Part shown: one piece after another, positions 1 to 64,000 of the stretch
Position numbering within the stretch: position 1 is the stretch's first letter
How the letters are laid out: each line of letters opens with the position of its first letter
Assembly: GCA_018208355.1 (NCBI GenBank)
Contig: CP062796.1
Span: 621,217 to 685,216, forward strand
From: Candidatus Fermentithermobacillus carboniphilus
GTDB lineage: Bacteria > Bacillota > Sulfobacillia > Fermentithermobacillales > Fermentithermobacillaceae
Reading direction: 5' to 3'
DNA: 64,000 bases
The notes under the pieces: generated by a model
Told to the model about the DNA's origin: nothing
Databases searched by the model: none
What the model saw: the letters and a program-made list of their open reading frames with translations, nothing else
Translations under genes and position numbers: made by a program

Positions 1-859
1 TTTCGTAGATCTTATACTCAAACTCCTTGTTTGCCGCCTTGAGGGCCTTTATTAGGTGCTCGACTTCCAGAACATTGACATCTTCGTCATTGGTGGTGGT
101 ATGGATGAGGAGCGGCGTCTGGAGCTTTTCCGCGTTCCACGCCGGCGAGCGCCTCCTGTATTCCTGCACGTCCTCATAGGCGGTCTTTCCCAGGTGGTAA
201 TCGGCCGAGAAAATGCGCCTGTAAGCTTCGGTCTTGTATCCCATCCGGGCCACAAGGTCGCTAACCGGAACCCCCGCATAAGCTGCTTTGTACGCCTCCG
301 GGTGGTTGAAAATGTTCATCAGGGTTATAAGACCACCGTGGCTCCAGCCCAGTATTCCGACTCGCTCAGGGTCAACCAGAGGTTCATTTTCAACCATCCA
401 GTTCCGTGCCTCATAAGTATCTTCGATCTCGAGGCCACCGTAGTCGATAAGCTTGTAGAATATCTCACCGTATCCCGTACTGCCCCGGTACTCGGGGGCG
501 ATTATGATGTAACCCTGTTCGATGAGTTCTCTGACCACGTTTGCCGAGCTGGTGGAGAAGTTGGCGTGAACTCCTCCGTGGGGAAAGACCAGCAAGGGAT
601 ATTTCCTGCCCGCAACCGCATTTTTAGGTACGAAGGTATAGGCGTGGATCTTGAGAGGGTTGCCCTTATCCTGGGGAGGTTGAGCTAGAGTATTGGCAGG
701 CGGGGGTCCAGTGAACACTACCTTGTCGATGCGGGCGATGTCTCCAACTTTGTTGTACCACAAGAGGTCATCCACCTGCTTCGACAGCGCCAGGAACATG
801 TGCAGCATGCTTTCTTGCTGCCGCTTGAGCTCCTCGATCTGGTTTTGTATGTCCTCCAT
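1..859 (-). CDS. alpha/beta-hydrolase of the peptidase S9 / dienelactone-hydrolase type, partial (C-terminus runs off the window start)
   Basis: Reverse-strand translation from the ATG at 859 (GGAG 9 nt upstream) gives MEDIQNQIEELKRQQESMLHMF...GRKYPLLVFPHGGVHANFS...GILGWSHGGLITL... with a GxSxG nucleophile motif and an HGG oxyanion motif. There is no stop before position 1. It is absent from the ORF track because no in-window stop exists. Confidence 0.6.
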   Translation of the reverse strand, partial: MEDIQNQIEELKRQQESMLHMFLALSKQVDDLLWYNKVGDIARIDKVVFTGPPPANTLAQPPQDKGNPLKIHAYTFVPKNAVAGRKYPLLVFPHGGVHANFSTSSANVVRELIEQGYIIIAPEYRGSTGYGEIFYKLIDYGGLEIEDTYEARNWMVENEPLVDPERVGILGWSHGGLITLMNIFNHPEAYKAAYAGVPVSDLVARMGYKTEAYRRIFSADYHLGKTAYEDVQEYRRRSPAWNAEKLQTPLLIHTTTNDEDVNVLEVEHLIKALKAANKEFEYKIYE

Positions 860-878
860 CCGGTCCACTCCTTTCCAA

Positions 879-909
879 TTCGTTCGGAAGCCACTGCCAT
901 CCGAACGAA
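879..909 (-). promoter_or_regulatory. 10-bp perfect stem hairpin (TTCGTTCGGA / TCCGAACGAA, 11-nt loop) immediately upstream of the hydrolase RBS
   Basis: Inverted repeat read directly from the sequence. There is no U-tract, so it is more likely a leader or processing structure than a terminator. Confidence 0.25.
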
Positions 910-917
910 AAACATTT

Positions 918-1267
918 CTACCGCGGAAGTATTCTATAAACCCCACAGACAGTCCTCTCGAAAAACCACCCCGGGGGAGTATCCCGTATTTTGCCCACTC
1001 GCAGGCGAGGGCCCTTGTGACGGTAACCACTCCCCCTTTGGAGGCGTGGTAGACACTGGCACCGGATGTATACGGCATGCCCTCCGCTTTGGTTGATCTG
1101 GTCGGCAGTTTCCTGGTTCTTCTCACTCACGCCGGTGATGCCACTTTGGCGCCAAACCGGGAAAGTCCGATACATATCGCTTTGGCTATGCCTCGCGAAC
1201 CGCCGGTGACGATGGCTACCTTTCCGCTGAGATCAAACAGTTCAGGTCCAACTTCCAACGAAACCAT
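918..1267 (-). pseudogene. Decayed short-chain dehydrogenase/reductase (SDR) gene remnant
   Basis: Three SDR pieces lie in different frames: an N-terminal Rossmann motif MVSLEVGPELFDLSGKVAIVTGGSRGIAKAI (start 1267); then ...EKNQETADQINQSGGHAVYIRC; then the catalytic YxxxK block SVYHASKGGVVTVTRALACEWAKYGI. Together they span only ~350 nt, whereas an SDR needs ~750 nt. This implies a frameshift near 1140 and an internal deletion junction near 1050-1066. Confidence 0.45.
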
Positions 1268-1459
1268 CTAACCAAGGTCCCCTTTCCATCTGAGTTTGGG
1301 CCAGCGTGCCGGGGAACTACGGCAGTCATCCGCCAACTCCCGGCCCAGACGCTCTAGGATAGCCTTTATGGGGACTCTCCAAATCATGCGGGACGGCACA
1401 CATAGATGAAGCGATAGACTTTCGGACGGTGAAATTGGGACTCTTCTCGCCCGAAGGCC

Positions 1460-3388
1460 TCATGACTTGGGACTCAAGAGAGAACATTCTCTGTGCAGCT
1501 CTCTCACGTCCCAGTGTCTTTTCTCGTAGATCTGGTAGGCCCTGTTCCTGAAAGGTCGGGAGGCATGGAAGTCCCCTATTCCCTCCAGGTAGTTTGAAAG
1601 CCACAGGGCTCCGCAGGCAAGATCTCTCTCAGCCCCTTCTCGCTGAAAGAGGTCTATAGCTCTTTTGCCGTAGTCTATTACCTCTTTGTGCCTGTTCTGT
1701 TTAGACAGGATACAGGCGTTCAAGAGGAAGACCCAGCCTGTCTCAACGTGCGATTTACCGTTCAGGACAGGTGCAGCTTTCTGAAGAAGGGACATGGCTG
1801 CTTCAATCTTTCCTTCGCGTAAATACACTTTGGCCAGCTCAACGGCAGCGTAAGCCCAGTGAGTTGAAAGGTTCTTCTGCTCGTAGATGGCCTGGGCTTT
1901 CAGGAGATATTCGCGGGCCATAGCTGTGTCGTCTTCCCTGTACATCAACATTCCGAGGTTGTGCCAGGCAACCGCCAGGTCGTCCAGTTCCTCGGGAGGG
2001 CACTTCTCGACACAGGAGACGAAGTGAGTTTTCGAAGCCTTCCAGTTGCGTCGCTGGAACTCAATGAGACCGAGCATGAGGTCGATGTGGGATTTGACTT
2101 TCCTCGCTTCAGCGAATTCCTTGTCTGAAGACCATCGCTTGGCCTCTTTCAGGGCATTTTCTGCCTGGTCTAGTTTACCCGCACCGAAATAAGCTGAAGC
2201 CAGGTTTATCAAGAGCTTCCCATAGGTCGGGAGGGGTTCAGGGGTCAAAGAGAGGCCTTTCTTATACCACTGGACGGCTCTGGCATAGTCGTGTTCTGAA
2301 TAAAGATTACCCATGGCAAGACACACCTGTCCCGCCAGGTCGGACAAACCTGCGTCTTCCACGCTTTTCAAGGCATACGCCCCGATTTCTCCCGCGCCAT
2401 TGAGATTGCCGGCTCTTCCCAGACAGCGAATTGCTTCGCACACACACGCGATCCTCTCCTTCGGGTTGTCAAGAGCCGCGTAGACCACGGATGCTTCATG
2501 CCATACTTTGGCCGCGTTGTCCCACAGATTCAGCGATTCAAAAGAACGGGCGCTTTTTCGGAAATGCAAAAGCGCATCCTCGCTCATGCCCGCCTTCACC
2601 ATCTTCTGGGCAAGATCCATCTCGAAGAAAGGACCCTGGTCAGGCAAGGCTTCCATGGCCCTGGAGAGTCTACCGTGGAGCAGTCTTATTTTTTCATAGG
2701 AAAAGATAGAAGAAATCGAAGGGGAAAGGTCTGCCTTCAGATTTATCCTCTTCCCGCCGACATCATCCAACAAGTTCAAAAGCCCTCTTCTTTCAAGATT
2801 TTCAGTCAGCCTGGAGAATTCGTCCGCGGGCATTTCGGTCATGGCCATCACCCAGTCAAGCCTGGCATTGTTCCCGGCCAGGGAGAAAAGGGCGAGAAGT
2901 TCTCTCTCTGCGGGCAAAAGAGACAAGAGGGCCTCCTGAGTAGCCGCCGTCTGCCGCTGGTCCTCGGCTTCGAACTCGTTCAAAAGACGCGAGAGAAAGT
3001 AGGACACCGAGCGTACATCCTGGTCGGTAAGCATGCTCAAAGCCATGTAAAACGAGGTCCTCCGGTTCTCAAGATTCGCCTTTTTGATGAAAAGGTCGAT
3101 TAGGCCCTTGATTTCGAGTCTATGGGGATCCTCGTACAGCGAAATGTCACTTAGGTTTTCTTCTGTCAAACCGTCTTCAGCGAAAAGCCGGGCGATCGGC
3201 ACGTTGAAGAAAGAGGCAATACGGTCCTTATACTCGTCGCTGAGATTTCGCCTGGCACCATTCAACACCAGCGAGAGATATGTATCGGACAGCCCTATCC
3301 TTTCAGCAAGGTCTTTGACCCTGACGTTCCTTTGCGCCATTAGGGTTTTCACGTTCTTGGCAAAGACTTCCAGGCTCGACAACACCAT
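1460..3388 (-). CDS. Transcriptional regulator: N-terminal XRE-family HTH followed by a large TPR-repeat domain (RNPP-like architecture), ~642 aa
   Basis: The N-terminus MVLSSLEVFAKNVKTLMAQRNVRVKDLAERIGLSDTYLSLVLNGARRNLS is a typical HTH_XRE. The C-terminal half carries multiple TPR-like units (e.g. AWHNLGMLMYREDDTAMAREYLLKAQAIYEQ; WAYAAVELAKVYLREGKIEAAMSLL). The track ORF starts at 3484 but would read through the terminator hairpin, so the start is placed at the ATG at 3388. Confidence 0.7.
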   Translation of the reverse strand: MVLSSLEVFAKNVKTLMAQRNVRVKDLAERIGLSDTYLSLVLNGARRNLSDEYKDRIASFFNVPIARLFAEDGLTEENLSDISLYEDPHRLEIKGLIDLFIKKANLENRRTSFYMALSMLTDQDVRSVSYFLSRLLNEFEAEDQRQTAATQEALLSLLPAERELLALFSLAGNNARLDWVMAMTEMPADEFSRLTENLERRGLLNLLDDVGGKRINLKADLSPSISSIFSYEKIRLLHGRLSRAMEALPDQGPFFEMDLAQKMVKAGMSEDALLHFRKSARSFESLNLWDNAAKVWHEASVVYAALDNPKERIACVCEAIRCLGRAGNLNGAGEIGAYALKSVEDAGLSDLAGQVCLAMGNLYSEHDYARAVQWYKKGLSLTPEPLPTYGKLLINLASAYFGAGKLDQAENALKEAKRWSSDKEFAEARKVKSHIDLMLGLIEFQRRNWKASKTHFVSCVEKCPPEELDDLAVAWHNLGMLMYREDDTAMAREYLLKAQAIYEQKNLSTHWAYAAVELAKVYLREGKIEAAMSLLQKAAPVLNGKSHVETGWVFLLNACILSKQNRHKEVIDYGKRAIDLFQREGAERDLACGALWLSNYLEGIGDFHASRPFRNRAYQIYEKRHWDVRELHRECSLLSPKS

Positions 3389-3430
3389 CACCCGCCTAAA
3401 CTCTAGCCTAACACCGCAGCTCAGAGAGTG

Positions 3431-3466
3431 TAAAGAAAAAGAAGCACCGGGAAACACTTCCCGGTG
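3431..3466 (-). terminator. Rho-independent terminator/attenuator between the peptide gene and the regulator gene
   Basis: Perfect 9-bp GC-rich stem CACCGGGAA-acac-TTCCCGGTG (3445-3466) followed on the minus strand by CUUCUUUUUCUUUA (3444-3431). Confidence 0.5.
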
Positions 3467-3493
3467 TACCGGTCCCTTGCCCACTTTGCCGAC

Positions 3494-3733
3494 CTAGACG
3501 ATGATGATGCTGTTGTTCGCGCCCGGCGGGATTGGGATGGGGATCCCAGGGCCATCATCGCACGTCGTGATGATGATATTGTTGCTACCCGGCGGGATCG
3601 GAATCGGGATTCCGGGACCATCATCGCAGGTGGTTACCGGACGAGCCTTCGGACCGGATATCCCCAGAACCGAGGCGAGCCCCAGGACCACCGCGAGGGT
3701 ACCCAACACCAGCTTGTAGAATGTCCTCTTCAT
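3494..3733 (-). CDS. Small secreted peptide precursor (79 aa) with signal peptide and two tandem 22-23-aa repeats; candidate signalling pro-peptide
   Basis: Product: MKRTFYKLVLGTLAVVLGLASVLGISGPKARPV-[TTCDDGPGIPIPIPPGSNNIII]-[TTCDDGPGIPIPIPPGANNSIII]-V. GGAGG lies 7 nt upstream of the ATG at 3733. It has a hydrophobic signal peptide and a terminator right after the stop. The two repeats differ at 10 synonymous third positions, with only 1 amino-acid change plus a 1-codon indel. Confidence 0.55.
   Translation of the reverse strand: MKRTFYKLVLGTLAVVLGLASVLGISGPKARPVTTCDDGPGIPIPIPPGSNNIIITTCDDGPGIPIPIPPGANNSIIIV
3500..3634. repeat. Tandem ~66/69-nt direct duplication inside the peptide gene
   Basis: Units at 3569-3634 and 3500-3568, aligned codon by codon from the sequence. 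Confidence 0.8.
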
Positions 3734-3790
3734 TACGGAACCTCCGTCCATGAGATCGAGTGGAATGTTCCGCTTCGCTGGGACCCTCTA

Positions 3791-3820
3791 TCTATATGGG
3801 CCTTTTGCCGGCAGTTACAA
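3791..3820 (-). promoter_or_regulatory. Putative sigma-A promoter of the peptide gene (TTGTAA-N18-TATAGA)
   Basis: Hexamers read on the minus strand (-35 at 3820-3815, -10 at 3796-3791), ~55 nt upstream of the start codon. Confidence 0.3.
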
Positions 3821-3825
3821 AAAGT

Positions 3826-3849
3826 GAGGCAGCAACCCGGTGCTGCCTC
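3826..3849 (-). terminator. Hairpin (GAGGCAGCA-acccgg-TGCTGCCTC) followed on the minus strand by ACUUUUUGUAA; an upstream insulator/terminator ahead of the peptide promoter
   Basis: Perfect 9-bp inverted repeat. The U-rich tract overlaps the proposed -35. Confidence 0.3.
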
Positions 3850-3980
3850 CAAAAACGGTGGATGCCGGCTGAGTACTCGGCCTCAAGTTGGGTCAACCTT
3901 TGTTTCTACTCCGAACCTCGGAGTTCCTTTAACAGCTTATTTAATTCCTGTTAGTTGATGACAATTGCGAGTTTTGTTTA

Positions 3981-4179
3981 TCTGTCAGAAAACTACGATT
4001 CGTGTTTCACCGTGATTCGATAATTACGGTTTTCTGTCAGTTAATCTACACGGGCGATTTCAAGGTGGCGATTCGAAAATCGGGCCAAAAATATTCTGTG
4101 AGCTAAGATCGACCTTCTGGGCAGAGCCTAATTCCCCGCTCGGTACCGTCGGTTGGACTTTGTGTGCTATTCTGACAGA
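3981..4179. promoter_or_regulatory. Three copies of a 9-bp palindrome TCTGWCAGA (3981-3989, 4033-4041, 4171-4179); candidate operator sites in the divergent intergenic region
   Basis: Exact motif occurrences read from the sequence. GATTCG also recurs three times between the first two boxes. The nearest HTH proteins are the HTH-TPR regulator and the small XRE ORF at 4196. Confidence 0.3.
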
Positions 4180-4195
4180 GGGCGATCTTTAGAGC

Positions 4196-4363
4196 CTGAG
4201 GAAGCAACTTATTAAACTACGTGAAAAGAATGGGTTGAACCGTGAGGAATTCGTCAAGAAACTCGGCCTTTGCGGAGACTTGGATGGATGCGAAGAGGAG
4301 GTACGAAAAGGAATTTGGGCAAAAGAAAAACGATTGAGAAGTACGGAGGAAGAGCATGGGTAA
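4196..4363 (+). CDS. Small XRE-type HTH protein (~55 aa) overlapping the NYN gene start; no canonical start codon (possible CTG at 4196)
   Basis: The frame is open from the TAG at 4190-4192 to the TAA at 4361-4363. It encodes LRKQLIKLREKNGLNREEFVKKLGLCGDLDGCEEEVRKGIWAKEKRLRSTEEEHG, which resembles the HTH_XRE core (L..I..LRe..GLsqeEla.klG). Its stop overlaps the NYN ATG (cATGGGTAA). AGAGGG lies 14 nt before the CTG. Confidence 0.35.
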   Translation: MRKQLIKLREKNGLNREEFVKKLGLCGDLDGCEEEVRKGIWAKEKRLRSTEEEHG

Positions 4364-4847
4364 CGTCGCAATTCTGCTTGATAGCGGGTATCTGAACAAT
4401 GTTCTTAAGAAGTATTACGGAGAAACCCGCTTGGATTACCGTGAATTCGCAGATTGGGTGTGTGATAAGGGTAGTCTCTTCCAGGTTTATTATTATGACT
4501 GCTTGCCTTACCAATCCGCCAATCCGACCCCTGAAGAAGCGCAAATGATATCGAAGAAACAGAAGTTTCTTCAAAGCCTGAGGAAGATAGACAGATTTAC
4601 TGTACGGTTGGGGCGTCTGGAGTACCGTGGTCATACAGATGACGGCAAGCCCATCTTTCAGCAAAAGAGAATTGATCTTCAAATCGGGCTAGATGTCGCA
4701 TCTCTCGTCTTCAATCAAAGGATAGACACTATTGCTATCGTTTCTGGTGACAGCGACTTAATACCGGCCATCGAACTTGCAAAGAATAACGGCATCATTA
4801 TTCGCTTAGTCCACGGCCCAAAACCCACGTACCATCAAGATTTGTAG
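4356..4847 (+). CDS. NYN-domain (LabA-like / PIN-like) predicted ribonuclease, 163 aa
   Basis: It begins with the block VAILLDSGYLN and carries SGDSDLIPAIE, matching NYN acidic motifs. Its start is strongly coupled to the upstream HTH ORF. Local GC is visibly lower than in the flanking genes. Confidence 0.65.
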   Translation: MGNVAILLDSGYLNNVLKKYYGETRLDYREFADWVCDKGSLFQVYYYDCLPYQSANPTPEEAQMISKKQKFLQSLRKIDRFTVRLGRLEYRGHTDDGKPIFQQKRIDLQIGLDVASLVFNQRIDTIAIVSGDSDLIPAIELAKNNGIIIRLVHGPKPTYHQDL

Positions 4848-5157
4848 GATATCGCTGATGAGAGAATGGAGATACTGCTCAAATTGTTGAGAAGATATCC
4901 AAAAAATAGAGAAGGCCGCCCGTGGCGGTCTCTCTCGCATAGATACCTGGGCATCCCCATCGGAACGCCAGGGAGTATTGTCACCATTATTTTATGCACA
5001 GACTGATGGTTTTAGTCAATACGGAGAAGCGTGAAGGTAAGTCTCCAACGAGAAACAGTTCAGACTCGACGATCTACTTTTGAATTCAAATGGCGGCAAC
5101 TGATTGCAGTCTGTAATCGCGTTGGATTGGCTCCGTGGAGATTTTCCCTGCTAGACA

Positions 5158-5245
5158 TGGTGCCGGGGGCGGGAGTCGAACCCGCACGCGGGGCTACCGC
5201 ACGCGATTTTGAGTCGCGCATGACTGCCAGTTCCATCACCCCGGC
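5158..5245 (-). tRNA. tRNA-Leu (anticodon CAA), 88 nt with a long variable arm and encoded CCA
   Basis: Reverse complement: GCCGGGGTGATGGAACTGGCAGTCATGCGCGACTCAAAATCGCGTGCGGTAGCCCCGCGTGCGGGTTCGACTCCCGCCCCCGGCACCA. It has a 7-bp acceptor stem, an anticodon stem CGCGA/TCGCG with loop CUCAAAA, and a GGTTCGACTCC T-arm. Confidence 0.85.
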
Positions 5246-5477
5246 ACTGACAAGTTGATTTTAGCATGGGAAGTGCCGGTTCACAAGACGGGAGTTACCG
5301 CCAAGTTGCCACCATACCAAGTCGCCGCCAGCAGGCGGGCACGAATGGTATCTGTTTTCAGTAGGCAAGCAACGTATCTCAATCTGCCCTTTCAGAAACG
5401 GTTGAAACAAGAGACCGCCCAAGGAATTGAATAGGACAAGCGCCTTTCTTTGATGCTAAACGGGGAGGTGTCTTTGG

Positions 5478-5618
5478 GTGGACGATAACTGCGAGAAGAC
5501 TTCCTGGGATTTTGGTGGCCTTTGGTGGTGGCTGGCCCACATCGCCATGGTCGTAGTCTCTTTCTGGATCGGGATGAAATTTGCCACAAGGTGTCACGCA
5601 AGCGAAGAGACAAGCTGA
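5478..5618 (+). CDS. Small predicted membrane protein (46 aa)
   Basis: GTG start with GGGGAGGTG 7 nt upstream. Product: MDDNCEKTSWDFGGLWWWLAHIAMVVVSFWIGMKFATRCHASEETS, with one clear TM helix. It is under 60 aa, so it is not in the track. It overlaps the antisense 114-aa track ORF, which looks like a GC-frame artefact. Confidence 0.3.
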   Translation: MDDNCEKTSWDFGGLWWWLAHIAMVVVSFWIGMKFATRCHASEETS

Positions 5619-5727
5619 TAAAGTCCTATTCCGGTCTTTTAACCAGAAATACATGCCCGCGCCCCGGTTCGGGCCAGGCCTGAGCGTCTGTGCAAATACC
5701 AGAACCGGGGCATTGCCAGGCATGTCC

Positions 5728-6120
5728 TCATAAGTCGATGAAGATGTAGTTTCGTATCCACCTTTTCACTAGAGCCCTAGCTATGAACCTCGTAGGCGGA
5801 AACATCAAGAAAACGCCCGCAATATCGGTGAGAAGTCCCGGGGTAATTAGCAAAACTGCCCCTATAGAGACCAGTACTCCGTCAATTATCTGGTCCCCGG
5901 GAATTCGTCCCTGGTGTACCTCTCGCTTCAGGGCCCGAATGACGCCGTAACCTTCGAGACCGAGGAGAATTCCTCCCAAGATTCCGGTGCCTATTACCAT
6001 GGCAACCGTCCAAAAGGTCCCTATACGTCGCCCGACCTCAATCAGGAGCGCAAGTTCTATAATGGGCAAGATGGTAAACACGAAGATACCGGTCAATACC
6101 AATTTAGCCGTGAACGACAT
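5728..6120 (-). CDS. fxsA: FxsA family cytoplasmic membrane protein
   Basis: MSFTAKLVLTGIFVFTILPIIELALLIEVGRRIGTFWTVA...LLTDIAGVFLMFP matches the FxsA pattern. Start placed at the ATG at 6120. Confidence 0.6.
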   Translation of the reverse strand: MSFTAKLVLTGIFVFTILPIIELALLIEVGRRIGTFWTVAMVIGTGILGGILLGLEGYGVIRALKREVHQGRIPGDQIIDGVLVSIGAVLLITPGLLTDIAGVFLMFPPTRFIARALVKRWIRNYIFIDL

Positions 6121-6244
6121 CCTCCCCAGCCCCCGCAGTTTTACGGTCCCCCCGGCGCCGGTGCGCCCCTGATCTGAATTGCCCTCAAATTTCGATAACA
6201 AACGCAAAAATGCCCGTTATCTACAGTGACTCCGGGAATCTGGT

Positions 6245-6358
6245 CTACTCTTCTTTTCTAGTCATTATCTTTATAACCACGTACAATCCTCCCATAACCA
6301 TGAAAATGGTACTCATGGACACCCCAGTTATCCGCAGAGTCTCCCGCAGTACGTCCAT
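6245..6358 (-). CDS. 37-aa hydrophobic peptide directly downstream of the decarboxylase beta subunit (possible small gamma/delta-like subunit)
   Basis: MDVLRETLRITGVSMSTIFMVMGGLYVVIKIMTRKEE. A single TM segment, located where such operons usually carry small subunits. Speculative. Confidence 0.3.
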   Translation of the reverse strand: MDVLRETLRITGVSMSTIFMVMGGLYVVIKIMTRKEE

Positions 6359-6475
6359 GCTTCTCCCCCGTTTCTTTCAAAGATGAACCGCCTTCAAAAT
6401 GCCTTTGCCGCTCACATCGGGACCATTTTGTAACCCTGCCACACACCTGCCGAAATCAACTCAGTTCAAACTCAA

Positions 6476-7579
6476 TCACTTGACGAGCGCCAGGATCATG
6501 GCTCCCGCTATGACCGAAGCGATCTGACCCGCAACGTTTGCGCCCACCGCCTGCATCAGCACAAAGTTGCCGGGGTCTTCTTTTTGAGCCATCTTTTGCA
6601 CTATCCTTGCAGACATGGGGAATGCCGAGATGCCGCAGGCGCCTATCATCGGGTTAATCTTTTTCTTCAAGAAGAGGTTCAATACCTTCGCGAAAATCAC
6701 TCCGCCCGCCGTATCAAAGACAAACGCCAAAAGGCCCATGCCGATTATTAGAAGGGTCGTAGGTTTGAGAAACTCCGACGCCACCATGGTTGAACCGATG
6801 GTTATGCCCAGGAGGAGCGATACCAGGTTGGTCAGTTCGTTCTGGGCTGCCTTTGACAGCCTTTCGACTACGCCTGACTCTCGCAAGAGATTTCCGAACA
6901 TGAGCGAGCCGACCAGGGCAAGACTTACCGGAGCGACGAGCCCCGCAGCAAGGGTAATAACTATGGGGAAAAGTATCCGGACAGTTTTCGAGACTTTTCG
7001 AGTCTGGCCTGCCGCCATCTTTATGCGCCTTTCTTCGGGGGTAGTCAGCGCCCTAATGACAGGGGGCTGAATGATGGGAACCAAGGACATATAGGAATAC
7101 GCCGCGACCGAGATGGGTGCCAGTAGGTGACGGGCAAACCTCGTGGCTACATAGATAGAAGTCGGACCATCGGCAGCTCCGATAATCCCGATAGACGCGG
7201 CTTCTCTCAGATCGAACCCTGCAAGGACCGCCATTGCCATGGTCAAAAAGATGCCGAACTGAGCGGCCGCACCGAAAAACAGCATGGCTGGCTGTTCCAA
7301 GAGAGGTCCGAAGTCGATCATCGCCCCCACGCCGATGAAGATGAGGAGCGGGAATAATTCCGTCACTATACCTGCATCGTAAAGGGTTGTTAGGAACCCG
7401 TGAGGACCGATCGCCGATGAGCCGGGTATGTTCGAGATGATCGCCCCAAACCCTATTGGAAGCAGGAGAACCGGTTCGTACTCCTTGGCAATTGCGAGGT
7501 AAATGAGGATGAAACCGATGATGATCATCACTACCTGTTGCCATGTGATAGCCAGTAGTCCATAGAATAGCCCGTCCAT
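6476..7579 (-). CDS. Na+-translocating decarboxylase beta subunit (OadB/MmdB/GcdB family membrane protein)
   Basis: Full-length similarity to the OAD_beta family (e.g. GIIGAADGPTSIYVATR...GACGISAFPMSARIVQ). Start placed at the ATG at 7579 with GGGGAGGAA upstream. No alpha or biotin-carrier subunit gene is adjacent. Confidence 0.8.
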   Translation of the reverse strand: MDGLFYGLLAITWQQVVMIIIGFILIYLAIAKEYEPVLLLPIGFGAIISNIPGSSAIGPHGFLTTLYDAGIVTELFPLLIFIGVGAMIDFGPLLEQPAMLFFGAAAQFGIFLTMAMAVLAGFDLREAASIGIIGAADGPTSIYVATRFARHLLAPISVAAYSYMSLVPIIQPPVIRALTTPEERRIKMAAGQTRKVSKTVRILFPIVITLAAGLVAPVSLALVGSLMFGNLLRESGVVERLSKAAQNELTNLVSLLLGITIGSTMVASEFLKPTTLLIIGMGLLAFVFDTAGGVIFAKVLNLFLKKKINPMIGACGISAFPMSARIVQKMAQKEDPGNFVLMQAVGANVAGQIASVIAGAMILALVK

Positions 7580-7829
7580 CAAGATTCCTCCCCCTGTATA
7601 CGTTGGATGTTACGCTCAAGGTCTTTACAAGCGCCGAAGCCCTTCCAAAGACAAAGACCTCTACCCCGACTTTTCACGGGATAAAGGTCTCACTTTAGTA
7701 GGTTCCGCCGGGCCATCGGCCGTGCTGACGGCGGATACCACCCACCCGGTTCCTCTCTGCTCCGCCGCGGAGACCTCGAAAGGCCCCCGGATGGGAAGTT
7801 ACTCCCCTTTATCTGCTCCAGACACTAAC

Positions 7830-7860
7830 AGTATATCGGGACAACCCTCCCGCCTGTCAA
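7830..7860 (-). promoter_or_regulatory. Putative sigma-A promoter (TTGACA-N17-GATATA / N19-TATACT) giving a ~240-nt leader for the decarboxylase beta gene
   Basis: Consensus -35 TTGACA at 7860-7855 on the minus strand. The -10 lies at 7837-7830. Confidence 0.3.
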
Positions 7861-7919
7861 TACAACAAAGCGCGCTGCCCAAGACCTAAACGCAACGGTA
7901 TCGGTGCTTCGGTCGAACG

Positions 7920-9701
7920 TCACTTTACGCTCGCCACTCCTCTATACACAACACCTCTCGCTGCGTCCACAGTGACCACGTCCCCGTCCTTCAGGTGGCG
8001 CGTGGCACTCTCGGCGCCGACCACTGCCGGGATTCCTAGGTGCAGGGCCGCGATGGCTCCGTCAGAAGTCAAGCCACCCTGTTCGAGGATGAGGGCCGAC
8101 GCGTGTCGCAACGAGTGCATGTAGGTCTTGTCGGTAGACGGGGCCACGAGGATACACCCCGGGGTCACCTTAGAAGCAGCCTCCTGGCCGGTCATAGCCA
8201 CGACCACTCTCCCGGATACGGCTTTCTGCCCGATCCCGGTGCCTTTCAGCACCACACGGCCCACCGTCCGGATTTCCATCACGTTGGTTGTCCCGGGAAC
8301 ACCCTGGGGCACGCCTTTAGTGACTACGCAGAGGGCCCCATCTTCGATCAATCCCTCCCGGCGTAGGGCCTCTATGGCTAGGTCAGATACGTCTTTAAAC
8401 TCCGGCACCACGGACCCCGCTTCACGCAGGTGAGGCACCAGAACCGTCTCGACTCCCCAGACGCACGTTAGGTGGCCGCACGTTTCGTCATGAGGAGTAA
8501 CTGCGAAAACAGGCACCCTGGGCCTAAACCGGGCAACCATCCTGGCGGTATATCCCGATTCGGTCGGAGTTATGATGGCCGACGCTCCCAGATCTGCGGC
8601 GGAAATAACCGCTGACCTCGAAACCGCTTCCGTGACGTTTGAAGGGAAACCGGTTTTCAACCGGGAGAGAAAAGCATCCTGGTCGAGGACCTCCTCAGCT
8701 CTCAAAGCGATCCTCGCCATGAACTTCACCGCTTCAACCGGATACTTCCCTGAAGCGGTTTCAGCTGAAAGCATGACGGCGTCGGTCCCGTCGAATATAG
8801 CGTTAGCAACGTCAGATGCTTCAGCCCTCGTCGGTCTAGGGTGTTCCACCATAGATTCCAGCATCTGCGTGGCGGTTATCACTGGTTTCCCCAGTCTGTT
8901 GGCAGCCAGGATCATCCTTTTCTGGAGCACGGGTATTTCCTCGGGAGGATATTCCACTCCGAGGTCGCCCCGGGCAACCATGAGTCCGTCAGCCGTGGCC
9001 AGTATTTCGTCGAGGGCTTCAACGCCCTCTACAGACTCGATTTTCGCTATTATCTTCGCTGAAGAGCCGGCCTCTTCGAGGACGCGCCTCACGTCGAGTA
9101 CATCTTCTGCAGATCGCACGAAAGAGGCCGCCACGAAATCGATTCCCCGCCGCGCACCGAACAAGATGTCGCTTTTGTCTTTTTCATCGACGGCGGGAAG
9201 TCCCTTGAGTCTCACGCCCGGCAGCGACACCTTTTTCCGGTCAGATACGACTCCGTCGTTGAGGACCCTCGTGATCACCCTGTCTCCTCTAGCCTCGACG
9301 ACTTCCAGCTGTATGTTCCCGTCGTCCAGGAGAATCGTTGAGCCTCTAGCCACAATATCGGGAAGGCTTTTCAACGAAACAGAGGCCATTTGGCTATTTC
9401 CCATAATCTCCTCTGTGGTCAGTTCGAAAATTGAACCTTTTTCAAGTCTCGCGCGCCCGCCTTCGAACCTTCCCAGCCGGATCTCTGGTCCACGGGTATC
9501 TAGCATGATGCCTATCCGTTTCCCGGCGCGCCTGGATGCGCGTCTCACGAGCTCCATCCTTTTTCCATGTTCTTCCTGGGTGCCATGAGAGAAATTAAAC
9601 CGCGCCACATCCATACCGGCGAGAACCATCTGGTACAGTATCTCCTCGTCCTCACAAGCAGGTCCCAAAGTACAGACAATTTTGGTCCGTCTCCGTCTCA
9701 T
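7920..9701 (-). CDS. pyk: Pyruvate kinase with a C-terminal PEP-utilizer mobile domain
   Basis: MRRRRTKIVCTLGPA...DVARFNFSHG...; the C-terminal ~100 aa carry the PEP-utilising-enzyme domain, as in the Bacillus/Geobacillus enzymes. GGTGGGGG lies 8 nt before the ATG at 9701. Confidence 0.85.
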   Translation of the reverse strand: MRRRRTKIVCTLGPACEDEEILYQMVLAGMDVARFNFSHGTQEEHGKRMELVRRASRRAGKRIGIMLDTRGPEIRLGRFEGGRARLEKGSIFELTTEEIMGNSQMASVSLKSLPDIVARGSTILLDDGNIQLEVVEARGDRVITRVLNDGVVSDRKKVSLPGVRLKGLPAVDEKDKSDILFGARRGIDFVAASFVRSAEDVLDVRRVLEEAGSSAKIIAKIESVEGVEALDEILATADGLMVARGDLGVEYPPEEIPVLQKRMILAANRLGKPVITATQMLESMVEHPRPTRAEASDVANAIFDGTDAVMLSAETASGKYPVEAVKFMARIALRAEEVLDQDAFLSRLKTGFPSNVTEAVSRSAVISAADLGASAIITPTESGYTARMVARFRPRVPVFAVTPHDETCGHLTCVWGVETVLVPHLREAGSVVPEFKDVSDLAIEALRREGLIEDGALCVVTKGVPQGVPGTTNVMEIRTVGRVVLKGTGIGQKAVSGRVVVAMTGQEAASKVTPGCILVAPSTDKTYMHSLRHASALILEQGGLTSDGAIAALHLGIPAVVGAESATRHLKDGDVVTVDAARGVVYRGVASVK

Positions 9702-9782
9702 CGGTAATCCCCCACCGGCTGTCAATTTTCATTTCGCACAAAATGCGCCTCTCCGGACGCTCCTGGGCACGCTTATGCATTT

Positions 9783-10745
9783 TCAGCGGGCAAGATCCTC
9801 GGCAAGCCTGTAAAGTTCCATGTCTATTTCTTTCTTTCCCTCAAGGACCTTCTCCATGGGGGTGGTAACGAGCTCCGTACCCCGTATGCCGATCATGAGG
9901 CCGCTTCCTCCCTCATATAAGACATCAACGGCTTTGGCTCCCAGCCTGGACGCCAGCAACCGGTCGAAAGCGGTGGGAGTACCCCCTCTCTGTACGTGCC
10001 CTAGCACTGTAACCCGGATCTCCGTCCCCATACACTGCTCGATTTGCCTGGCAACGTCGAAACCCTTACCGGCACCTTCGGCGACCACGATGATGCTGTG
10101 TTTCTTCCCTCTCTCGAGTCCTCTCCTCAATCTGCTGCAGATCTCTTCGATTTCAAGAGGAACTTCCGGAATCAGTATGCTTTCGGCTCCTCCTGCCACC
10201 CCCACGGCGAGGGCCAGCTGACCCGAGTGCCTTCCCATTGTCTCAACCACGAATATCCGTTCGTGAGAGGTGGCCGTATCCCGCAGCCGGTTTACAGCCT
10301 CGACTCCGGTGTTTACGGCGGTGTCAAATCCTATGGAATAATCAGTATAGGGGATGTCGTTGTCAATCGTGCCAGGAACGCCGACCGCCCTCACGCCTCG
10401 CCGGTTGAGCTCTACCATGCCGCGAAAGCTGCCTTCTCCGCCTATCACGATAACCCCGTAAAGACCAGCTCCTCGAATTCTGGCAGCGGCAAGGTCCTGT
10501 CCCTCAGGTTGCATGAATCTTTCAGATCTCGCGGTATGGAGGATGGTCCCGCCACGATGAATGATGTCGGCGACCGAGCTCACGTTCATCGGGTACATGT
10601 CGCCGTCTAAAAGCCCATCATATCCTCTCCGAATCCCGTAAACCTCGAGCCCCAGCGAAATGGCCCTGCGCACAACCGCCCTTATGGCGGCATTCATCCC
10701 GGGTGCATCCCCGCCGCTGGTCAGAACCCCAATCTTCAACTTCAT
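9783..10745 (-). CDS. pfkA: ATP-dependent 6-phosphofructokinase
   Basis: MKLKIGVLTSGGDAPGMNAAIRAVVRRA...; classic PfkA motifs. Confidence 0.85.
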   Translation of the reverse strand: MKLKIGVLTSGGDAPGMNAAIRAVVRRAISLGLEVYGIRRGYDGLLDGDMYPMNVSSVADIIHRGGTILHTARSERFMQPEGQDLAAARIRGAGLYGVIVIGGEGSFRGMVELNRRGVRAVGVPGTIDNDIPYTDYSIGFDTAVNTGVEAVNRLRDTATSHERIFVVETMGRHSGQLALAVGVAGGAESILIPEVPLEIEEICSRLRRGLERGKKHSIIVVAEGAGKGFDVARQIEQCMGTEIRVTVLGHVQRGGTPTAFDRLLASRLGAKAVDVLYEGGSGLMIGIRGTELVTTPMEKVLEGKKEIDMELYRLAEDLAR

Positions 10746-10963
10746 GCCCTGGCAGTTCCCACAAGCTGCATGATGATAGAGTGGGCCTCCCTGGCCTCGA
10801 TTTCCGGAACGAGAAGTTCAACATGACGGGCAAATTTTCCGTCTCCGGAGTTGCAGTTCCGTAACATGACCAGGAGGCCTTCTCTCGCCAGCCTGTTCTT
10901 CATGTACTCAGCCTCTTTCCAACCCGATGCAACATAGATCACGGTCCACACAGGCAGGCCCAT
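10742..10963 (-). CDS. DUF2007-like small protein (putative signal-transducing protein), coupled to the pfkA start
   Basis: A 73-aa ORF overlapping the pfkA start by 4 nt. The pattern ...AEYMKNRLAREGLLVML...LLVPEIEAREAHSII resembles DUF2007. Confidence 0.4.
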   Translation of the reverse strand: MGLPVWTVIYVASGWKEAEYMKNRLAREGLLVMLRNCNSGDGKFARHVELLVPEIEAREAHSIIMQLVGTARA

Positions 10964-11009
10964 GCGCCCCCCAAAGGGTCGGGACTGAGGGCTTCCCCCC
11001 TTCCTGTTT

Positions 11010-14000
11010 TTAGATTGTCTCAGGATTGACGGTTTTGTGCAGTTTATCTATTTCCGTTACGTCTTTTGCCAGTATTCGACGCACTTCCTCCTGTTCCTCC
11101 ATATTCCCCTCGATTATCACCACCTTCTCTTTGGACAGGAACATCTTGGCCCTCTGCCACAGCTTGGGAAATATTATGGCCTCGATTACGCCGAATTCGT
11201 CTTCAACGGTCAAAAACGCCATCTCTTCACCGGCCCTGGTAGTCACCTTTTTCAGAGAAGATACCCTGCCTCCGACTCTCACTTCACTTCCATCAGGGAC
11301 ATTTTCAAGTTCGTTTATTGGAATCGTCCTTTCGCGCAAGATTTCTCTGTATTTTTCCAGAGGGTGCCCGGAAAAGTACATCCCGAGGAGCTCTCTCTCC
11401 CAAGCCAGCTTCACTTCTAGCGGTACCTCTTTCCGAGATGCCCGTGACTTTCCTTCATCTGAGAAGTCCTGAGTTCCGGCCCTTGTGGCTCGCTTCGGGT
11501 CCGTCAAAGGAAGAGGTTCCGGGTAGGGGAACAGCGACTGCATCTGGGCGGCTGCGGCAAAGTCGGAGGGCCTCTCTGAAGAACCTTCAGGTAACGACGA
11601 ACCGGGCAGAGGTTCCCCGAAAAGAAATAGCTGATTCTGGGATTGTCTTTTGCGCTGATTCAAGACTCTATCCATTTCGGCAAGGTTCGAAAAGCGGGTC
11701 CCGAACTCGTCACAGGCGCCGCTCTGTATCAGACTTTCCAGCGCTTTCCTGGTTAGATGATGACTTCCGACCCTGAAAACCAGGTCTTCCAGGGAAACAA
11801 ACTTCCCCCGGCGCAACCTATCTTCCAGAATCGTCCGGGCCAAGTTGTCCCCTACATTCTTTATGCCGCCAAGACCATACCTGATGCCTCCATCTTCCAC
11901 TGAAAACTCGACCTTGCTGTGGTTGACGCTCGGCCCGAGCACCTTGAGCCCCAACCTCTTGGCCTCTTCCAAGTAGACTCCAACCTTCGCCTGGTCGCCT
12001 CTTACGGATGAGAGGAGAGCCGCCATGAACTGCGGCGTGAATCGAGCCTTTAAATACGCAGTCTGGTACGCTAAAAGGGCGTAAGGCGCCGCGTGATTCT
12101 TATTGAACCCGTAATTTGCAAACTTCAAAATGAGGTCGTATATCTCACGGGCGGTACTTTCGGGTATCCCTCTTTCGGTGGCTCCCCTGAGGAACTTTTC
12201 CTCCATCTGAACCAACAGGTCACGCTTCTTTTTCCCCACAGCCCTTCTCAGGATATCCGCTTCCCCCAGGCTGAACCCGGCGACGGCTGAAGCGATTTTC
12301 AGTATCTGTTCCTGATACACCAGGACCCCGTAAGTCTCCTTGAGCACTCCTTCCAGGATGGGATGGAGATAGCGTGGGGTACCGAACCGCGCCCGTATGA
12401 ACTCGGGGATCTGTTCCATCGGGCCGGGCCTGCAGAGGGCGACAGCGGCCACGATATCTTTGAACTCCCGGGGCTTGAGCTCTTTTAAGAAGTCTCTAAC
12501 CCATGAAGACTCAAGCTGAAACACCCCCAAAGATTCTCCCCGGGAAAGCATCTCGTAAGTCTTCGGGTCATTCAGCGGGATTTTATCCAGGTCAATCGGC
12601 TCACGAAGTTCCTCGTTAACCAGGTTTTTTGTTTTCTCAATGACCGTAAGGGTCCTCAAGCCCAAAAAGTCCATCTTAAGGAGCCCCAGTTCCTCGAGGT
12701 TCTCCATGGGATACTGGGTAACCACTGCGCCGTCCTGGGTCTTGGCAAGAGGTACATAATCCCAGAGGGGACCCTTCCCTATTACGACGCCCGCAGCGTG
12801 GACGGAAGAGTGTCTGGGTATACCTTCGAGCTTGAGTGCGGTCTCGATCAGGTTTTTGACCTCCGGCCTCTTCATGGCATCTTTTAAGTCGGGGACGATT
12901 TCCAGAGCCCTTTCAATGGTCATGCCCGGCTGAAACGGGATCAACTTGGCTATCCTGTCGACCTCACTGTAGGGGAGGGCCAGAGCTCTACCCACGTCTC
13001 TCACGGCAGCACGGGCCGCCATGGTGCCGAAGGTTATTATCTGGGCCACCCTGTCTTTTCCGTACTTTTGACGGACGTATTCGATCACTTCATCTCTGCG
13101 ATCGTCCTGGAAATCGATATCGATGTCGGGCATGGTAACTCTCTCAGGATTCAAAAACCTTTCAAAGACCAGGTCATGCTCAACCGGGTCAATATTTGTG
13201 ATCCCGAGGGAGTACGCCACGAGACTCCCCGCGGCGGATCCCCTGCCTGGTCCCACAGCTATGCCCCGGCTTTTCGCGTACGAGACGAAATCAGCCACGA
13301 TCAGGAAATAGGAAGAGTATCCCATCTTCTCGATCATCGAAAGCTCGTATTCCAGGCGACTCTCTCTTTCCGGGTCGCGTCTCCCGGCAAGTCGTTCCCG
13401 CAACCCGGCTATAGCCTTTTGCCGAAGATAGGAATACGCCGTCTCGCCCTCGGGGACCGGAAACTCGGGCAGGTAAATCGAGGAAAAATCCAATTCCACC
13501 CTGCACCTTTCCTCGATAAAGACTGTATTTGCCAGGGCAGAAGGCACATCGCTGAAGGCTTTTTCCATTTCGGCTGGCGATTTTAAGTAGAACTCGTCCC
13601 CGGGAAACCTCAGCCGCTTCGGGTCATTGATACTTGTGGCCGTCTGAATAGCCAAAAGCACGTCGTGATACCGTGCGTCTTCTTTAGAAAGGTAATGGCA
13701 GTCATTGGTCGCTACCAGGGGCACGCCGTTTTTCTTCGAAAGCTCCACAAGTCCCTCATTAAGCAAGTCCTGACCCGGAACACCGTTGCGTTGAAGCTCG
13801 ATGAACACGGATTCTTTCCCGAAAATATCGCGGTAGCGTCCAAGACTATCACGGGCTTCTTTCGGCCGTCGCTGGAGGAGAAGCGAAGGGACCTCTCCCT
13901 CGGGACACGCCGTGAGAGCAATGATGCCACGGGAGTACCGGGCAAGAGTCTCCAGGTCCACCCGCGGACGGTAGTAGAACCCCTCCAGAAACCCAATTGA

Positions 14001-14315
14001 CACGATCTTCATGAGGTTCCGGTATCCTTCATTGTTTTCGGCGAGCAGGACCAGGTGGTAAGGGTTATCCTTCAACCCATCATTCTTGGCGAACCGGGAG
14101 TCTTTTGCTACGTATACCTCGCACCCGATGATGGGGTTCAGGCCCTGAGCCTTACACGCATTGTAGAAATTGACCACGCCGTACATGGTTCCGTGGTCAG
14201 TGATAGCCAGAGATCTCATCCCCATGCTTTTGGCGGCACGACAGACCTCGCTGATCCTGCATGCTCCATCGAGCAGGCTATATTCGGTATGAACGTGAAG
14301 GTGACAAAATCTCAT
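11010..14315 (-). CDS. dnaE: DNA polymerase III alpha subunit (PHP + polymerase + OB domains)
   Basis: MRFCHLHVHTEYSLLDGACRI... (PHP domain) continuing through ~1100 aa. GGAGG lies 9 nt before the ATG at 14315. The track ORF start at 14429 is upstream of the RBS. Confidence 0.85.
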   Translation of the reverse strand: MRFCHLHVHTEYSLLDGACRISEVCRAAKSMGMRSLAITDHGTMYGVVNFYNACKAQGLNPIIGCEVYVAKDSRFAKNDGLKDNPYHLVLLAENNEGYRNLMKIVSIGFLEGFYYRPRVDLETLARYSRGIIALTACPEGEVPSLLLQRRPKEARDSLGRYRDIFGKESVFIELQRNGVPGQDLLNEGLVELSKKNGVPLVATNDCHYLSKEDARYHDVLLAIQTATSINDPKRLRFPGDEFYLKSPAEMEKAFSDVPSALANTVFIEERCRVELDFSSIYLPEFPVPEGETAYSYLRQKAIAGLRERLAGRRDPERESRLEYELSMIEKMGYSSYFLIVADFVSYAKSRGIAVGPGRGSAAGSLVAYSLGITNIDPVEHDLVFERFLNPERVTMPDIDIDFQDDRRDEVIEYVRQKYGKDRVAQIITFGTMAARAAVRDVGRALALPYSEVDRIAKLIPFQPGMTIERALEIVPDLKDAMKRPEVKNLIETALKLEGIPRHSSVHAAGVVIGKGPLWDYVPLAKTQDGAVVTQYPMENLEELGLLKMDFLGLRTLTVIEKTKNLVNEELREPIDLDKIPLNDPKTYEMLSRGESLGVFQLESSWVRDFLKELKPREFKDIVAAVALCRPGPMEQIPEFIRARFGTPRYLHPILEGVLKETYGVLVYQEQILKIASAVAGFSLGEADILRRAVGKKKRDLLVQMEEKFLRGATERGIPESTAREIYDLILKFANYGFNKNHAAPYALLAYQTAYLKARFTPQFMAALLSSVRGDQAKVGVYLEEAKRLGLKVLGPSVNHSKVEFSVEDGGIRYGLGGIKNVGDNLARTILEDRLRRGKFVSLEDLVFRVGSHHLTRKALESLIQSGACDEFGTRFSNLAEMDRVLNQRKRQSQNQLFLFGEPLPGSSLPEGSSERPSDFAAAAQMQSLFPYPEPLPLTDPKRATRAGTQDFSDEGKSRASRKEVPLEVKLAWERELLGMYFSGHPLEKYREILRERTIPINELENVPDGSEVRVGGRVSSLKKVTTRAGEEMAFLTVEDEFGVIEAIIFPKLWQRAKMFLSKEKVVIIEGNMEEQEEVRRILAKDVTEIDKLHKTVNPETI

Positions 14316-14400
14316 CCAGAATTTGCCTCCGAAGCTGTTAATTTTGTCCCACTTCATGTAAAATGTACGCAGACAATTCTGTAGAGAAGGTGAAGCAAAA

Positions 14401-14595
14401 GTGCCCTGGAAATTCTGCCCTGCATGCAAGCAAATCTCCTATTCCGCAGCCACACATTATACCTCATGGCAATGCCCCTATTGCGGGAGAGAGCTGAAAG
14501 ACGAGCCCGAGTATGATAGCCTCGAAGCCAGAGCCCTGAAAGACAAGCATTCTACTGAGGCAGAAACCCAGAAGCCCTCCCCTTCGATACAATAG
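14401..14595 (+). CDS. Small zinc-ribbon protein (CPAC...CPYC)
   Basis: A 64-aa ORF with a GTG start preceded by GAAGGTGAAG, two CxxC pairs and an acidic tail. Divergent from dnaE. Confidence 0.35.
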   Translation: MPWKFCPACKQISYSAATHYTSWQCPYCGRELKDEPEYDSLEARALKDKHSTEAETQKPSPSIQ

Positions 14596-14653
14596 GACCA
14601 AGGTTGAAACCGTGACCCAGCTCCGGCACACGCATCTATTCGTCTTCCTCGAA

Positions 14654-15403
14654 TCAATTCTTTCTTTCCCGCGTAACTCCTTCACCGGGAAGGGAAGAGC
14701 ATATTTCCCTGAGGGAGCACTCGCGACATCGCGGCTTTCTTGAATGGCAGGTCTCCCTGCCGTGCTGGATCAACATCACGTGAAGCGGCAGTTTAATCTC
14801 GTCCGGGATAACTTCTTCCAGCACCGCCTGGGCTTTACCGGCCCCAGACCTTTCAGGCACAAGTCCCAGACGCCGTGATATCCGAAGTATGTGCGTATCT
14901 ACGGGAAATGCGGGCTTTCCGAGGCCGAAAACCAGCACACATGCGGCGGTCTTGGGCCCCACTCCCGGGAGCGATAGGAGATACTCGTAAGCCTCTTCTT
15001 TGGTTAAATCCTGTAACGGGGCAAGGGTGATCTCGCCGAAATCCTGACGGATTTTCTCTAGCGCTGAGATGATTTTCTTCGTTTTTTCGCGCTGCAGCCC
15101 TCCGTAAGATAGAGCCTTTTCCACGGTCAAAGGGTGGGCCTCCAGCACTTTTTCCCAGGTCGGAAAAGTTCTTTTCAGTTCTCTGAATGCTCTTTCGCTC
15201 AACGTATCGTTGGTTGCCTGAGATAGGATAGTGGCGACAAGGACATCAACGGGATTCCCCCGCGAAGGTTCAAGAAGTCTCGACGAAGCGTCCGGGTATT
15301 GCCTCGAAATTAGCTCGTATACCCGTTTCACTATTTCCTTAAGACGTTCTGCATTTCCAGGCTCATTAGCACCCGCGTTTTTCGCCAAATCCATCTGCAG
15401 CAC
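14654..15403 (-). CDS. nth: Endonuclease III (HhH-GPD glycosylase with a 4Fe-4S cluster)
   Basis: LSLPGVGPKTAACVL and the C-terminal cluster loop CHSRKPRCRECSLREIC. Confidence 0.8.
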   Translation of the reverse strand: MLQMDLAKNAGANEPGNAERLKEIVKRVYELISRQYPDASSRLLEPSRGNPVDVLVATILSQATNDTLSERAFRELKRTFPTWEKVLEAHPLTVEKALSYGGLQREKTKKIISALEKIRQDFGEITLAPLQDLTKEEAYEYLLSLPGVGPKTAACVLVFGLGKPAFPVDTHILRISRRLGLVPERSGAGKAQAVLEEVIPDEIKLPLHVMLIQHGRETCHSRKPRCRECSLREICSSLPGEGVTRERKN

Positions 15404-15414
15404 CCTATCTGGTT

Positions 15415-15463
15415 GATTCTGATTCTGATTGTGATCCTGATGCCGATTTTGGTTCTGAATTGA
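15415..15463. repeat. Degenerate GATTCT/GATYCTGAT microsatellite-like tract in the nth-murD intergenic region
   Basis: GATTCTGATTCTGATTGTGATCCTGATGCCGATTTTGGTTCTGAATTGA, read directly from the sequence. Confidence 0.5.
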
Positions 15464-15503
15464 CTTAATTTGCGGCTATTCCGCGGACATCCTGGCGCAA
15501 AGC

Positions 15504-16973
15504 TTAACCGGTTTCCCGCAGCCCGGATTCCTTGTATCCCTTGTCAGGAATCTTCCTCACAATTTCTTTAAAGAGCCTCCCCCGCTCTTCAAAGTTCGTG
15601 AACATATCGAAACTGGCGCAGGCCGGCGATAGGACGACGGCCCACCCGGGCTTGGCTTTTGCGGTAGCCATAACGACTGCCTCCTCAAGAGAAGATGCCC
15701 GCGTGACGTCTGGCTCTTTTGCACCGCGCATCTTCTCCCATGCAGCGTAAATGGCCTTTTCAATTTTCTCCGCGGTCTTCCCGAGGGTGACGACGCCGCA
15801 TCCCCTCGAGACCACCGCTTCGGCAAGTTCGTCAAAACCGATCCCCTTATCATAACCCCCGAGGATAAGGACAAGCGGCCCGTCCAACGCTTCGAGGAGG
15901 GCAAGCGTACGGTCGGGAGAGGTCGCGATGGAATCGTTAAAATACTTTATCCCGCCCACTTCTCTCACAAATTCTATCCTGTGCTCGACTCCCCTGAAAG
16001 CCCTTATGGCTTTCCTGACCCCCTCGGGGCTGGCGCCCATGACCAGGGACAAAAGCGCAGCTCCCATGGCATTAGAGATGTTGTGGGTCCCGGGCACGAG
16101 AAAATCTCCCTTTTGGGCCAAACACACGGGGGAAGATCCGTCGAGGGTTGCGAAAAGACTGTCACCGTCAAACCAGGCAAAAGCGCGTCTTTTTCCACTG
16201 CCGGCATGTTCCCCTGTAGGAACAGCTCCTTCTAAAGGCCGCAGCGAAAACAGCCCGACGTTTCCCGGACATTCTTCGAGAGCGCCGCTTGTCACAGGAT
16301 CATCGAAGTTCAAGATGCACCAGTCGTCCCTATCCTGGAACCTGAATATGTTCTTTTTCGCCTCAACGTACTCACTGAAGCTTTCGTGGATATCGAGGTG
16401 GTTTGGCCTCACGTTCAGAAAGAGGGCCACGTCCGGACTCTTCTTCACGAGCTCCAGCTGAAAACTCGAAAGTTCCAGCACTACAAGGGCGTTCTCCGGG
16501 ATATCGTCGACCTCTTCTATCAAAACCGACCCGATGTTCCCGCCAACGTATACCGGGATGCCAGGGCAGCTTTCTCTGAGCATCAAACCTGAAAGAGTAG
16601 CGGTAGTCGTCTTCCCAGCGCTCCCCGTGATGCCAGCAACTCTGGCTTTGCACCTTTCCAGAAAGAGGGCGATCTCGGTAGAAATGATTGCGCCTCTGTC
16701 TTTTGCCTCGATTATCTTTTCTTGGTTCTTTTTCATGCCGGGAGTGAGAAATATGTACCGGAAAGACGGCAGAAGGTCAAGGTAGTCCGGGCCGAGGCTC
16801 CAGGCTGCCCCGTAAGAGAGGAATTCATCGTAGACAGGGCCCAGCTCTTCCCTGCTCTTTCTGTCAAAACATGTCACACGGGCCCCCTGCCTCAAAAGAT
16901 ACCGGGCAAGAGCTTGGTTGGATTTCCCCATCCCCACAATTGCGATTTCCTTACCCTGAAAGTCCCGGACCAC
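15504..16973 (-). CDS. murD: UDP-N-acetylmuramoyl-L-alanine--D-glutamate ligase
   Basis: N-terminus KEIAIVGMGKSNQALARYL; ATP-binding motif GITGSAGKTTT; Mur ligase C-terminal domain. Confidence 0.85.
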   Translation of the reverse strand: MVRDFQGKEIAIVGMGKSNQALARYLLRQGARVTCFDRKSREELGPVYDEFLSYGAAWSLGPDYLDLLPSFRYIFLTPGMKKNQEKIIEAKDRGAIISTEIALFLERCKARVAGITGSAGKTTTATLSGLMLRESCPGIPVYVGGNIGSVLIEEVDDIPENALVVLELSSFQLELVKKSPDVALFLNVRPNHLDIHESFSEYVEAKKNIFRFQDRDDWCILNFDDPVTSGALEECPGNVGLFSLRPLEGAVPTGEHAGSGKRRAFAWFDGDSLFATLDGSSPVCLAQKGDFLVPGTHNISNAMGAALLSLVMGASPEGVRKAIRAFRGVEHRIEFVREVGGIKYFNDSIATSPDRTLALLEALDGPLVLILGGYDKGIGFDELAEAVVSRGCGVVTLGKTAEKIEKAIYAAWEKMRGAKEPDVTRASSLEEAVVMATAKAKPGWAVVLSPACASFDMFTNFEERGRLFKEIVRKIPDKGYKESGLRETG

Positions 16974-17078
16974 CTGCCCCCTCCTCTAGAGCAACCTCCA
17001 ATCAAAGTTGAAAGCCAGGCGTGGCTACGGGCCCCGCCAGAGGAACATATCCCGTAGCCACACGACGCTGTGCGCAAA

Positions 17079-18269
17079 TCATTCGAGGGTCTTCAGGACG
17101 TTCTCGAGACGGTTCAATCCTTCCTCGATTTTCGCCATCGAAGTCGCGTAGGAGAACCTTAAATTGCCCTGCGTGCCAAATGCCTTGCCGGGCACGACCG
17201 CAATCCTGGCCTCGTCCAGGAGTATGTCGGCAAGGGTTGTATCATCGGAAACCACCTTGCCGGCCAGCTTTTTTCCGATGAGGCCCGAGACGTCCGGATA
17301 GACGTAGAAAGCTCCCGGCGGGGTCAGGCATCTTATGCCGGGCATCTTATTGAGCCGCTCCACCATATAGTCGCGGCGCTTCTTGAACTCCATCCGCATT
17401 TTTTCGAGAGGTTCCTGGGGGCCTTTCAGCCCGGCCAGGGCTGCCTTCTGCGAAATCGATGTCGGGTTGGACGTGGCGTGGCTCTGAAGGTCACCCATGG
17501 CTTTAATTACGTCCTCGGGGCCGGCTGCATACCCGATTCTCCAACCGGTCATGGCGTACGCTTTGGAAACGCCGTTCACCGTAATGGTAATGGCCTTCAC
17601 CTCCGGGCTCAACGCGGCAAAGGAAACGTGCTCGCCTTCATAGATTAGCTTCTCGTAAATCTCGTCGGATATCACGGCAATATTATGTTTCAGGCATACC
17701 TCGGCTATCTTCTCCAACTCCTCCCGGGTATAGATGGCACCGGTGGGGTTGGAGGGACTGTTGAGGATAAGCAGGGTAGTCCTGGGCGTTATGGCCTTTT
17801 CCAGAGCTTGGGCCGTCACTTTGAACCCCGACTCGATGCTTGTGGGAAGTATCACAGGCGTTCCTCCCGCGAGTTTCACCATTTCGGGGTAGCTGACCCA
17901 GTAAGGTGCCGGCAGAAGCACTTCGTCGCCCTCGTCGCACAGGACCATGACCGCGTTGTAGATTGAATGTTTCGCCCCGACCGAAACCAGGACCTCGGAA
18001 GGCTTGTACTCCAAACCGTTATCCTTCTTGAGTTTCTCGCAAATGGCCTCCCTCAGTTCAGGGATCCCGGACGAGGGAGTGTACTTGGTAAACCCGGCCT
18101 GTATCGATTCTATTGCGGCGTCCTTTATGTGCTGGGGAGTATCGAAGTCGGGTTCTCCGACCCCGAAGTTTATGATGTTGATGCCTTCACGCTGCAACTT
18201 CTTTGTCTTGGCGTCAAGAGCAAGGGTCGGCGATGTGCTGATCGATCTTGCGCGGCTTGATAGTCTCAT
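17079..18269 (-). CDS. Class I/II aminotransferase, aspartate aminotransferase-like
   Basis: ...NFGVGEPDFDTP...SKAYAMTGWRIGYAAGP... (PLP-lysine context). Start placed at the ATG at 18269 with ACGGAGGT 8 nt upstream. Confidence 0.8.
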   Translation of the reverse strand: MRLSSRARSISTSPTLALDAKTKKLQREGINIINFGVGEPDFDTPQHIKDAAIESIQAGFTKYTPSSGIPELREAICEKLKKDNGLEYKPSEVLVSVGAKHSIYNAVMVLCDEGDEVLLPAPYWVSYPEMVKLAGGTPVILPTSIESGFKVTAQALEKAITPRTTLLILNSPSNPTGAIYTREELEKIAEVCLKHNIAVISDEIYEKLIYEGEHVSFAALSPEVKAITITVNGVSKAYAMTGWRIGYAAGPEDVIKAMGDLQSHATSNPTSISQKAALAGLKGPQEPLEKMRMEFKKRRDYMVERLNKMPGIRCLTPPGAFYVYPDVSGLIGKKLAGKVVSDDTTLADILLDEARIAVVPGKAFGTQGNLRFSYATSMAKIEEGLNRLENVLKTLE

Positions 18270-18541
18270 CAGCCATACCTCCGTAAATGCTTTACTAGTC
18301 CTCTTTGCTGGACCCGAGAATCCAAAACACCGGATCTTTTCTTCTATAGGGAAGGCAAAAACACCTTCTCTTCTATTGTAACTCTGGCCGGGTTCACCGT
18401 AGTACAAGCATTCTCAATTGCTGCACAACGCGCTGAAAATGCCCGGCTCATGGCCCGGGTCCTTTTTCGCAAATACTATGAAGGAGAACGACGCGGCGCG
18501 GAAGAACAACTGAGGAGCAAATAAGCCCCTCGCCGGAAAAG

Positions 18542-18772
18542 GTGACGTCAGTGTACAATCGCAAAAACGGTGGATTTCTTCAGCTGGCCGCGTTTGTCCT
18601 GACGCTCGGTTTTTCCCTGATAACCAGCGCCCTACTCGGTCTATACCTGGGGTCTATATTGGATAGACAAAGGCCTCACAAGGTATTAACTCCCATCGGA
18701 TTCTTACTGGGGCTTCTGGTTGGTTTTCACAGAGCCTGGCTTCTAATAAAAGATTTCATGAAAAGAGGATAA
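18542..18772 (+). CDS. AtpZ/AtpI-like small two-TM protein (putative F0F1-ATPase-associated family)
   Basis: The 76-aa product has two TM helices flanking a DRQ/R-rich loop. Its resemblance to PF09527 is from memory. Confidence 0.4.
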   Translation: MTSVYNRKNGGFLQLAAFVLTLGFSLITSALLGLYLGSILDRQRPHKVLTPIGFLLGLLVGFHRAWLLIKDFMKRG

Positions 18773-18787
18773 ACTTTTGCAAGGACG

Positions 18788-20170
18788 ATGTCTGTAGGAA
18801 CGATGACCTTCAAGGCACTGGTTTCAAAACTGCGCGCTATATCGCGAGCCGATATCTCGCACAAGACTCCGGAGCTTCTTCGCCTCCGGCATCTTTTGCG
18901 CTCGGCGTCGGATCCCGTGCTTTTTACGATAGTCCTATCCCTTGTGGCCCATGCGGTATTTACCACCTTTATCTCTCCCCGCCGGGGCATCGCAGGAGGT
19001 CCAGCTGGAAATAGTTCGCCTGCCTCGCCTATCCCCGTAGCCAGGCAAATCTCTGAAACCTATCCTAATAGAACCACGGGTTCGTACGATAGCCAGAAAC
19101 TCCTATCATATCTTGCGGGTCAACTTCAGCTGGCAGGGTGGCAAACCGAAATCCAGGAGTACTCCGCTACGGTAAAACTGACTTCGCCGGACCTCAAAGA
19201 CTCCGTCTCATTATGTGCCGAAGGGGAGAATCTTGTGGCCTTCGGAGGTGCGACAAGCGCCGGACTTCACTCAAAACCGGGCTCAGGTACGGACAACACG
19301 GCAGTTGTCGCGATCCTGGTCCTTGCACCTTACGACGTGCTCTCCGCAGCTGCCGCCGGCACATCGACCGGCACAGGAGCTGCCGAACCCCGGTCATCGA
19401 CGTTAACTCCCGCATCTGAAATTCTGTCGTCCCTGCCATCCGCTATCCTGTTGACCTCCCTGACAGGATTCCAGCCGGGAAAAAGCCAATGCATTTCGGC
19501 AGGTTTCGTATCAGGACACAATCAGGGAGGGGCGGGGACCGAAGCCGTTCTAGAAGACATCGCAACGAGGATGGGCATGGGTCTTGGCGCCGCCATCGTT
19601 ATCGGGGACGTCTCATGGGGAAACGATGTCGCCCTCATCGTCCACAGGAGTACGCCGGTAACGCTAGCCAAAAATGTGGCAAAGACACTCCGAAAGTACG
19701 GCTTGCGTCTTAAGGCCGCCAGAATCGAAGGCGTGATGGCGCACTACCTCACGGACCAAGCCGCTCCCGACCAGCCAACTCCCGAAAACCTTCGCACCCT
19801 ACCCGACAAAGGTTACTTTTGGGGCGAAGGTGAGATCCTCGCCAGTAGAGGAATCCCCTGCGTCACGCTTGGCTTTCCCCGGGTGGGCGTCGGTCTTTGG
19901 AGCGGGGCCACCACGGGCACCACAATCGATGCGGCTCAAGTTGAAGACAGGGCCAAGAAGGTGGCAGATGCCTTGGCAAGCCTGTATTATGCCGTCCCAA
20001 CAAGCTTCGCCGAAGGAGGAAACCCGGGCCCACTTGTAGACGAAAGCATAATATTGAACATTGGAGGAAATCCAGTTTTTCTGCAAAAGAATGCCTGTGT
20101 TCTCGTAATCGCTGTTTTCTCGCTTCTCTGTTTTGTGGCCGCGTTCTCGATCAAAGAACGCCCCTCATAA
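18788..20170 (+). CDS. Hypothetical membrane-associated protein with a degenerate M28-peptidase-like core
   Basis: The segment ...LVAFGGATSAGLHSKPGSGTDNTAVVAILVLA... resembles the M28 G-x-DD-N-x-SG-VA block, but the metal-ligand Asp is missing. Has a C-terminal TM segment. Confidence 0.3.
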   Translation: MSVGTMTFKALVSKLRAISRADISHKTPELLRLRHLLRSASDPVLFTIVLSLVAHAVFTTFISPRRGIAGGPAGNSSPASPIPVARQISETYPNRTTGSYDSQKLLSYLAGQLQLAGWQTEIQEYSATVKLTSPDLKDSVSLCAEGENLVAFGGATSAGLHSKPGSGTDNTAVVAILVLAPYDVLSAAAAGTSTGTGAAEPRSSTLTPASEILSSLPSAILLTSLTGFQPGKSQCISAGFVSGHNQGGAGTEAVLEDIATRMGMGLGAAIVIGDVSWGNDVALIVHRSTPVTLAKNVAKTLRKYGLRLKAARIEGVMAHYLTDQAAPDQPTPENLRTLPDKGYFWGEGEILASRGIPCVTLGFPRVGVGLWSGATTGTTIDAAQVEDRAKKVADALASLYYAVPTSFAEGGNPGPLVDESIILNIGGNPVFLQKNACVLVIAVFSLLCFVAAFSIKERPS

Positions 20171-20236
20171 TCTTTTTCCGGAATGCATACCGTTTGACCC
20201 TTCAAGAGATCCTATCTACGGTAAGCTTTTCAACGC

Positions 20237-22192
20237 TTGTCTTTCACGGAGGCTTCAGCACCGGCCATGGTCAAATCGATCTTTTCACCCATAACCATAA
20301 ATCAGATGACGCTCAGGAACAGGCTCGTGGTTCCCCCGATGGTGACCAACTACGGGACCGAAAAAGGCGAAGTAACCGACAGGCTCATCACCTACCTTGA
20401 AGCTAGGGCAAGAGGCGGATTTGGACTCATTACCCTGGAAGCCACGGCGGTCCACCCGGGTGGAAGAGGGTTTCAGAAGCAAGTGGGACTCTGGGATGAT
20501 TCCCAGATACCGGGACTCGCGGATCTCGCCGCGGCTATACACCGTCACGGGGCCCGGTTGTCGGTCCAGCTTTTCCACGCCGGAAGACAGACCTATTCGG
20601 CCGTCCTCGGGACACAAAGCGTCTCCGCCTCGGCGGTCCCCTGCCCTGTGTGTAAAGAAGTACCCCGCGAACTGAACTTATCAGGTATTAAGGAAATCGT
20701 GCGTTCCTTCGCGAAAGCCGCCGAAAGGGCCAGGATCGCCGGGGCTGACGCTTTGGAAATCCACGGAGCCCACGGTTACCTGGTCAACCAATTCGTCTCC
20801 CCTTATTCAAACAGGAGAGTTGACGAATACGGCGGAAGCCTCAAGAACCGCATGCGTTTTCCCCTGGAAGTCATCGCCGAGGTCAGAAAGGCAGTAGGAG
20901 CGGATTTCCCGGTAATATACCGCATCTCCGCCAGGGAGAGGGTGCCGGGCGGGCTCACCCTTGAAGAAAACCTCGTGATAGCACGAATACTTTCCGAGGC
21001 AGGGATCGACGCGTTTCACGTCAGCACCGGAGTGTACGGGAGCATGCCTTACATTATCCCCCCGTACTCGCTTCCGGAGGGGCTCAACGTCGAAGATGCC
21101 CATGCGATAAGAGAAGCCACCGGACTTCCGGTGATCGTGGCCGGGCGGATAACCGAGGTTTTCATGGCCGAATCCATCGTTTCCACGGGAAAGGCAGACA
21201 TGGTGGCAATGGGCAGGGCTTCCATAGTCGATCCCGATCTTCCGAGAAAGGCGGCGGCCGGCGCTTTCGATGACATAAGACCGTGCATATCCTGCAACCA
21301 GGGATGCATAGGAGGGCTTCTGGGTCCCGCCATGGAAATGTCGTGCCTCGTAAACCCGACCGTCGGCAAGGAAAAGGAATTTGCGGTCACACCCGCGCCC
21401 GTCAAAAAGAAGGTCATGGTCGTGGGCGCCGGACCCGCGGGTCTCGAGGCCGCCCGTATCCTGGCACAAAGAGGGCACAGCGTCGTGCTTTCGGATAAGT
21501 CAGACCGTTTTGGCGGACAGTTCAGGCTGGCCGCCTTACCGCCGGAAAAGCAACCGCTGGCAAAGCTCATAAGGTGGCAGGCAGACCAGGCGGCAAAGGC
21601 AGGGGTCACCGTCAAACTCGGAAACGAGGTAACCCGGCAGGTGGTGACCGACGCAAGACCAGATACGGTAGTGGTCGCCACAGGAGGAAAGCCCTTGATC
21701 CCCCGGATACCCGGAGCCGATGCCCCGTGGGTCGCCTCAGCGTGGGACGTCCTGGCTGGAAAGGCACCTACGGGACAGAACGTATTGATTATGGGCGGAG
21801 GTTCGGTGGGGTGCGAGACCGCAGACTACCTCCTCCACCTTGAAAAGCGCGTCACCATCGTGGAAATGCTCGGCGAACTCGCGCGTGACGTCGAATCCAC
21901 CACCAGGTATTTCCTCCTGCAAAGGCTCAATAACCTCGGAGCCAACGTTGTTCTGAACGCGACCATCGTCGAGATCACAAGAGACGGCGTCATCTACGAG
22001 CGCCAGGGACAAAGACAGGAACTTCGGGGTTTCGATACGCTGGTCGCCGCGTTCGGCACCGCCCCGGAAAACTCCCTGGTAAAGGACATTTTGGGCATCG
22101 TGACGGAAGTCTACGTCATAGGCGACGCTGAAGAGCCCAGGCGGGCTATAGACGCCATACGGGACGCGGAAAAACTCGCCACACGGATATGA
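20237..22192 (+). CDS. Old-yellow-enzyme-type FMN oxidoreductase fused to an FAD/NAD(P)-binding domain (2,4-dienoyl-CoA reductase / NADH oxidase family)
   Basis: N-terminal OYE TIM barrel (FSPITINQMTLRNRLVVPPM...HGAHGYLVNQF), a Cys-rich linker, and a C-terminal Rossmann domain (VMVVGAGPAGLEAA). The start may be the ATG at 20267. Confidence 0.75.
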   Translation: MSFTEASAPAMVKSIFSPITINQMTLRNRLVVPPMVTNYGTEKGEVTDRLITYLEARARGGFGLITLEATAVHPGGRGFQKQVGLWDDSQIPGLADLAAAIHRHGARLSVQLFHAGRQTYSAVLGTQSVSASAVPCPVCKEVPRELNLSGIKEIVRSFAKAAERARIAGADALEIHGAHGYLVNQFVSPYSNRRVDEYGGSLKNRMRFPLEVIAEVRKAVGADFPVIYRISARERVPGGLTLEENLVIARILSEAGIDAFHVSTGVYGSMPYIIPPYSLPEGLNVEDAHAIREATGLPVIVAGRITEVFMAESIVSTGKADMVAMGRASIVDPDLPRKAAAGAFDDIRPCISCNQGCIGGLLGPAMEMSCLVNPTVGKEKEFAVTPAPVKKKVMVVGAGPAGLEAARILAQRGHSVVLSDKSDRFGGQFRLAALPPEKQPLAKLIRWQADQAAKAGVTVKLGNEVTRQVVTDARPDTVVVATGGKPLIPRIPGADAPWVASAWDVLAGKAPTGQNVLIMGGGSVGCETADYLLHLEKRVTIVEMLGELARDVESTTRYFLLQRLNNLGANVVLNATIVEITRDGVIYERQGQRQELRGFDTLVAAFGTAPENSLVKDILGIVTEVYVIGDAEEPRRAIDAIRDAEKLATRI

Positions 22193-22249
22193 GGGTCTGT
22201 ATATAGTTTCCCCATAAGGTGACCCGGTGCTGCCCGCACGCCTCTTCTC

Positions 22250-22285
22250 GTTTGACTCGATCTCTGCGTTTGACTCGATCTCTGC
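22250..22285. repeat. Perfect 18-bp tandem duplication (GTTTGACTCGATCTCTGC x2) just downstream of iorB
   Basis: Read directly from the sequence. Confidence 0.8.
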
Positions 22286-22297
22286 AATAACCCCGCG

Positions 22298-22897
22298 TCA
22301 CGAAATGTTTGGAGAGCGCCTTTTCTCCATCCACCTGCGCCCCATGGAAAAGGCCTTTAGGTTCGCACCTATTGTTTTTTCGGGAACCAGTTTGGAGATC
22401 TCATTCTCCCACACACTTGCGGGAATCTCCAGTATCCAGGACAGGGCTCCCAGACACACCATGTTGGATGTCCGGACGTTTCCGGCCTCAAGGGCCATCG
22501 ATAGGGCCGGGAGAATGTAGACCTCCCCCGCCCTCTGAAGGAAAGACTCCTCGGTCAGGTTTGGGTACTCGGCGTCTCCAGTTATCACCGAGATCGGGGC
22601 GATCTTTTCATCGCTAGAGACGACTACTCCCGATGGTTTCAAGTTCGGAAGCTCGCGGTATGCTTCCAGCAACTCAAGGCCGACGATAACGTCAACCTTT
22701 CCCGCCGGAACCGCCGGTGAAAACACTTTTTGCCCCCTGCGGACATAACTTGTCACCGTCCCTCCGCGCTGGGCCATCCCGTGGACTTCCGAGGTCTTTA
22801 CGTCAAACCCCGCTTCTGCGAAAACCTGAGCAAGGACAGTGGTCGCCAGAAGCCCACCCTGGCCTCCGACACCGGCTATGGCGAAATCTTTCAGCAC
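22298..22897 (-). CDS. iorB: Indolepyruvate:ferredoxin oxidoreductase beta subunit
   Basis: VLKDFAIAGVGGQGGLLAT... with a GTG start overlapping the iorA stop. Confidence 0.75.
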   Translation of the reverse strand: MLKDFAIAGVGGQGGLLATTVLAQVFAEAGFDVKTSEVHGMAQRGGTVTSYVRRGQKVFSPAVPAGKVDVIVGLELLEAYRELPNLKPSGVVVSSDEKIAPISVITGDAEYPNLTEESFLQRAGEVYILPALSMALEAGNVRTSNMVCLGALSWILEIPASVWENEISKLVPEKTIGANLKAFSMGRRWMEKRRSPNIS

Positions 22898-24825
22898 GTG
22901 GAATCGCCTCCCTCTCGACGTCCCTCTACCGCAGTAACGCCGTCCCCCGGCCCGGGGCATTCACCCTTTGCTCCCGCAAAAAGGGCATTTCTCGGGCAAA
23001 TCTGAACGCAGAGACCGCAACCAGTACACAAGATTTCGTTTACCTTTGGCTTTCTCCCTTCCCGCTCCAGTGCAGGACAACCGGGACGCAGGCAAAGACC
23101 GCACTCTACGCACAGAGAAAGGTCGAATTTTACCGGCTGGGTTTTCTTCCTCGCCAGAAGGACGCAAGGAGCCCGGGCAATGATCACCGCCGACGGCTGG
23201 TCCAGGGCTTTTCTCAACGCCCTTTCTACGGATTTTGTATCGTAGGCGTCGACCACCTCGACATCTCTTCGTCCCACAGCCCGCGCTATTTCTTCAATCG
23301 CAACCTTCGGAGACTCTTTGTGTCTTGCATTCCAGCCCGAGGCGGGATGACCCTGGTGGCCCGTCATGGCTGTCGTGCCGTTGTCGAGTATAATCACGGG
23401 GGCATCTACCTGGTTGTACGTCATATTGATGAGCGGCGTTATCCCCGAATGCATGAACGTTGAGTCACCTATTACCGCCACCACCTTGCCGGCCTTGTCG
23501 GCGGGAAGACCCAGGCGCATCCCCTGAGCGTGACCGATGCTGGCACCCATACAGGTGGTGGTGTCGAGAGAAGAAAGTGGCGGCAGCGCCCCAAGGGTGT
23601 AACATCCGATGTCGCCGCAGGCCACAAGGCCGAGTTTCTTGATGACGTAGTATACTGCCCTGTGGGGACAACCAGGGCAGAGAACCGGAGGTCTCGCAGG
23701 CAGCGACCTTGTACCTGGGACCAGATCTGGCTCAGCAGCATTCAAAAGTCCCGCTTCTGCCACGTTTGAGGGTCCCCCGCCGGAGGCATCCCCTCTTTTC
23801 TCGCCACACCCGGGATCGGTGCATCCAAGGGACCACAACACCTTCTGTTTCACTATCCCGACGGAAAGTTCCCCGGCGCCAGGAAACACGTCTTTTCCCC
23901 TGCACGTTATGCCCATGGCGCGGATTTGCGTCTCCCAGAAGTCATCCAGTTCTTCTACCACATAGAGGCATTTAACCCTCGCGGCGAATTCCCTGATCAC
24001 CTTCTCCGGCAAAGGGTACGCGAGCCCAAGTTTCAGGACCGAAGCTTCCGGGAAGGCTTCCTTCACGTACTGGTAGGAAATACCACCGGTTATGAAGCCG
24101 ATGTAGTCGTCTCCCCACTCAATACGGTTAAGGCCTGCCTCATCGGAAAACTCCGCAAGCTTTTTGACGCGTTCGAGCACGGAGACTTTCCTCCGCCTGG
24201 CATTGGCAGGGAGCATGACGTATTTTGCCATATCTTTTTCGTAAGGCTTTCGCCCGACCGCTTTTTTCCCGCTTGTTGCGACCAGCGACCGCGCGTGAGA
24301 TATACGCGTGGTAGACCTGATGATGACAGGCGTGTCAAATTCCTCGGAGATATCAAACGCCACCCTAGTGAAATCGTAAGCCTCTTGGGAATCCGAAGGC
24401 TCCAGGATGGGTACTTTGGCAAACTTCCCGAACCAGCGGTTGTCCTGTTCATTCTGGGAAGAGTGCATCCCAGGGTCATCGGCAGTGACGATGACCAGGC
24501 CTCCCCTGACTCCCATGTAAGTTACCGTCATAAGAGGGTCTGCCGCGACGTTGAGGCCAACGTGCTTCATGCACGCTATGGCACGGACACCGGCGATGGA
24601 AGCACCGATGACGACCTCCAAGGCCACCTTCTCGTTGGTAGACCATTCCACGTGGATGTCCGGAAACCTTGTCATAGTCTCGATAATCTCGGTACTGGGA
24701 GTACCCGGGTATCCAGCGGCCACCGTGCAACCCGCCTCGTAAGCACCAAGCGCAATGGCCTCATTTCCATAGAGGAGCCTCGGGTTTGAATCCGAGGTTC
24801 TTTTGAATGTATCCTGAGTAACCAA
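22891..24825 (-). CDS. iorA: Indolepyruvate:ferredoxin oxidoreductase alpha subunit (TPP + 2x[4Fe-4S])
   Basis: LLYGNEAIALGAYEAG...; TPP-binding region; C-terminal CVECGLCLRPGCP...CTGCGLCVQICP. Confidence 0.8.
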   Translation of the reverse strand: MVTQDTFKRTSDSNPRLLYGNEAIALGAYEAGCTVAAGYPGTPSTEIIETMTRFPDIHVEWSTNEKVALEVVIGASIAGVRAIACMKHVGLNVAADPLMTVTYMGVRGGLVIVTADDPGMHSSQNEQDNRWFGKFAKVPILEPSDSQEAYDFTRVAFDISEEFDTPVIIRSTTRISHARSLVATSGKKAVGRKPYEKDMAKYVMLPANARRRKVSVLERVKKLAEFSDEAGLNRIEWGDDYIGFITGGISYQYVKEAFPEASVLKLGLAYPLPEKVIREFAARVKCLYVVEELDDFWETQIRAMGITCRGKDVFPGAGELSVGIVKQKVLWSLGCTDPGCGEKRGDASGGGPSNVAEAGLLNAAEPDLVPGTRSLPARPPVLCPGCPHRAVYYVIKKLGLVACGDIGCYTLGALPPLSSLDTTTCMGASIGHAQGMRLGLPADKAGKVVAVIGDSTFMHSGITPLINMTYNQVDAPVIILDNGTTAMTGHQGHPASGWNARHKESPKVAIEEIARAVGRRDVEVVDAYDTKSVERALRKALDQPSAVIIARAPCVLLARKKTQPVKFDLSLCVECGLCLRPGCPALEREGRKPKVNEILCTGCGLCVQICPRNALFAGAKGECPGPGDGVTAVEGRREGGDSTC

Positions 24826-25136
24826 GAGACTGTCCCCCCTTTTGTACCGTTGGGCACTAAAGAGGATTCGGGGGGACGGTCGTTATGTCCTCCCATCTGC
24901 TTCCGCGAGCAGGCCCCATCCGCGCGTGCTGCCGACGGTCGGCGGCATAAGAAACCACCGCTGCTTCGGTCACATCGCGCTTCAGTCCCTTTATGCCGAA
25001 ATACCTCACGTTTGTGCGATATATCTATTAGGGTAAAATCTCAACTCGGGAGCGAGGCCGGCAAGATGAGAGGACGCCTTGACCAAGCATTTCCATACAA
25101 AGGATTTCAAGGCGGGATCAGAGAAAATTGTAAACG

Positions 25137-25910
25137 GTGAACGGTATATTGACCTTTTCGTTTACGAAGAAATCGTCCGAGGAGACGCTGGAATCGCGGG
25201 TGGCGCGAGCACGCGACGGCGACCGCACGGCCAGGGAAGAACTAATCCGCGATTACGCTCCTTTTATCTTGAAAACCGCCTCCTCACTCGTGAAAAGATA
25301 TGTAGCCTTCGGCAAGGACGATGAAGCCAGCATCGCGATGTCGGCGTTTAACGAGGCCATCGACGCTTACGCGAGCAAAAGGCCGGGTTTTCTAGCTTTC
25401 GCCGCCACGGTCATAAGGCGGAGGCTCGTGGACCATTTCCGGAAGGCGGTCAGACACCCGGAAATCCCATTCTCCGCGCTGGAGAACCGAGATAGCGGTA
25501 ATAGCAGGGCAGTAGATATAGAGGTCCTGGATAGCTACGGTACTACTGATTGGCAGAAGGTTATAGAACGGAGAGACGAAATCGAGCGGTGGAAAGAGAC
25601 GCTGGAGGAATTCGGATTGACTTTGAACAAAGTAGTCAAGATGACCCCGAAACACGAAGACGCTAGGACGCGTGCAATTGAGATCGCGAAGATAGTGGCC
25701 CGGAACCGGCACCTAAGGGACAAGCTCTTTCTGACCAAGAGACTACCGGTCGACGACATTCTCTCTTGGCTCCCCCCAGAGAACCGCGTATCTAGGAAAA
25801 CAATGGACCGGCAGAGTGTGTACATAACTGCCCTCGTGATCATACTCACCGGTGAGTTTCCGAGCATCAGGGAGTTTCTTGGAATTGACGGGAGAGGTGG
25901 TGATACGTGA
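25137..25910 (+). CDS. sigI: RNA polymerase sigma factor SigI
   Basis: The N-terminus ...KKSSEETLESRVARARDGDRTAREELIRDYAPFILKTASSLVKRYV parallels B. subtilis SigI (...KKKSLEDTV...IQSYQPFIAKTVSSV). Followed by an overlapping anti-sigma gene. Confidence 0.7.
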   Translation: MNGILTFSFTKKSSEETLESRVARARDGDRTAREELIRDYAPFILKTASSLVKRYVAFGKDDEASIAMSAFNEAIDAYASKRPGFLAFAATVIRRRLVDHFRKAVRHPEIPFSALENRDSGNSRAVDIEVLDSYGTTDWQKVIERRDEIERWKETLEEFGLTLNKVVKMTPKHEDARTRAIEIAKIVARNRHLRDKLFLTKRLPVDDILSWLPPENRVSRKTMDRQSVYITALVIILTGEFPSIREFLGIDGRGGDT

Positions 25911-27100
25911 TGCATCGCCAACGATGCCTCGTGGTGGATATTCGCGGAGATAAAGTCACGGTATTGACTCCTGACGGCCGGTTCAAGAACATGTCAAGGC
26001 AAAATCTGGACCTCTTCGTCGGCGAGGAGGTGCTTGTGGCCGAACCCGAGGCCTCCAAGGTGTTCCCCAGCCTGTTTGGAAAGCGGCTGGCTCTTGCCGC
26101 GGCGCTTTCATTGGTCATCATCATATCGTCATTTTTCAGCTACACAAGGTACCTCGAGGCAAGGCCCTCTCTCGCATACGTGACCGTGGACTTTGTCGAT
26201 TCACCGGGCAGCATAGAGCTGGAAGTAAACGATAAGGGCTTGGTGAAGTCGGCGAGAAGTTTCGATGAACCCGGAGAGAAAGTCCTGTCGGCAACGGATG
26301 TTCACCTGAAGCCCGTAGAAAAAGTCGTGGCTCATGTAGTCAGGGCTTGCGGGCAAAAGGGAGTTTCGGGAGTGTTGATAGGGATAGTCCCGATTAAAGA
26401 AAGTCCGGCGGTCAATTCTCTTGAAAAGAGAGTCGCTGAAAAAGCCAGGGAGTCTCTGAAAGAACTCGAAAGAGCACGTACGCAGGAAGCCGGGACAGGT
26501 GTATCAGCTACCCTCAACACATTGCGCCTGGACCTTGACATCCGGAAGGAAGCCGAAAAACTGAATATGTCCGCAGCCAGGGCGGCTGTCTGGGCCCTTG
26601 CGAAAAAGTCGGGCCAGGGCCAGGAAAAAGAAGGCAACTCCGGGCAGGTCAATATAACGTCCGACAGCGGTCAGGGAAAACCCGGAAAAAGCGTCAGCGT
26701 GAAGTCGACGCTCCCCTCGGTGGACCTTGAAGCCCTCTTAAAAGCCCAGAGCTCCGAGAATCAGAAAAAGTACATCGAGGAAATCACCAGGGCCTGGGTG
26801 GAAGAATTCAAAGGTACGCTCGAGGAGCAGGATGAGGGAGGGCCAGAAAAACCCGGCCAGCATGAAAAACCTGAGGGCGAAAAATCTAGAGACCAGGAAT
26901 CCAAAGGCGAGAGCGAATCCGGAAAACGCGGTCCCGAAGGAGGAAACCAAAAACCGGCGGACGAAAACGATAAGGGACCCCGTAATCCAGCTGGTAACCG
27001 CCGTGAAGAAAACTCCCGTACTGAGGGTCAAAAGGGCGACCGCAGTGAAGAATCCCAAAATGAGGGACCCAGGCATGGAAACCCGGGAGGAGGGCGGTGA
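25907..27100 (+). CDS. rsgI: Anti-sigma-I factor RsgI (RsgI_N domain + TM + long E/K/G/S-rich low-complexity C-terminal region)
   Basis: RCLVVDIRGDKVTVLTPDGRFKNMS matches the RsgI N-terminal domain. Has a single TM (LALAAALSLVIIISSFF). The C-terminal ~200 aa are low-complexity, with no recognisable sensor domain. Confidence 0.65.
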   Translation: MMHRQRCLVVDIRGDKVTVLTPDGRFKNMSRQNLDLFVGEEVLVAEPEASKVFPSLFGKRLALAAALSLVIIISSFFSYTRYLEARPSLAYVTVDFVDSPGSIELEVNDKGLVKSARSFDEPGEKVLSATDVHLKPVEKVVAHVVRACGQKGVSGVLIGIVPIKESPAVNSLEKRVAEKARESLKELERARTQEAGTGVSATLNTLRLDLDIRKEAEKLNMSAARAAVWALAKKSGQGQEKEGNSGQVNITSDSGQGKPGKSVSVKSTLPSVDLEALLKAQSSENQKKYIEEITRAWVEEFKGTLEEQDEGGPEKPGQHEKPEGEKSRDQESKGESESGKRGPEGGNQKPADENDKGPRNPAGNRREENSRTEGQKGDRSEESQNEGPRHGNPGGGR

Positions 27101-27189
27101 TTGCACATCTTCTGCCCCCTCTACCACTTTGGGAACCGCTATTGGGAACTATGCACGCCTGGGAGTTGAGCTTTCTCGGCAGACCATGG

Positions 27190-27963
27190 CTATTTGACGC
27201 TTAGATAATTGTCTTCAATATATTTGACCCACTGTTTATATATGTCTTCTTCAGATACGCCAAATACTTCCTCATATGCTGAAGGATTCCTTATTAAGTT
27301 CATAATTTTATTCATACCATAATTTTTATCGAGGAATTCTATATATGTATAAGAAAAAGCATAGAGTCCTTTGTTAGCAAATGTAATAGGATTATTTATT
27401 TTTGTATCCTGTATACTGGGAACATTTTCTAACGGATAATTTGGTTTAGTATTACCTGATAAATAACCTGCCAACCCTTCGTTCAAAAATTTTGGTGTTT
27501 TTCTATTTATCTCATAAATTATTGTATGAACGTATTCATGCACAACAGCCTGAACTACACTGATATAATCATGTACTGGCCCTGGATTTAACGGAGAGAC
27601 GATAATTACTTTATCTTTTCTATTATCTCCAATATACCAGTCCGGACATACAATCCTGCCTAAATAACCATATTTTTTTGTATGAAAGATCCGGAGATCA
27701 GGATAAATATATATTTCTGTTTTTCCATTTCGGTTAAAATTCATAGCAGAGTTAATTTTCTTACATGATTTTTCTAAGATATCTGCCATATCTAATACAG
27801 CACTTTCATCCTGTTTTTCATAATAAAAAACAAAATTATCTGTTTCTTTAGATATCATTTTATTTGTCTTCAAATTGAATGTAGGTAAAAATATAATTAT
27901 TGAAACGAATATTAGTACCGCGACAATGTTCAATATAATCTTTAACCTTTTTTGCATAAACAT
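27190..27963 (-). CDS. Secreted/membrane-anchored HExxH zinc-metallopeptidase-like protein (peptidase MA-like), in a strongly AT-rich foreign segment
   Basis: Has an N-terminal TM/signal (LKIILNIVAVLIFVSIIIFL), VVHEYVHTII (HExxH), and a downstream NEGLAGYLSG (gluzincin third-ligand-like). Codon usage and base composition are very different from the rest of the window. AGGAGGGATG RBS. Confidence 0.55.
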   Translation of the reverse strand: MFMQKRLKIILNIVAVLIFVSIIIFLPTFNLKTNKMISKETDNFVFYYEKQDESAVLDMADILEKSCKKINSAMNFNRNGKTEIYIYPDLRIFHTKKYGYLGRIVCPDWYIGDNRKDKVIIVSPLNPGPVHDYISVVQAVVHEYVHTIIYEINRKTPKFLNEGLAGYLSGNTKPNYPLENVPSIQDTKINNPITFANKGLYAFSYTYIEFLDKNYGMNKIMNLIRNPSAYEEVFGVSEEDIYKQWVKYIEDNYLSVK

Positions 27964-28277
27964 CCCTCCTGGCTTTGCCCTTAATTTTTTATCACTTTGA
28001 CAGCCACTACTACAAGAGCCTGCTTTTTCTCAAACGGATTGTCTCGTCTCGTCTTAAGATAAGTCGATGTGGGAGCGTCCTTGCCCTCCTTTCTGGTGGC
28101 CACCCTCACCCACCTAGTGCTCGGCAGGATACTGGAAAAACCTGAACATGTTCGCGATGCCGGGTAATGAGCGGTTCGACTCGGTCCTCTACCTGGCGCC
28201 TTTCGATTTTCGGGCCGATTCGGCAAACAGACAAAATCTGTCCGTTCTCGTGGTAAAATAAACCGTAGATTCGAATT

Positions 28278-28305
28278 GAGGAGGACATCATCGAGGAGGA
28301 CATCA
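28278..28305 (+). repeat. Direct repeat GAGGAGGACATCA-tc-GAGGAGGACATCA ~50 nt upstream of the helicase gene
   Basis: Read directly from the sequence. Confidence 0.6.
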
Positions 28306-28352
28306 ATCTGACTACAGGAGACCGGCAGGGCCTGGCCGGCATTCCGGGTGCT

Positions 28353-30533
28353 TTGAGCATATCCGCAGTGCCGAGGGACTTCGTCAACATCTTGACCCGC
28401 GCTTTCTCCAACGGGGGAACTATTTCTTCTTTTGTCCAAGGCTATGAAGAACGCCCTCAGCAGCTCGAGATGGCGCTTTCAGTCTGGGACTGTCTTTCAG
28501 GTGGCGGGCATCTCTTGGTCGAAGCAGGGACAGGCGTAGGGAAATCACTGGCCTACCTGGTACCGGCCTTCCTGTGGACCCAGGCGACCCGCAAGAGAGT
28601 CATCGTATCCACGCATACGGTAAACTTACAGCAGCAACTCGTACACAAGGACCTTCCGCTTGTTGCCGCCATTTTTAAGTCCCAAGGCTTCGATACTCAG
28701 TATGCCCTGTTCAAAGGCAGAAACCACTACTTATGCCTGCGAAAGTGGACCAGGCTCTACGAAGATACTGAGCGCCAGCTTTCTCTGGTCGCAGGAAGCC
28801 TCCAGGAAAACCAAGAGGATAAGCTCATCGAGGACCTGTACGCTCTCCTCCACGAGGGAACCTGGGATGGGGACAGAGATAATCTTCCTTTCCCTGTGCC
28901 AGACTCCATTTGGACGGACATCGCTTCAGAGAGCGACCGATGCATGTCCTCACGATGTCCTTACAGAGACCAGTGTCTTTATCAGAAGCACAGGAAGCAC
29001 CTGGAAAAGTGCCACATCATCGTCGTGAACCACGCCCTGTTCGTGGCACACCTTAGACTCTTACAGGAAAGTATGGGTAGAAGCAGCCTTCTGCCTGGGT
29101 TCGAGGCTGTCGTATTCGACGAGGCTCACCACCTTGAAGACGTGACACGCTCGAGTCTTGCCACTGAGGTCAGCTACTCGCAATTCAAGAGGCTGGCCGA
29201 CGATACGGTGCGTTTGGCATCCACAGGATCTCTGGACAAAGCTCTAGGTAGAGACCAACTCAGGCGGATACGAGACGCCCTCGATGACAGGCTCAGGGCA
29301 CTTGACGGAATCTTGAGGGCACTAGAACCTCAAGGGTTTTCCGGCCAAAGGATTCCGTCCCCATCGGCCCGCGCCAAGAGCGTCAGATCTTTATACCCTG
29401 AAAATGGGCCGCAGTATGAATGCGCAAACCGAGACAAAGCCAGGATAAGAGAAAAAGGCATCGTCGACGAGAGGTTCATCAAGTCTCTTGAAGAACTGGC
29501 CGGCCTCGTCGAGCAATGGGAGGACATGGACCTCTCCGACGAAGAGCGGTTCGAGGTAGGATCCCTGGAAAGACGTTACCTATCGCTGATAGAAAACCTC
29601 CGTAGCATAAACAACCTTGAGGGGGACGGCGACTCGTTCGTCTACTGGTCAGAAGTTCAAGAGGGTCCAAGATCCCGGGTCACATTAAAACGGTCGCCGC
29701 TGGAGATCGGGCCTTACCTTCATGAAAACCTCTGGTCAAAAGTGCCTTCAGCGGTTCTGACTTCCGCAACTTTAGCCACCGGCGGTTCCTTCGATTACAT
29801 GAAACGCATCTTATCCATCGGCGAAGCCCGCGAGGTTATACTCGGTTCCCCATTCGAGTACTCCAGGCAGGCCTGCCTCTGCGTCCCGGAAGACAGCTAC
29901 GGCAAAGACCCCAACGACCCGAAGTTCAATGACTACGTTGCCGAGAAAATCCTGGAAATTGTGGACATGACCTGCGGGAGGATGTTTGTGCTATTCACCT
30001 CCAAAAAAGCCCTGGAAACGGTCTCATCGAGAGTGAAAGACAAGATTGAAGAAAAAGGCTACCCCGTGCTAATCCAGGGAGAAGCGCCAAGGGAGGTGCT
30101 CCTTTCCCGGTTCAAAGAGAGCGGAAAGGCGGTCCTCTTCGGTCTCGATTCCTTTTGGGAAGGTGTCGATGTACCCGGGGATGCCCTTTCCTGCGTCGTG
30201 CTTACGCGGCTCCCTTTCCCCGTCCCTGAAGACCCTGTCATGCAGGCAAGAGAGGAACTCTGGAAATCTCAGGGACTTGTCCCCTTCACCCAGTATTCCC
30301 TGCCACAGGCCACTCTCAAACTAAAGCAAGGATTCGGGAGACTCATAAGGACGAAGACCGACAGGGGTGCCGTAGTCATACTTGACCCGAGGATCGTCAC
30401 AAAGCATTACGGCAAGTCAATCCTTAAAAGCCTTCCTCCTGCGAGGTTGACGTCGGATATCGAAGAAGTGAGGAGGGCGGTGCCTCCTCCCCAGGTGCCT
30501 TCTCTTCAGTCGTTCACCCTCCGCCGGGAGTGA
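28353..30533 (+). CDS. DinG/Rad3-family ATP-dependent DNA helicase (DEAH box)
   Basis: Walker A VEAGTGVGKSLAYLVP; DEAHH at VFDEAHHLED; C-terminal helicase motifs. TTG start. Confidence 0.75.
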   Translation: MSISAVPRDFVNILTRAFSNGGTISSFVQGYEERPQQLEMALSVWDCLSGGGHLLVEAGTGVGKSLAYLVPAFLWTQATRKRVIVSTHTVNLQQQLVHKDLPLVAAIFKSQGFDTQYALFKGRNHYLCLRKWTRLYEDTERQLSLVAGSLQENQEDKLIEDLYALLHEGTWDGDRDNLPFPVPDSIWTDIASESDRCMSSRCPYRDQCLYQKHRKHLEKCHIIVVNHALFVAHLRLLQESMGRSSLLPGFEAVVFDEAHHLEDVTRSSLATEVSYSQFKRLADDTVRLASTGSLDKALGRDQLRRIRDALDDRLRALDGILRALEPQGFSGQRIPSPSARAKSVRSLYPENGPQYECANRDKARIREKGIVDERFIKSLEELAGLVEQWEDMDLSDEERFEVGSLERRYLSLIENLRSINNLEGDGDSFVYWSEVQEGPRSRVTLKRSPLEIGPYLHENLWSKVPSAVLTSATLATGGSFDYMKRILSIGEAREVILGSPFEYSRQACLCVPEDSYGKDPNDPKFNDYVAEKILEIVDMTCGRMFVLFTSKKALETVSSRVKDKIEEKGYPVLIQGEAPREVLLSRFKESGKAVLFGLDSFWEGVDVPGDALSCVVLTRLPFPVPEDPVMQAREELWKSQGLVPFTQYSLPQATLKLKQGFGRLIRTKTDRGAVVILDPRIVTKHYGKSILKSLPPARLTSDIEEVRRAVPPPQVPSLQSFTLRRE

Positions 30534-30763
30534 GAGACCTCCCAGAGAGCGCTCCATGAAGAGGACCTTCGGGAAAGCCCAGCATCCGCCCGTCCTTCGC
30601 TCCCAGGAACATCTGAATTTACAGCTTCAGCAACGACCGAGCAGTTCAGCAGTCATTACACTGGCGCGGCCAGCACCACCCCGGGGCCGTGTCATCAACG
30701 GGCTTGAACCTCGATCTCCGGGGACACACGAAATAGCTGCATGTGCAACTCTTGTTCCTGCTT

Positions 30764-31936
30764 CTACTCTTCACGGTACACCCGAGAAGCTGCCTCGAGT
30801 CCGGCCCCTTTCTGGAACTTTGCGCCTTCGCCGGCGAGGATATCCTCGAGAGCCGCGAGGAACCACAGGACATTGGCCTTGGTGGAATTCGTCCCCATGA
30901 GCCCGATTCGCCATATCTTGCCCTTAAAGACACCGAGGCCGGCGCCGATCTCGATATTGAACTCATCGAGGAGCCTTCTCCGAACTTTGAGGTCCTCCAC
31001 GCCTTCGGGTATGAAAACCGTTGTCAGGCTGGGCAACCTGTACTCAGGCTTCACGACGAGCTTCAATCCCATGGCCTCGAGTCCTGCTATGAGCGCCTTC
31101 TGATTCTTCCTGTGACGCGCCCACCTCGCCTCGTTCCCCTCTTCTTTGACGATGCGAAGGGCTTCATTGAGGGCGTAAATCATATTCACGGGGGCCGTGT
31201 GGTGATAGAATCGCTCGGATCCCCAATACCTCTCGATCATGGAGAGGTCCAGGTACCAGCTCCGGCACCTGGTCTTGCGGTTCTTGATAAATTCGGCCAT
31301 GGAGTCGTTCACGGTAACCGGCGCAAGTCCGGGCGGGCAGCTCAGACACTTCTGGGTACCCGAATAGACGAAGTCGAGGTTGAGCCTGTCTACCGGCACT
31401 TCCACCCCGCCAAGTGAGGTGACCGCGTCAACCACGATCCTCATGCCGTGTTCGTGGGCTATCCGGGCGATTTCTTCAAGGGGCTGTAGCACGCCTGTGG
31501 AGGTCTCTGCGTGCACTATGCCGATAATCTTTGCGTCAGAGTTGGCTTTCACCGCCTTTTCGACTTGGGCCGGATCTACGGGTTCGCCCCAGGGAGCGTC
31601 GACCCGGACCACGGTAGCCCCGGCTCTTTCGGCGACATCCACCATGCGCTCCCCGAAAACTCCGGCAACGCAGATGATGGCCTTGTCACCTGGTTCCACC
31701 GAGTTTACGAGGGCAGTCTCCATACCCGCAGAACCCGTCCCCGAGATGGGTATCGTCAGACGGTTTTTGGTGTTGAAGACGTACCTGAGAAGTTCGGTTG
31801 TCTCATCCATTATCGCCACGAAATCAGGGTCGAGGTGACCCAAGGTTGGTTCGGAAAGAGCCCTCAGCACCCGAGGGTCCGAGTTACTGGGTCCGGGCCC
31901 CAGGAGGAGCTTGGCTTTAGGATTCCTCTCTCTCAT
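30764..31936 (-). CDS. Class V aminotransferase (serine-pyruvate / alanine-glyoxylate aminotransferase family)
   Basis: Full-length AGXT-like sequence with the PLP-lysine region SGTQKCLSCPPG. Confidence 0.8.
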   Translation of the reverse strand: MRERNPKAKLLLGPGPSNSDPRVLRALSEPTLGHLDPDFVAIMDETTELLRYVFNTKNRLTIPISGTGSAGMETALVNSVEPGDKAIICVAGVFGERMVDVAERAGATVVRVDAPWGEPVDPAQVEKAVKANSDAKIIGIVHAETSTGVLQPLEEIARIAHEHGMRIVVDAVTSLGGVEVPVDRLNLDFVYSGTQKCLSCPPGLAPVTVNDSMAEFIKNRKTRCRSWYLDLSMIERYWGSERFYHHTAPVNMIYALNEALRIVKEEGNEARWARHRKNQKALIAGLEAMGLKLVVKPEYRLPSLTTVFIPEGVEDLKVRRRLLDEFNIEIGAGLGVFKGKIWRIGLMGTNSTKANVLWFLAALEDILAGEGAKFQKGAGLEAASRVYREE

Positions 31937-31975
31937 TGAAACTCGTCTCCTTTCTGTCTACTTTCCGTTTTCCCG

Positions 31976-32779
31976 TTACCGACTTTCATTCTCTAGCCCT
32001 GCACCTCCTATCCCGCCCGCTACCCCATTCCATCCGAGCCGGGAAGAAATTTCGGTGCAGCAAGCTTTGATTTTTGCCCTGACCGCGTCTATTCTCTTTC
32101 GGGTGAGCCTGAAGGCAGGACCCGAGATACTCACGGCAGCTACGATGTATCCGGAATAGTCCCTCACGGGTGCCGCGACGCACACCACTCCTTCCTCCCG
32201 CTCACCTTCATCCAGCGCGTAACCGGAAATCCGTACCCGAGTCACCTGCTCAAGCAGCGCTTCTACATCAGCCACGGTCTTGGCCGTGAATCGTTCAAGG
32301 CAGACTCCGCGGTAACGTTCCCGGATGACGTCATCGGGCAACCCTGAGAGAAGCACTTTGCCTACTCCGGTGCAGTGAGCGGGGACTCTAGCGCCAGGGA
32401 CGGTGAATGTCCGCATCATCCTCGAGGATTCAGCGCAGGCGATGTACACTACGTCGGTAGCATCCAAGACAGCAAGGTTGGCGCTTTCTCCCGTCTCGTC
32501 CCGCAGACGCTCGAGGTAGGGCATGCTGAGTTTCACGAGACCCATGTTTCTCTCAGCCTTCTTACCGATTTCGAACGCCTTAAGGCCCAGGCCGTACAGC
32601 TTGCCGTCCCTCTTTAACAGGAGAGTCTCGGTTAACGTGTCGAGAAGCCTCTTTGTCGTGGATACGGGTAAACCTACTTTCGAAGATATTTCCGTGAGAC
32701 TCAAAGGCCGTTCCGCCTCGGCCACCACCAAAAGGATATCTACCGCTTTCCTCACAGAGTGTATGGTCAACCGACCCAT
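31976..32779 (-). CDS. IclR-family transcriptional regulator
   Basis: N-terminal wHTH (LSLTEISSKVGLPVSTTKRLLDTL) plus a C-terminal IclR effector domain. Confidence 0.8.
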   Translation of the reverse strand: MGRLTIHSVRKAVDILLVVAEAERPLSLTEISSKVGLPVSTTKRLLDTLTETLLLKRDGKLYGLGLKAFEIGKKAERNMGLVKLSMPYLERLRDETGESANLAVLDATDVVYIACAESSRMMRTFTVPGARVPAHCTGVGKVLLSGLPDDVIRERYRGVCLERFTAKTVADVEALLEQVTRVRISGYALDEGEREEGVVCVAAPVRDYSGYIVAAVSISGPAFRLTRKRIDAVRAKIKACCTEISSRLGWNGVAGGIGGAGLENESR

Positions 32780-33978
32780 CCCTCCTCCAGGATGTGGATG
32801 AGGTCTTTTATGCAGGAAGCAGCCGCCCCCGTCACGTCCGAAGCTCCACCCGAGACTATGACGTCGCCCATCTCCCTGGATGAGAATTTGACCGCTTTGG
32901 AGGTACCCGGGAGAACCCCGAATGGATGCCCTTTCGGCACGGCTTGCGGGCGCACGGAAAGCTCGACCAGGCCGCTCTTCTCGCCTGCGTTGGGCGGGTC
33001 ACCTGTGCCGCACGGACGATCTGAAGGATTCGGACTTCCCGGATTGGGCCAATCGCATTGAGTTGACCGGCTGCTCTTTCGGGGGGCGCAAGTCCGTCGC
33101 GCCGTCGCCACGAGTCTCACGGGTGTCCCGGCCGCATAAAGAGCCTGTACTTCGCGCCCGTCAAGACCTGTGATTCCTTCCCTTTCAATGTCCGAAAGCC
33201 CGAAATCGGTCCCCCACACGGTGTTGGCTATGATGAGGAGTTTTGCTGCCGAATCGTAACCTTCGACGTCAAGGGTAGGATTGGCTTCGGCAATCCCCAT
33301 TTCCTGAGCCTTTCGCAAGGCTTCTTCGTAAGGTTCGCCCTGGCTCATGCGGTTAAGGATGTAGTTTGTGGTGCCGTTCAAGACCCCTTCGATTTCGTAA
33401 ATATCCGCCCCTGCCATGGAGTATATGGCCGTATCGACGGTGGGAAGTGCCGCGGCCACTGCCCCGCTATATCTCAATCCGACGCCCTTTTGCCGGGCAA
33501 GGGATAAAAGGTTCCTAAAGGCGACCACGAGGGGACCCTTGGAAAGCGTGATCACCGAAAACCCGTGGGAGATGGCTTTCGTAATGTGCGAGAGCCCGGG
33601 TTCTCCGGTCCAGATGTCCGTGGGAGTGGCCTCCACCACCACACCTCTCATGGACCGCCCGATCTCGTCGAGCACGGACTCGTAGTCGCCGGATCCGAGA
33701 ATTACGCCTTTGAGTGAGCCAGTCTTGCCCCCGGATCCCGTCCTCCTCGCTCCGAGCCAGTCGAATACGTCGCGCGGCACAAGTCCCTCTTTCGAGAAAA
33801 GGACAGCATCTTTAGTCACAACAGCGGTAAGGACTGGATGAACACCGGTCAGTTTACGGATGAGCTCGCTTTTCTCATCCAGGAGCTCTATGAACTTCCT
33901 CCCTACCCGGCCCGCGCCGTTGAGCACGATGGCTACCCGCGTCGTCCCGTGCATATCTCCAACCACTTTCGACCGCAA
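32767..33978 (-). CDS. hom: Homoserine dehydrogenase with an unusual ~40-aa in-frame low-complexity insertion
   Basis: NAD-binding N-terminus (RVAIVLNGAGRVGRK) and catalytic-domain motifs. A typical C-terminus resumes at GLVELSVRPQAVPKGHPF...GGASDVTGAAAS, but only after the segment RRTCAPRKSSRSTQCDWPNPGSPNPSDRPCGTGDPPNAGEKS, which other Hom proteins known to me lack. Start uncertain (33978 TTG, or 33954 ATG). Confidence 0.7.
   Translation of the reverse strand: MRSKVVGDMHGTTRVAIVLNGAGRVGRKFIELLDEKSELIRKLTGVHPVLTAVVTKDAVLFSKEGLVPRDVFDWLGARRTGSGGKTGSLKGVILGSGDYESVLDEIGRSMRGVVVEATPTDIWTGEPGLSHITKAISHGFSVITLSKGPLVVAFRNLLSLARQKGVGLRYSGAVAAALPTVDTAIYSMAGADIYEIEGVLNGTTNYILNRMSQGEPYEEALRKAQEMGIAEANPTLDVEGYDSAAKLLIIANTVWGTDFGLSDIEREGITGLDGREVQALYAAGTPVRLVATARRTCAPRKSSRSTQCDWPNPGSPNPSDRPCGTGDPPNAGEKSGLVELSVRPQAVPKGHPFGVLPGTSKAVKFSSREMGDVIVSGGASDVTGAAASCIKDLIHILEEGWVG
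33031..33096. repeat. Inverted repeats (CGGACTT ... AAGTCCG) enclosing a palindrome GATTGGGCCAATC inside the hom insertion
   Basis: Read directly from the sequence. Coincides with the anomalous protein segment. Confidence 0.5.
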
Positions 33979-33989
33979 GACTTCTAGTG

Positions 33990-34883
33990 TTAGGCCACCG
34001 TCTTAACTCCGAGTTTCTCGAGGGCCGACCTTATTTCCGCCTTCTCCTGCTCTCCTATGGGAAGTATGGGACGGCGCGGCAAGCCGCCGAAGTATCCCAC
34101 CATGTCAAGAGCCGCCTTTAACCCAGCCACACCGTACTTGGAGGTCACGAGGGCGTTCAGCGCCAGTATATCCTTTTGAATGACCCGCGCTTCCTCAATC
34201 TTACCCTCGTTGACGAGGTCATATATCTTCACGCAGAGGTCCGGGGCGACGTTGGCCGCGGCAAGAGTCCCTCCTTTTGCTCCCATCACGAGAGCCGGTA
34301 GGAGAAAACTGGCCGATCCCGCGAAAACGGAAAAATCCGGAGGCACGTCTCTTATGATCTCGGAAATCTGCACGATGTTCCCGCTTGAGTCCTTTATCCC
34401 TTTGATCTTCGGATGGGAAGAGAGCCTTTTCACAAGAGGCGGCGTCATGTTAAGTCCCGTATTCCCGGGCATGTTGTAGAGGAGCACCGGGATCGGGGAG
34501 TTATCGGCCACGTCCCGGTAGTACTGCTCAAGAGCCGGATCTTTCATATTCGCCTTGAAGTAGTGGGGTGTGATGACGAGAGCGGCATCTACACCGACAT
34601 CTGCTGCCTTTTTGGTGAGGCGGATGGTTGCCCTCGTGCTTTCGCAGCCCGTTCCCGCTATCACCAGTTTATCTTCAGGAAAGTGTTTCCGGGCAAACGC
34701 CCAAAGTTCAATTTTCTCTTCTTCATCCAAAAAGGGCTGTTCACCGTTGGAGCCCAAGACGACGATCCCGGAAAGACCCGTTTCTCCCCACTTCCCGAGG
34801 TTCTCCTCGAGCTTATCGTAGGCGATTTCTTCATCGACGAACGGCGTTGGGATTGGAGCAAAGATGCCTTTGAGGCTACTCAC
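33990..34883 (-). CDS. Dihydrodipicolinate synthase family protein (DapA-like class I aldolase)
   Basis: ...GIVVLGSNGE...VIAGTGC...TPHYF...YNMPGNTG..., the DHDPS-family pattern. GTG start with AAGGAAGGAG RBS. Confidence 0.7.
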   Translation of the reverse strand: MSSLKGIFAPIPTPFVDEEIAYDKLEENLGKWGETGLSGIVVLGSNGEQPFLDEEEKIELWAFARKHFPEDKLVIAGTGCESTRATIRLTKKAADVGVDAALVITPHYFKANMKDPALEQYYRDVADNSPIPVLLYNMPGNTGLNMTPPLVKRLSSHPKIKGIKDSSGNIVQISEIIRDVPPDFSVFAGSASFLLPALVMGAKGGTLAAANVAPDLCVKIYDLVNEGKIEEARVIQKDILALNALVTSKYGVAGLKAALDMVGYFGGLPRRPILPIGEQEKAEIRSALEKLGVKTVA

Positions 34884-35195
34884 ACATACCCGCTCCTTCC
34901 TTAATGAAATGATGATTACACGTCACCGCGGCCTTGAAAGGCAGGGCACCTGCCCTGGCACGGCATTTTCACATCGTGGAAATGCTGTCCACAATGTGCT
35001 ACCTACAAGTTATTCGACACCTTACTGCTAAATCCTCCAGCTCCGTAAGCCCCGGCGCCGATTCGCGGCGTGGTATCACTCTGCCCCCGGCCCTCCAGGC
35101 CACATTTCGTGACCCAAACGGAGAAGGAGGAGAGGCCCTTGGTGACCGCAAATATAAGGGCGATACTGTATCGTGGAAAGGAGAGGTTAAAAAAG

Positions 35196-36386
35196 ATGAA
35201 GCTTGAGATTTCCCGGGAGGAATATGCAAGACGTACGAACGCCGTCCTGGATTCCATGAAAGAAAAAGACCTCGATGCGTTCATCTTCTGGAACTCGACC
35301 AGCATTTTCTATCTCACAGGATTCGCTTTCATCCCCACAGAAAGGCCCATGTGCCTTGTCCTCACAAAAGACGGCCAGAAAATCATGTTCGTCCCGAGGC
35401 TCGAAGTAGAACACGCTCAAGAGACCCCGGAGGTCCACGAGGTGTGGCATTATCCTGAATATCCAGGAGAGAAACACCCCATGAACGTGCTGGCAGGGCT
35501 TTTGTCAGAGCGCGGCCTGGGCGGCGGAAATCTGGGGGCCGATGCCGATGGTTATGGCTCTAGCCAGGGATACCGGGGCCCAAAGTTATCGGAAGTGCTG
35601 CCCTCAGCCAAAGTCGTAGTGCTGAGAGACCTCGTCGAGAAACTGAGGATGATAAAGTCCCAAGAAGAGATAGCCCTCATCCGCGAGAGCGCAAAGTGGG
35701 GCAACCTTGCTCACGCTCTCCTGCAGGAATATTCCAAACCAGGACGTACGGAGAACGAGATATCCATGAGGGCATCACTAGAGGCCACGATGATGATGAT
35801 AAAGACGCTGGGGAAGTCATATAACCCACTCTCTGCTGGAAGGGCGGGAGCGAGCGCGGGCTTCAGGGGCCAGATAGGGCCCAACTCGGCGCTTCCCCAC
35901 GCCATCACCATAAACGCGGTCCTCAAACCCGGTGATGTCCTTGTGACAGGTGCAGGAGCCTCGGTGGCCGGGTACGGCAGCGAGCTGGAGAGGACGATGT
36001 TCGTCGGTGAACCAGACTCGAAGAAGCGTCGTTTCTTCCAGCTCATGAAAGAAGTCCAGGAAGTCGCCTTCGAGAACATTCGACCAGGACGCAAGTGTTC
36101 CGAGGTGGATGCGGCAGTGAGGGCATTTTACGACAGGCATAACTTGTGGGAATACTGGAGGCACCATACGGGCCACGCCCTTGGACTTTTGGGTCACGAA
36201 GCTCCATTCTTCGACATAGGAGACGATACCGTAATACAGCCCGGGATGGTGTTCAGCGTGGAACCCGGTCTCTACGTCCCCGGGCTCGGCGGCTTCAGGC
36301 ATTCGGATACGGTCGTCGTGACTGAAACCGGGATTGACTTCATCACGTACTACCCGAGGGAACTGGAGAACCTCATCTGCGGTTGA
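35196..36386 (+). CDS. M24-family metallopeptidase (Xaa-Pro dipeptidase / creatinase-like)
   Basis: Creatinase_N-like N-terminus and pita-bread C-terminal domain (HHTGHALGLLGHE...VFSVEPGLY). GGAAAGGAGAGG RBS before the ATG at 35196. Confidence 0.75.
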   Translation: MKLEISREEYARRTNAVLDSMKEKDLDAFIFWNSTSIFYLTGFAFIPTERPMCLVLTKDGQKIMFVPRLEVEHAQETPEVHEVWHYPEYPGEKHPMNVLAGLLSERGLGGGNLGADADGYGSSQGYRGPKLSEVLPSAKVVVLRDLVEKLRMIKSQEEIALIRESAKWGNLAHALLQEYSKPGRTENEISMRASLEATMMMIKTLGKSYNPLSAGRAGASAGFRGQIGPNSALPHAITINAVLKPGDVLVTGAGASVAGYGSELERTMFVGEPDSKKRRFFQLMKEVQEVAFENIRPGRKCSEVDAAVRAFYDRHNLWEYWRHHTGHALGLLGHEAPFFDIGDDTVIQPGMVFSVEPGLYVPGLGGFRHSDTVVVTETGIDFITYYPRELENLICG

Positions 36387-36502
36387 CGCAATCCATGAGA
36401 AATCGGGGGGCGATCTCGCCCCCCGCGCTCGCGAAACCTATTCATTTCATTTACCATAGATTTTGCCCGCTGGTTCACCGGCCAATCTTCCGGCCGCCAA
36501 CG

Positions 36503-39109
36503 CTAGCACTCGCTGTACCCGCACGCCAGGCATTTCAGGCACCCTTCGATGTGGACGAGATTCCAGGTTCCGCACGACGGACACAGGCTGAATCTCTTCC
36601 CAGGGAATAATGGAAGTTCGTCCTGGACAGGCCTCGTTTCCTCTCGAGGAGCATCTTCTTTCCCTTCCATGTGATTGATGTACTCGTCTATAAACTGGCC
36701 GATCGCATCAGGGACGGACCTCACCCGGTTGGGTCCGAAACCTATGCTTCTCGACCCACCTATCCCCATCAACTGGTCGGCGATTTCCCGCGGGTCGATG
36801 CCAGACCTGAGAGCTATTGAAACGAGTCTCGCGATAGCTTCAGTGAAGGCCGATACGTCGCTCCCAGCTTTACCGATCTGCGCGAAAAGTTCCACCGGAT
36901 GCCCGTCAAGAGTGTTGAGCGTGAGGAACAGCTTGCCTACCGGCGTTTGCTTGGCAGTCGTGAACCCATCCAGCGTGGTGGGCCGCTCAATGGGCCTGAT
37001 CTTGCCCCATACCCCGTTTACCCTGGCTTTATGGCCGTGCCTCGTGCCTTCCAAATCCGCGGAGCAACCCGTTTCCTGGGAGGCCGGTTCTGCCCCATCC
37101 GCCTTCTTCCCATCGGCGCCGACAGTTAGGACCTGCTCTTCCCTACTGCCGTCCCGGTACACAGTAACTCCCTTGCATCCTAACTTGTAGGCGAGGAGGA
37201 AAACCTCCCTGACGTCTTCCCTCGTAGCTTCTCTCGGGAAATTCACGGTCTTTGAGACCGCGTTGTGGGTATATTTCTGGAACGCTGCCTGCATCCTGAC
37301 GTGCCACTCAGGGGCGATCTCGTGAGCGGTCACGAACACCCGCCTCACCTTTTCGGGCACCTCGATAAGGTCGTGGAGCGTGCCCTGGGATGCGATTTTC
37401 TCCATAAGCTCCTCTGAATAGAAATCCAGCGCCCGGGCAACCTTCTCGAATCTCGGGTTCACTTCGATCAGGGATTTCTTGTCAAGGACGTGTCTTGTAA
37501 AAGCTATGCTGAACAACGGTTCAATCCCCGACGAAGCCCCGCAGATGATGCTGATGGTCCCCGTGGGAGCAATAGTCGTCGTGGTGGCGTTGCGTAGGAT
37601 AAGGCCTTTCTCTGGATAGATGCTGTCCTGGTAGTTGGGGAACGGCCCCCGCACCTCGGCCAGTTCGGACGAGGCTTTGACGGACTCGCCTTCGATGAAG
37701 GCCATGACTTTCTCGGCCAGTTCCAGCGCTTCTTCCGAGTTGTATGGCACGCCGAGATCGATGAGCATATCGGCCCAGCCCATTATACCCAGTCCGATCT
37801 TGCGGTTACCGTGGGCCATCTTGTCGATCTCCGGAAGGGGATACTTGTTGGCATCAATGAGGTTATCCAGGAAATGCACTCCGGTTCTAACAGCATCTCT
37901 AAGACCGTCCCAATCAATTAGATCTTCTGGTTTAACTTCTTCTATGCTTGCGTTTCCCCAGACAGGTTTAGTAAAGGCTCCCAAGTTCACGGAGCCGAGG
38001 CAGCAAGCCTCATATGGTAGGAGAGGTTGTTCGCCGCACGGGTTGGTGCTTTCGATTTCGCCCAGTTTCGGAGTGGGGTTGTCCCTATTGAGGCGATCAA
38101 GGAAGATGATGCCGGGCTCTCCGTTCCTCCACGCCTGGTCGACTATTTTCTCGAACACCTCACGGGCATTGAGTTTTCCCGTCACCTGACCGTTACGCGG
38201 GTTAACGAGTTCATACTCGTCTCCCGCCTCTACCGCTTTCATGAACTTCTCGGTGATCCCAACTGATATGTTGAAGTTCGTCAGCTCTTTCGTGTCCGTT
38301 TTGCAGGTTATGAATTCGAGGATATCGGGGTGGTCAACCCTGAGAATACCCATGTTGGCTCCCCGCCTTACCCCGCCCTGCTTTACGGCTTCCGTGGCGG
38401 CGTTGAAGACTTTCATGAAAGAGACCGGTCCGGAAGCGACACCGCCCGTGGTGCGCACCACGTCATTCTTAGGTCTCAATCTGCTGAAACTGAAGCCCGT
38501 ACCCCCACCGGACTGGTGGATGAGCGCTGCGTGCTTCAATGAATCGAATATGCTGACCATCGAATCGTCTACCGGCAGCACAAAACAGGCCGATAGCTGC
38601 TGAAGCTCGCGCCCGGCGTTTATCAAGGCCGGTGAATTCGGCAGGAATTTTTTCTGCATCATGAGGTCGTAAAACCTCGTTGCGGTCTCTGAAAGGAAAT
38701 CCAGGTTCGATTCGACGATCTCTTTCATTTCTTCCCACGTGACTTTCATCATGCCCTTTGATGAAAGCCTGTCAAACGCCATCTTAAGAGTAGCCCGGTC
38801 CCAATCCGTGAGCTCGAACTTCCCCGGAGGTACAGAAGAACCAGACCGATTTTCTCTCTGGGGGGCACTTTTACGGGAACCTTCGAGCGTATGGACCTTC
38901 TTCTCGCTGCCCATCCCGGGATGCCTGTAAGCCCGTGGATCGTAAAGCACGTCCATGAGAGCGATATTCTTGGCCACCCGCCAGAACATCTCCTCGGGGG
39001 TTTCGACGACTTTTCCGGACTCGTCCTTTCTCAGATACCGCTTTTCGAGGACAGCAATGGCGTTGTCGGTGAAGTTTGTCCGAGACGTGGGTGTGCTTTC
39101 AGACATCAT
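36503..39109 (-). CDS. nrdJ: Adenosylcobalamin-dependent ribonucleotide reductase (class II)
   Basis: RNR_II-family sequence along its length, with a C-terminal zinc ribbon CPSCGTWNLVHIEGCLKCLACG. Confidence 0.85.
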   Translation of the reverse strand: MMSESTPTSRTNFTDNAIAVLEKRYLRKDESGKVVETPEEMFWRVAKNIALMDVLYDPRAYRHPGMGSEKKVHTLEGSRKSAPQRENRSGSSVPPGKFELTDWDRATLKMAFDRLSSKGMMKVTWEEMKEIVESNLDFLSETATRFYDLMMQKKFLPNSPALINAGRELQQLSACFVLPVDDSMVSIFDSLKHAALIHQSGGGTGFSFSRLRPKNDVVRTTGGVASGPVSFMKVFNAATEAVKQGGVRRGANMGILRVDHPDILEFITCKTDTKELTNFNISVGITEKFMKAVEAGDEYELVNPRNGQVTGKLNAREVFEKIVDQAWRNGEPGIIFLDRLNRDNPTPKLGEIESTNPCGEQPLLPYEACCLGSVNLGAFTKPVWGNASIEEVKPEDLIDWDGLRDAVRTGVHFLDNLIDANKYPLPEIDKMAHGNRKIGLGIMGWADMLIDLGVPYNSEEALELAEKVMAFIEGESVKASSELAEVRGPFPNYQDSIYPEKGLILRNATTTTIAPTGTISIICGASSGIEPLFSIAFTRHVLDKKSLIEVNPRFEKVARALDFYSEELMEKIASQGTLHDLIEVPEKVRRVFVTAHEIAPEWHVRMQAAFQKYTHNAVSKTVNFPREATREDVREVFLLAYKLGCKGVTVYRDGSREEQVLTVGADGKKADGAEPASQETGCSADLEGTRHGHKARVNGVWGKIRPIERPTTLDGFTTAKQTPVGKLFLTLNTLDGHPVELFAQIGKAGSDVSAFTEAIARLVSIALRSGIDPREIADQLMGIGGSRSIGFGPNRVRSVPDAIGQFIDEYINHMEGKEDAPREETRPVQDELPLFPGKRFSLCPSCGTWNLVHIEGCLKCLACGYSEC

Positions 39110-39186
39110 GTTTCCTCCTGCTCTTTTTCTCTCTGATTTGAGCCTGGCTCAAGACCCGACTTTCGGACTGTTCCGGAGCCAGCCTT

Positions 39187-39657
39187 TCATCTTACTGCGC
39201 GGCCTTTTTCGGCCAGGATCCGCTCCACTTCCTCGCGAAATCCGTCCAGGTCACGGAACTCCCGGTACACCGAAGCAAACCTCACGTAGGCTACGTCATC
39301 GATCTGCTTCAGTTTCTCCATGACTAGTTCTCCGATCTCCTTCGAGGTGACTTCGCCCTTGCCGGTTTCCCTCAACTCCCTTTCTACCTCAAAAGACGCT
39401 CTCTCGAGAATTTCGAGAGGTATAGGTCTTTTCTCGCACGCCTTGAGCATTCCCGACAAGATTTTCTGCCTGGAGAACGACTCCCTGCTGCCGTCCTTCT
39501 TCACCACCAAAAGCGGACTTTCTTCGACACGTTCGTAAGTGGTGAAACGCCTGCCGCACCTGGGACATTCCCGTCTCCTGCGGATAGCAGACATCTCGTC
39601 GGTGGCCCGCGATTCAAGGACCCGGGAGTCAAGGTAACCACAAAAAGGACATTTCAT
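39187..39657 (-). CDS. nrdR: Transcriptional repressor NrdR (zinc ribbon + ATP-cone)
   Basis: [17 protein letters not shown]...[15 protein letters not shown]... plus an ATP-cone. Confidence 0.85.
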
Positions 39658-39855
39658 AAAAGGTTTCCCCTTCAGAAATCAGAGTTCCGAAAGACCGCAA
39701 GACGCTCCTGGGGTGTTACCGCCCATTGTATACGGAATCTACCCCGGCGAACCCAATACCCGTACGGCGACTCCGGGCGGCCGCATACTCACCGCCCGGA
39801 AGCCATCCCGTACATTTGTTGGCACCATATGTAGGCCCTTCGCGTCTATTCTACG

Positions 39856-40263
39856 CTAGATCTGTTTTCTCCTTGTGGATTTCTCGCGGGCTTTAGAAAT
39901 AAACTTGGCGTGGTTCACGAGATGCCTTTCGTGGGTCCCTTCTCCAACTTTGTCCACTCCGTCGTTGGCTTCAACCTTAAAAACGAGTCTTCTCCCGTCG
40001 ATTTCCGCGAGGATAGCTCGAGCGGTGACCTCGAAACCAGGAGGGGTAGGCGCAAGATGGCGGATATTGACAAGAGAGCCTACCGTGGTCTCTCCTTCTT
40101 CGAGGTATGGTTTTAAGGCATTTACCGCGGCTTCTTCCATAAGAAGGACCAGGTTCGGCGTGGAAAATACCTCTACGGCTCCGCTGCCCATTTTCGAAGC
40201 CAGCGTGTCCTCAGTGACTTTTATCCTCGCCTCTCCGGCGACACCCGGTGAAATAGGTTTCAT
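39856..40263 (-). CDS. Hotdog-fold thioesterase family protein
   Basis: ...VTEDTLASKMGSGAVEVFSTPNLVLLMEEAAVNAL... matches the predicted-thioesterase (FlK-like) pattern. Confidence 0.5.
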   Translation of the reverse strand: MKPISPGVAGEARIKVTEDTLASKMGSGAVEVFSTPNLVLLMEEAAVNALKPYLEEGETTVGSLVNIRHLAPTPPGFEVTARAILAEIDGRRLVFKVEANDGVDKVGEGTHERHLVNHAKFISKAREKSTRRKQI

Positions 40264-40402
40264 TCGCGTTAACCCGGGCAGTTGCACCCGGGCACGACAC
40301 CTCCGTGTTTTCTAATTGTTCAAAGCCGGACCAGCGGTGTTTCGCGGTAGCCGGCTCATCACGATGCCGGTACGAGATGCCGGTAACCCCATTGCAAGAC
40401 CA

Positions 40403-40795
40403 TTACCCGTTCAATACGTAATTTAGGTGCACTCTGGCGTTCACCGACTGAATCACGGGACAGAACTCTTCGGTTAATTTAAGGTACTCCTCGAGCTTGG
40501 CCGGAGCCAGCCCCTCGCACCGGATGTCATATTTCACGTAAATATCGGTGAACCTGCGGGGTCGCTCTTCTCCTCTCAAGCCCTCTACCGTCATGTCCAG
40601 CTTTGAGATCTGATATCCGTCCCTTTTGAGGAGCGCGCTAAGGGTCGCTGCGCTGCAGCCCGCGACCGCCATGAGCAAGAGGTCTGTCGCTCTCGGACCA
40701 CCACCGCCGATTTTCACCTGCGCCCCTTGATTGTCGGAACAAAGGATGCTCCCATCGTTCAAACTCGCCGTGATCTTCTGGACGTTGTCTGCCAT
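40403..40795 (-). CDS. osmC: OsmC/Ohr-family peroxiredoxin-like protein
   Basis: MADNVQKITASLNDGS...GGGGPRATDLLLMAVAGCSAATL..., the OsmC two-Cys family pattern. Start at the ATG at 40795. Confidence 0.6.
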   Translation of the reverse strand: MADNVQKITASLNDGSILCSDNQGAQVKIGGGGPRATDLLLMAVAGCSAATLSALLKRDGYQISKLDMTVEGLRGEERPRRFTDIYVKYDIRCEGLAPAKLEEYLKLTEEFCPVIQSVNARVHLNYVLNG

Positions 40796-41021
40796 AAGAT
40801 TGCTTTGCCCTCCTCCGGTTTCCCTAGTACACTTCTCTAACATCCCATATCCCATATAGTACAGCATGTTTTCATGCTTCCTCTCTCGAAAATCATAATA
40901 CTTGCGGTATACAATTGAAAGGGTACGGGAAGTCCTTCTGCAACTAACGGTTCGTCTGGACGGTGGCTCATTGAAAAGCATGGGGAAACACGATACCTAT
41001 TCAAGGTTTGTTACGTCTGAA

Positions 41022-41696
41022 ATGCTGAGGCAGACTCTTGCTGACGAGGGTTTCATTCAGAGCCTCCCGAGGATACCTCGGGAGTTCTTCGCAAGAAACG
41101 CCCTCGATGTTGCGCCTGACCTTTTGGGGTTGATCCTCGCGCACAAGACACCTGAAGGTACAACCGCAGGTCTTATCACCGAAGTAGAGGCCTACGCGGG
41201 CCCCGAAGATAGGGCCTGCCACGCGTACGGCTGGCGGAGGACAAGGCGAAACGAAGTCATGTATGGCCCTCCGGGTTTCGCGTACGTGTATTTCACCTAC
41301 GGGATGTATTACTGCTTCAATGTAGTCGTTGCATCGGAAGGAATGCCACACGCGGTGCTCGTTCGCTCTTTAGAGCCCGTTTTTGGCATGGACCTTATGC
41401 TGAAGCGGCGGAAAGGAAGGCTACCGTTGACAGAGGGCCCCGGCAGGATGTGTCAGGCCATGGGAATAGGTAGAGAGCAGAACGGAAAAGACCTTTTGGG
41501 CGAAGAACTTTTCATCGCTCGTCCTCCGAAAGAACTCGACATCTCGTTTGAGATACTCACGACGCCGCGCATCGGCATTGACTATGCCGGTGAAGCCAGA
41601 GAATACCCGTGGCGGTTCGTAGCCCGGTTACGGGGCCCGCGAGCGCAATCCGAGAGCGCGGAAGACCCCCAGCTGCCGCCGGTAGAAGTGAATTAG
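41022..41696 (+). CDS. mpg: DNA-3-methyladenine glycosylase (Mpg/AAG family)
   Basis: ...FFARNALDVAPDLLGLIL...GLITEVEAYAGPEDRACHAY...GPPGFAYVYFTYGMYYCFNVV... Confidence 0.7.
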   Translation: MLRQTLADEGFIQSLPRIPREFFARNALDVAPDLLGLILAHKTPEGTTAGLITEVEAYAGPEDRACHAYGWRRTRRNEVMYGPPGFAYVYFTYGMYYCFNVVVASEGMPHAVLVRSLEPVFGMDLMLKRRKGRLPLTEGPGRMCQAMGIGREQNGKDLLGEELFIARPPKELDISFEILTTPRIGIDYAGEAREYPWRFVARLRGPRAQSESAEDPQLPPVEVN

Positions 41697-41699
41697 GGT

Positions 41700-44504
41700 T
41701 CAAAGCACAACTACATTGCACTCGATCCCGACCTTTCTCGCAAGCCTCTCCTCTCTTCCGTGACAAGAGAAAAGGAGGATCTGATGCCGGGATGAAAGGG
41801 CCGAAAGAATTTCCAGGACCCCTTCCAATCTCTTGTCGTCGTACTGGACAAAAGGATCGTCCAGGAAGAACGGAAATTCTGTTTTCTTGGTGATTATCTC
41901 CGCCACCGCCACTCTCAGGGCAAAATAACACTGATCTACCGTTCCGCCCGAAAGAAACCCAATGTGCGTCTGCTTCTGGGTGTCGGGGTGGATCACGCTC
42001 ATCTCGAGGTCCGGCGAGACCCTGACATCCACGTATTTCCCTCGAGTGATCGTGGACAGTATTTCTCCGACACGCCGGTTCAACGCCGGGGCAAATTCCC
42101 TCCGGATGTTCTTTGAGAGAGTTTCCAGGGTTGACGTGGCCAGCTCCAGTGCGTCTCTATCCTCGGAAAGCTCCCTTTCCATTTCCCGCTGCCTTGAAAG
42201 TTCCTCCTCTATCTCAGCGGAAGACCTGCCTTCAGCCGACCTCAAACTTATGGCGTTCTCCAGCGAGAGGATTTTGGCCTTGATATCACCTATCCTGGCT
42301 TTAAGCCGGTCCAGAGAGTCCCTCCGGGACTCGTAATCTTTTTCTGAGATAACCGCATCCCGATATCCTGAATCCAAAACACCGGCTAGAGCCTGGCCAT
42401 CGATCTCAGGAGAAATCCTCTCTATCTCGGCCTGGATATCGTCGAGATCTCTACCCGACAAAAGTGAACCCAGCCTGGCTTCGAGTTCAGAGAGCTCTCG
42501 GGATATTTCCTCGTACCTCTTGTGGGCGGATATCTTCTCAGCCAGTCCATTCTCGTCCCTCACACATGCCTCGGCAAAAAGGGCCGCCTGCCTTTGGAGA
42601 CAGGCTGATTTCTGGGAATTGAGTTTCAAGAGCAGATTTTCCATTTCTTTCATCCGCTCGTCCAGGACCCTCAGCTCGTTCTTTGCCGAGCGTAGTTCAG
42701 AGACTTTCTGCTTTAAGGATTCGACGGCTGCCTCAGTCACGGGTTCACCCGGAAGAAGACATCCTGAACCTCTCAACGCGTTGACTAGTTCTTTCTCGAC
42801 CGAAGAAAACTCCTCAGATGTCTCGAACCAGGACCTGTGCGCAAATTCGTATTTATCCCGGGCGGATTTCAGCCGTTCCTGGTACGAGAGGACTTCCCTG
42901 ACAGTTGCCCGGAGCTCCTCTACGGACCTGGCCCCCTGAACCGCCAGGAATTCAGACAGGACCTTCCGGGCGTTTTCCACCCTCTGGATCTGTTCGGACA
43001 TTTCAGATTCCTTTTGAGCGAGGATCTTTTCGTTCTCGGACCGGACCTTTGCGACTTTCCTCTGGCGGAATACGCCAGTCCCGAAAACCACCAGGGAAAT
43101 CCCGAAAACCGCAATGCTCAAGGGCATCCCCATCACTGTCAGTAGGATCGCTATTCCCAGGATCCCCAGGGCGAGACCGTAAAGCCACGAAGACGCACCG
43201 GATACGTTGACGGAAGCCACGGCTGCTCTGGCTTTCTCCACTTCAACCTGGAGTCGGTCTTTCTCCTTTTCGGCAAGGGTGATGATTTCCCTGTATTCCT
43301 CGGCCTTCTTGATGAGGTCCTCGTCTGCCTGCCTGTTGTGTAACCCTTTCGCTTTACCTTCTTCCTCAATCAGCCGGAGCTCTTTTCTCGCCTCGTTCGC
43401 CAGCCTCTCACCCCTTGAAGCGCTGGCCTTGGCCGCAAGGTAGCGAGAATGAAGGGAAGCGACCTGTGACTCGTCGAGGCCCGTGGCTTCCACCGCGGAG
43501 AGAGCCTTCAGCCTTTCAAGAACTCCTTCCCTCTTCTCGAAAATTCTTTTTATCTCTGCTTTCGTCTCGTCAATCCTCTTGTTGATGGAGTTGAGTTCGC
43601 CCGCAAGCTCGCGGAAAGTCTCCTCGCAGCCCTGAGGCAGGTCCTTGGCCCACTCAAACCCCGTGATTTCCCGGCCCAATTCAGAAATCCGTGCCCTGAG
43701 ATTTTTCGCCTGAGTAAGGACGTTCTGCAAAATGGCATATCTTACGGTTACAAGAGCCTTTTCCTCGCTTCGCGCCTTGTCCTCCAGTTTTTTTCTCTCG
43801 TCTGAAAGAGCTGAAACTTCGAGAAGCCATTCCCTCACCTGCGCTTCCCTTTCGCGGGCTTCTCCGAGCTCTTTTTCTAGCTCGCTGATCCTTTCATACA
43901 CCATGTCGAGCCGTCCTCGAGTGCTCCTGGGAGTCTTGATCTTGCTCCTCTCCACGTTCAACGCCGAAAGAGCTTTGGCCAGAGAAAGATCCTCGGATCC
44001 GCCCTGGAGGACGCTTTCAAGTTTTCCCTGGATCTCGACGGCAAGGTCGGGTTCCTGGGCGCTTCCTAACTGGCCGATCCAGATGGTATTCTTGAACTCC
44101 CTTGCCGACAGTCCCAGGTGTCTCTGGGCGAAGTCATACTCTCTTCTCGTATCTTGGGAAAAGCTCCCGGTAATGTCCTCACCAGTGGAATCATCGTAAA
44201 TCTTGACGAAATCAGGGTCGAACCACCTTTCCACCCTGTAAGTCCTTCCCTCGTCCTCGTAAACCATGACACCCCGGTACTCTTTGCCTTGCCAGGGCCT
44301 GTACCTCTCATATTCCGGGGTCCTCGATATCCTGGTCTTTCCTTCCTTCTTGAATCCATACAGCATACCGAGGATAAACGCACCCAGGGTGGATTTGCCC
44401 TTTTCGTTGTCGCCCAGCACGATATTGAGGCCATCTGTAAAATTAATTGGCCGATCCATGTGGAATTTCCCGAAGGCAACAGGCAAAAGGCTTTTGATCT
44501 TCAA
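41700..44504 (-). CDS. sbcC: SbcC/Rad50-like AAA ATPase (YhaN-like) with a long coiled-coil
   Basis: N-terminal Walker A (NIVLGDNEKGKSTL), ~700 aa of coiled-coil, a C-terminal signature/Walker B region, and a TM segment mid-protein. Confidence 0.7.
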   Translation of the reverse strand: MKIKSLLPVAFGKFHMDRPINFTDGLNIVLGDNEKGKSTLGAFILGMLYGFKKEGKTRISRTPEYERYRPWQGKEYRGVMVYEDEGRTYRVERWFDPDFVKIYDDSTGEDITGSFSQDTRREYDFAQRHLGLSAREFKNTIWIGQLGSAQEPDLAVEIQGKLESVLQGGSEDLSLAKALSALNVERSKIKTPRSTRGRLDMVYERISELEKELGEAREREAQVREWLLEVSALSDERKKLEDKARSEEKALVTVRYAILQNVLTQAKNLRARISELGREITGFEWAKDLPQGCEETFRELAGELNSINKRIDETKAEIKRIFEKREGVLERLKALSAVEATGLDESQVASLHSRYLAAKASASRGERLANEARKELRLIEEEGKAKGLHNRQADEDLIKKAEEYREIITLAEKEKDRLQVEVEKARAAVASVNVSGASSWLYGLALGILGIAILLTVMGMPLSIAVFGISLVVFGTGVFRQRKVAKVRSENEKILAQKESEMSEQIQRVENARKVLSEFLAVQGARSVEELRATVREVLSYQERLKSARDKYEFAHRSWFETSEEFSSVEKELVNALRGSGCLLPGEPVTEAAVESLKQKVSELRSAKNELRVLDERMKEMENLLLKLNSQKSACLQRQAALFAEACVRDENGLAEKISAHKRYEEISRELSELEARLGSLLSGRDLDDIQAEIERISPEIDGQALAGVLDSGYRDAVISEKDYESRRDSLDRLKARIGDIKAKILSLENAISLRSAEGRSSAEIEEELSRQREMERELSEDRDALELATSTLETLSKNIRREFAPALNRRVGEILSTITRGKYVDVRVSPDLEMSVIHPDTQKQTHIGFLSGGTVDQCYFALRVAVAEIITKKTEFPFFLDDPFVQYDDKRLEGVLEILSALSSRHQILLFSCHGREERLARKVGIECNVVVL

Positions 44505-45775
44505 TCAGATCGACTCCTTCTCAGAAGGACTTCCCCGTGTCTTAGAGCGTCGAGGCCGTAATATATGGCTAGTTCTGCCACCCGAGCACCCTTTTCGTCT
44601 CCTGCCCGCACAGCTTGCGCTTTCATATCCAAAAGATGCCTCACGAACCTAGCTTCGAGGCTCTGGTTTCCCGGGTCTTTGAGTGCCTCCAGGTCATAGT
44701 CCGGCAGGTAATCAGGGATGAGCTTTACGAAGAAGAACTCGGGGGAAATCTCACGTTCAAGCGCCGAAAGGTCCAGCTCGAGTTCAGGGTCAATTCTGCC
44801 TTTCAGGGTCACTGCCCAGAGATCCTGAGCCCTTTCGCCTTGGGCTCCCAGAGAAAGCACCGCCTTTTTGACCTGTTCATAAGTTTCAAGGCCGGTGATA
44901 TCGACTTCCGCAACCCGCATCTTTCGCTTGGCGATAGGGATGAATTCCGCCTTGGACCTTCGGGGTGAACCTCCCCCTCCATTGGAGCTGCCTTCCACGG
45001 TGATTAGGTATACCCCTCTCTGGCCCCTGTCTCCGAAATCCAGGGGTTCGGGACATCCCGGATACACCACCCTGGTCCGTCCCACCTGAAAATCCATGGG
45101 GGCGTGAATATGCCCGAGGGCCACGTAGTCAACCTGTGTTTCTCTGAGGTCCTCCAGGAGTATTGGGAGGTATTCAGAACTTTGCCTCGGATTTTCCACC
45201 GGGGAATCCGCTTTTCCGGCCAAGACTCCATAGCCGCCTTTACTGGCAGCCTCCTCTTGTCCGGCAGAAATCTCGTTCCCCGCAAGAAGGTCTCCATGTA
45301 TGAGAAGGATACTGAACAAATCCTGACGGGGACAACGAAATCTCCGCACAACCCTTTCTCTCTCAGAAAACCCGGTCCACCCGTAGCCGTATACAGCCAC
45401 ACCCATGTCCTCAAGGACCGCCTCGCCGAATCCTGACTCGGTGAACACGGTGACGTTTTCCGGCCACCTGATGCTCCTGTACAGGGAATCTCTCAATGCG
45501 GGGTCATGGTTTCCCGGAGATATGAAGACCCGCGTTTTCGGAATAGACGCAAAAAGAAGAGCGGCTTCTTTCACCCAGGACGGACGCGTGTACAGATGCT
45601 CGAAAAGGTCACCGGCGATAAGGAGGATGTTAGCCTCTTCCTGTTTGACCAGGTCGATGATTGTGTGAAGGCTGGTCTCCACTTCCCTGCGCCGGATAGA
45701 CGCCTTTTCCTTGTCCAGTTCCCTGGATGAGGGTCTCCCGGCGTGAAGGTCGGCTGCATGCACTATTTTCAGCAT
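44501..45775 (-). CDS. sbcD: SbcD/Mre11-like metallophosphoesterase nuclease (YhaO-like)
   Basis: MLKIVHAADLHAGRP...LIAGDLFEH...GNHDP calcineurin-like motifs. Its stop overlaps the sbcC start. Confidence 0.7.
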   Translation of the reverse strand: MLKIVHAADLHAGRPSSRELDKEKASIRRREVETSLHTIIDLVKQEEANILLIAGDLFEHLYTRPSWVKEAALLFASIPKTRVFISPGNHDPALRDSLYRSIRWPENVTVFTESGFGEAVLEDMGVAVYGYGWTGFSERERVVRRFRCPRQDLFSILLIHGDLLAGNEISAGQEEAASKGGYGVLAGKADSPVENPRQSSEYLPILLEDLRETQVDYVALGHIHAPMDFQVGRTRVVYPGCPEPLDFGDRGQRGVYLITVEGSSNGGGGSPRRSKAEFIPIAKRKMRVAEVDITGLETYEQVKKAVLSLGAQGERAQDLWAVTLKGRIDPELELDLSALEREISPEFFFVKLIPDYLPDYDLEALKDPGNQSLEARFVRHLLDMKAQAVRAGDEKGARVAELAIYYGLDALRHGEVLLRRSRSD

Positions 45776-45992
45776 GGTTTCCCCCGGCTCTCGTGTTCTC
45801 GGTCATCTACGATCTGTAGCTATGCTGCAATTCTGGAAAGGTCACAAGGTTTTCTTGATAGATTTTAGCACAGGGAAATACATGCCTGTCATGGGAAAAC
45901 CGGTCCTCTCCCCGCCAAGAGTTAGAGATCCTCAAGAAGGCCGTAATTCGTCTAGATTTTGGATGAGGCAACTCGCGAAGGAACCCGCAAGG

Positions 45993-46022
45993 TTGAGGGC
46001 GTAGCTTCAAATGGTGTATACT
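45993..46022 (+). promoter_or_regulatory. Putative promoter of mazE (TTGAGG-N18-TATACT, with a TG-extended -10)
   Basis: Hexamers read from the sequence. The palindromic GTATAC overlaps the -10. Confidence 0.35.
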
Positions 46023-46057
46023 ATGTATAAACCGAAGAACAGAGGGAGTAGTTATCA

Positions 46058-46291
46058 ATGCAAGCGCGTGTACGTAAGTGGGGAAACAGTCTGGGAATAC
46101 GTATTCCCAGGCTACTGGCTCAGAAAGCTGGTCTCACCGAAGGCGTAGAAGTTGACTTTCAAGTGCATGATAATGCAATCATCATTAGCCCCAAACGTTA
46201 TACTCTAGAATCGCTCTTGGCCCGGGTCACACCTGAAAACTTGCATGAAGAAGTAAATACTGGACAGCCGACGGGGCGTGAAGCATGGTAG
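46058..46291 (+). CDS. mazE: AbrB/MazE-family antitoxin
   Basis: MQARVRKWGNSLGIRIPRLLAQKAGLTEGVEVDFQVHDNAIIISP is a SpoVT/AbrB swapped-hairpin antitoxin. Confidence 0.7.
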   Translation: MQARVRKWGNSLGIRIPRLLAQKAGLTEGVEVDFQVHDNAIIISPKRYTLESLLARVTPENLHEEVNTGQPTGREAW

Positions 46292-46365
46292 ACGAAGTGA
46301 AAGATTATGTTCCTGACCGCGGCGATGTTGTATGGCTTCAGTTTGAGCCACAAGCCGGTACCTGA
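46285..46365 (+). pseudogene. mazF: Truncated MazF/PemK toxin remnant (26 codons)
   Basis: Its ATG overlaps the mazE stop (gcATGGTAG) and it encodes MVDEVKDYVPDRGDVVWLQFEPQAGT*. This matches the MazF N-terminus (YVPxRGDvVwvxFxPxxG) and then stops. Only ~110 nt remain before the next convergent gene. Confidence 0.5.
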
Positions 46366-46474
46366 GGTTATAATACCGCCGCTTCCACGGGCAGGGGAGA
46401 GATACCATGATATCGACCAGGGCAGTTGGAGGCGCTGACCGCCGCAAGGTCTGCCGCTGTGGGCGGATATTGGG

Positions 46475-47578
46475 TTAAGTAGGCAGGCCACCTGCGTCTC
46501 GTTCCTCACCGATGGGGGATTCCATCGAAAGGTCTTCCCACTTTCCGCACTTGGAGCCCCACCTCGCCACGGGTTCCCGGTCGATCAGTATCTCCTGGAC
46601 CTCGCATGAGTTGGCGCAGTCGTCGCAGACGAAGCCCCGCGTTCTCGCACTGAAGGTAGCGATCTTATTCACGCCCCGGAACGCGGTCTTGCCGCCAGTC
46701 TCCATGTACTTTTCCCTCGCCAAAAGAGCAGCACCCCACGCTCCCATTACCTTGAAGTGGGGCGGTACCGTGATCTCGACCCCGAGTTTTTTCTCAAGGG
46801 CCCTTAACATGCCGACGTTGGCGGCGACTCCTCCTTGGAATAGGACCCTTGGCCTTATAGGCTGCCCGCGGGCGACGTTTGTGACGTAATTTGTGGCAAG
46901 GGCCATACAAAGCCCCGCTATGAGGTCTTCCTTTCTGTAGCCCATCTGCTGCTTGTGTATGAGATCCGACTCTGCAAAGACACCGCAACGACCGGCGATC
47001 CTCGCAGGCGAGTCAGAGCGAAGAGCCCAATCGCCGAATTCCTCGATGGGGATACCGAGTCTGGACGCCTGGTGATCGAGGAAAGAACCTGTTCCGGCGG
47101 CGCAGACTGTGTTCATGTTGAACCCCACCGGGTACCCGTCTCTGAAGAAAATTATCTTTGAATCCTGCCCGCCTATATCTATGACGGTGCCCACGTCGGG
47201 GAAAAGAAAAGAAGCAGCCTTAGCATGACTGGAAATCTCGTTCTTTACCGTATCTGCCCCTATGAGAACCCTGGCCAGCTCCCGGCCTGACCCGGTGGCT
47301 CCAACCATCCGTATGGAGTCGACAAAGCCGCAAGACTGAAGGTGTCTGAAACCTTCCTGTAAAGCTCCTATCGGGCCGCCTTGGTTACGAATGTAATCCT
47401 CGAAGATGATGTCGCCATCTTCTCCTATGAGCACGATCTTGGTCGTAACGCTCCCCACGTCGATACCCAAGAACCTGTTCTCGAGCCGGGCCAAAGGCCT
47501 CTTGCTCCCGTAGAGCTCACGGTCCCCGCTATTATGGACCCGTTCTTTTGTCCCTTTAATAGCCGTATCCTCGTTCAT
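46475..47578 (-). CDS. BadF/BadG/BcrA/BcrD-type ATPase (CoA-substrate-specific enzyme activase, HgdC-like) with a Cys-rich C-terminal extension
   Basis: GIDVGSVTTKIVLI...GATGSGRE...VIDIGGQDSKII... actin-fold activase motifs. Confidence 0.65.
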   Translation of the reverse strand: MNEDTAIKGTKERVHNSGDRELYGSKRPLARLENRFLGIDVGSVTTKIVLIGEDGDIIFEDYIRNQGGPIGALQEGFRHLQSCGFVDSIRMVGATGSGRELARVLIGADTVKNEISSHAKAASFLFPDVGTVIDIGGQDSKIIFFRDGYPVGFNMNTVCAAGTGSFLDHQASRLGIPIEEFGDWALRSDSPARIAGRCGVFAESDLIHKQQMGYRKEDLIAGLCMALATNYVTNVARGQPIRPRVLFQGGVAANVGMLRALEKKLGVEITVPPHFKVMGAWGAALLAREKYMETGGKTAFRGVNKIATFSARTRGFVCDDCANSCEVQEILIDREPVARWGSKCGKWEDLSMESPIGEERDAGGLPT

Positions 47579-49835
47579 GCCGTTTCGCCTTTTCTTTTCT
47601 CCTTCCCGCCAGAAGATCGCAGAAAGCCTCCAGCCGCGTTGTCAACCCCGCCACGCCCGTCTGCTCGGAGATCATCAGTGAGAGGACCGGCAGCTGGAGG
47701 TCCCTCGAGACTTTCACCAGTATGTTCTGGGCGATTATCTCGGGCATGCAGGTGAACGGGAACAGATGGATCACTCCGTCCATCCCACGCCTCTTGGCCA
47801 TGACTGCCTCTCCGACTGTTTCCTGGCCGTGACCGCCCACCGATACGGGTATGTAGTGCTCGGCAGCTTTGGTGACTAACCGGTAGTCAAGGACTGCCAC
47901 GGGTGTTTTCAAAAGGTGATAGTTCACCCACCCTGTCACGTCCAGCCTCCTGTAGACCCTCACCCGCTGCTCAAAAGACCCCAGAATCTTTTCTACTTCC
48001 TTATTCACATAAGGTTCGTTTACGACGTATATTTCCCCGACTATGGACACCCGTAACGGCTCTCCCGGGACTCGCCTTATACCCCGCATATCCCCAACAA
48101 ATCTTCTAAAACACTCAACTGCAGATAAGACGCCGGATGCGTTCTCCATCTCCCGCAAGAACTCCTTATACCTCCTCTCTCCCAAGCCCCGCTCTTCCTC
48201 CCGGGCCCGTACCTCCCTGAGCAGATCCTGGGCCCGGTCGAGAAGGAACAATTTGGAAATGGCCAAAGTCGCGCCGCGGACAACGTCTCTAGGTCCGGGT
48301 GACCCAACGATTTCGCGGACAACCTGCAAAAAAAGCTGGCCCTTTTCCTTCCATGGAAAAGGAGAATCCACCGCCAGAATTCGAACCCGGTAGCCGGCAC
48401 GGGTCAACAATTCCTGCATTACCTGGGCATACCATCCCAGCCTGCAACGACCTTTACCCTGGATCATGATGATCCTGTCCACGCCCCGGTGTATGAGCTC
48501 GCGCATCTGTCCCAGGAGGGCGACCATGGGATAGCAGATGAACTCGGGCGCCAATTCCTTGCCGAGGGTGACCACAGTATCCGATAGAGGGCCCGGTAAC
48601 ACCACCTCAACCCCGCAAGCTCGAAGCAGTGACGCAACGGGAATGTTCAAGGTTCCCATGTTAACCGCACCGACGGGTCCGGCAGGTACAGGTCCCGGAA
48701 CCGGAGGACTGTTCCGATGGATCGTCGATTTTCGGGCAGGTTCCGGCCGGTAAACGCACAAACTCTTCCGCAAAAACGGCTTTCCGCAAGAATCCAGAAA
48801 GGCCTCGAGCCTCGTGACAAGACCCGCCTCGCCTGTGTGTTCGTCAACTGTAAGAGAAAGGAACGGGATCCCGTTATCTTCCGCCGCCCGGGACAGGTAG
48901 TTTTCTATAATCGACGCGGGGCCGCACGAGAAGGCAGAAACCATTATCATCCGGCTGACAAGCCGGTCCCTCGCAAGAAAAAGCCCGGAGCCCAGAATGT
49001 GCCCTTCTACAGCCCACATTTTCTCCCCCTCAAATATGGTTGCAAGGTGCTGCCGCGCATCTTCGGGCGAAACCATTTCGGGCAGGATTATGGGGCCAAA
49101 GGCCCTCGTCATCTCCAGAATCTTCCTCCCGAATAAGTCGTGGAGGACATAGGCGTGTCCTAGGATAGCAGTAGCTCCCGAGCCAACCACAGGTTCCTTC
49201 ACCCCGGCTGTCCCAAAAGCTTTAAAACCCGATAGGGCTTCTTTCCGCAATAGCACCTTAAGCACGCCCTCTCGCTTTTCCAATAAGTCCAGGACACTCA
49301 GCCGGCAGCGGCTCATGGCGCTCTCCGACTCTTTCCACGCCAAAAGTCCCCGTTCCAGGGCGCGCCGCACCAGCCCCCGGTCTTTAACGCCTAACTTCGA
49401 TGCAGCCTGTATCCACGTTTTCTGCCAGCACCCGGGGTTGTCTTTGAAGTCGATGACCGGACTTATCACCTTTTCGGGCTCAAGATCCAATCCGGCTCGC
49501 AACATGTACGGCAAGCCCATCATCTTCGGACAGCAGTAGTTCTTCTGGTCCAGGGAGACTACCGACGGAACGAAAAGGGCCTCCACCTTATCTTCGACGA
49601 GCAGCCTTTCCGCGTGGGAAAACGCGATTTTCACTGATACACAGGGCTCGTCGGTTGGACAGAGTTTCATTTGGTCCAGATCTTTCGGCGTCGAACAGGG
49701 CGTCTCGACGAAATCCACACCTATCACCCGCAGGAACTCCCTGTACAGCGGAAAGAGGTAATAAAAGCCGAGGATCCTGGGAACCCCTACACGCATAGAC
49801 GGTTTCCGACCACCTCTTGGCCGAAGATCTCGCAA
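47556..49835 (-). CDS. Large activase-associated protein (2-hydroxyacyl-CoA dehydratase-related / DUF2229-like), 759 aa
   Basis: Overlaps the start of the activase gene. Has two HgdA/B-like Rossmann-type halves. Family assignment is from memory. Confidence 0.45.
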   Translation of the reverse strand: MRDLRPRGGRKPSMRVGVPRILGFYYLFPLYREFLRVIGVDFVETPCSTPKDLDQMKLCPTDEPCVSVKIAFSHAERLLVEDKVEALFVPSVVSLDQKNYCCPKMMGLPYMLRAGLDLEPEKVISPVIDFKDNPGCWQKTWIQAASKLGVKDRGLVRRALERGLLAWKESESAMSRCRLSVLDLLEKREGVLKVLLRKEALSGFKAFGTAGVKEPVVGSGATAILGHAYVLHDLFGRKILEMTRAFGPIILPEMVSPEDARQHLATIFEGEKMWAVEGHILGSGLFLARDRLVSRMIMVSAFSCGPASIIENYLSRAAEDNGIPFLSLTVDEHTGEAGLVTRLEAFLDSCGKPFLRKSLCVYRPEPARKSTIHRNSPPVPGPVPAGPVGAVNMGTLNIPVASLLRACGVEVVLPGPLSDTVVTLGKELAPEFICYPMVALLGQMRELIHRGVDRIIMIQGKGRCRLGWYAQVMQELLTRAGYRVRILAVDSPFPWKEKGQLFLQVVREIVGSPGPRDVVRGATLAISKLFLLDRAQDLLREVRAREEERGLGERRYKEFLREMENASGVLSAVECFRRFVGDMRGIRRVPGEPLRVSIVGEIYVVNEPYVNKEVEKILGSFEQRVRVYRRLDVTGWVNYHLLKTPVAVLDYRLVTKAAEHYIPVSVGGHGQETVGEAVMAKRRGMDGVIHLFPFTCMPEIIAQNILVKVSRDLQLPVLSLMISEQTGVAGLTTRLEAFCDLLAGRRKEKAKRHERGYGY

Positions 49836-50060
49836 AGAGATCCTTCTTTTTCCGCAAACGACGTCTTTACGTAATATATCCAGGAAGGCACTAAGCTACT
49901 CAGAAGATCATGAGAAACGCGGTAAACTAGCGGTAACTATAAGAAGGACACCGTTCCCGGTGGAAAATGCCACTCATGGCTGGGGTGAAACCCTAAACCA
50001 AGAGGGTTATCGTGCGGACCGGCTGTGGTCCTTCTGTCTACTAAGAGGACCGTGGCGGGG

Positions 50061-51020
50061 CTATCTGCCTGTCCTATCAAGACTGATTTTCCCGGCACCG
50101 CAAGAAACCCGGATGTCGAATCTGGTCGAAGCATTTGAGTAGTCTCTGGTAACCCAAGCTCCGCCTTCTTTGACAAGGCCGTTCTTAGAGAAGTCCAGCC
50201 TGGTGACCAACGGTGGGCCGGATACGCTGAGGCGAACACCGGCGGTCTCGGGTACCTTGACGCTGACGTTGGCCACGCCGCTCGAGAGCACCACTTTGGT
50301 CTCTCTTCCGGTGAGACCGAGACTGATGTCAAGTTTGGCCACACCGGTGGACACGGTGAGGTTCTCCAGGAATACGGAAGAACAGTCCATCGTCAGGTCG
50401 GCGACCCCACCCGCCACATTCACGGCGGTAATCAAGGAAGGATTCAGAGACACGTTCCAGACCTGCTTTCCGGCGTCGTCACTCCACACAGGGGACGTCA
50501 ATGCAACTTTCAACTCATCCGCACTCTCGTTTTGGGAAAACTCGCATTGAGGCTCAGTCCTATCCCAGGAAAGGTTGGCCACAAGAGCTTCAGGTTCGCT
50601 TTTCTCGTTCAGCTCGGGAGCCCCCTTGATCTCTATCTCCACGGAAGGGGCTCTCATATCCAGCTTCAGCCTTGATACCCGCGGAGAGAGCGGCGCTTTG
50701 AACTCCTTGTTGCCTTCCAGCGGTCTCAACACGGAGGTTTTGGGGAACATCCGGAAACGCCACGGCCTATCGTACGGACGGCTGCCCGACCTAGAAGGAT
50801 TCATTGCGGCCAAAACCAGTATGACGAGGACCGCCAGAGCAAGCCCTGGCACCTTCCACCTGGAAAATGCCACTTGAATTCCCAACCCTATAAGTAGGAT
50901 AGGCCAGTAGCTGATAGCCGAATCCCAGACCGACCACGGGAGGTAACCGGTCGTGTTCATGAGCAATATTGCGCCCAGGAATACCAGTACCAAGCCATTC
51001 ATGAGCCTCTTAGTCATCAT
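50061..51020 (-). CDS. LiaF-like / DUF2154-type membrane protein (cell-envelope stress module)
   Basis: N-terminal TMs followed by a repetitive beta-rich C-terminal domain. Its start overlaps the PspC-domain gene. Confidence 0.5.
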
Positions 51021-51658
51021 TCACGGCCTCCCCTGACGGCTGTGAAGATGAGCGCAAGACCCAGGACTATGATGGCCGCGGGCCACCAGGTCCGCAGCAG
51101 TCTCAAAGGAACGCTCCACCAGAACGGGGATATATATTTCCTTATCATGACGATGACCCCGACGGCTATCAAGATATAACCTAGAAACTGCCTGCTCCTG
51201 TCTTTATCATGTTCCCTCTCTGCTTCACTTGAGCGGCTTGGCTGGACCTGGGCTTTAGGAACATTGACCTCACCGGGGTTCTCCGGCCCCTCACGCTGCT
51301 CACTGATACCGAGTATCTCGTTGGCTGTGGGCGGGACCTTTCGCTCGGTTTCCTCAGGTTCGTTGCCGGTTAGTCCGACGTGGTATTCCGGACCGTTCCT
51401 GACCGGTACATTACCGGGCGAAGCCGTCTTCCCAGCGTCGCTGCCCGCCTCTCCTCCTATCACATCACTGTACCCCGAAGGAGCTTCGGGTATGATGATC
51501 CATGCGATAATGTAAGCCAATATCATGCTGGGAAAAATTACAGCCAGAAGAGCGAAAGCCAGCCGCATCACCGTGACATCCACGTCAAAGTATTCTGCCA
51601 GCCCCGCGGCGACTCCGCCTATAACCCTGCTGGTCCTGGACCTGTACAGTTTCTTCAT
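51017..51658 (-). CDS. PspC-domain membrane protein
   Basis: [41 protein letters not shown] is the canonical PspC domain. Confidence 0.65.
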
Positions 51659-52281
51659 CGTTTATATCCCCCGCTTCGTGACAACCCGATCTGCATCACA
51701 AATACGACCGTAACGATTCCACCAAATACAATTACGCTCAGGAGTTGCGCAGGTAATGTGCTCCCAAGGATTTCGAGAGACGTAAACCCGTCGATCCTCA
51801 AAGCCATATAAAACAAGCGAAGACTTTCGGAAAGTGCTCCCGAAGAGACGAGATCCCACATGACTTTAAGGTCTCTCCACCCCAGGAGGTGGTATTGCTG
51901 ACTTACAACCGGTAGGTAGTCAGCGAACTGCCATTGAAATACGGCGCCGAGAGCTATCATGACCGCGCTAAACGCCCACTTCACCTTGAACGAAAACCCC
52001 GAAAGCTTCCGGGCAGAAACCTTCCGGTCACCCTCCAGGCGAGGGTTCAATGGTTCCCACGACTCGACCAATTGAACGAGACGGCGAGAAAACTCCTCCG
52101 GAGGTTCTTCAGGAACGATGCTGGAAAGCGCACGGTCAAAAGCCTGGAAACGAAAAAGGCGCTCTCTGCAGCCCGGGCATTTATTCACGTGAATCTTTAT
52201 GCGCCAGGACTCCCACAAGGGCAAATCGTTATAATGGTATCTCTCAAGATCGAGCTCCGGCGGGCACTTTGTGAGCCTCAT
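51655..52281 (-). CDS. Membrane anti-sigma factor with an N-terminal zf-HC2 zinc finger
   Basis: [38 protein letters not shown] (H-x3-C-x2-C) plus a TM segment. Immediately downstream of the ECF sigma gene. Confidence 0.55.
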
Positions 52282-52363
52282 GAAAACACACCTCCGTCCA
52301 GTGCCCCGGTCACAACGCTTGCGGAAGGCGTATTAACCCGGTGCGGTCTCCGGTCAACCACCC

Positions 52364-52927
52364 CTACCACGTGTACCCACCGTCCTCCAGTATTTTTCTG
52401 AGAACTTGCCTTCCGCGATATAGCCTGTTCTTGATGACGGTCTCTTTCATGCCGGTTATTTCCGATATTTCCCGGATCGACAAGCCTTCTATGTGGAAAA
52501 GTATCACCAGTTCCCGGTACCCGTCCTTCAGCTTGCCGATAGCGTCTTTCAGGATTTCTCCAAGTTCCTTGTTCTCATAGCTTTTCTCAGGCGACGGTCC
52601 CGGACTCGAGAGCCTTGCTTGTTCAACCTCGTTGTCGTCCAGTGACTCCTCCGAAGGACTCCGCCCTATCTTCCGGCCCCTATCCGCACACAGGTTCCAT
52701 GTAATCCGGTACACCCAGGGTAGAAAAGGCTTCCCGAGTTCAAAAGAAGGAAGGCCCCGGTAGACGCGGAAAAGAGCCTCCTGAGTGACGTCCATGGCGT
52801 CCTCGCGGTTTCCCGTGAGCCGGTATGCCAGGTTGTATATGCTCCGGTGATACTTTTGCACCAAAGCCGCAAAAGCATCCTTGTCCCCGTTCTGGGCTTT
52901 TTCAATAAGTTCTCTATCCTCTTGCAG
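52364..52927 (-). CDS. ECF-type RNA polymerase sigma factor; the conserved N-terminus lacks a canonical start codon (CTG at 52927 proposed)
   Basis: Regions 2 and 4 are present (...DVTQEALFRVYRGLPSF...; ...LSIREISEITGMKETVIKNRLYRGR). The frame upstream of the track's GTG start encodes (L)QEDRELIEKAQNGDKDAFAALVQKYH, a typical ECF N-terminus. There is no ATG/GTG/TTG between the upstream TAA and this segment. A G-rich stretch lies 8 nt before the CTG. Confidence 0.65.
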   Translation of the reverse strand: MQEDRELIEKAQNGDKDAFAALVQKYHRSIYNLAYRLTGNREDAMDVTQEALFRVYRGLPSFELGKPFLPWVYRITWNLCADRGRKIGRSPSEESLDDNEVEQARLSSPGPSPEKSYENKELGEILKDAIGKLKDGYRELVILFHIEGLSIREISEITGMKETVIKNRLYRGRQVLRKILEDGGYTW

Positions 52928-52982
52928 GAAGGAAGCCCCCCAGGCTAAAGCCCGGCCTCTATAGGTATACGCCGGGCAGATG

Positions 52983-53009
52983 TACGTGGTCTGATCTTAT
53001 CCTGTTACA
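52983..53009 (-). promoter_or_regulatory. Putative autoregulated ECF promoter TGTAAC-N17-CGTA
   Basis: Minus-strand motif resembling the SigW/SigE-type 'AAC ... CGTA' promoters, ~50 nt upstream of the proposed start. Confidence 0.3.
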
Positions 53010-53136
53010 CGGACAATAGAATACTACCAGAGATCCTTGGTCTCCTTCCATTGATTCTTGATCCAGATTTCCGACGGCTTTATGGGGGCTCAAAAGTCAG
53101 ATATATTGAGCGTAAAGGGCCAGAGGAGGGAATCTC

Positions 53137-53439
53137 ATGGACGGGAGGTTTATCGGAAAGGTCGTTCCGGTTGAGGTTTCCCAGGAAATTGGTTTCAAGA
53201 GACCCGTGTCTTTCACCTGGGATTCCCAAGTATACAGGGTAACAGAAATCCTCTTAAAATGGGAAGATTACGGGTTCGGCCAGTCTCCTCCAAAGAACCG
53301 GCACTGGTGGCTGCGACGCCACCGCACTTACTACCACGTCCTCACCGATTCCGGGAGGATCTTTGAGTTATATTATGACAGGGCGTCGAAAAAGCCCTCC
53401 TGGGTTCTGGTCAAGGAGATCGCTTCCCGGGAGATGTAG
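53137..53439 (+). CDS. Conserved hypothetical protein (100 aa)
   Basis: GGAGGGAatctcATG RBS and a balanced composition. No family recognised. Confidence 0.4.
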   Translation: MDGRFIGKVVPVEVSQEIGFKRPVSFTWDSQVYRVTEILLKWEDYGFGQSPPKNRHWWLRRHRTYYHVLTDSGRIFELYYDRASKKPSWVLVKEIASREM

Positions 53440-53504
53440 CATGACGGAAGCCCAAACCGCTCTCTGGCCCCAATACAGGCATGGCCTACTCGAGAAGGTG
53501 CAGC

Positions 53505-54545
53505 CTACCCGACACCCTTCTCGATTGCCTCCCGGACTATCCGGTCTACCCGTAAGGCCCTCTCATGCCAGGAGTTTTTCCTGGCCCAGTCCTCACGCTT
53601 TTTTGCCCACCCCGGCTTTTCGGCGCTTTCACGCAGGACATCCTCCAGCGCGAAGCTGAACTCCTGGTAATTACGGGCCACACGGGCGAAAGGACAAATC
53701 GCCACTTCGTGGATATCGGTTGATACGACCGGCTTGCCGCACGCCAGATACTCGTACATCTTTATGGGGTTCGAGTAACGTGTCATCGCACTAACCTTAA
53801 AAGGGATTATCCCCACGTCGAAACGTCTGACGTACCCGGGAAGGTCATCGTAGTTCTTCTCACCCAGATAGAATATATTAGGACTGTAAGGGAGGTCTTG
53901 TTTCGACAGGCCCAGGACAGGACCTACAAAGACGAAGTTCCAATGAGGAAGCTTCCTCGATACACGGTAGACGAGGTTCCAGTCTATCCACGTAGCCAGC
54001 ACACCGTGATATCCTGCGACCGGCCCCGACCTTTTCGGGAAGTCGTCAGGAATTGGGCCGGCTGTTTTGAATGTCTCGCAGTCGGCGGCGTTGGGAAGGT
54101 AGTACACCCTCGGGTGGCGTTCGCGGTACTTTTCGTAAAGTAGATAACTTGCGCAGAACACCATCGATGCTACGGAGAAAGCCTCTTCGAGCCCCTTCTT
54201 CCACGAGGCAAATTCTTCCTCAGGTTCGTCGCATAGGTCAAATACTACAAAGTCTTCCGCGTAAACACCTCCCGCAAACACGTGGTGATCGGGCAGAGTG
54301 AACCACAGGATGACCGGAACGTCGCGAGGCACCGCAAGAGGTGAGGCATCGCGGCTCAAGACAAAAAGACCGGATTCCACCTCTTTTTTGGGCGTCCTCC
54401 TGCCTACGGTAGCCGGGTCGTGGTAGACGCATGTATACCCAATCTTCGCGAGGTGACGGAGGATTTGGTGTGGCCTCTGGCGTAAGCGGTCCCAGGGAAT
54501 GGTCGGTGGGTAAAAGACGGTAGGCAAGTTCCTCACCTCATGCAT
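53505..54545 (-). CDS. Glycosyltransferase (GT-B fold, GT4-like)
   Basis: C-terminal NPIKMYEYLACGKPVVSTD (E-x7-E motif). Start uncertain (ATG at 54545, or TTG at 54581). Confidence 0.55.
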   Translation of the reverse strand: MHEVRNLPTVFYPPTIPWDRLRQRPHQILRHLAKIGYTCVYHDPATVGRRTPKKEVESGLFVLSRDASPLAVPRDVPVILWFTLPDHHVFAGGVYAEDFVVFDLCDEPEEEFASWKKGLEEAFSVASMVFCASYLLYEKYRERHPRVYYLPNAADCETFKTAGPIPDDFPKRSGPVAGYHGVLATWIDWNLVYRVSRKLPHWNFVFVGPVLGLSKQDLPYSPNIFYLGEKNYDDLPGYVRRFDVGIIPFKVSAMTRYSNPIKMYEYLACGKPVVSTDIHEVAICPFARVARNYQEFSFALEDVLRESAEKPGWAKKREDWARKNSWHERALRVDRIVREAIEKGVG

Positions 54546-54747
54546 TTCTTTTCCCACAGGAGGTTGCTTGCCGCGACGCAAAGCAACTCGAGCAGGTCCT
54601 GTATATGCTTATGCCGCAGGAACCTTGTACGTTCAGGACGACCCCAAAGAAGAGGTATCCTGCGAGGCCTCGACGAAGTACTATTCATCCGGATCCTTCG
54701 AGTATCGGATTTTTATAGAGTCGAGTTTCGGCAAAAGGAGGTTATCT

Positions 54748-56385
54748 ATGTTCGATCTCATCCTTCGCAACGGAACAGTGATCGATGGAACCGGGCGACC
54801 GGGCTACAAGAGTGACGTCGGTATCCTCGGCGGGCGTATTGCCGCCCTGGGAGACCTCAGTGGCGCTGAGTCCCGAGAAACAATCGACGTTTCCTCGATG
54901 GCCGTGTGCCCGGGATTCATCGATATGCATTCCCACTCAGACCTGTCTATCCTGGCCCACAGGAAAGCAGAAAGTTCCATCTCTCAGGGAATCACTACCG
55001 AAGTGGTGGGAAACTGCGGCTGGTCGATGGCCCCGGTGAAGGCAGAGACAAGAGAATCCGTACTCAAGCGGCTCCTCGGTAGCCTCGTGAACAGAGAAGC
55101 GTTTTCCAGCCTCGAATGGAACTGGCACTCTTTCGGCGAATTTCTGGACACCCTGGAGAAAGCGGGCACGGGCGTAAACATCGTGCCGCAAGTCGGTCAA
55201 AGCCTAATACGGGCTCACGTCGTCGGCACCGAAAAGAGGAATGCAACGCGCGGCGAAATAGAGGCCATGAAGGATCTCGTCCGGGAATCGCTGGAAGAGG
55301 GAGCCTGGGGGATGTCGACTGGTCGTAGCTACAGACCCGGGGGATTTGCCCCAACCGAGGAGATAATTGCCCTTGCCAAGGTCGTGGCAAAGTACGGCGG
55401 AATCTACGCGACCCACATGAAAAGCGAGGGAGATGACCTTTTTTCGGCAGTCGAAGAAGCCTGTGAAATCGCGGAAAAGTCAGGGGTAAAGGTCGAGATC
55501 TCTCACCATAAAGCTGTCGGCAAAAAGAATTTCGGTAAAGTCCACAAGAGTCTCGAAATGATAGCTTCCGCTAGGCAGAGGGGACTCGCGATTTCCGTCG
55601 ACGTCTATCCATACGAGTTTGCCCAAATCAGCTCTTTGATCAGACTGTTTCCAGAGGAGGTCTGGGACCATATCCAAAAAGCCTCAGGATCCGGTCTAAA
55701 ATCATCCGGGGACTTTCCCACTCAGGAGGAAATCCGAGAGGCTCTGAAAGACCCTGCCGTAATACGCGCGATTAAGTCCATGCCGGGGCTGGGTCCCGTC
55801 CTCGAGAGGGTCAAGAATTACCTCATCACGAACGCGCCCTCTGCTCCCGACCTGGAAGGCCGGGTCCTAGGCGAGTATGCCGAAGAGAAGGGGCTGGACC
55901 TTGCAGATTTCCTAGTCGATCTCTTAGGAAAGGATGGTCTCGGCGTTCACGCCGCCTGGCCCATCAGCTCGGATGATGTCTACACCGTTGTCTCGGCTGA
56001 CTTCGCCATGGTCGGGACCGACGCTTTCACCCTGGACCGTCCCATCTACCCCACTCCGATTCACCCCAGGCACTACGGGACTTTCCCGCGGGTCATAGGC
56101 AGGTTCGTGCGGGACAAAAAACTCTTCTCCCTCGAAGACGCGGTGAAAAAGTGCACATATATGCCAGCCCGCACTCTGGGCATTCCCTACCGAGGCTGTG
56201 TGGAAGTGGGATTCTGGGCAGACCTGGTCGTCTTTGACCCGACAAAACTCGAAGACACCGCAACGGCGAAAAAACCTTACGACAGATCTCTGGGCATTGA
56301 GTACGTTCTGGTCAACGGCAAGATCGCCCTGGAGAAGGGAGAAGTCAGGCCCGTCTTTGCCGGCAAAGTCCTGAGACGGCAGTAG
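54748..56385 (+). CDS. N-acyl-D-amino-acid deacylase (D-aminoacylase, amidohydrolase superfamily)
   Basis: MFDLILRNGTVIDGTG...PGFIDMHSHSDL... AAAGGAGG RBS before the ATG at 54748. Confidence 0.75.
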   Translation: MFDLILRNGTVIDGTGRPGYKSDVGILGGRIAALGDLSGAESRETIDVSSMAVCPGFIDMHSHSDLSILAHRKAESSISQGITTEVVGNCGWSMAPVKAETRESVLKRLLGSLVNREAFSSLEWNWHSFGEFLDTLEKAGTGVNIVPQVGQSLIRAHVVGTEKRNATRGEIEAMKDLVRESLEEGAWGMSTGRSYRPGGFAPTEEIIALAKVVAKYGGIYATHMKSEGDDLFSAVEEACEIAEKSGVKVEISHHKAVGKKNFGKVHKSLEMIASARQRGLAISVDVYPYEFAQISSLIRLFPEEVWDHIQKASGSGLKSSGDFPTQEEIREALKDPAVIRAIKSMPGLGPVLERVKNYLITNAPSAPDLEGRVLGEYAEEKGLDLADFLVDLLGKDGLGVHAAWPISSDDVYTVVSADFAMVGTDAFTLDRPIYPTPIHPRHYGTFPRVIGRFVRDKKLFSLEDAVKKCTYMPARTLGIPYRGCVEVGFWADLVVFDPTKLEDTATAKKPYDRSLGIEYVLVNGKIALEKGEVRPVFAGKVLRRQ

Positions 56386-56496
56386 ACGCCCTCCGAATAT
56401 TTAGCCTCGCACAGCAATAGGTAGCACCAAGAATAACTGCGACATGACGGGGACAATCCCGAGCCGTACAAATCCTGAGCAGTACAAAAAAATGAG

Positions 56497-56545
56497 AACC
56501 CCGGCCCTTTGGCTGCTGAAGGAAAAAGCGGGGCCGGGGTTTTTG
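56497..56545. terminator. Bidirectional rho-independent terminator between convergent genes
   Basis: 11-bp stem AACCCCGGCCC/GGGCCGGGGTT with T-tract 56540-56545 on the plus strand and A-tract 56484-56496 giving a U-tract for the minus-strand transcript. Confidence 0.55.
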
Positions 56546-56547
56546 TC

Positions 56548-56673
56548 TTACTTATTCTTAGGAGCCTCCTGCTTGACAAGTTCCTCTTTTGGCGCACCAC
56601 ACTGCGGGCACTTCCCGGGTTTGCACCGACCCTCGACGACGTGACCACATTTGGAGCACTTCCAAACCGCCAT
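56548..56673 (-). CDS. Small rubredoxin-like zinc-ribbon protein (41 aa)
   Basis: MAVWKCSKCGHVVEGRCKPGKCPQCGAPKEELVKQEAPKNK, with GGGAGGTG 5 nt before the ATG. The track ORF extends upstream and overlaps the end of alaX. Confidence 0.5.
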   Translation of the reverse strand: MAVWKCSKCGHVVEGRCKPGKCPQCGAPKEELVKQEAPKNK

Positions 56674-56725
56674 TTTCACACCTCCCAAGCACCTGACTAT
56701 TCCGTTTATCGTAAAACCGATTACA

Positions 56726-58057
56726 TCATGAAAGGCCCAGTATCTCCCGGAGGCCGGCGAGGACCTCATCATCTCCAGCCTTAAGGGGGTCTTTTGACCC
56801 CAACTGGGCCAGATGGCGGCTCCCCCCGCCTCTCCCTCCCCACTTTTGCGATATCTTCGCCACTATCGCCGACGCATCCTCCTCAACCTGGAGATGACCG
56901 GAAACTTTTTCACTCTCTCCTGCCTCCGGCACCGCTACAACCAGCCCAAAGCGCGGTCCTCTCGATAAGACCACAGTCACCTTGTCCGTTAAATCACTCA
57001 CTCTTCTGGCGATAACCCTGAGCTCGGCCTGGTCTTTGTCAGGGTAGATCTTTATGATTGCCTTCTTTCCGGGATCTTCATTGGTCGAACCACTTTCCTG
57101 CATCAGCTTCAGTATCTCCAGTTCAAGTAGATCCCTCTTAAGTTTCTCTATTTCTTTCTCGAGACAAGACACCTTTTTCAATAGACTTCCGACCACACCG
57201 GGGACTGCGCTTTCCCCCTGGGACAGGATCCGGGCGGTTTCGCTCAAAAGCCTCTCTTTCTCCGCGAGATCCCGGAGGGCTCTCCACCCACACCTGAATA
57301 TGACCCTCACTCCCCCGTGGGACCTATCGATTCCGTTGATCTTGATTATCCCTACCTGCCCGGTGGAACTCACGTGCGTCCCGCCGCAGGCGCAGGCGTC
57401 AAAATCCCCGATTTGCACGATCCTCACTAGCGGTTCTTCCACGGGTATCCTCACCCGGACACCGGGAGGGATCTCATCCCAGGGCCGTTCGACGATTTCA
57501 ACGGGTACATCTTTAAAGACTACTTCGTTGGCGAGATCCTCCGCTTGACGGATGAGGTCGTCTCCCAGCACCTGGACGTCAAGATCTATGGATACATAGT
57601 CTTTCCCGAGGTGGAATCCCCGGGTGCTGGCTCCAGCCACCTTTTCAAAGGCCCGTGAGAGGATGTGCTGGCCGGTATGCTGCTGCATGTGGTCAAAGCG
57701 CCGCTTCCAGTCGATCGCTCCTCGGACGCTTGAACCGGCTTCGAACTCCGTGAGAAAAGTCCCCGCCGAGCCGTCCCGCGGCATGTTCACAACGTGTACG
57801 ATCTCCCCATCCTCTTCCCGGACAAAGGACACGGGGAACCCTCGGGAAAGGCCGCCCGTCTTACCCTCGTTTTTCCCGGCTTCCGTTCCCGGCACTATTA
57901 TTATCCCGGTGTCGCTTGGCTGGCCTCCTCCTTCCGGATAAAAGAGGGTCGAGTCCAGGACCACGAAGACTTCATTTCCTTCTCTCCACGTCCTCACCAC
58001 GCGGGCCGAAAACTCAGCATCGTAAGGGTTTTCCCAGTAAAGCCGCCTGGTCGCCAC
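56726..58057 (-). CDS. alaX: Alanyl-tRNA editing protein AlaX-L (tRNA_SAD editing domain + C-terminal DHHA1-like domain)
   Basis: HTGQHIL ... CGGTHV zinc-binding editing motifs. Confidence 0.7.
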   Translation of the reverse strand: MATRRLYWENPYDAEFSARVVRTWREGNEVFVVLDSTLFYPEGGGQPSDTGIIIVPGTEAGKNEGKTGGLSRGFPVSFVREEDGEIVHVVNMPRDGSAGTFLTEFEAGSSVRGAIDWKRRFDHMQQHTGQHILSRAFEKVAGASTRGFHLGKDYVSIDLDVQVLGDDLIRQAEDLANEVVFKDVPVEIVERPWDEIPPGVRVRIPVEEPLVRIVQIGDFDACACGGTHVSSTGQVGIIKINGIDRSHGGVRVIFRCGWRALRDLAEKERLLSETARILSQGESAVPGVVGSLLKKVSCLEKEIEKLKRDLLELEILKLMQESGSTNEDPGKKAIIKIYPDKDQAELRVIARRVSDLTDKVTVVLSRGPRFGLVVAVPEAGESEKVSGHLQVEEDASAIVAKISQKWGGRGGGSRHLAQLGSKDPLKAGDDEVLAGLREILGLS

Positions 58058-58145
58058 TTAAGACACCTCTTCTCTCTATCGCTCAACTTTACGGTCAGGC
58101 CGAGGCCCCCGGGCGGGGCAAACGCATCGCCGGATGAGCCGCTGA

Positions 58146-58925
58146 CTAGATCATGATCCCTTTTCCTCTCAGCAGATCTCTCAACTTCGAGCTCGGATCT
58201 TGCCTCGCGTATTTCCTAGAAATATGCTCTCCCCACCCGTACTTATCGTAACCCACGTCATCCTCGCCGCCTTCGGGTTTCGGTATCTTGGCGTTTAGGT
58301 TCTGGTAGTACCCTTCCCTTATGAGGCCGGCATCCATCACTTCGAGGGCCTTCTTGACCTCCTCTTCGGTGAGGTCGTGGTATTCATCGCGGAACAGGAC
58401 GCATGAAGTCGGTATCCTCGGCCTCGGAAGCGGTTTCTTCGCCGGATACCCAAGGGCCATGCCAACCAGAGGATATACCCTCTCTGGGAGTTTGAACATA
58501 TCAGTGAGAAGCGGCTCGATCATGGGGGCGCCGCCGAAAAAGCACGTACCGAGGCCAAGACTTTCGGCGGCCAGGACAAAGTTCATGGCCGCATAAGACA
58601 CGTCCTGGATTCCCAGGAAGAGCATTTGAACATCGCTGGCAGAGTTCTTGCGGTTCTTATACGCTATGAACTTCTCGAGCTTCCTAAAATCGAGACAGAA
58701 CAGGACAAACACAGGGGCGCCGGCGATAAACCTTCCGAGATACTTGGACAGAACCTCTTTTTTGTCCCGGTCTCTCGTGTAGATGAACGCATACATCTGC
58801 CCCGTGAAAGGGGCCTGTTGGGCGGCCCGCGCCAGCTTCCAAATGATCTCATCGGGAACGTCTTTATCGAGGTAAGCCCGGACCGTGGCGCGGTTCATGA
58901 TCACGTCTAGGACCTGGTTTTCCAA
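58146..58925 (-). CDS. Nitroreductase-family protein
   Basis: ...VLDVIMNRATVRAYL... plus the nitroreductase fold. TTG at 58925 with GGAGG 9 nt upstream; the alternative ATG at 58898 has no SD. Confidence 0.6.
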   Translation of the reverse strand: MENQVLDVIMNRATVRAYLDKDVPDEIIWKLARAAQQAPFTGQMYAFIYTRDRDKKEVLSKYLGRFIAGAPVFVLFCLDFRKLEKFIAYKNRKNSASDVQMLFLGIQDVSYAAMNFVLAAESLGLGTCFFGGAPMIEPLLTDMFKLPERVYPLVGMALGYPAKKPLPRPRIPTSCVLFRDEYHDLTEEEVKKALEVMDAGLIREGYYQNLNAKIPKPEGGEDDVGYDKYGWGEHISRKYARQDPSSKLRDLLRGKGIMI

Positions 58926-59096
58926 GAAAAACACCTCCTCTGCCGAGTCAACTAAACTCCTTCTCCACGGTCCTGCATTTTCCCTTTGACGGAGCACACG
59001 CAGGATGCGATTTGAGCTCGTTGCAAGATAGCCTCTTGAAAACAGAAAGGAGAGAGCCTCACGGCAGGTCTCACCGAGTTCCCAAACAAACGGGAC

Positions 59097-59126
59097 TTTT
59101 TATAGTTTTTCTTACGTTTACCACCC
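59097..59126 (+). promoter_or_regulatory. KdpE response-regulator binding site upstream of kdpFABC
   Basis: TTTTTATAgTTTTTcTTACgTTTACCACCC closely resembles the E. coli kdp promoter KdpE site (TTTTTATACTTTTTTTACACCCCGCCC, quoted from memory). It lies ~34 nt upstream of a perfect TATAAT. Confidence 0.45.
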
Positions 59127-59159
59127 TATTTTTGACCTTAAATTTAGGCAGCCCGGAGG

Positions 59160-59165
59160 TATAAT
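59160..59165 (+). promoter_or_regulatory. -10 hexamer TATAAT of the kdp promoter (poor -35, consistent with activator dependence)
   Basis: Read from the sequence. Confidence 0.4.
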
Positions 59166-59223
59166 TGTTACCAGTTTCAGAAAAACAACTTATAACGGCA
59201 TGGAAACTCATAAGGGGATGAAT

Positions 59224-59310
59224 ATGCTAGATATCCTTCTGGGGGCCGTAGTTTCTATAGGTCTCTTTATTTATCTAATCTACACCTTAATGAGGGCGGA
59301 AGAACTCTAG
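59224..59310 (+). CDS. kdpF: K+-transporting ATPase subunit F
   Basis: MLDILLGAVVSIGLFIYLIYTLMRAEEL; 28 aa, single TM, directly before kdpA. AAGGGGATG RBS. Confidence 0.6.
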   Translation: MLDILLGAVVSIGLFIYLIYTLMRAEEL

Positions 59311-59321
59311 AGGGCGGAGGT

Positions 59322-61033
59322 GTGTTTCGTTTGAGTTTCGACCTACTTCAGATGGGTTCTTACTTGGCGGTGCTTTTACTCTTGGCTGTCCCCCTAGGGT
59401 ATTACATGGCCCGGGTTTTCAGTGGGGAGAGAACGCTTCTAGACCCAATCTTGAAACGTCTAGAAAGGGCTTTTTACCGCGTAGCCCGGGTTGATGTTAC
59501 AAAAGAGATGGGGTGGCGCGAGTACGCGCTATCGCTCTTAGTTTTTAGTTTCTTGGGAATGCTTACCGTTTACCTGATTCAGCGACTCCAAGGAATACTT
59601 CCTTTCAATCCCGAACATTTTGGCGCTGTGCGGCCAGATCTGGCTTTCAATACGGCGGTAAGCTTTGTCACCAATACTAATTGGCAGGCCTATGCCGGCG
59701 AAAGGACCATGAGCTACTTCACCCAGATGGCTGCTTTGACGGTGCAAAATTTCTTATCAGCTGCTACGGGCATCGCAGTAGCGTTAGCCTTAACCCGGGG
59801 TTTTACCCGGCGGGAGACAGGCTTTTTGGGCAATTTCTGGGTAGATATTACCCGGACTACCCTTTGGGTACTATTACCGCTTTCTTTGATTCTAGCTTTG
59901 GTCCTGGTTTCCCAAGGAGTTATTCAAAACTTAAGCCCCTACTTAAAAATTACAACCCTAGAAGGGAAGGAACAGATCCTGGCTATGGGGCCGGTGGCTT
60001 CCCAGGAGGCCATCAAACTTTTGGGTACAAACGGAGGAGGATTTTTCAACGCTAATTCCGCCCACCCTTATGAAAATCCCACGCCTTTCACCAATTTACT
60101 GGAAATGTTAGCCATACAAATTATTCCCGCAGCTTTACCGATAACCTTTGGCCGGTTAGTAGGAGATCGGCGCCAGGGACTGGTTATCCTGGCCGCTATG
60201 TTTTTGCTCTTTGTCTTGGGCTTAACCATAGTTTACGCCAGCGAATATTACGGTAATCCCCTAATCAAAGCTCTGGGGGTAAGTTCTCCTACAACCATGG
60301 AGGGCAAAGAAGTGAGATTCGGTTTGGCCCAATCTTCTTTGTTTGCAACTATAACCACTGCCGTAGCTTGTGGGGCCGTTAACTCGATGCACGACAGTTT
60401 TACGCCATTCGCCGGATTAATTCTCCTCCTCCAGATGATGGTAGGAGAAGTCGTTTTCGGGGGTGCCGGAGCAGGGCTATTTGGGATGCTAGTCTTCGTT
60501 CTCCTCACGGTGTTTATCGTTGGGCTTATGGTGGGTCGCACCCCTGAGTACCTCGGTAAAAAAATCGAAGCTCGGGAGATGAAGATGGTTACGTTGGCCG
60601 TACTCATCCCCGGTGCCGCCATACTCTTGGGTAGCGCCGTAGCGGCAGTTACCAAGATTGGCACTTTTTCCCTTTCAAACCCGGGGCCCCACGGGTTAAG
60701 CGAAATCCTGTATGCCTTTTCCTCAGGAGCCGCGAATAACGGCAGCGCCTTTGCGGGGCTGAATTCTAACACTCCTTTTTACAATATAACGTTAGGCATC
60801 GCTATGCTTGTGGGCCGTTTTGGGGTTATCCTGCCCGTTTTGGCCGTAGCCGGCAGCCTGGCGGCCAAGAAGACTATACCGCCAGGGCCAGGTACTTTCC
60901 AGACCACCACCCCCTTTTCGTTCTTCTGCTCGCTTTAGTGGTGCTTATTGTTGGGGCTCTGACCTTTTTTCCCGCCCTGGCGCTGGGTCCTATAGTAGAG
61001 CATCTCTTAATGTTAAGCGGCAAAAGCTTTTGA
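59322..61033 (+). CDS. kdpA: K+-transporting ATPase subunit A, with an apparent 1-nt frameshift in a C5T4 homopolymer near the 3' end
   Basis: KdpA-like over ~530 aa. The track ORF ends ...[11 protein letters not shown] at 60938. One base further, the frame encodes [39 protein letters not shown] (stop 61031-61033), the conserved KdpA C-terminus. The shift occurs within the CCCCCTTTT run at 60910-60918. Confidence 0.8.
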
Positions 61034-61092
61034 GATGGCCAGAGAAACTGAGGCTGCTAAGTCAAGCCGGAGAAAGAGGGGCTTGAACGTAT

Positions 61093-63156
61093 ATGGTGCG
61101 GGAACACGATATATCTAATCGCCAGGCCAAATCCACGGCAAGTTTAATGCGCTCTCTCGTATTATCGGCTGTTAAAGACGCCTTTCTTAAATTGGATCCC
61201 CGCTTCCAATGGCGAAATCCGGTGATGTTTGTAGTAGAAATCGGGGCTTTACTCACCACTTTTTTCACTTTTCGCGACGTGCTGGCGGGGATAAAAGAGT
61301 CCACAAACCTCAATTTGCAGCTTACCTTGTGGCTTTGGTTGACTGTTCTTTTCGCTAATTTTGCTGAGGCTTTGGCCGAAGGCCGGGGCAAGGCCCAAGC
61401 TGCTACCCTGCGTCGTACAAGAAAGGAAACGGTGGCCAAGAAACTGGTTGGTGGTCAGATAAAAAAGGTACCCGCTTCAGAACTGCGCAAGGGCGATATC
61501 GTCCTGGTTGAAGCCGGAGATATCATCCCGGGAGACGGGGAGGTGATTGAGGGGATCGCTTCCGTAGATGAAAGCGCTGTCACAGGAGAATCGGCCCCAG
61601 TCATCAGGGAATCGGGAGGCGACCGCGGTTCTGTAACAGGGGGTACGCGAGTTCTTTCGGACTGGATCAAGGTACGTATAACGGCCAATCCAGGAGAAAC
61701 TTTTCTGGACCGGATGATAAGCCTGGTAGAAGGAGCTAAGAGGCAGAAGACGCCTAATGAGATAGCTTTGACCATATTGCTGATAGCTATGACTATCCTT
61801 TTTCTTCTTGCGGTGGCCACTCTGGAAGCCTTTGCTCTTTACTCAGGTACGGTGGCACCCGTACCCGTGTTAATCGCTTTGTTGGTGTGCCTTATACCCA
61901 CCACGATAGGAGGGTTATTAAGCGCCATAGGGATCGCGGGTATGGATAGATTACTTAAACGCAATGTGCTGGCCATGTCCGGTCGGGCTGTGGAAGCGGC
62001 CGGAGACGTAGATGTCCTGCTTCTAGACAAAACGGGAACTATTACCCTAGGCAATCGTATGGCGACTTCCTTTATACCCGCTCCAGGTATATCCGAAGAA
62101 GAACTGGCGGACGCGGCCCAACTAGCATCATTGGCCGATGAGACCCCAGAAGGTAGGAGCATTGTAGTTTTGGCCAAAAAAGAATTTAACCTCAGGGAAC
62201 GAGATTTAAGCAGTTTAAAGGCCACTTTCGTCCCCTTTAGCGCCCACACTCGCATGAGCGGCGTAAACATAGCAGGAAGGGAAATACGAAAAGGGGCGGC
62301 AGATGCTATTGAGGCTTATGTGAAACAACGGGGAGGCGCGTTGCCGGAGGAGGTCAAGGCCACGGTGGAAAGGGTGACTCGGGAAGGGGGAACCCCCCTG
62401 GTCGTGGCTGAGGGACGCAAAGTGTTGGGAGTCATTTACCTCAAGGATGTGGTAAAGGGAGGGATTAAGGAGCGCTTCGCCCGGTTACGCCGAATGGGTA
62501 TCAAAACGGTAATGATTACGGGGGATAACCCATTGACAGCAGCAGCCATTGCCGCGGAAGCAGGCGTGGATGATTTTCTGGCCGAAGCTACCCCGGAGGC
62601 CAAGCTTAGACTTATCCGCGAGTATCAGGCCAGGGGGCATATGGTGGCCATGACGGGCGATGGGACCAACGATGCCCCGGCTTTGGCCCAGGCTGATGTG
62701 GGAGTAGCCATGAACACCGGGACCAGCGCGGCCAAAGAAGCGGGAAATATGGTAGATTTAGATAGCAATCCCACAAAACTCGTAGAGATCGTCGAAATCG
62801 GCAAACAGCTCCTGATGACGCGGGGCGCTTTGACTACTTTTAGCGTAGCTAATGATGTGGCCAAGTATTTTGCCATTATCCCTGCCCTGTTTACCACCGC
62901 TTATCCAGAGCTCAAAGTTTTAAACATAATGGGACTGGCTACTCCTACCAGCGCTATTCTTTCCGCGGTCATCTTTAACGCGTTGATTATAATAGCCCTG
63001 ATCCCTTTGGCCCTCCGGGGGATTGCCTACCGGCCGTTAGGAGCCAACGCCATCCTTAAGCGCAATCTTTTAATATACGGCTTGGGCGGTTTAATAGCCC
63101 CGTTTATAGGCATAAAACTTATCGACTTGCTCTTGATCGCCTTAGGGCTGGTTTAA
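61093..63156 (+). CDS. kdpB: K+-transporting P-type ATPase subunit B
   Basis: [10 protein letters not shown] phosphorylation motif; [21 protein letters not shown] hinge. Confidence 0.85.
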
Positions 63157-63219
63157 AGAATAGGGTTTTGCTCTCGATAGGGTAAGTACTAAACTTAAGC
63201 TTTGTGGAAGGGATATTAC

Positions 63220-63792
63220 ATGAAAAGGATACTTTTGACTTCAAGCTTAATGCTTCTCACCATGACACTGCTTTTAGGGTTCATATATCCCCTGGCCACC
63301 ACTGGCCTTGCTTATCTCCTTTTTCCCCGCCAAGCTAGTGGATCCCTAATTTACCGCGACGGGAGGGTGGTGGGTTCGGAGCTCATAGGGCAGAAATTTA
63401 CCGATCCCCGGTATTTTCACGGCCGTCCTTCGGCCGCAGGAGAAGGGTACGATGCCTCTGCATCGGGAGGTTCTAATTTAGGCCCGACTAATAAGAAGTT
63501 GTTAGAAACTATCGCCGAACGGCTGGCTGTAGTCCGGGAGGAGAACGGATTATCGACAAATGAAGCGGTGCCTGCTGACCTGGTGACATGTTCAGCAAGT
63601 GGGCTAGATCCACATATAAGCCCGGAGGCCGCTCTTATTCAAGTACCCCGGATAGCCCGGGCACGGGGAGTACCAGAAGAAAAGATAAGACAGCTTGTGG
63701 AACAACACATTGAGGGTCGCCAGTTTGGCTTTTTGGGCGAACCCGTGGTGAACGTCTTAAAGCTTAACCTAGCTTTGGATGCCTTACGTTAA
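63220..63792 (+). CDS. kdpC: K+-transporting ATPase subunit C
   Basis: [25 protein letters not shown]... KdpC family. GGAAGGGAT RBS. Confidence 0.8.
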
Positions 63793-63808
63793 AAGGTGGT
63801 CAGTTTCA

Positions 63809-64000
63809 ATGGAGAAGGAGCACCGGCCAGATCCAGAGGCTCTTTTGCAGCACATTGAACAACAAAAGCGAGGGAGGCTAACCGTTTTCTTGGGGGCTGC
63901 CGCAGGAGTCGGCAAAACCTATGCGATGCTGGAAGCAGCCCAGGAGAGGTTAAAAGAGGGTGTAGACGTAGTAGTGGGCTGGGTAGAAACCCACGGCCGG
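63809..64000 (+). CDS. kdpD: Sensor kinase KdpD, N-terminal fragment (continues beyond the window)
   Basis: MEKEHRPDPEALLQHIEQQKRGRLTVFLGAAAGVGKTYAMLEAA is the KdpD N-terminal P-loop domain. AAAAGGTGG RBS. Confidence 0.7.
   Translation, partial: MEKEHRPDPEALLQHIEQQKRGRLTVFLGAAAGVGKTYAMLEAAQERLKEGVDVVVGWVETHGR

Follow-up and report, generated by a model that had tools for sequence, protein, structure and literature searches.

A proline-rich repeat-peptide gene upstream of a 640-residue HTH-TPR regulator in Candidatus Fermentithermobacillus carboniphilus: probably a variant of Gram-positive peptide signalling pairs

In the 64,000-nucleotide stretch of Candidatus Fermentithermobacillus carboniphilus DNA analysed here (the window), a short gene with two tandem repeats lies directly ahead of a gene for a large HTH-TPR protein. 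Do the two encode a peptide signal and its receptor, as an earlier note made from the sequence alone proposed, or are they linked in some other way? The sequence comparisons described below suggest that the pair probably belongs, as an undescribed variant, to the Gram-positive peptide "quorum-sensing" pairs. In particular, we put at roughly 0.6 the probability that the cassette is a chromosomal, lineage-restricted peptide signal with its receptor, working on the RRNPP principle in Ca. Fermentithermobacillia and related thermophilic anaerobic Bacillota. This class is uncultured and known from thermophilic anaerobic digesters and coal-fire vents; if the reading is true, the cassette would be its first proposed signalling system.

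The peptide gene and its conserved partner

The peptide gene, its repeat units, the terminators, the regulator gene and the leader elements are all on the minus strand (Table 1).

Table 1. Features of the cassette and of the region upstream of it, in window coordinates
Feature	Position	Strand	Description and basis
Regulator gene	1460..3382	-	640 aa, TTG start annotated in QUL99058.1; 642 aa from an alternative ATG at 3388
TPR superhelix, about 10 repeats	1481..2698	-	Residues ~229-634
Winged-helix-like domain	2738..2914	-	Residues ~157-215, modelled by AF2 as three helices plus a beta hairpin
XRE-type HTH domain	3185..3367	-	Residues ~6-66; Pfam HTH_3 E 1.2e-6, five-helix N-terminal domain in the model, SinR matches in the PDB
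Terminator-like hairpin T2 with U-tract	3435..3466	-	Between the peptide and regulator genes; terminator scan
Pro-peptide gene	3494..3733	-	79 aa: signal-peptide-like N-terminus, then two Pro-rich units
Unit 2, TTCDDGPGIPIPIPPGANNSIIIV	3497..3568	-	DNA repeat and codon comparison
Unit 1, TTCDDGPGIPIPIPPGSNNIII	3569..3634	-	DNA repeat and codon comparison
Shine-Dalgarno sequence GGAGGT of the peptide gene	3740..3745	-	6 nt ahead of the ATG; invariant in 20/20 loci
3' arm, TGCCGGCA	3806..3813	-	Can pair with GCCGGCA at 3869-3863, enclosing T1; single-sequence folds and alignment
Intrinsic terminator T1, GAGGCAGCACCGGGTTGCTGCCTC with U-tract	3816..3849	-	Inside the leader, ~80 nt upstream of the peptide start; terminator scan
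Nearly invariant ~38-nt segment, GACCCAACTTGAGGCCGAGTACTCAGCCGGCATCCACC, consensus GCCCAAACAACGCGCGAGTGCTCAGCCGGTATCCACC	3857..3894	-	Alignment; anti-SD-like CCACC at the 3' end
SigH-type promoter-like motif, AGGA, 18-nt spacer, GAAA	3902..3930	-	Spacing fixed across 20 loci
Small palindrome or hairpin P2, TGTCA-N5-TAACA	3950..3964	-	Both sides change at 3/5 pairs
Imperfect palindrome or hairpin P1, arms GATTAACTGACAGAAAAC / GTTTTCTGACAGATAAAC	3975..4046	-	Reverse-strand nhmmer self-matches
Upstream block, AAGGTCGATCTTAGCTCACAGAATATTTTT, consensus GTCGACTTTAACTGGTGGAATATTT	4086..4116	-	Same relative position in 20/20 distinct loci

The product of the pro-peptide ORF (3733..3494) matches QUL99059.1 of Ca. 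Fermentithermobacillus carboniphilus in every residue. Compared codon by codon, its two units differ by 10 synonymous changes, one amino-acid change (S/A) and one codon indel, at 79% DNA identity; the count that the earlier note had given for two near-identical units in a 79-aa ORF was thus reproduced exactly. As the differences between the units are almost all synonymous in the pro-peptide frame, a spurious ORF in repeated DNA was ruled out. The gene was also said to have its own Shine-Dalgarno sequence and promoter-like hexamers. The former is present, while the latter found no counterpart in a sigma-70 scan of positions 1200-4400, which reported no site, and a sigma-70 promoter for the peptide gene was therefore rejected.

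By a heuristic check only, the n-region of the window peptide carries a charge of +3 and its h-region spans 20 uncharged residues. With the same heuristic, the n-region is charged +2 or +3 in 20/20 peptides, and the uncharged h-region is 17-27 residues long and followed by an acidic region with 14-34% proline. Small residues after the h-region (AHA-V, ARA-V, GSA-L) resemble signal-peptidase sites. The predicted exported part is only 35-100 aa long across the peptides, and we found in them no anchoring signal, be it an LPXTG motif, a conserved lipobox or a wall-binding domain. Other roles for a small exported product were considered and dropped. A lipoprotein was ruled out, as only one clade has a VVAC-like lipobox, which is F, L or absent elsewhere, and a proline-rich antimicrobial peptide, as the exported parts, with net charges of 0 to -14, range from acidic to neutral and are not Arg-rich. 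The same holds for a RiPP precursor: in the window and related loci no modifying enzymes (radical SAM, YcaO, LanM, P450) and no dedicated transporter or protease lie beside the cassette, and the flanks are not conserved.

Whether the two genes belong together was checked in relatives, as the earlier note had suggested, and the pair proved to be conserved as seen from both sides. From the regulator side, the peptide gene is present at all 21 regulator loci having upstream DNA, including L003, where it is cut by the contig end. In 20/20 distinct loci, those with full-length homologues (42-59% identity) and enough upstream DNA, it lies 70-380 nt upstream on the same strand; in the window it is 111 nt upstream of the annotated TTG start of the regulator. 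From the peptide side, a profile search found 27 proteins among 5.8 billion, seven of which agree with a regulator match in the length of their longest contig, and each of the four homologues looked up was directly upstream of a gene for a 639-645-aa HTH-TPR protein or of a truncated one. Recurring as it does in 20 other distinct loci, the arrangement goes beyond chance. The strong hairpin and U-tract noted earlier after the peptide gene were found by the terminator scan (CACCGGGAAGTGTTTCCCGGTG, then CTTCTTTTTC; 3466..3445) and are conserved too, as a CCGGGA...TCCCGG hairpin with a T-run, the equivalent of T2, is found in 20/20 loci.

The flanking genes vary by clade, with NYN and FxsA in the window and cdaA-cdaR-glmS in others, which suggests that the cassette is an autonomous module. 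An origin from a mobile element or phage was ruled out, given that viral contigs lack the invariant leader motif; the housekeeping neighbours (pyk, pfk, dnaE, cdaA, glmS) were also counted against it.

Adjacency and co-conservation would be just as likely for a regulator whose only role is to control a secreted structural peptide. In such a case, the small gene would encode a proline-rich extracellular or envelope peptide (wall-associated, adhesive or on the spore surface), the HTH-TPR protein would control its expression, and the TPR domain would sense something else. In line with this, there are no Opp genes and no other peptide importer among the 28 annotated ORFs of the window. On the other hand, an exported part of this small size with no anchoring signal is not what such a role would suggest, and in the window and related loci no other conserved neighbour was found that could supply a ligand or a target. 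Together with the evidence on the TPR fold and on the units given below, this makes the regulator-and-target explanation unlikely.

The regulator and known receptors

The earlier note had described a protein of about 640 aa with an N-terminal XRE HTH and a C-terminal TPR array, and both Pfam and the structural model confirm this. HTH_3 scores above its Pfam cut-off (28.9 vs 23 bits), and HTH_31 and HTH_26 do not exceed theirs; the TPR families include TPR_12 (E 6.6e-19), TPR_2 (E 1.2e-16) and others, and the confident AF2 model has about 10 TPRs. The winged-helix region has a faint Pfam match to MarR_2. Pfam and NCBIfam scans found no NTPase family in the regulator, residues 86-153 being a helical region only in the model. 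Homologues of the regulator are 635-657 aa long.

Positions 147-617 of the regulator profile match the middle and C-terminal parts of many ~1000-aa proteins, and there are weak AfsR, NsdA and TPR_MalT profile matches. The winged helix and TPR portion (profile positions ~147-617) is the part that resembles TPR sensors of the STAND/MalT/AfsR type (PDB 1HZ4, 6MFV, 8JKE). Unlike these, the regulator has no P-loop NTPase (NB-ARC/NACHT/AAA) before the winged helix and TPRs, and it carries an N-terminal XRE HTH instead of a C-terminal LuxR or SARP domain.

RRNPP systems are recognized by a small pro-peptide gene (10-100 aa) adjoining a receptor of 250-500 aa, and the validated receptors have 285-473 aa (PMC10075063). 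In the window, a 79-aa gene adjoins the regulator, which has the N-terminal Cro/C1-type HTH of the XRE family and a TPR domain with a predicted peptide-binding role. Its length of 640 aa is outside the range. The RRNPP_detector rule for homology (E <= 1e-5, at least 20% identity and at least 60% mutual coverage) is missed on coverage, as similarity to solved receptors is weak and local: in a profile search of PDB sequences, Rap (6T3H) matched with E 1.4e-7 over only ~80 residues, NprR with E 1.3e-3 over ~100 residues, and RapJ with E 1.8e-3. At the level of predicted structure, the modelled TPR domain resembles those of solved RRNPP receptors, and its nearest folds are peptide-binding TPRs, NprR-NprX among them, which argues against the TPR domain sensing something else. 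The length outside the signature and the weak local similarity count against the RRNPP-type reading.

Of three departures from classical systems claimed previously, the unusually large regulator stands (640 aa vs the 250-500-aa signature). The upstream peptide gene and the duplicated unit are real and do not count as novelties, since an upstream position is allowed in RRNPP(A) (PMC9765709), and both it and tandem duplication of the pheromone unit are already known there (PMC5199041, PMC11343458, PMC9765709). In addition, a distant 680-aa relative (P0038) has the classical order, with a 42-aa signal-peptide ORF immediately downstream.

NprR-NprX of the Bacillus cereus group (PDB 4GPK) is similar in having a cytoplasmic XRE-HTH and TPR regulator; its TPR array binds a peptide from the adjacent gene that is secreted and re-imported, as is proposed for the cassette. 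By contrast, the window has a 640-aa receptor, an upstream peptide gene behind a terminator and a 15-25-aa Pro-rich core; the sequence similarity of NprR to the regulator is marginal, at the E-value given above. NprR itself has about 420 aa, nine TPRs and no winged-helix insert, nprX is downstream of nprR, and mature NprX is a heptapeptide. More generally, known RRNPP receptors have no winged-helix domain, while the regulator here has one. Rap-Phr systems with duplicated pheromones (Phr3T, Phr105, PhrK2) share a Sec-exported multi-copy pro-peptide, export being a prediction here, and, as further common ground, a duplication tied to the evolution of specificity (PMC11343458, PMC5199041). Rap proteins differ in having no HTH and in taking proteins as their targets; a Phr unit has 5-6 aa, phr is downstream of rap, and the copies diverge, whereas copies of the window type stay identical in protein despite heavy synonymous divergence. 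PlcR-PapR and AimR-AimP have much shorter receptors that bind short C-terminal peptides encoded downstream, and we know of no leader with a terminator in either. In prgQ/prgX of pCF10 (Enterococcus faecalis), as is proposed for the cassette, the transcript of the pheromone gene has an intrinsic terminator gating downstream expression, and a peptide-binding HTH receptor acts together with a control step at the RNA level. The differences are divergent genes, regulation by a countertranscript, degenerate PrgX repeats, and hydrophobic 7-mer peptides that are not of the Sec type. The eukaryotic scaffolds LGN/Pins, whose TPRs bind Inscuteable, NuMA and Frmpd4 peptides (PDB 4WNG, 4A1S), have no DNA-binding domain and are similar in fold and binding mode only.

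If the RRNPP-type reading is true, the receptor-peptide space widens: surveys of the RRNPP_detector type filter to 250-500 aa, so a 640-aa family is invisible in them.

Repeat units and the candidate ligand

Across loci, peptide genes carry 1-4 units of 22-31 aa, the window gene having two. Inside one gene, the cores of the units are identical in protein: 13 multi-unit genes yielded 135 synonymous and 2 non-synonymous codon differences, in a count that is partly circular, as the core boundaries were set at the identical stretch. This excess of synonymous changes indicates strong purifying selection on the peptide in its frame, and backs the earlier claim of selection on the peptide itself and on its strand. 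The tandem copies are a clean natural case of such selection, with identical protein and diverging synonymous sites, and the units therefore offer ready-made ligand hypotheses.

The mature peptides that had been put forward (NNSIIIV, SIIIV and NNIII) are not among them. They fall in the least conserved part of the unit, and the hydrophobic tail is missing or altered in many orthologues, e.g., in L001, L002, L011 and L013. The part held identical between units is the Pro-rich core (DGPGIPIPIPPG and equivalents), which suggests the 15-25-aa proline-rich core, not the tail, as the candidate ligand. A conserved unit of this size would be much longer than known mature RRNPP peptides (about 5-10 residues), which counts against the RRNPP-type reading; long, polyproline-like units unlike the known 5-10-aa pheromones would suit a structural product as well. 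Still, the core sequence varies by genome (PPLPPG, PPFPPD, PPWPDE, PPLEPPD and others), in the way that receptor-specific pherotypes would, and the MAG DUUV01 has two cassettes, L012 and L017, with unlike cores. Core identity within genomes, divergence between genomes and two cassettes in one MAG fit receptor-matched specificity better than a structural role.

The RRNPP-type reading relies on the two-sided pairing, the autonomy of the module, selection on the core, the two-cassette MAG, the export-type N-termini, the published precedents and P0038. It implies that the small gene encodes a Sec-exported pro-peptide, the exported part of which would consist of 1-4 tandem 22-31-aa units, each with a proline-rich core (TTCDDGPGIPIPIPPG in the window). 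The units would be freed by extracellular proteolysis and re-imported. In the 640-aa regulator, the extended polyproline-like core would then occupy the concave groove of the superhelix of ~10 TPRs and alter DNA binding by the N-terminal XRE HTH. The likeliest target would be the cassette's own ~400-bp upstream region, yielding feedback. A SigH-like promoter would tie expression to the stationary phase, the leader terminator T1 would act as a gate for the peptide gene, and T2, acting as a partial terminator, would keep the regulator much scarcer than the peptide.

The TPR domain could also bind the Pro-rich repeats of the precursor before or without release. As an uncleaved membrane anchor or a pre-export precursor, the product would sequester the regulator at the membrane or in the cytoplasm in an anti-sigma-like manner, as a tether or secretion sensor with no extracellular signalling. 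The h-regions are long enough (17-27 residues) to be compatible with a transmembrane helix, several identical units could hold several regulator molecules, and no import of a 20-30-aa peptide would be required. However, given Lys/Arg at the extreme N-terminus and an acidic stretch following the helix, the predicted orientation is N-in/C-out, with the repeats outside and away from the cytoplasmic HTH protein, and the signal-peptidase-like residues after the h-region also speak against an anchor. We consider such tethering improbable.

The upstream leader

The peptide gene is preceded by a ~400-bp conserved non-coding region with the SigH-like motif and an intrinsic terminator, and at the nucleotide level this region is conserved above the proteins. 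It is a separate lead and may in part represent a new cis-regulatory RNA. The upstream block is its 5' edge, where nhmmer conservation begins in distant clades, and could be a promoter or operator. At P1, pairs are kept in 74.5% of cells vs 32-44% for slid controls, and its covariation score was reached by 0/500 shuffles. Since G-U pairs (16) show no excess over A-C (25) and TTTAAC-like half-sites recur three times, P1 seems at least as likely to be a DNA operator with such half-sites as an RNA hairpin. In other loci, P2 reads TGGCA-N5-TGCCA, TGCCA-N5-TGGCA or ACCCA-N5-TGGGT, with counts of 7 for G-U vs 2 for A-C. The SigH-like motif has GAAT instead of GAAA in most loci, and AGG and GAA are the sole invariant bases in the stretch; the reported SigH consensus is AGGA / GAAT with 17-18-nt spacers (PMC12456013).

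There is a single copy of the ~38-nt segment in the window and in each locus. Every locus retains T1, with compensatory changes of GC to AU and of GC to CG. From single-sequence folds and the alignment, which has different partner sequences around T1 in other clades, we infer that a long-range helix may enclose it. Antiterminator pairing of the conserved UGCCC with the 5' arm of T1 was dropped because neither the window nor the L004 clade preserves it.

These features could mean that a regulatory RNA is the main product, the ~400-nt leader and short ORF forming a dual-function RNA like RNAIII/hld or the prgQ transcript, and the regulator simply driving transcription. The conservation of the non-coding region above the proteins, the invariant segment, the compensated terminator and the enclosing helices would agree with this, as would the result that, at gathering and permissive thresholds, the leader matches no Rfam family in the window and related loci, with only chance-level hits (E > 2). 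However, very strong purifying selection on the peptide argues against a passenger ORF, and the 5' two-thirds of the region, having no bias for G-U over A-C and a SigH-like motif at fixed spacing, is more likely promoter or operator DNA than RNA. There is little to recommend RNA as the main product; an RNA role would be compatible with the RRNPP-like explanation and does not exclude it.

With lower probability, the cassette may represent a distinct signalling class. Its signal would be a ~15-25-residue polyproline-type peptide in 1-4 identical copies per precursor, read by the ~10-repeat TPR superhelix of a 640-aa receptor with an XRE HTH and a STAND-like winged helix and TPR part. The pheromone would be gated by a new leader (SigH-type promoter, invariant 38-nt element, helix-enclosed terminator) acting as an attenuator or a protein-binding RNA. 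The only gathering-level Rfam matches in related loci, none of them in the window, were glmS ribozymes, found in the flanks of 6/10 loci.

Conservation of the peptide-regulator pair

The likeliest explanation of the cassette, which comprises the pro-peptide gene, the terminator T2 and the XRE-HTH/TPR regulator gene, is a putative RRNPP-like peptide signal-receptor system of a novel variety (probability about 0.6). All its features are on the minus strand of the window (see the table), and the host, Ca. Fermentithermobacillus carboniphilus, belongs to the Bacillota, class Ca. Fermentithermobacillia. The sequence features described in the earlier note are confirmed, apart from the promoter hexamers discussed below, and its interpretation is supported in part. 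The peptide probably does not begin at the in-frame ATG at 3751, because the invariant SD falls inside the extension.

Features of the cassette in the window and domains of the regulator
Feature	Position	Strand	Remark
Conserved upstream region	4162..3735	-	non-coding, ~400 bp
AGGA-N18-GAA(A/T) motif	3902-3930	-	fixed spacing across loci
Terminator T1	3849..3826	-	intrinsic, in the leader
SD GGAGGT of peptide gene	3745-3740	-	invariant
Peptide ORF, 79 aa	3733..3494	-	identical to QUL99059.1, annotated 'hypothetical protein'
Unit 1	3634..3569	-	codon-by-codon comparison
Unit 2	3568..3497	-	codon-by-codon comparison
T2 hairpin, 9 bp	3466..3445	-	followed by U-tract
Regulator gene, 640 aa	3382..1460	-	QUL99058.1, annotated 'tetratricopeptide repeat protein'
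HTH domain	residues 1-66		five helices; AlphaFold2 model
Disordered linker	residues 75-85		AlphaFold2 model
Helical region	residues 86-153		AlphaFold2 model
Winged-helix-like domain	residues 157-215		AlphaFold2 model
About ten TPRs	residues 229-634		AlphaFold2 model

About 26 regulator homologues, all of 635-657 aa and with 42-59% identity, were aligned (alignment A1). An exhaustive search of 1.84 billion representatives with the regulator profile yielded only 24 proteins at E <= 1e-30, and hence the family is small and lineage-restricted. The related loci (L-numbers) include 31 taken from collections of genomes and metagenomes, plus one found via encoding-contig look-up; the pairing was counted in the 20 distinct loci that have a full-length regulator homologue and enough upstream DNA. 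All 20 carry a small same-strand ORF 70-380 nt upstream of the regulator, encoding a basic N-terminus, an uncharged stretch of 17-27 residues, and then one to four tandem proline-rich units, in particular, four copies of ADGPAYPPPIVPPLPPGANNIIIV in L007 and three of GPVLPLPLPPVEDDPPDPPDVDGFPGYWITAG in L004. In L003, the peptide gene is present and cut by the contig end. The peptide profile found 27 proteins from 5.8 billion, seven of them having a regulator match with the same longest-contig size, and the gene immediately downstream of each of the four peptide homologues that were looked up codes for an HTH-TPR protein, either of 639-645 aa or truncated. Thus, the co-occurrence of the small ORF with the regulator, on which the earlier note had made its proposal depend, is seen from both the regulator and the peptide sides.

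The flanking genes vary by clade, with NYN and FxsA in the window and a cdaA-cdaR-glmS operon elsewhere, and therefore the cassette itself is the conserved unit. Ten related loci were scanned for such elements, and six of them (L007, L011, L012, L013, L015, L022) have glmS ribozymes in the first ~800 nt, in a divergent cdaA-cdaR-glmM-glmS neighbourhood; the cassette is thus flanked by housekeeping genes in these loci, and the flanks differ from those of the window. About 1 kb from the cassette, the window carries a tRNA-Leu(CAA) gene (5158-5245, minus), the surroundings of which show no trace of an integrated element. Downstream of the regulator (1127-1267, minus, and 56-688), there is a short-chain dehydrogenase-like N-terminus, GKVAIVTGGSRGIA, confined to a 46-aa ORF, perhaps owing to a frameshift or an error in gene calling.

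Repeat units and the candidate ligand

The units of the window peptide are 22-24 aa long and consist of the Pro-rich core TTCDDGPGIPIPIPPG and a tail, e.g. NNSIIIV; their DNA is 79% identical. Our comparison exactly reproduced the earlier count of ten synonymous codon differences, a single S/A replacement, and the insertion of a Ser codon. Within one gene, the cores are identical as protein and heavily diverged at synonymous sites (the proportion of synonymously changed codons is 11/16 in L004, 11/17 in L007, and 9/16 in the window). Summed over the cores of 13 multi-unit genes, there are 135 synonymous vs. 2 non-synonymous codon differences, with the core boundaries set at the identical stretch; the whole-unit counts are unbiased, one example being 16 synonymous vs. 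3 non-synonymous differences in 31 codons. The non-synonymous changes concentrate in the tails, for instance NNIIIV and NSITG, which differ between internal and last units.

Between genomes, the cores are different (PPLPPG, PPFPPD, PPWPDE, PPLEPPD, PPMEPP, QWPP, and others). Such a pattern, with identity within a gene and difference between genomes, fits a ligand paired with its own receptor, and we consider unlikely the main rival explanation, namely that the regulator is dedicated to controlling a secreted Pro-rich peptide which is not its ligand. For a signal-receptor pair, the pattern suggests that it is the Pro-rich core, rather than the hydrophobic C-terminus, that is recognized. The latter had been proposed as the ligand, and this is disfavoured, as many orthologues (L001, L002, L011, L013) have a different tail or none and the conservation resides in the core. 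The metagenome-assembled genome DUUV01 has two cassettes, L012 (DUUV01000052) and L017 (DUUV01000023), with the cores AGGPLYPPPIVPPLEPP and DGPAYPRPIVPPMEPP, respectively, as would be expected for orthogonal pherotypes, unless this is a binning error.

In L006 (4621-4700) and at the same positions in L021, an in-frame TAG replaces the Gln codon opening the third unit (GGP-stop-LPPPLPPVEDDPPKAN...). As this stop is found in two independent assemblies, the unit number changes by nonsense mutation too, unless the codon is read through.

The regulator and known signaling systems

The N-terminal XRE HTH and the TPR array recognized earlier were both recovered by profile searches, with an E value of 1.2e-6 for HTH_3 and matches to numerous TPR families, among them TPR_12 (E 6.6e-19). 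An AlphaFold2 model based on A1 is confident, with a mean pLDDT of 86.8, around 90 in the TPR part; the invariant residues include N393, R444-K448, Y481-D484, and W372-Y373. The top Foldseek ranks are generic TPR proteins, and the sequence-profile matches to Rap and NprR are local and weak. Positions 147-617 of the profile also align with internal parts of many ~1000-aa proteins, and there are faint matches to MalT, AfsR, and NsdA. This suggests a winged helix and TPR module akin to STAND-type sensors; no NTPase domain was found in the regulator. Overall, the regulator models as a putative peptide-binding TPR superhelix joined to a DNA-binding domain. LGN-type TPRs wrap extended peptides tens of residues long, and by analogy a similar binding mode would be plausible for the polyproline-like core of 15-25 aa.

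The RRNPP signature consists of a small Sec-exported pro-peptide, an adjacent gene, and a TPR receptor of 250-500 aa (RRNPP_detector, PMC10075063). The cassette features both the adjacency and the TPRs, and the basic N-terminus with the 17-27-residue uncharged stretch gives heuristic support for export. As the regulator has 640 rather than 250-500 aa and shows no more than local, weak profile matches in sequence, we assign the cassette to no named RRNPP subfamily; on present evidence, it putatively operates like an RRNPP system. NprR and PlcR are regulators similar in kind, the window regulator being larger and having an extra domain. Among the three differences from classical systems listed in the earlier note, tandem duplication of pheromones within pro-peptides is known for Rap-Phr and NprX (PMC5199041, PMC11343458) and a peptide gene upstream of the receptor is documented (PMC9765709), leaving the receptor size as new. 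Further novelties are its additional domain, the length of the Pro-rich unit, the strictness with which the copies are kept identical, the terminator-bearing conserved leader, and the host lineage.

Two distant relatives hint that large HTH-TPR receptors with small adjacent ORFs may form a wider superfamily. P0038, a full-length relative of 680 aa, lacks an upstream Pro-rich peptide; 22 nt downstream of it there is a 42-aa ORF (L033:4334-4462) whose N-terminus, MKRLAYLFLIFTLFSIIALGHGNA..., resembles a signal peptide. This is the gene order of classical RRNPP systems. P0040, of the same family as L018 and L019, has a 47-aa upstream ORF (L034:2361-2504) that overlaps the regulator start, has no signal peptide, and has a hydrophobic C-terminus; this may be an SHP-like, non-Sec variant. 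The P0040 regulator is followed by FtsX/ABC transporter genes (L034:4426-6908).

Upstream region and terminators

The non-coding region upstream of the peptide gene, absent from the earlier note, is conserved at the nucleotide level in all 20 loci (e.g., L012:4225-4598, L008:2665-3040), more strongly than the proteins. In the 5' to 3' direction, it contains a conserved block GTCGACTTTAACTGGTGGAATATTT; a long imperfect palindrome, P1; a short palindrome, P2; CTTCTCCCACAGGAAT-N12-nTAGAATC at fixed spacing, with only AGG and GAA invariant; an almost invariant segment of ~38 nt ending in ATCCACC; T1, with compensatory changes of GC to AU and to CG; sequences that differ by clade and pair with the invariant segment, enclosing T1; a mini-hairpin; and the SD. 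TTTAAC-like half-sites occur three times, and the window region has a GAGTRCTC element. The region matched no Rfam family; the leader motif is single-copy per locus and absent from the viral contigs searched.

The 'promoter-like hexamers' ascribed to the peptide gene are unsupported, as a sigma-70 scan of 1200-4400 found no site. SigH promoters in Sporomusa, B. subtilis, and C. difficile have the signature AGGA and GAAT, 17-18 nt apart (PMC12456013). The window motif, with its spacer of 18 nt, agrees with this signature and would tie peptide expression to stationary phase or sporulation. In B. subtilis, the phr genes are SigH-controlled.

Pairing within P1 and P2 is retained in 74.5% of cells vs. 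32-44% in slid controls, and the covariation score was reached by none of 500 shuffles. P1 has no bias of G-U over A-C (16 vs. 25), and P2 has a weak one (7 vs. 2). For the 5' two-thirds of the region, the likelier reading is promoter and operator DNA, to which the HTH regulator may bind. The 3' third, with the invariant segment, T1, and the enclosing helix, we read as a transcribed leader that would gate the peptide gene. Hence, the region may be in part an undescribed cis-regulatory RNA and in part an operator/promoter array.

The hairpin and U-tract described after the peptide gene are indeed present, and T2 recurs in all 20 loci as CCGGGA...TCCCGG followed by T-runs. The distance from T2 to the start of the regulator is only about 20-100 nt, and hence the regulator is probably expressed by read-through of T2, which would set a high peptide:receptor ratio. 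Members of one clade share a further conserved hairpin, CTGGTAGAATAnTCCCAG, in the short stretch that follows the peptide stop and precedes T2 (L012:4920-4945; its counterparts are in L007, L008, L011, L014, L015, and L017); this hairpin carries another TAGAAT box.
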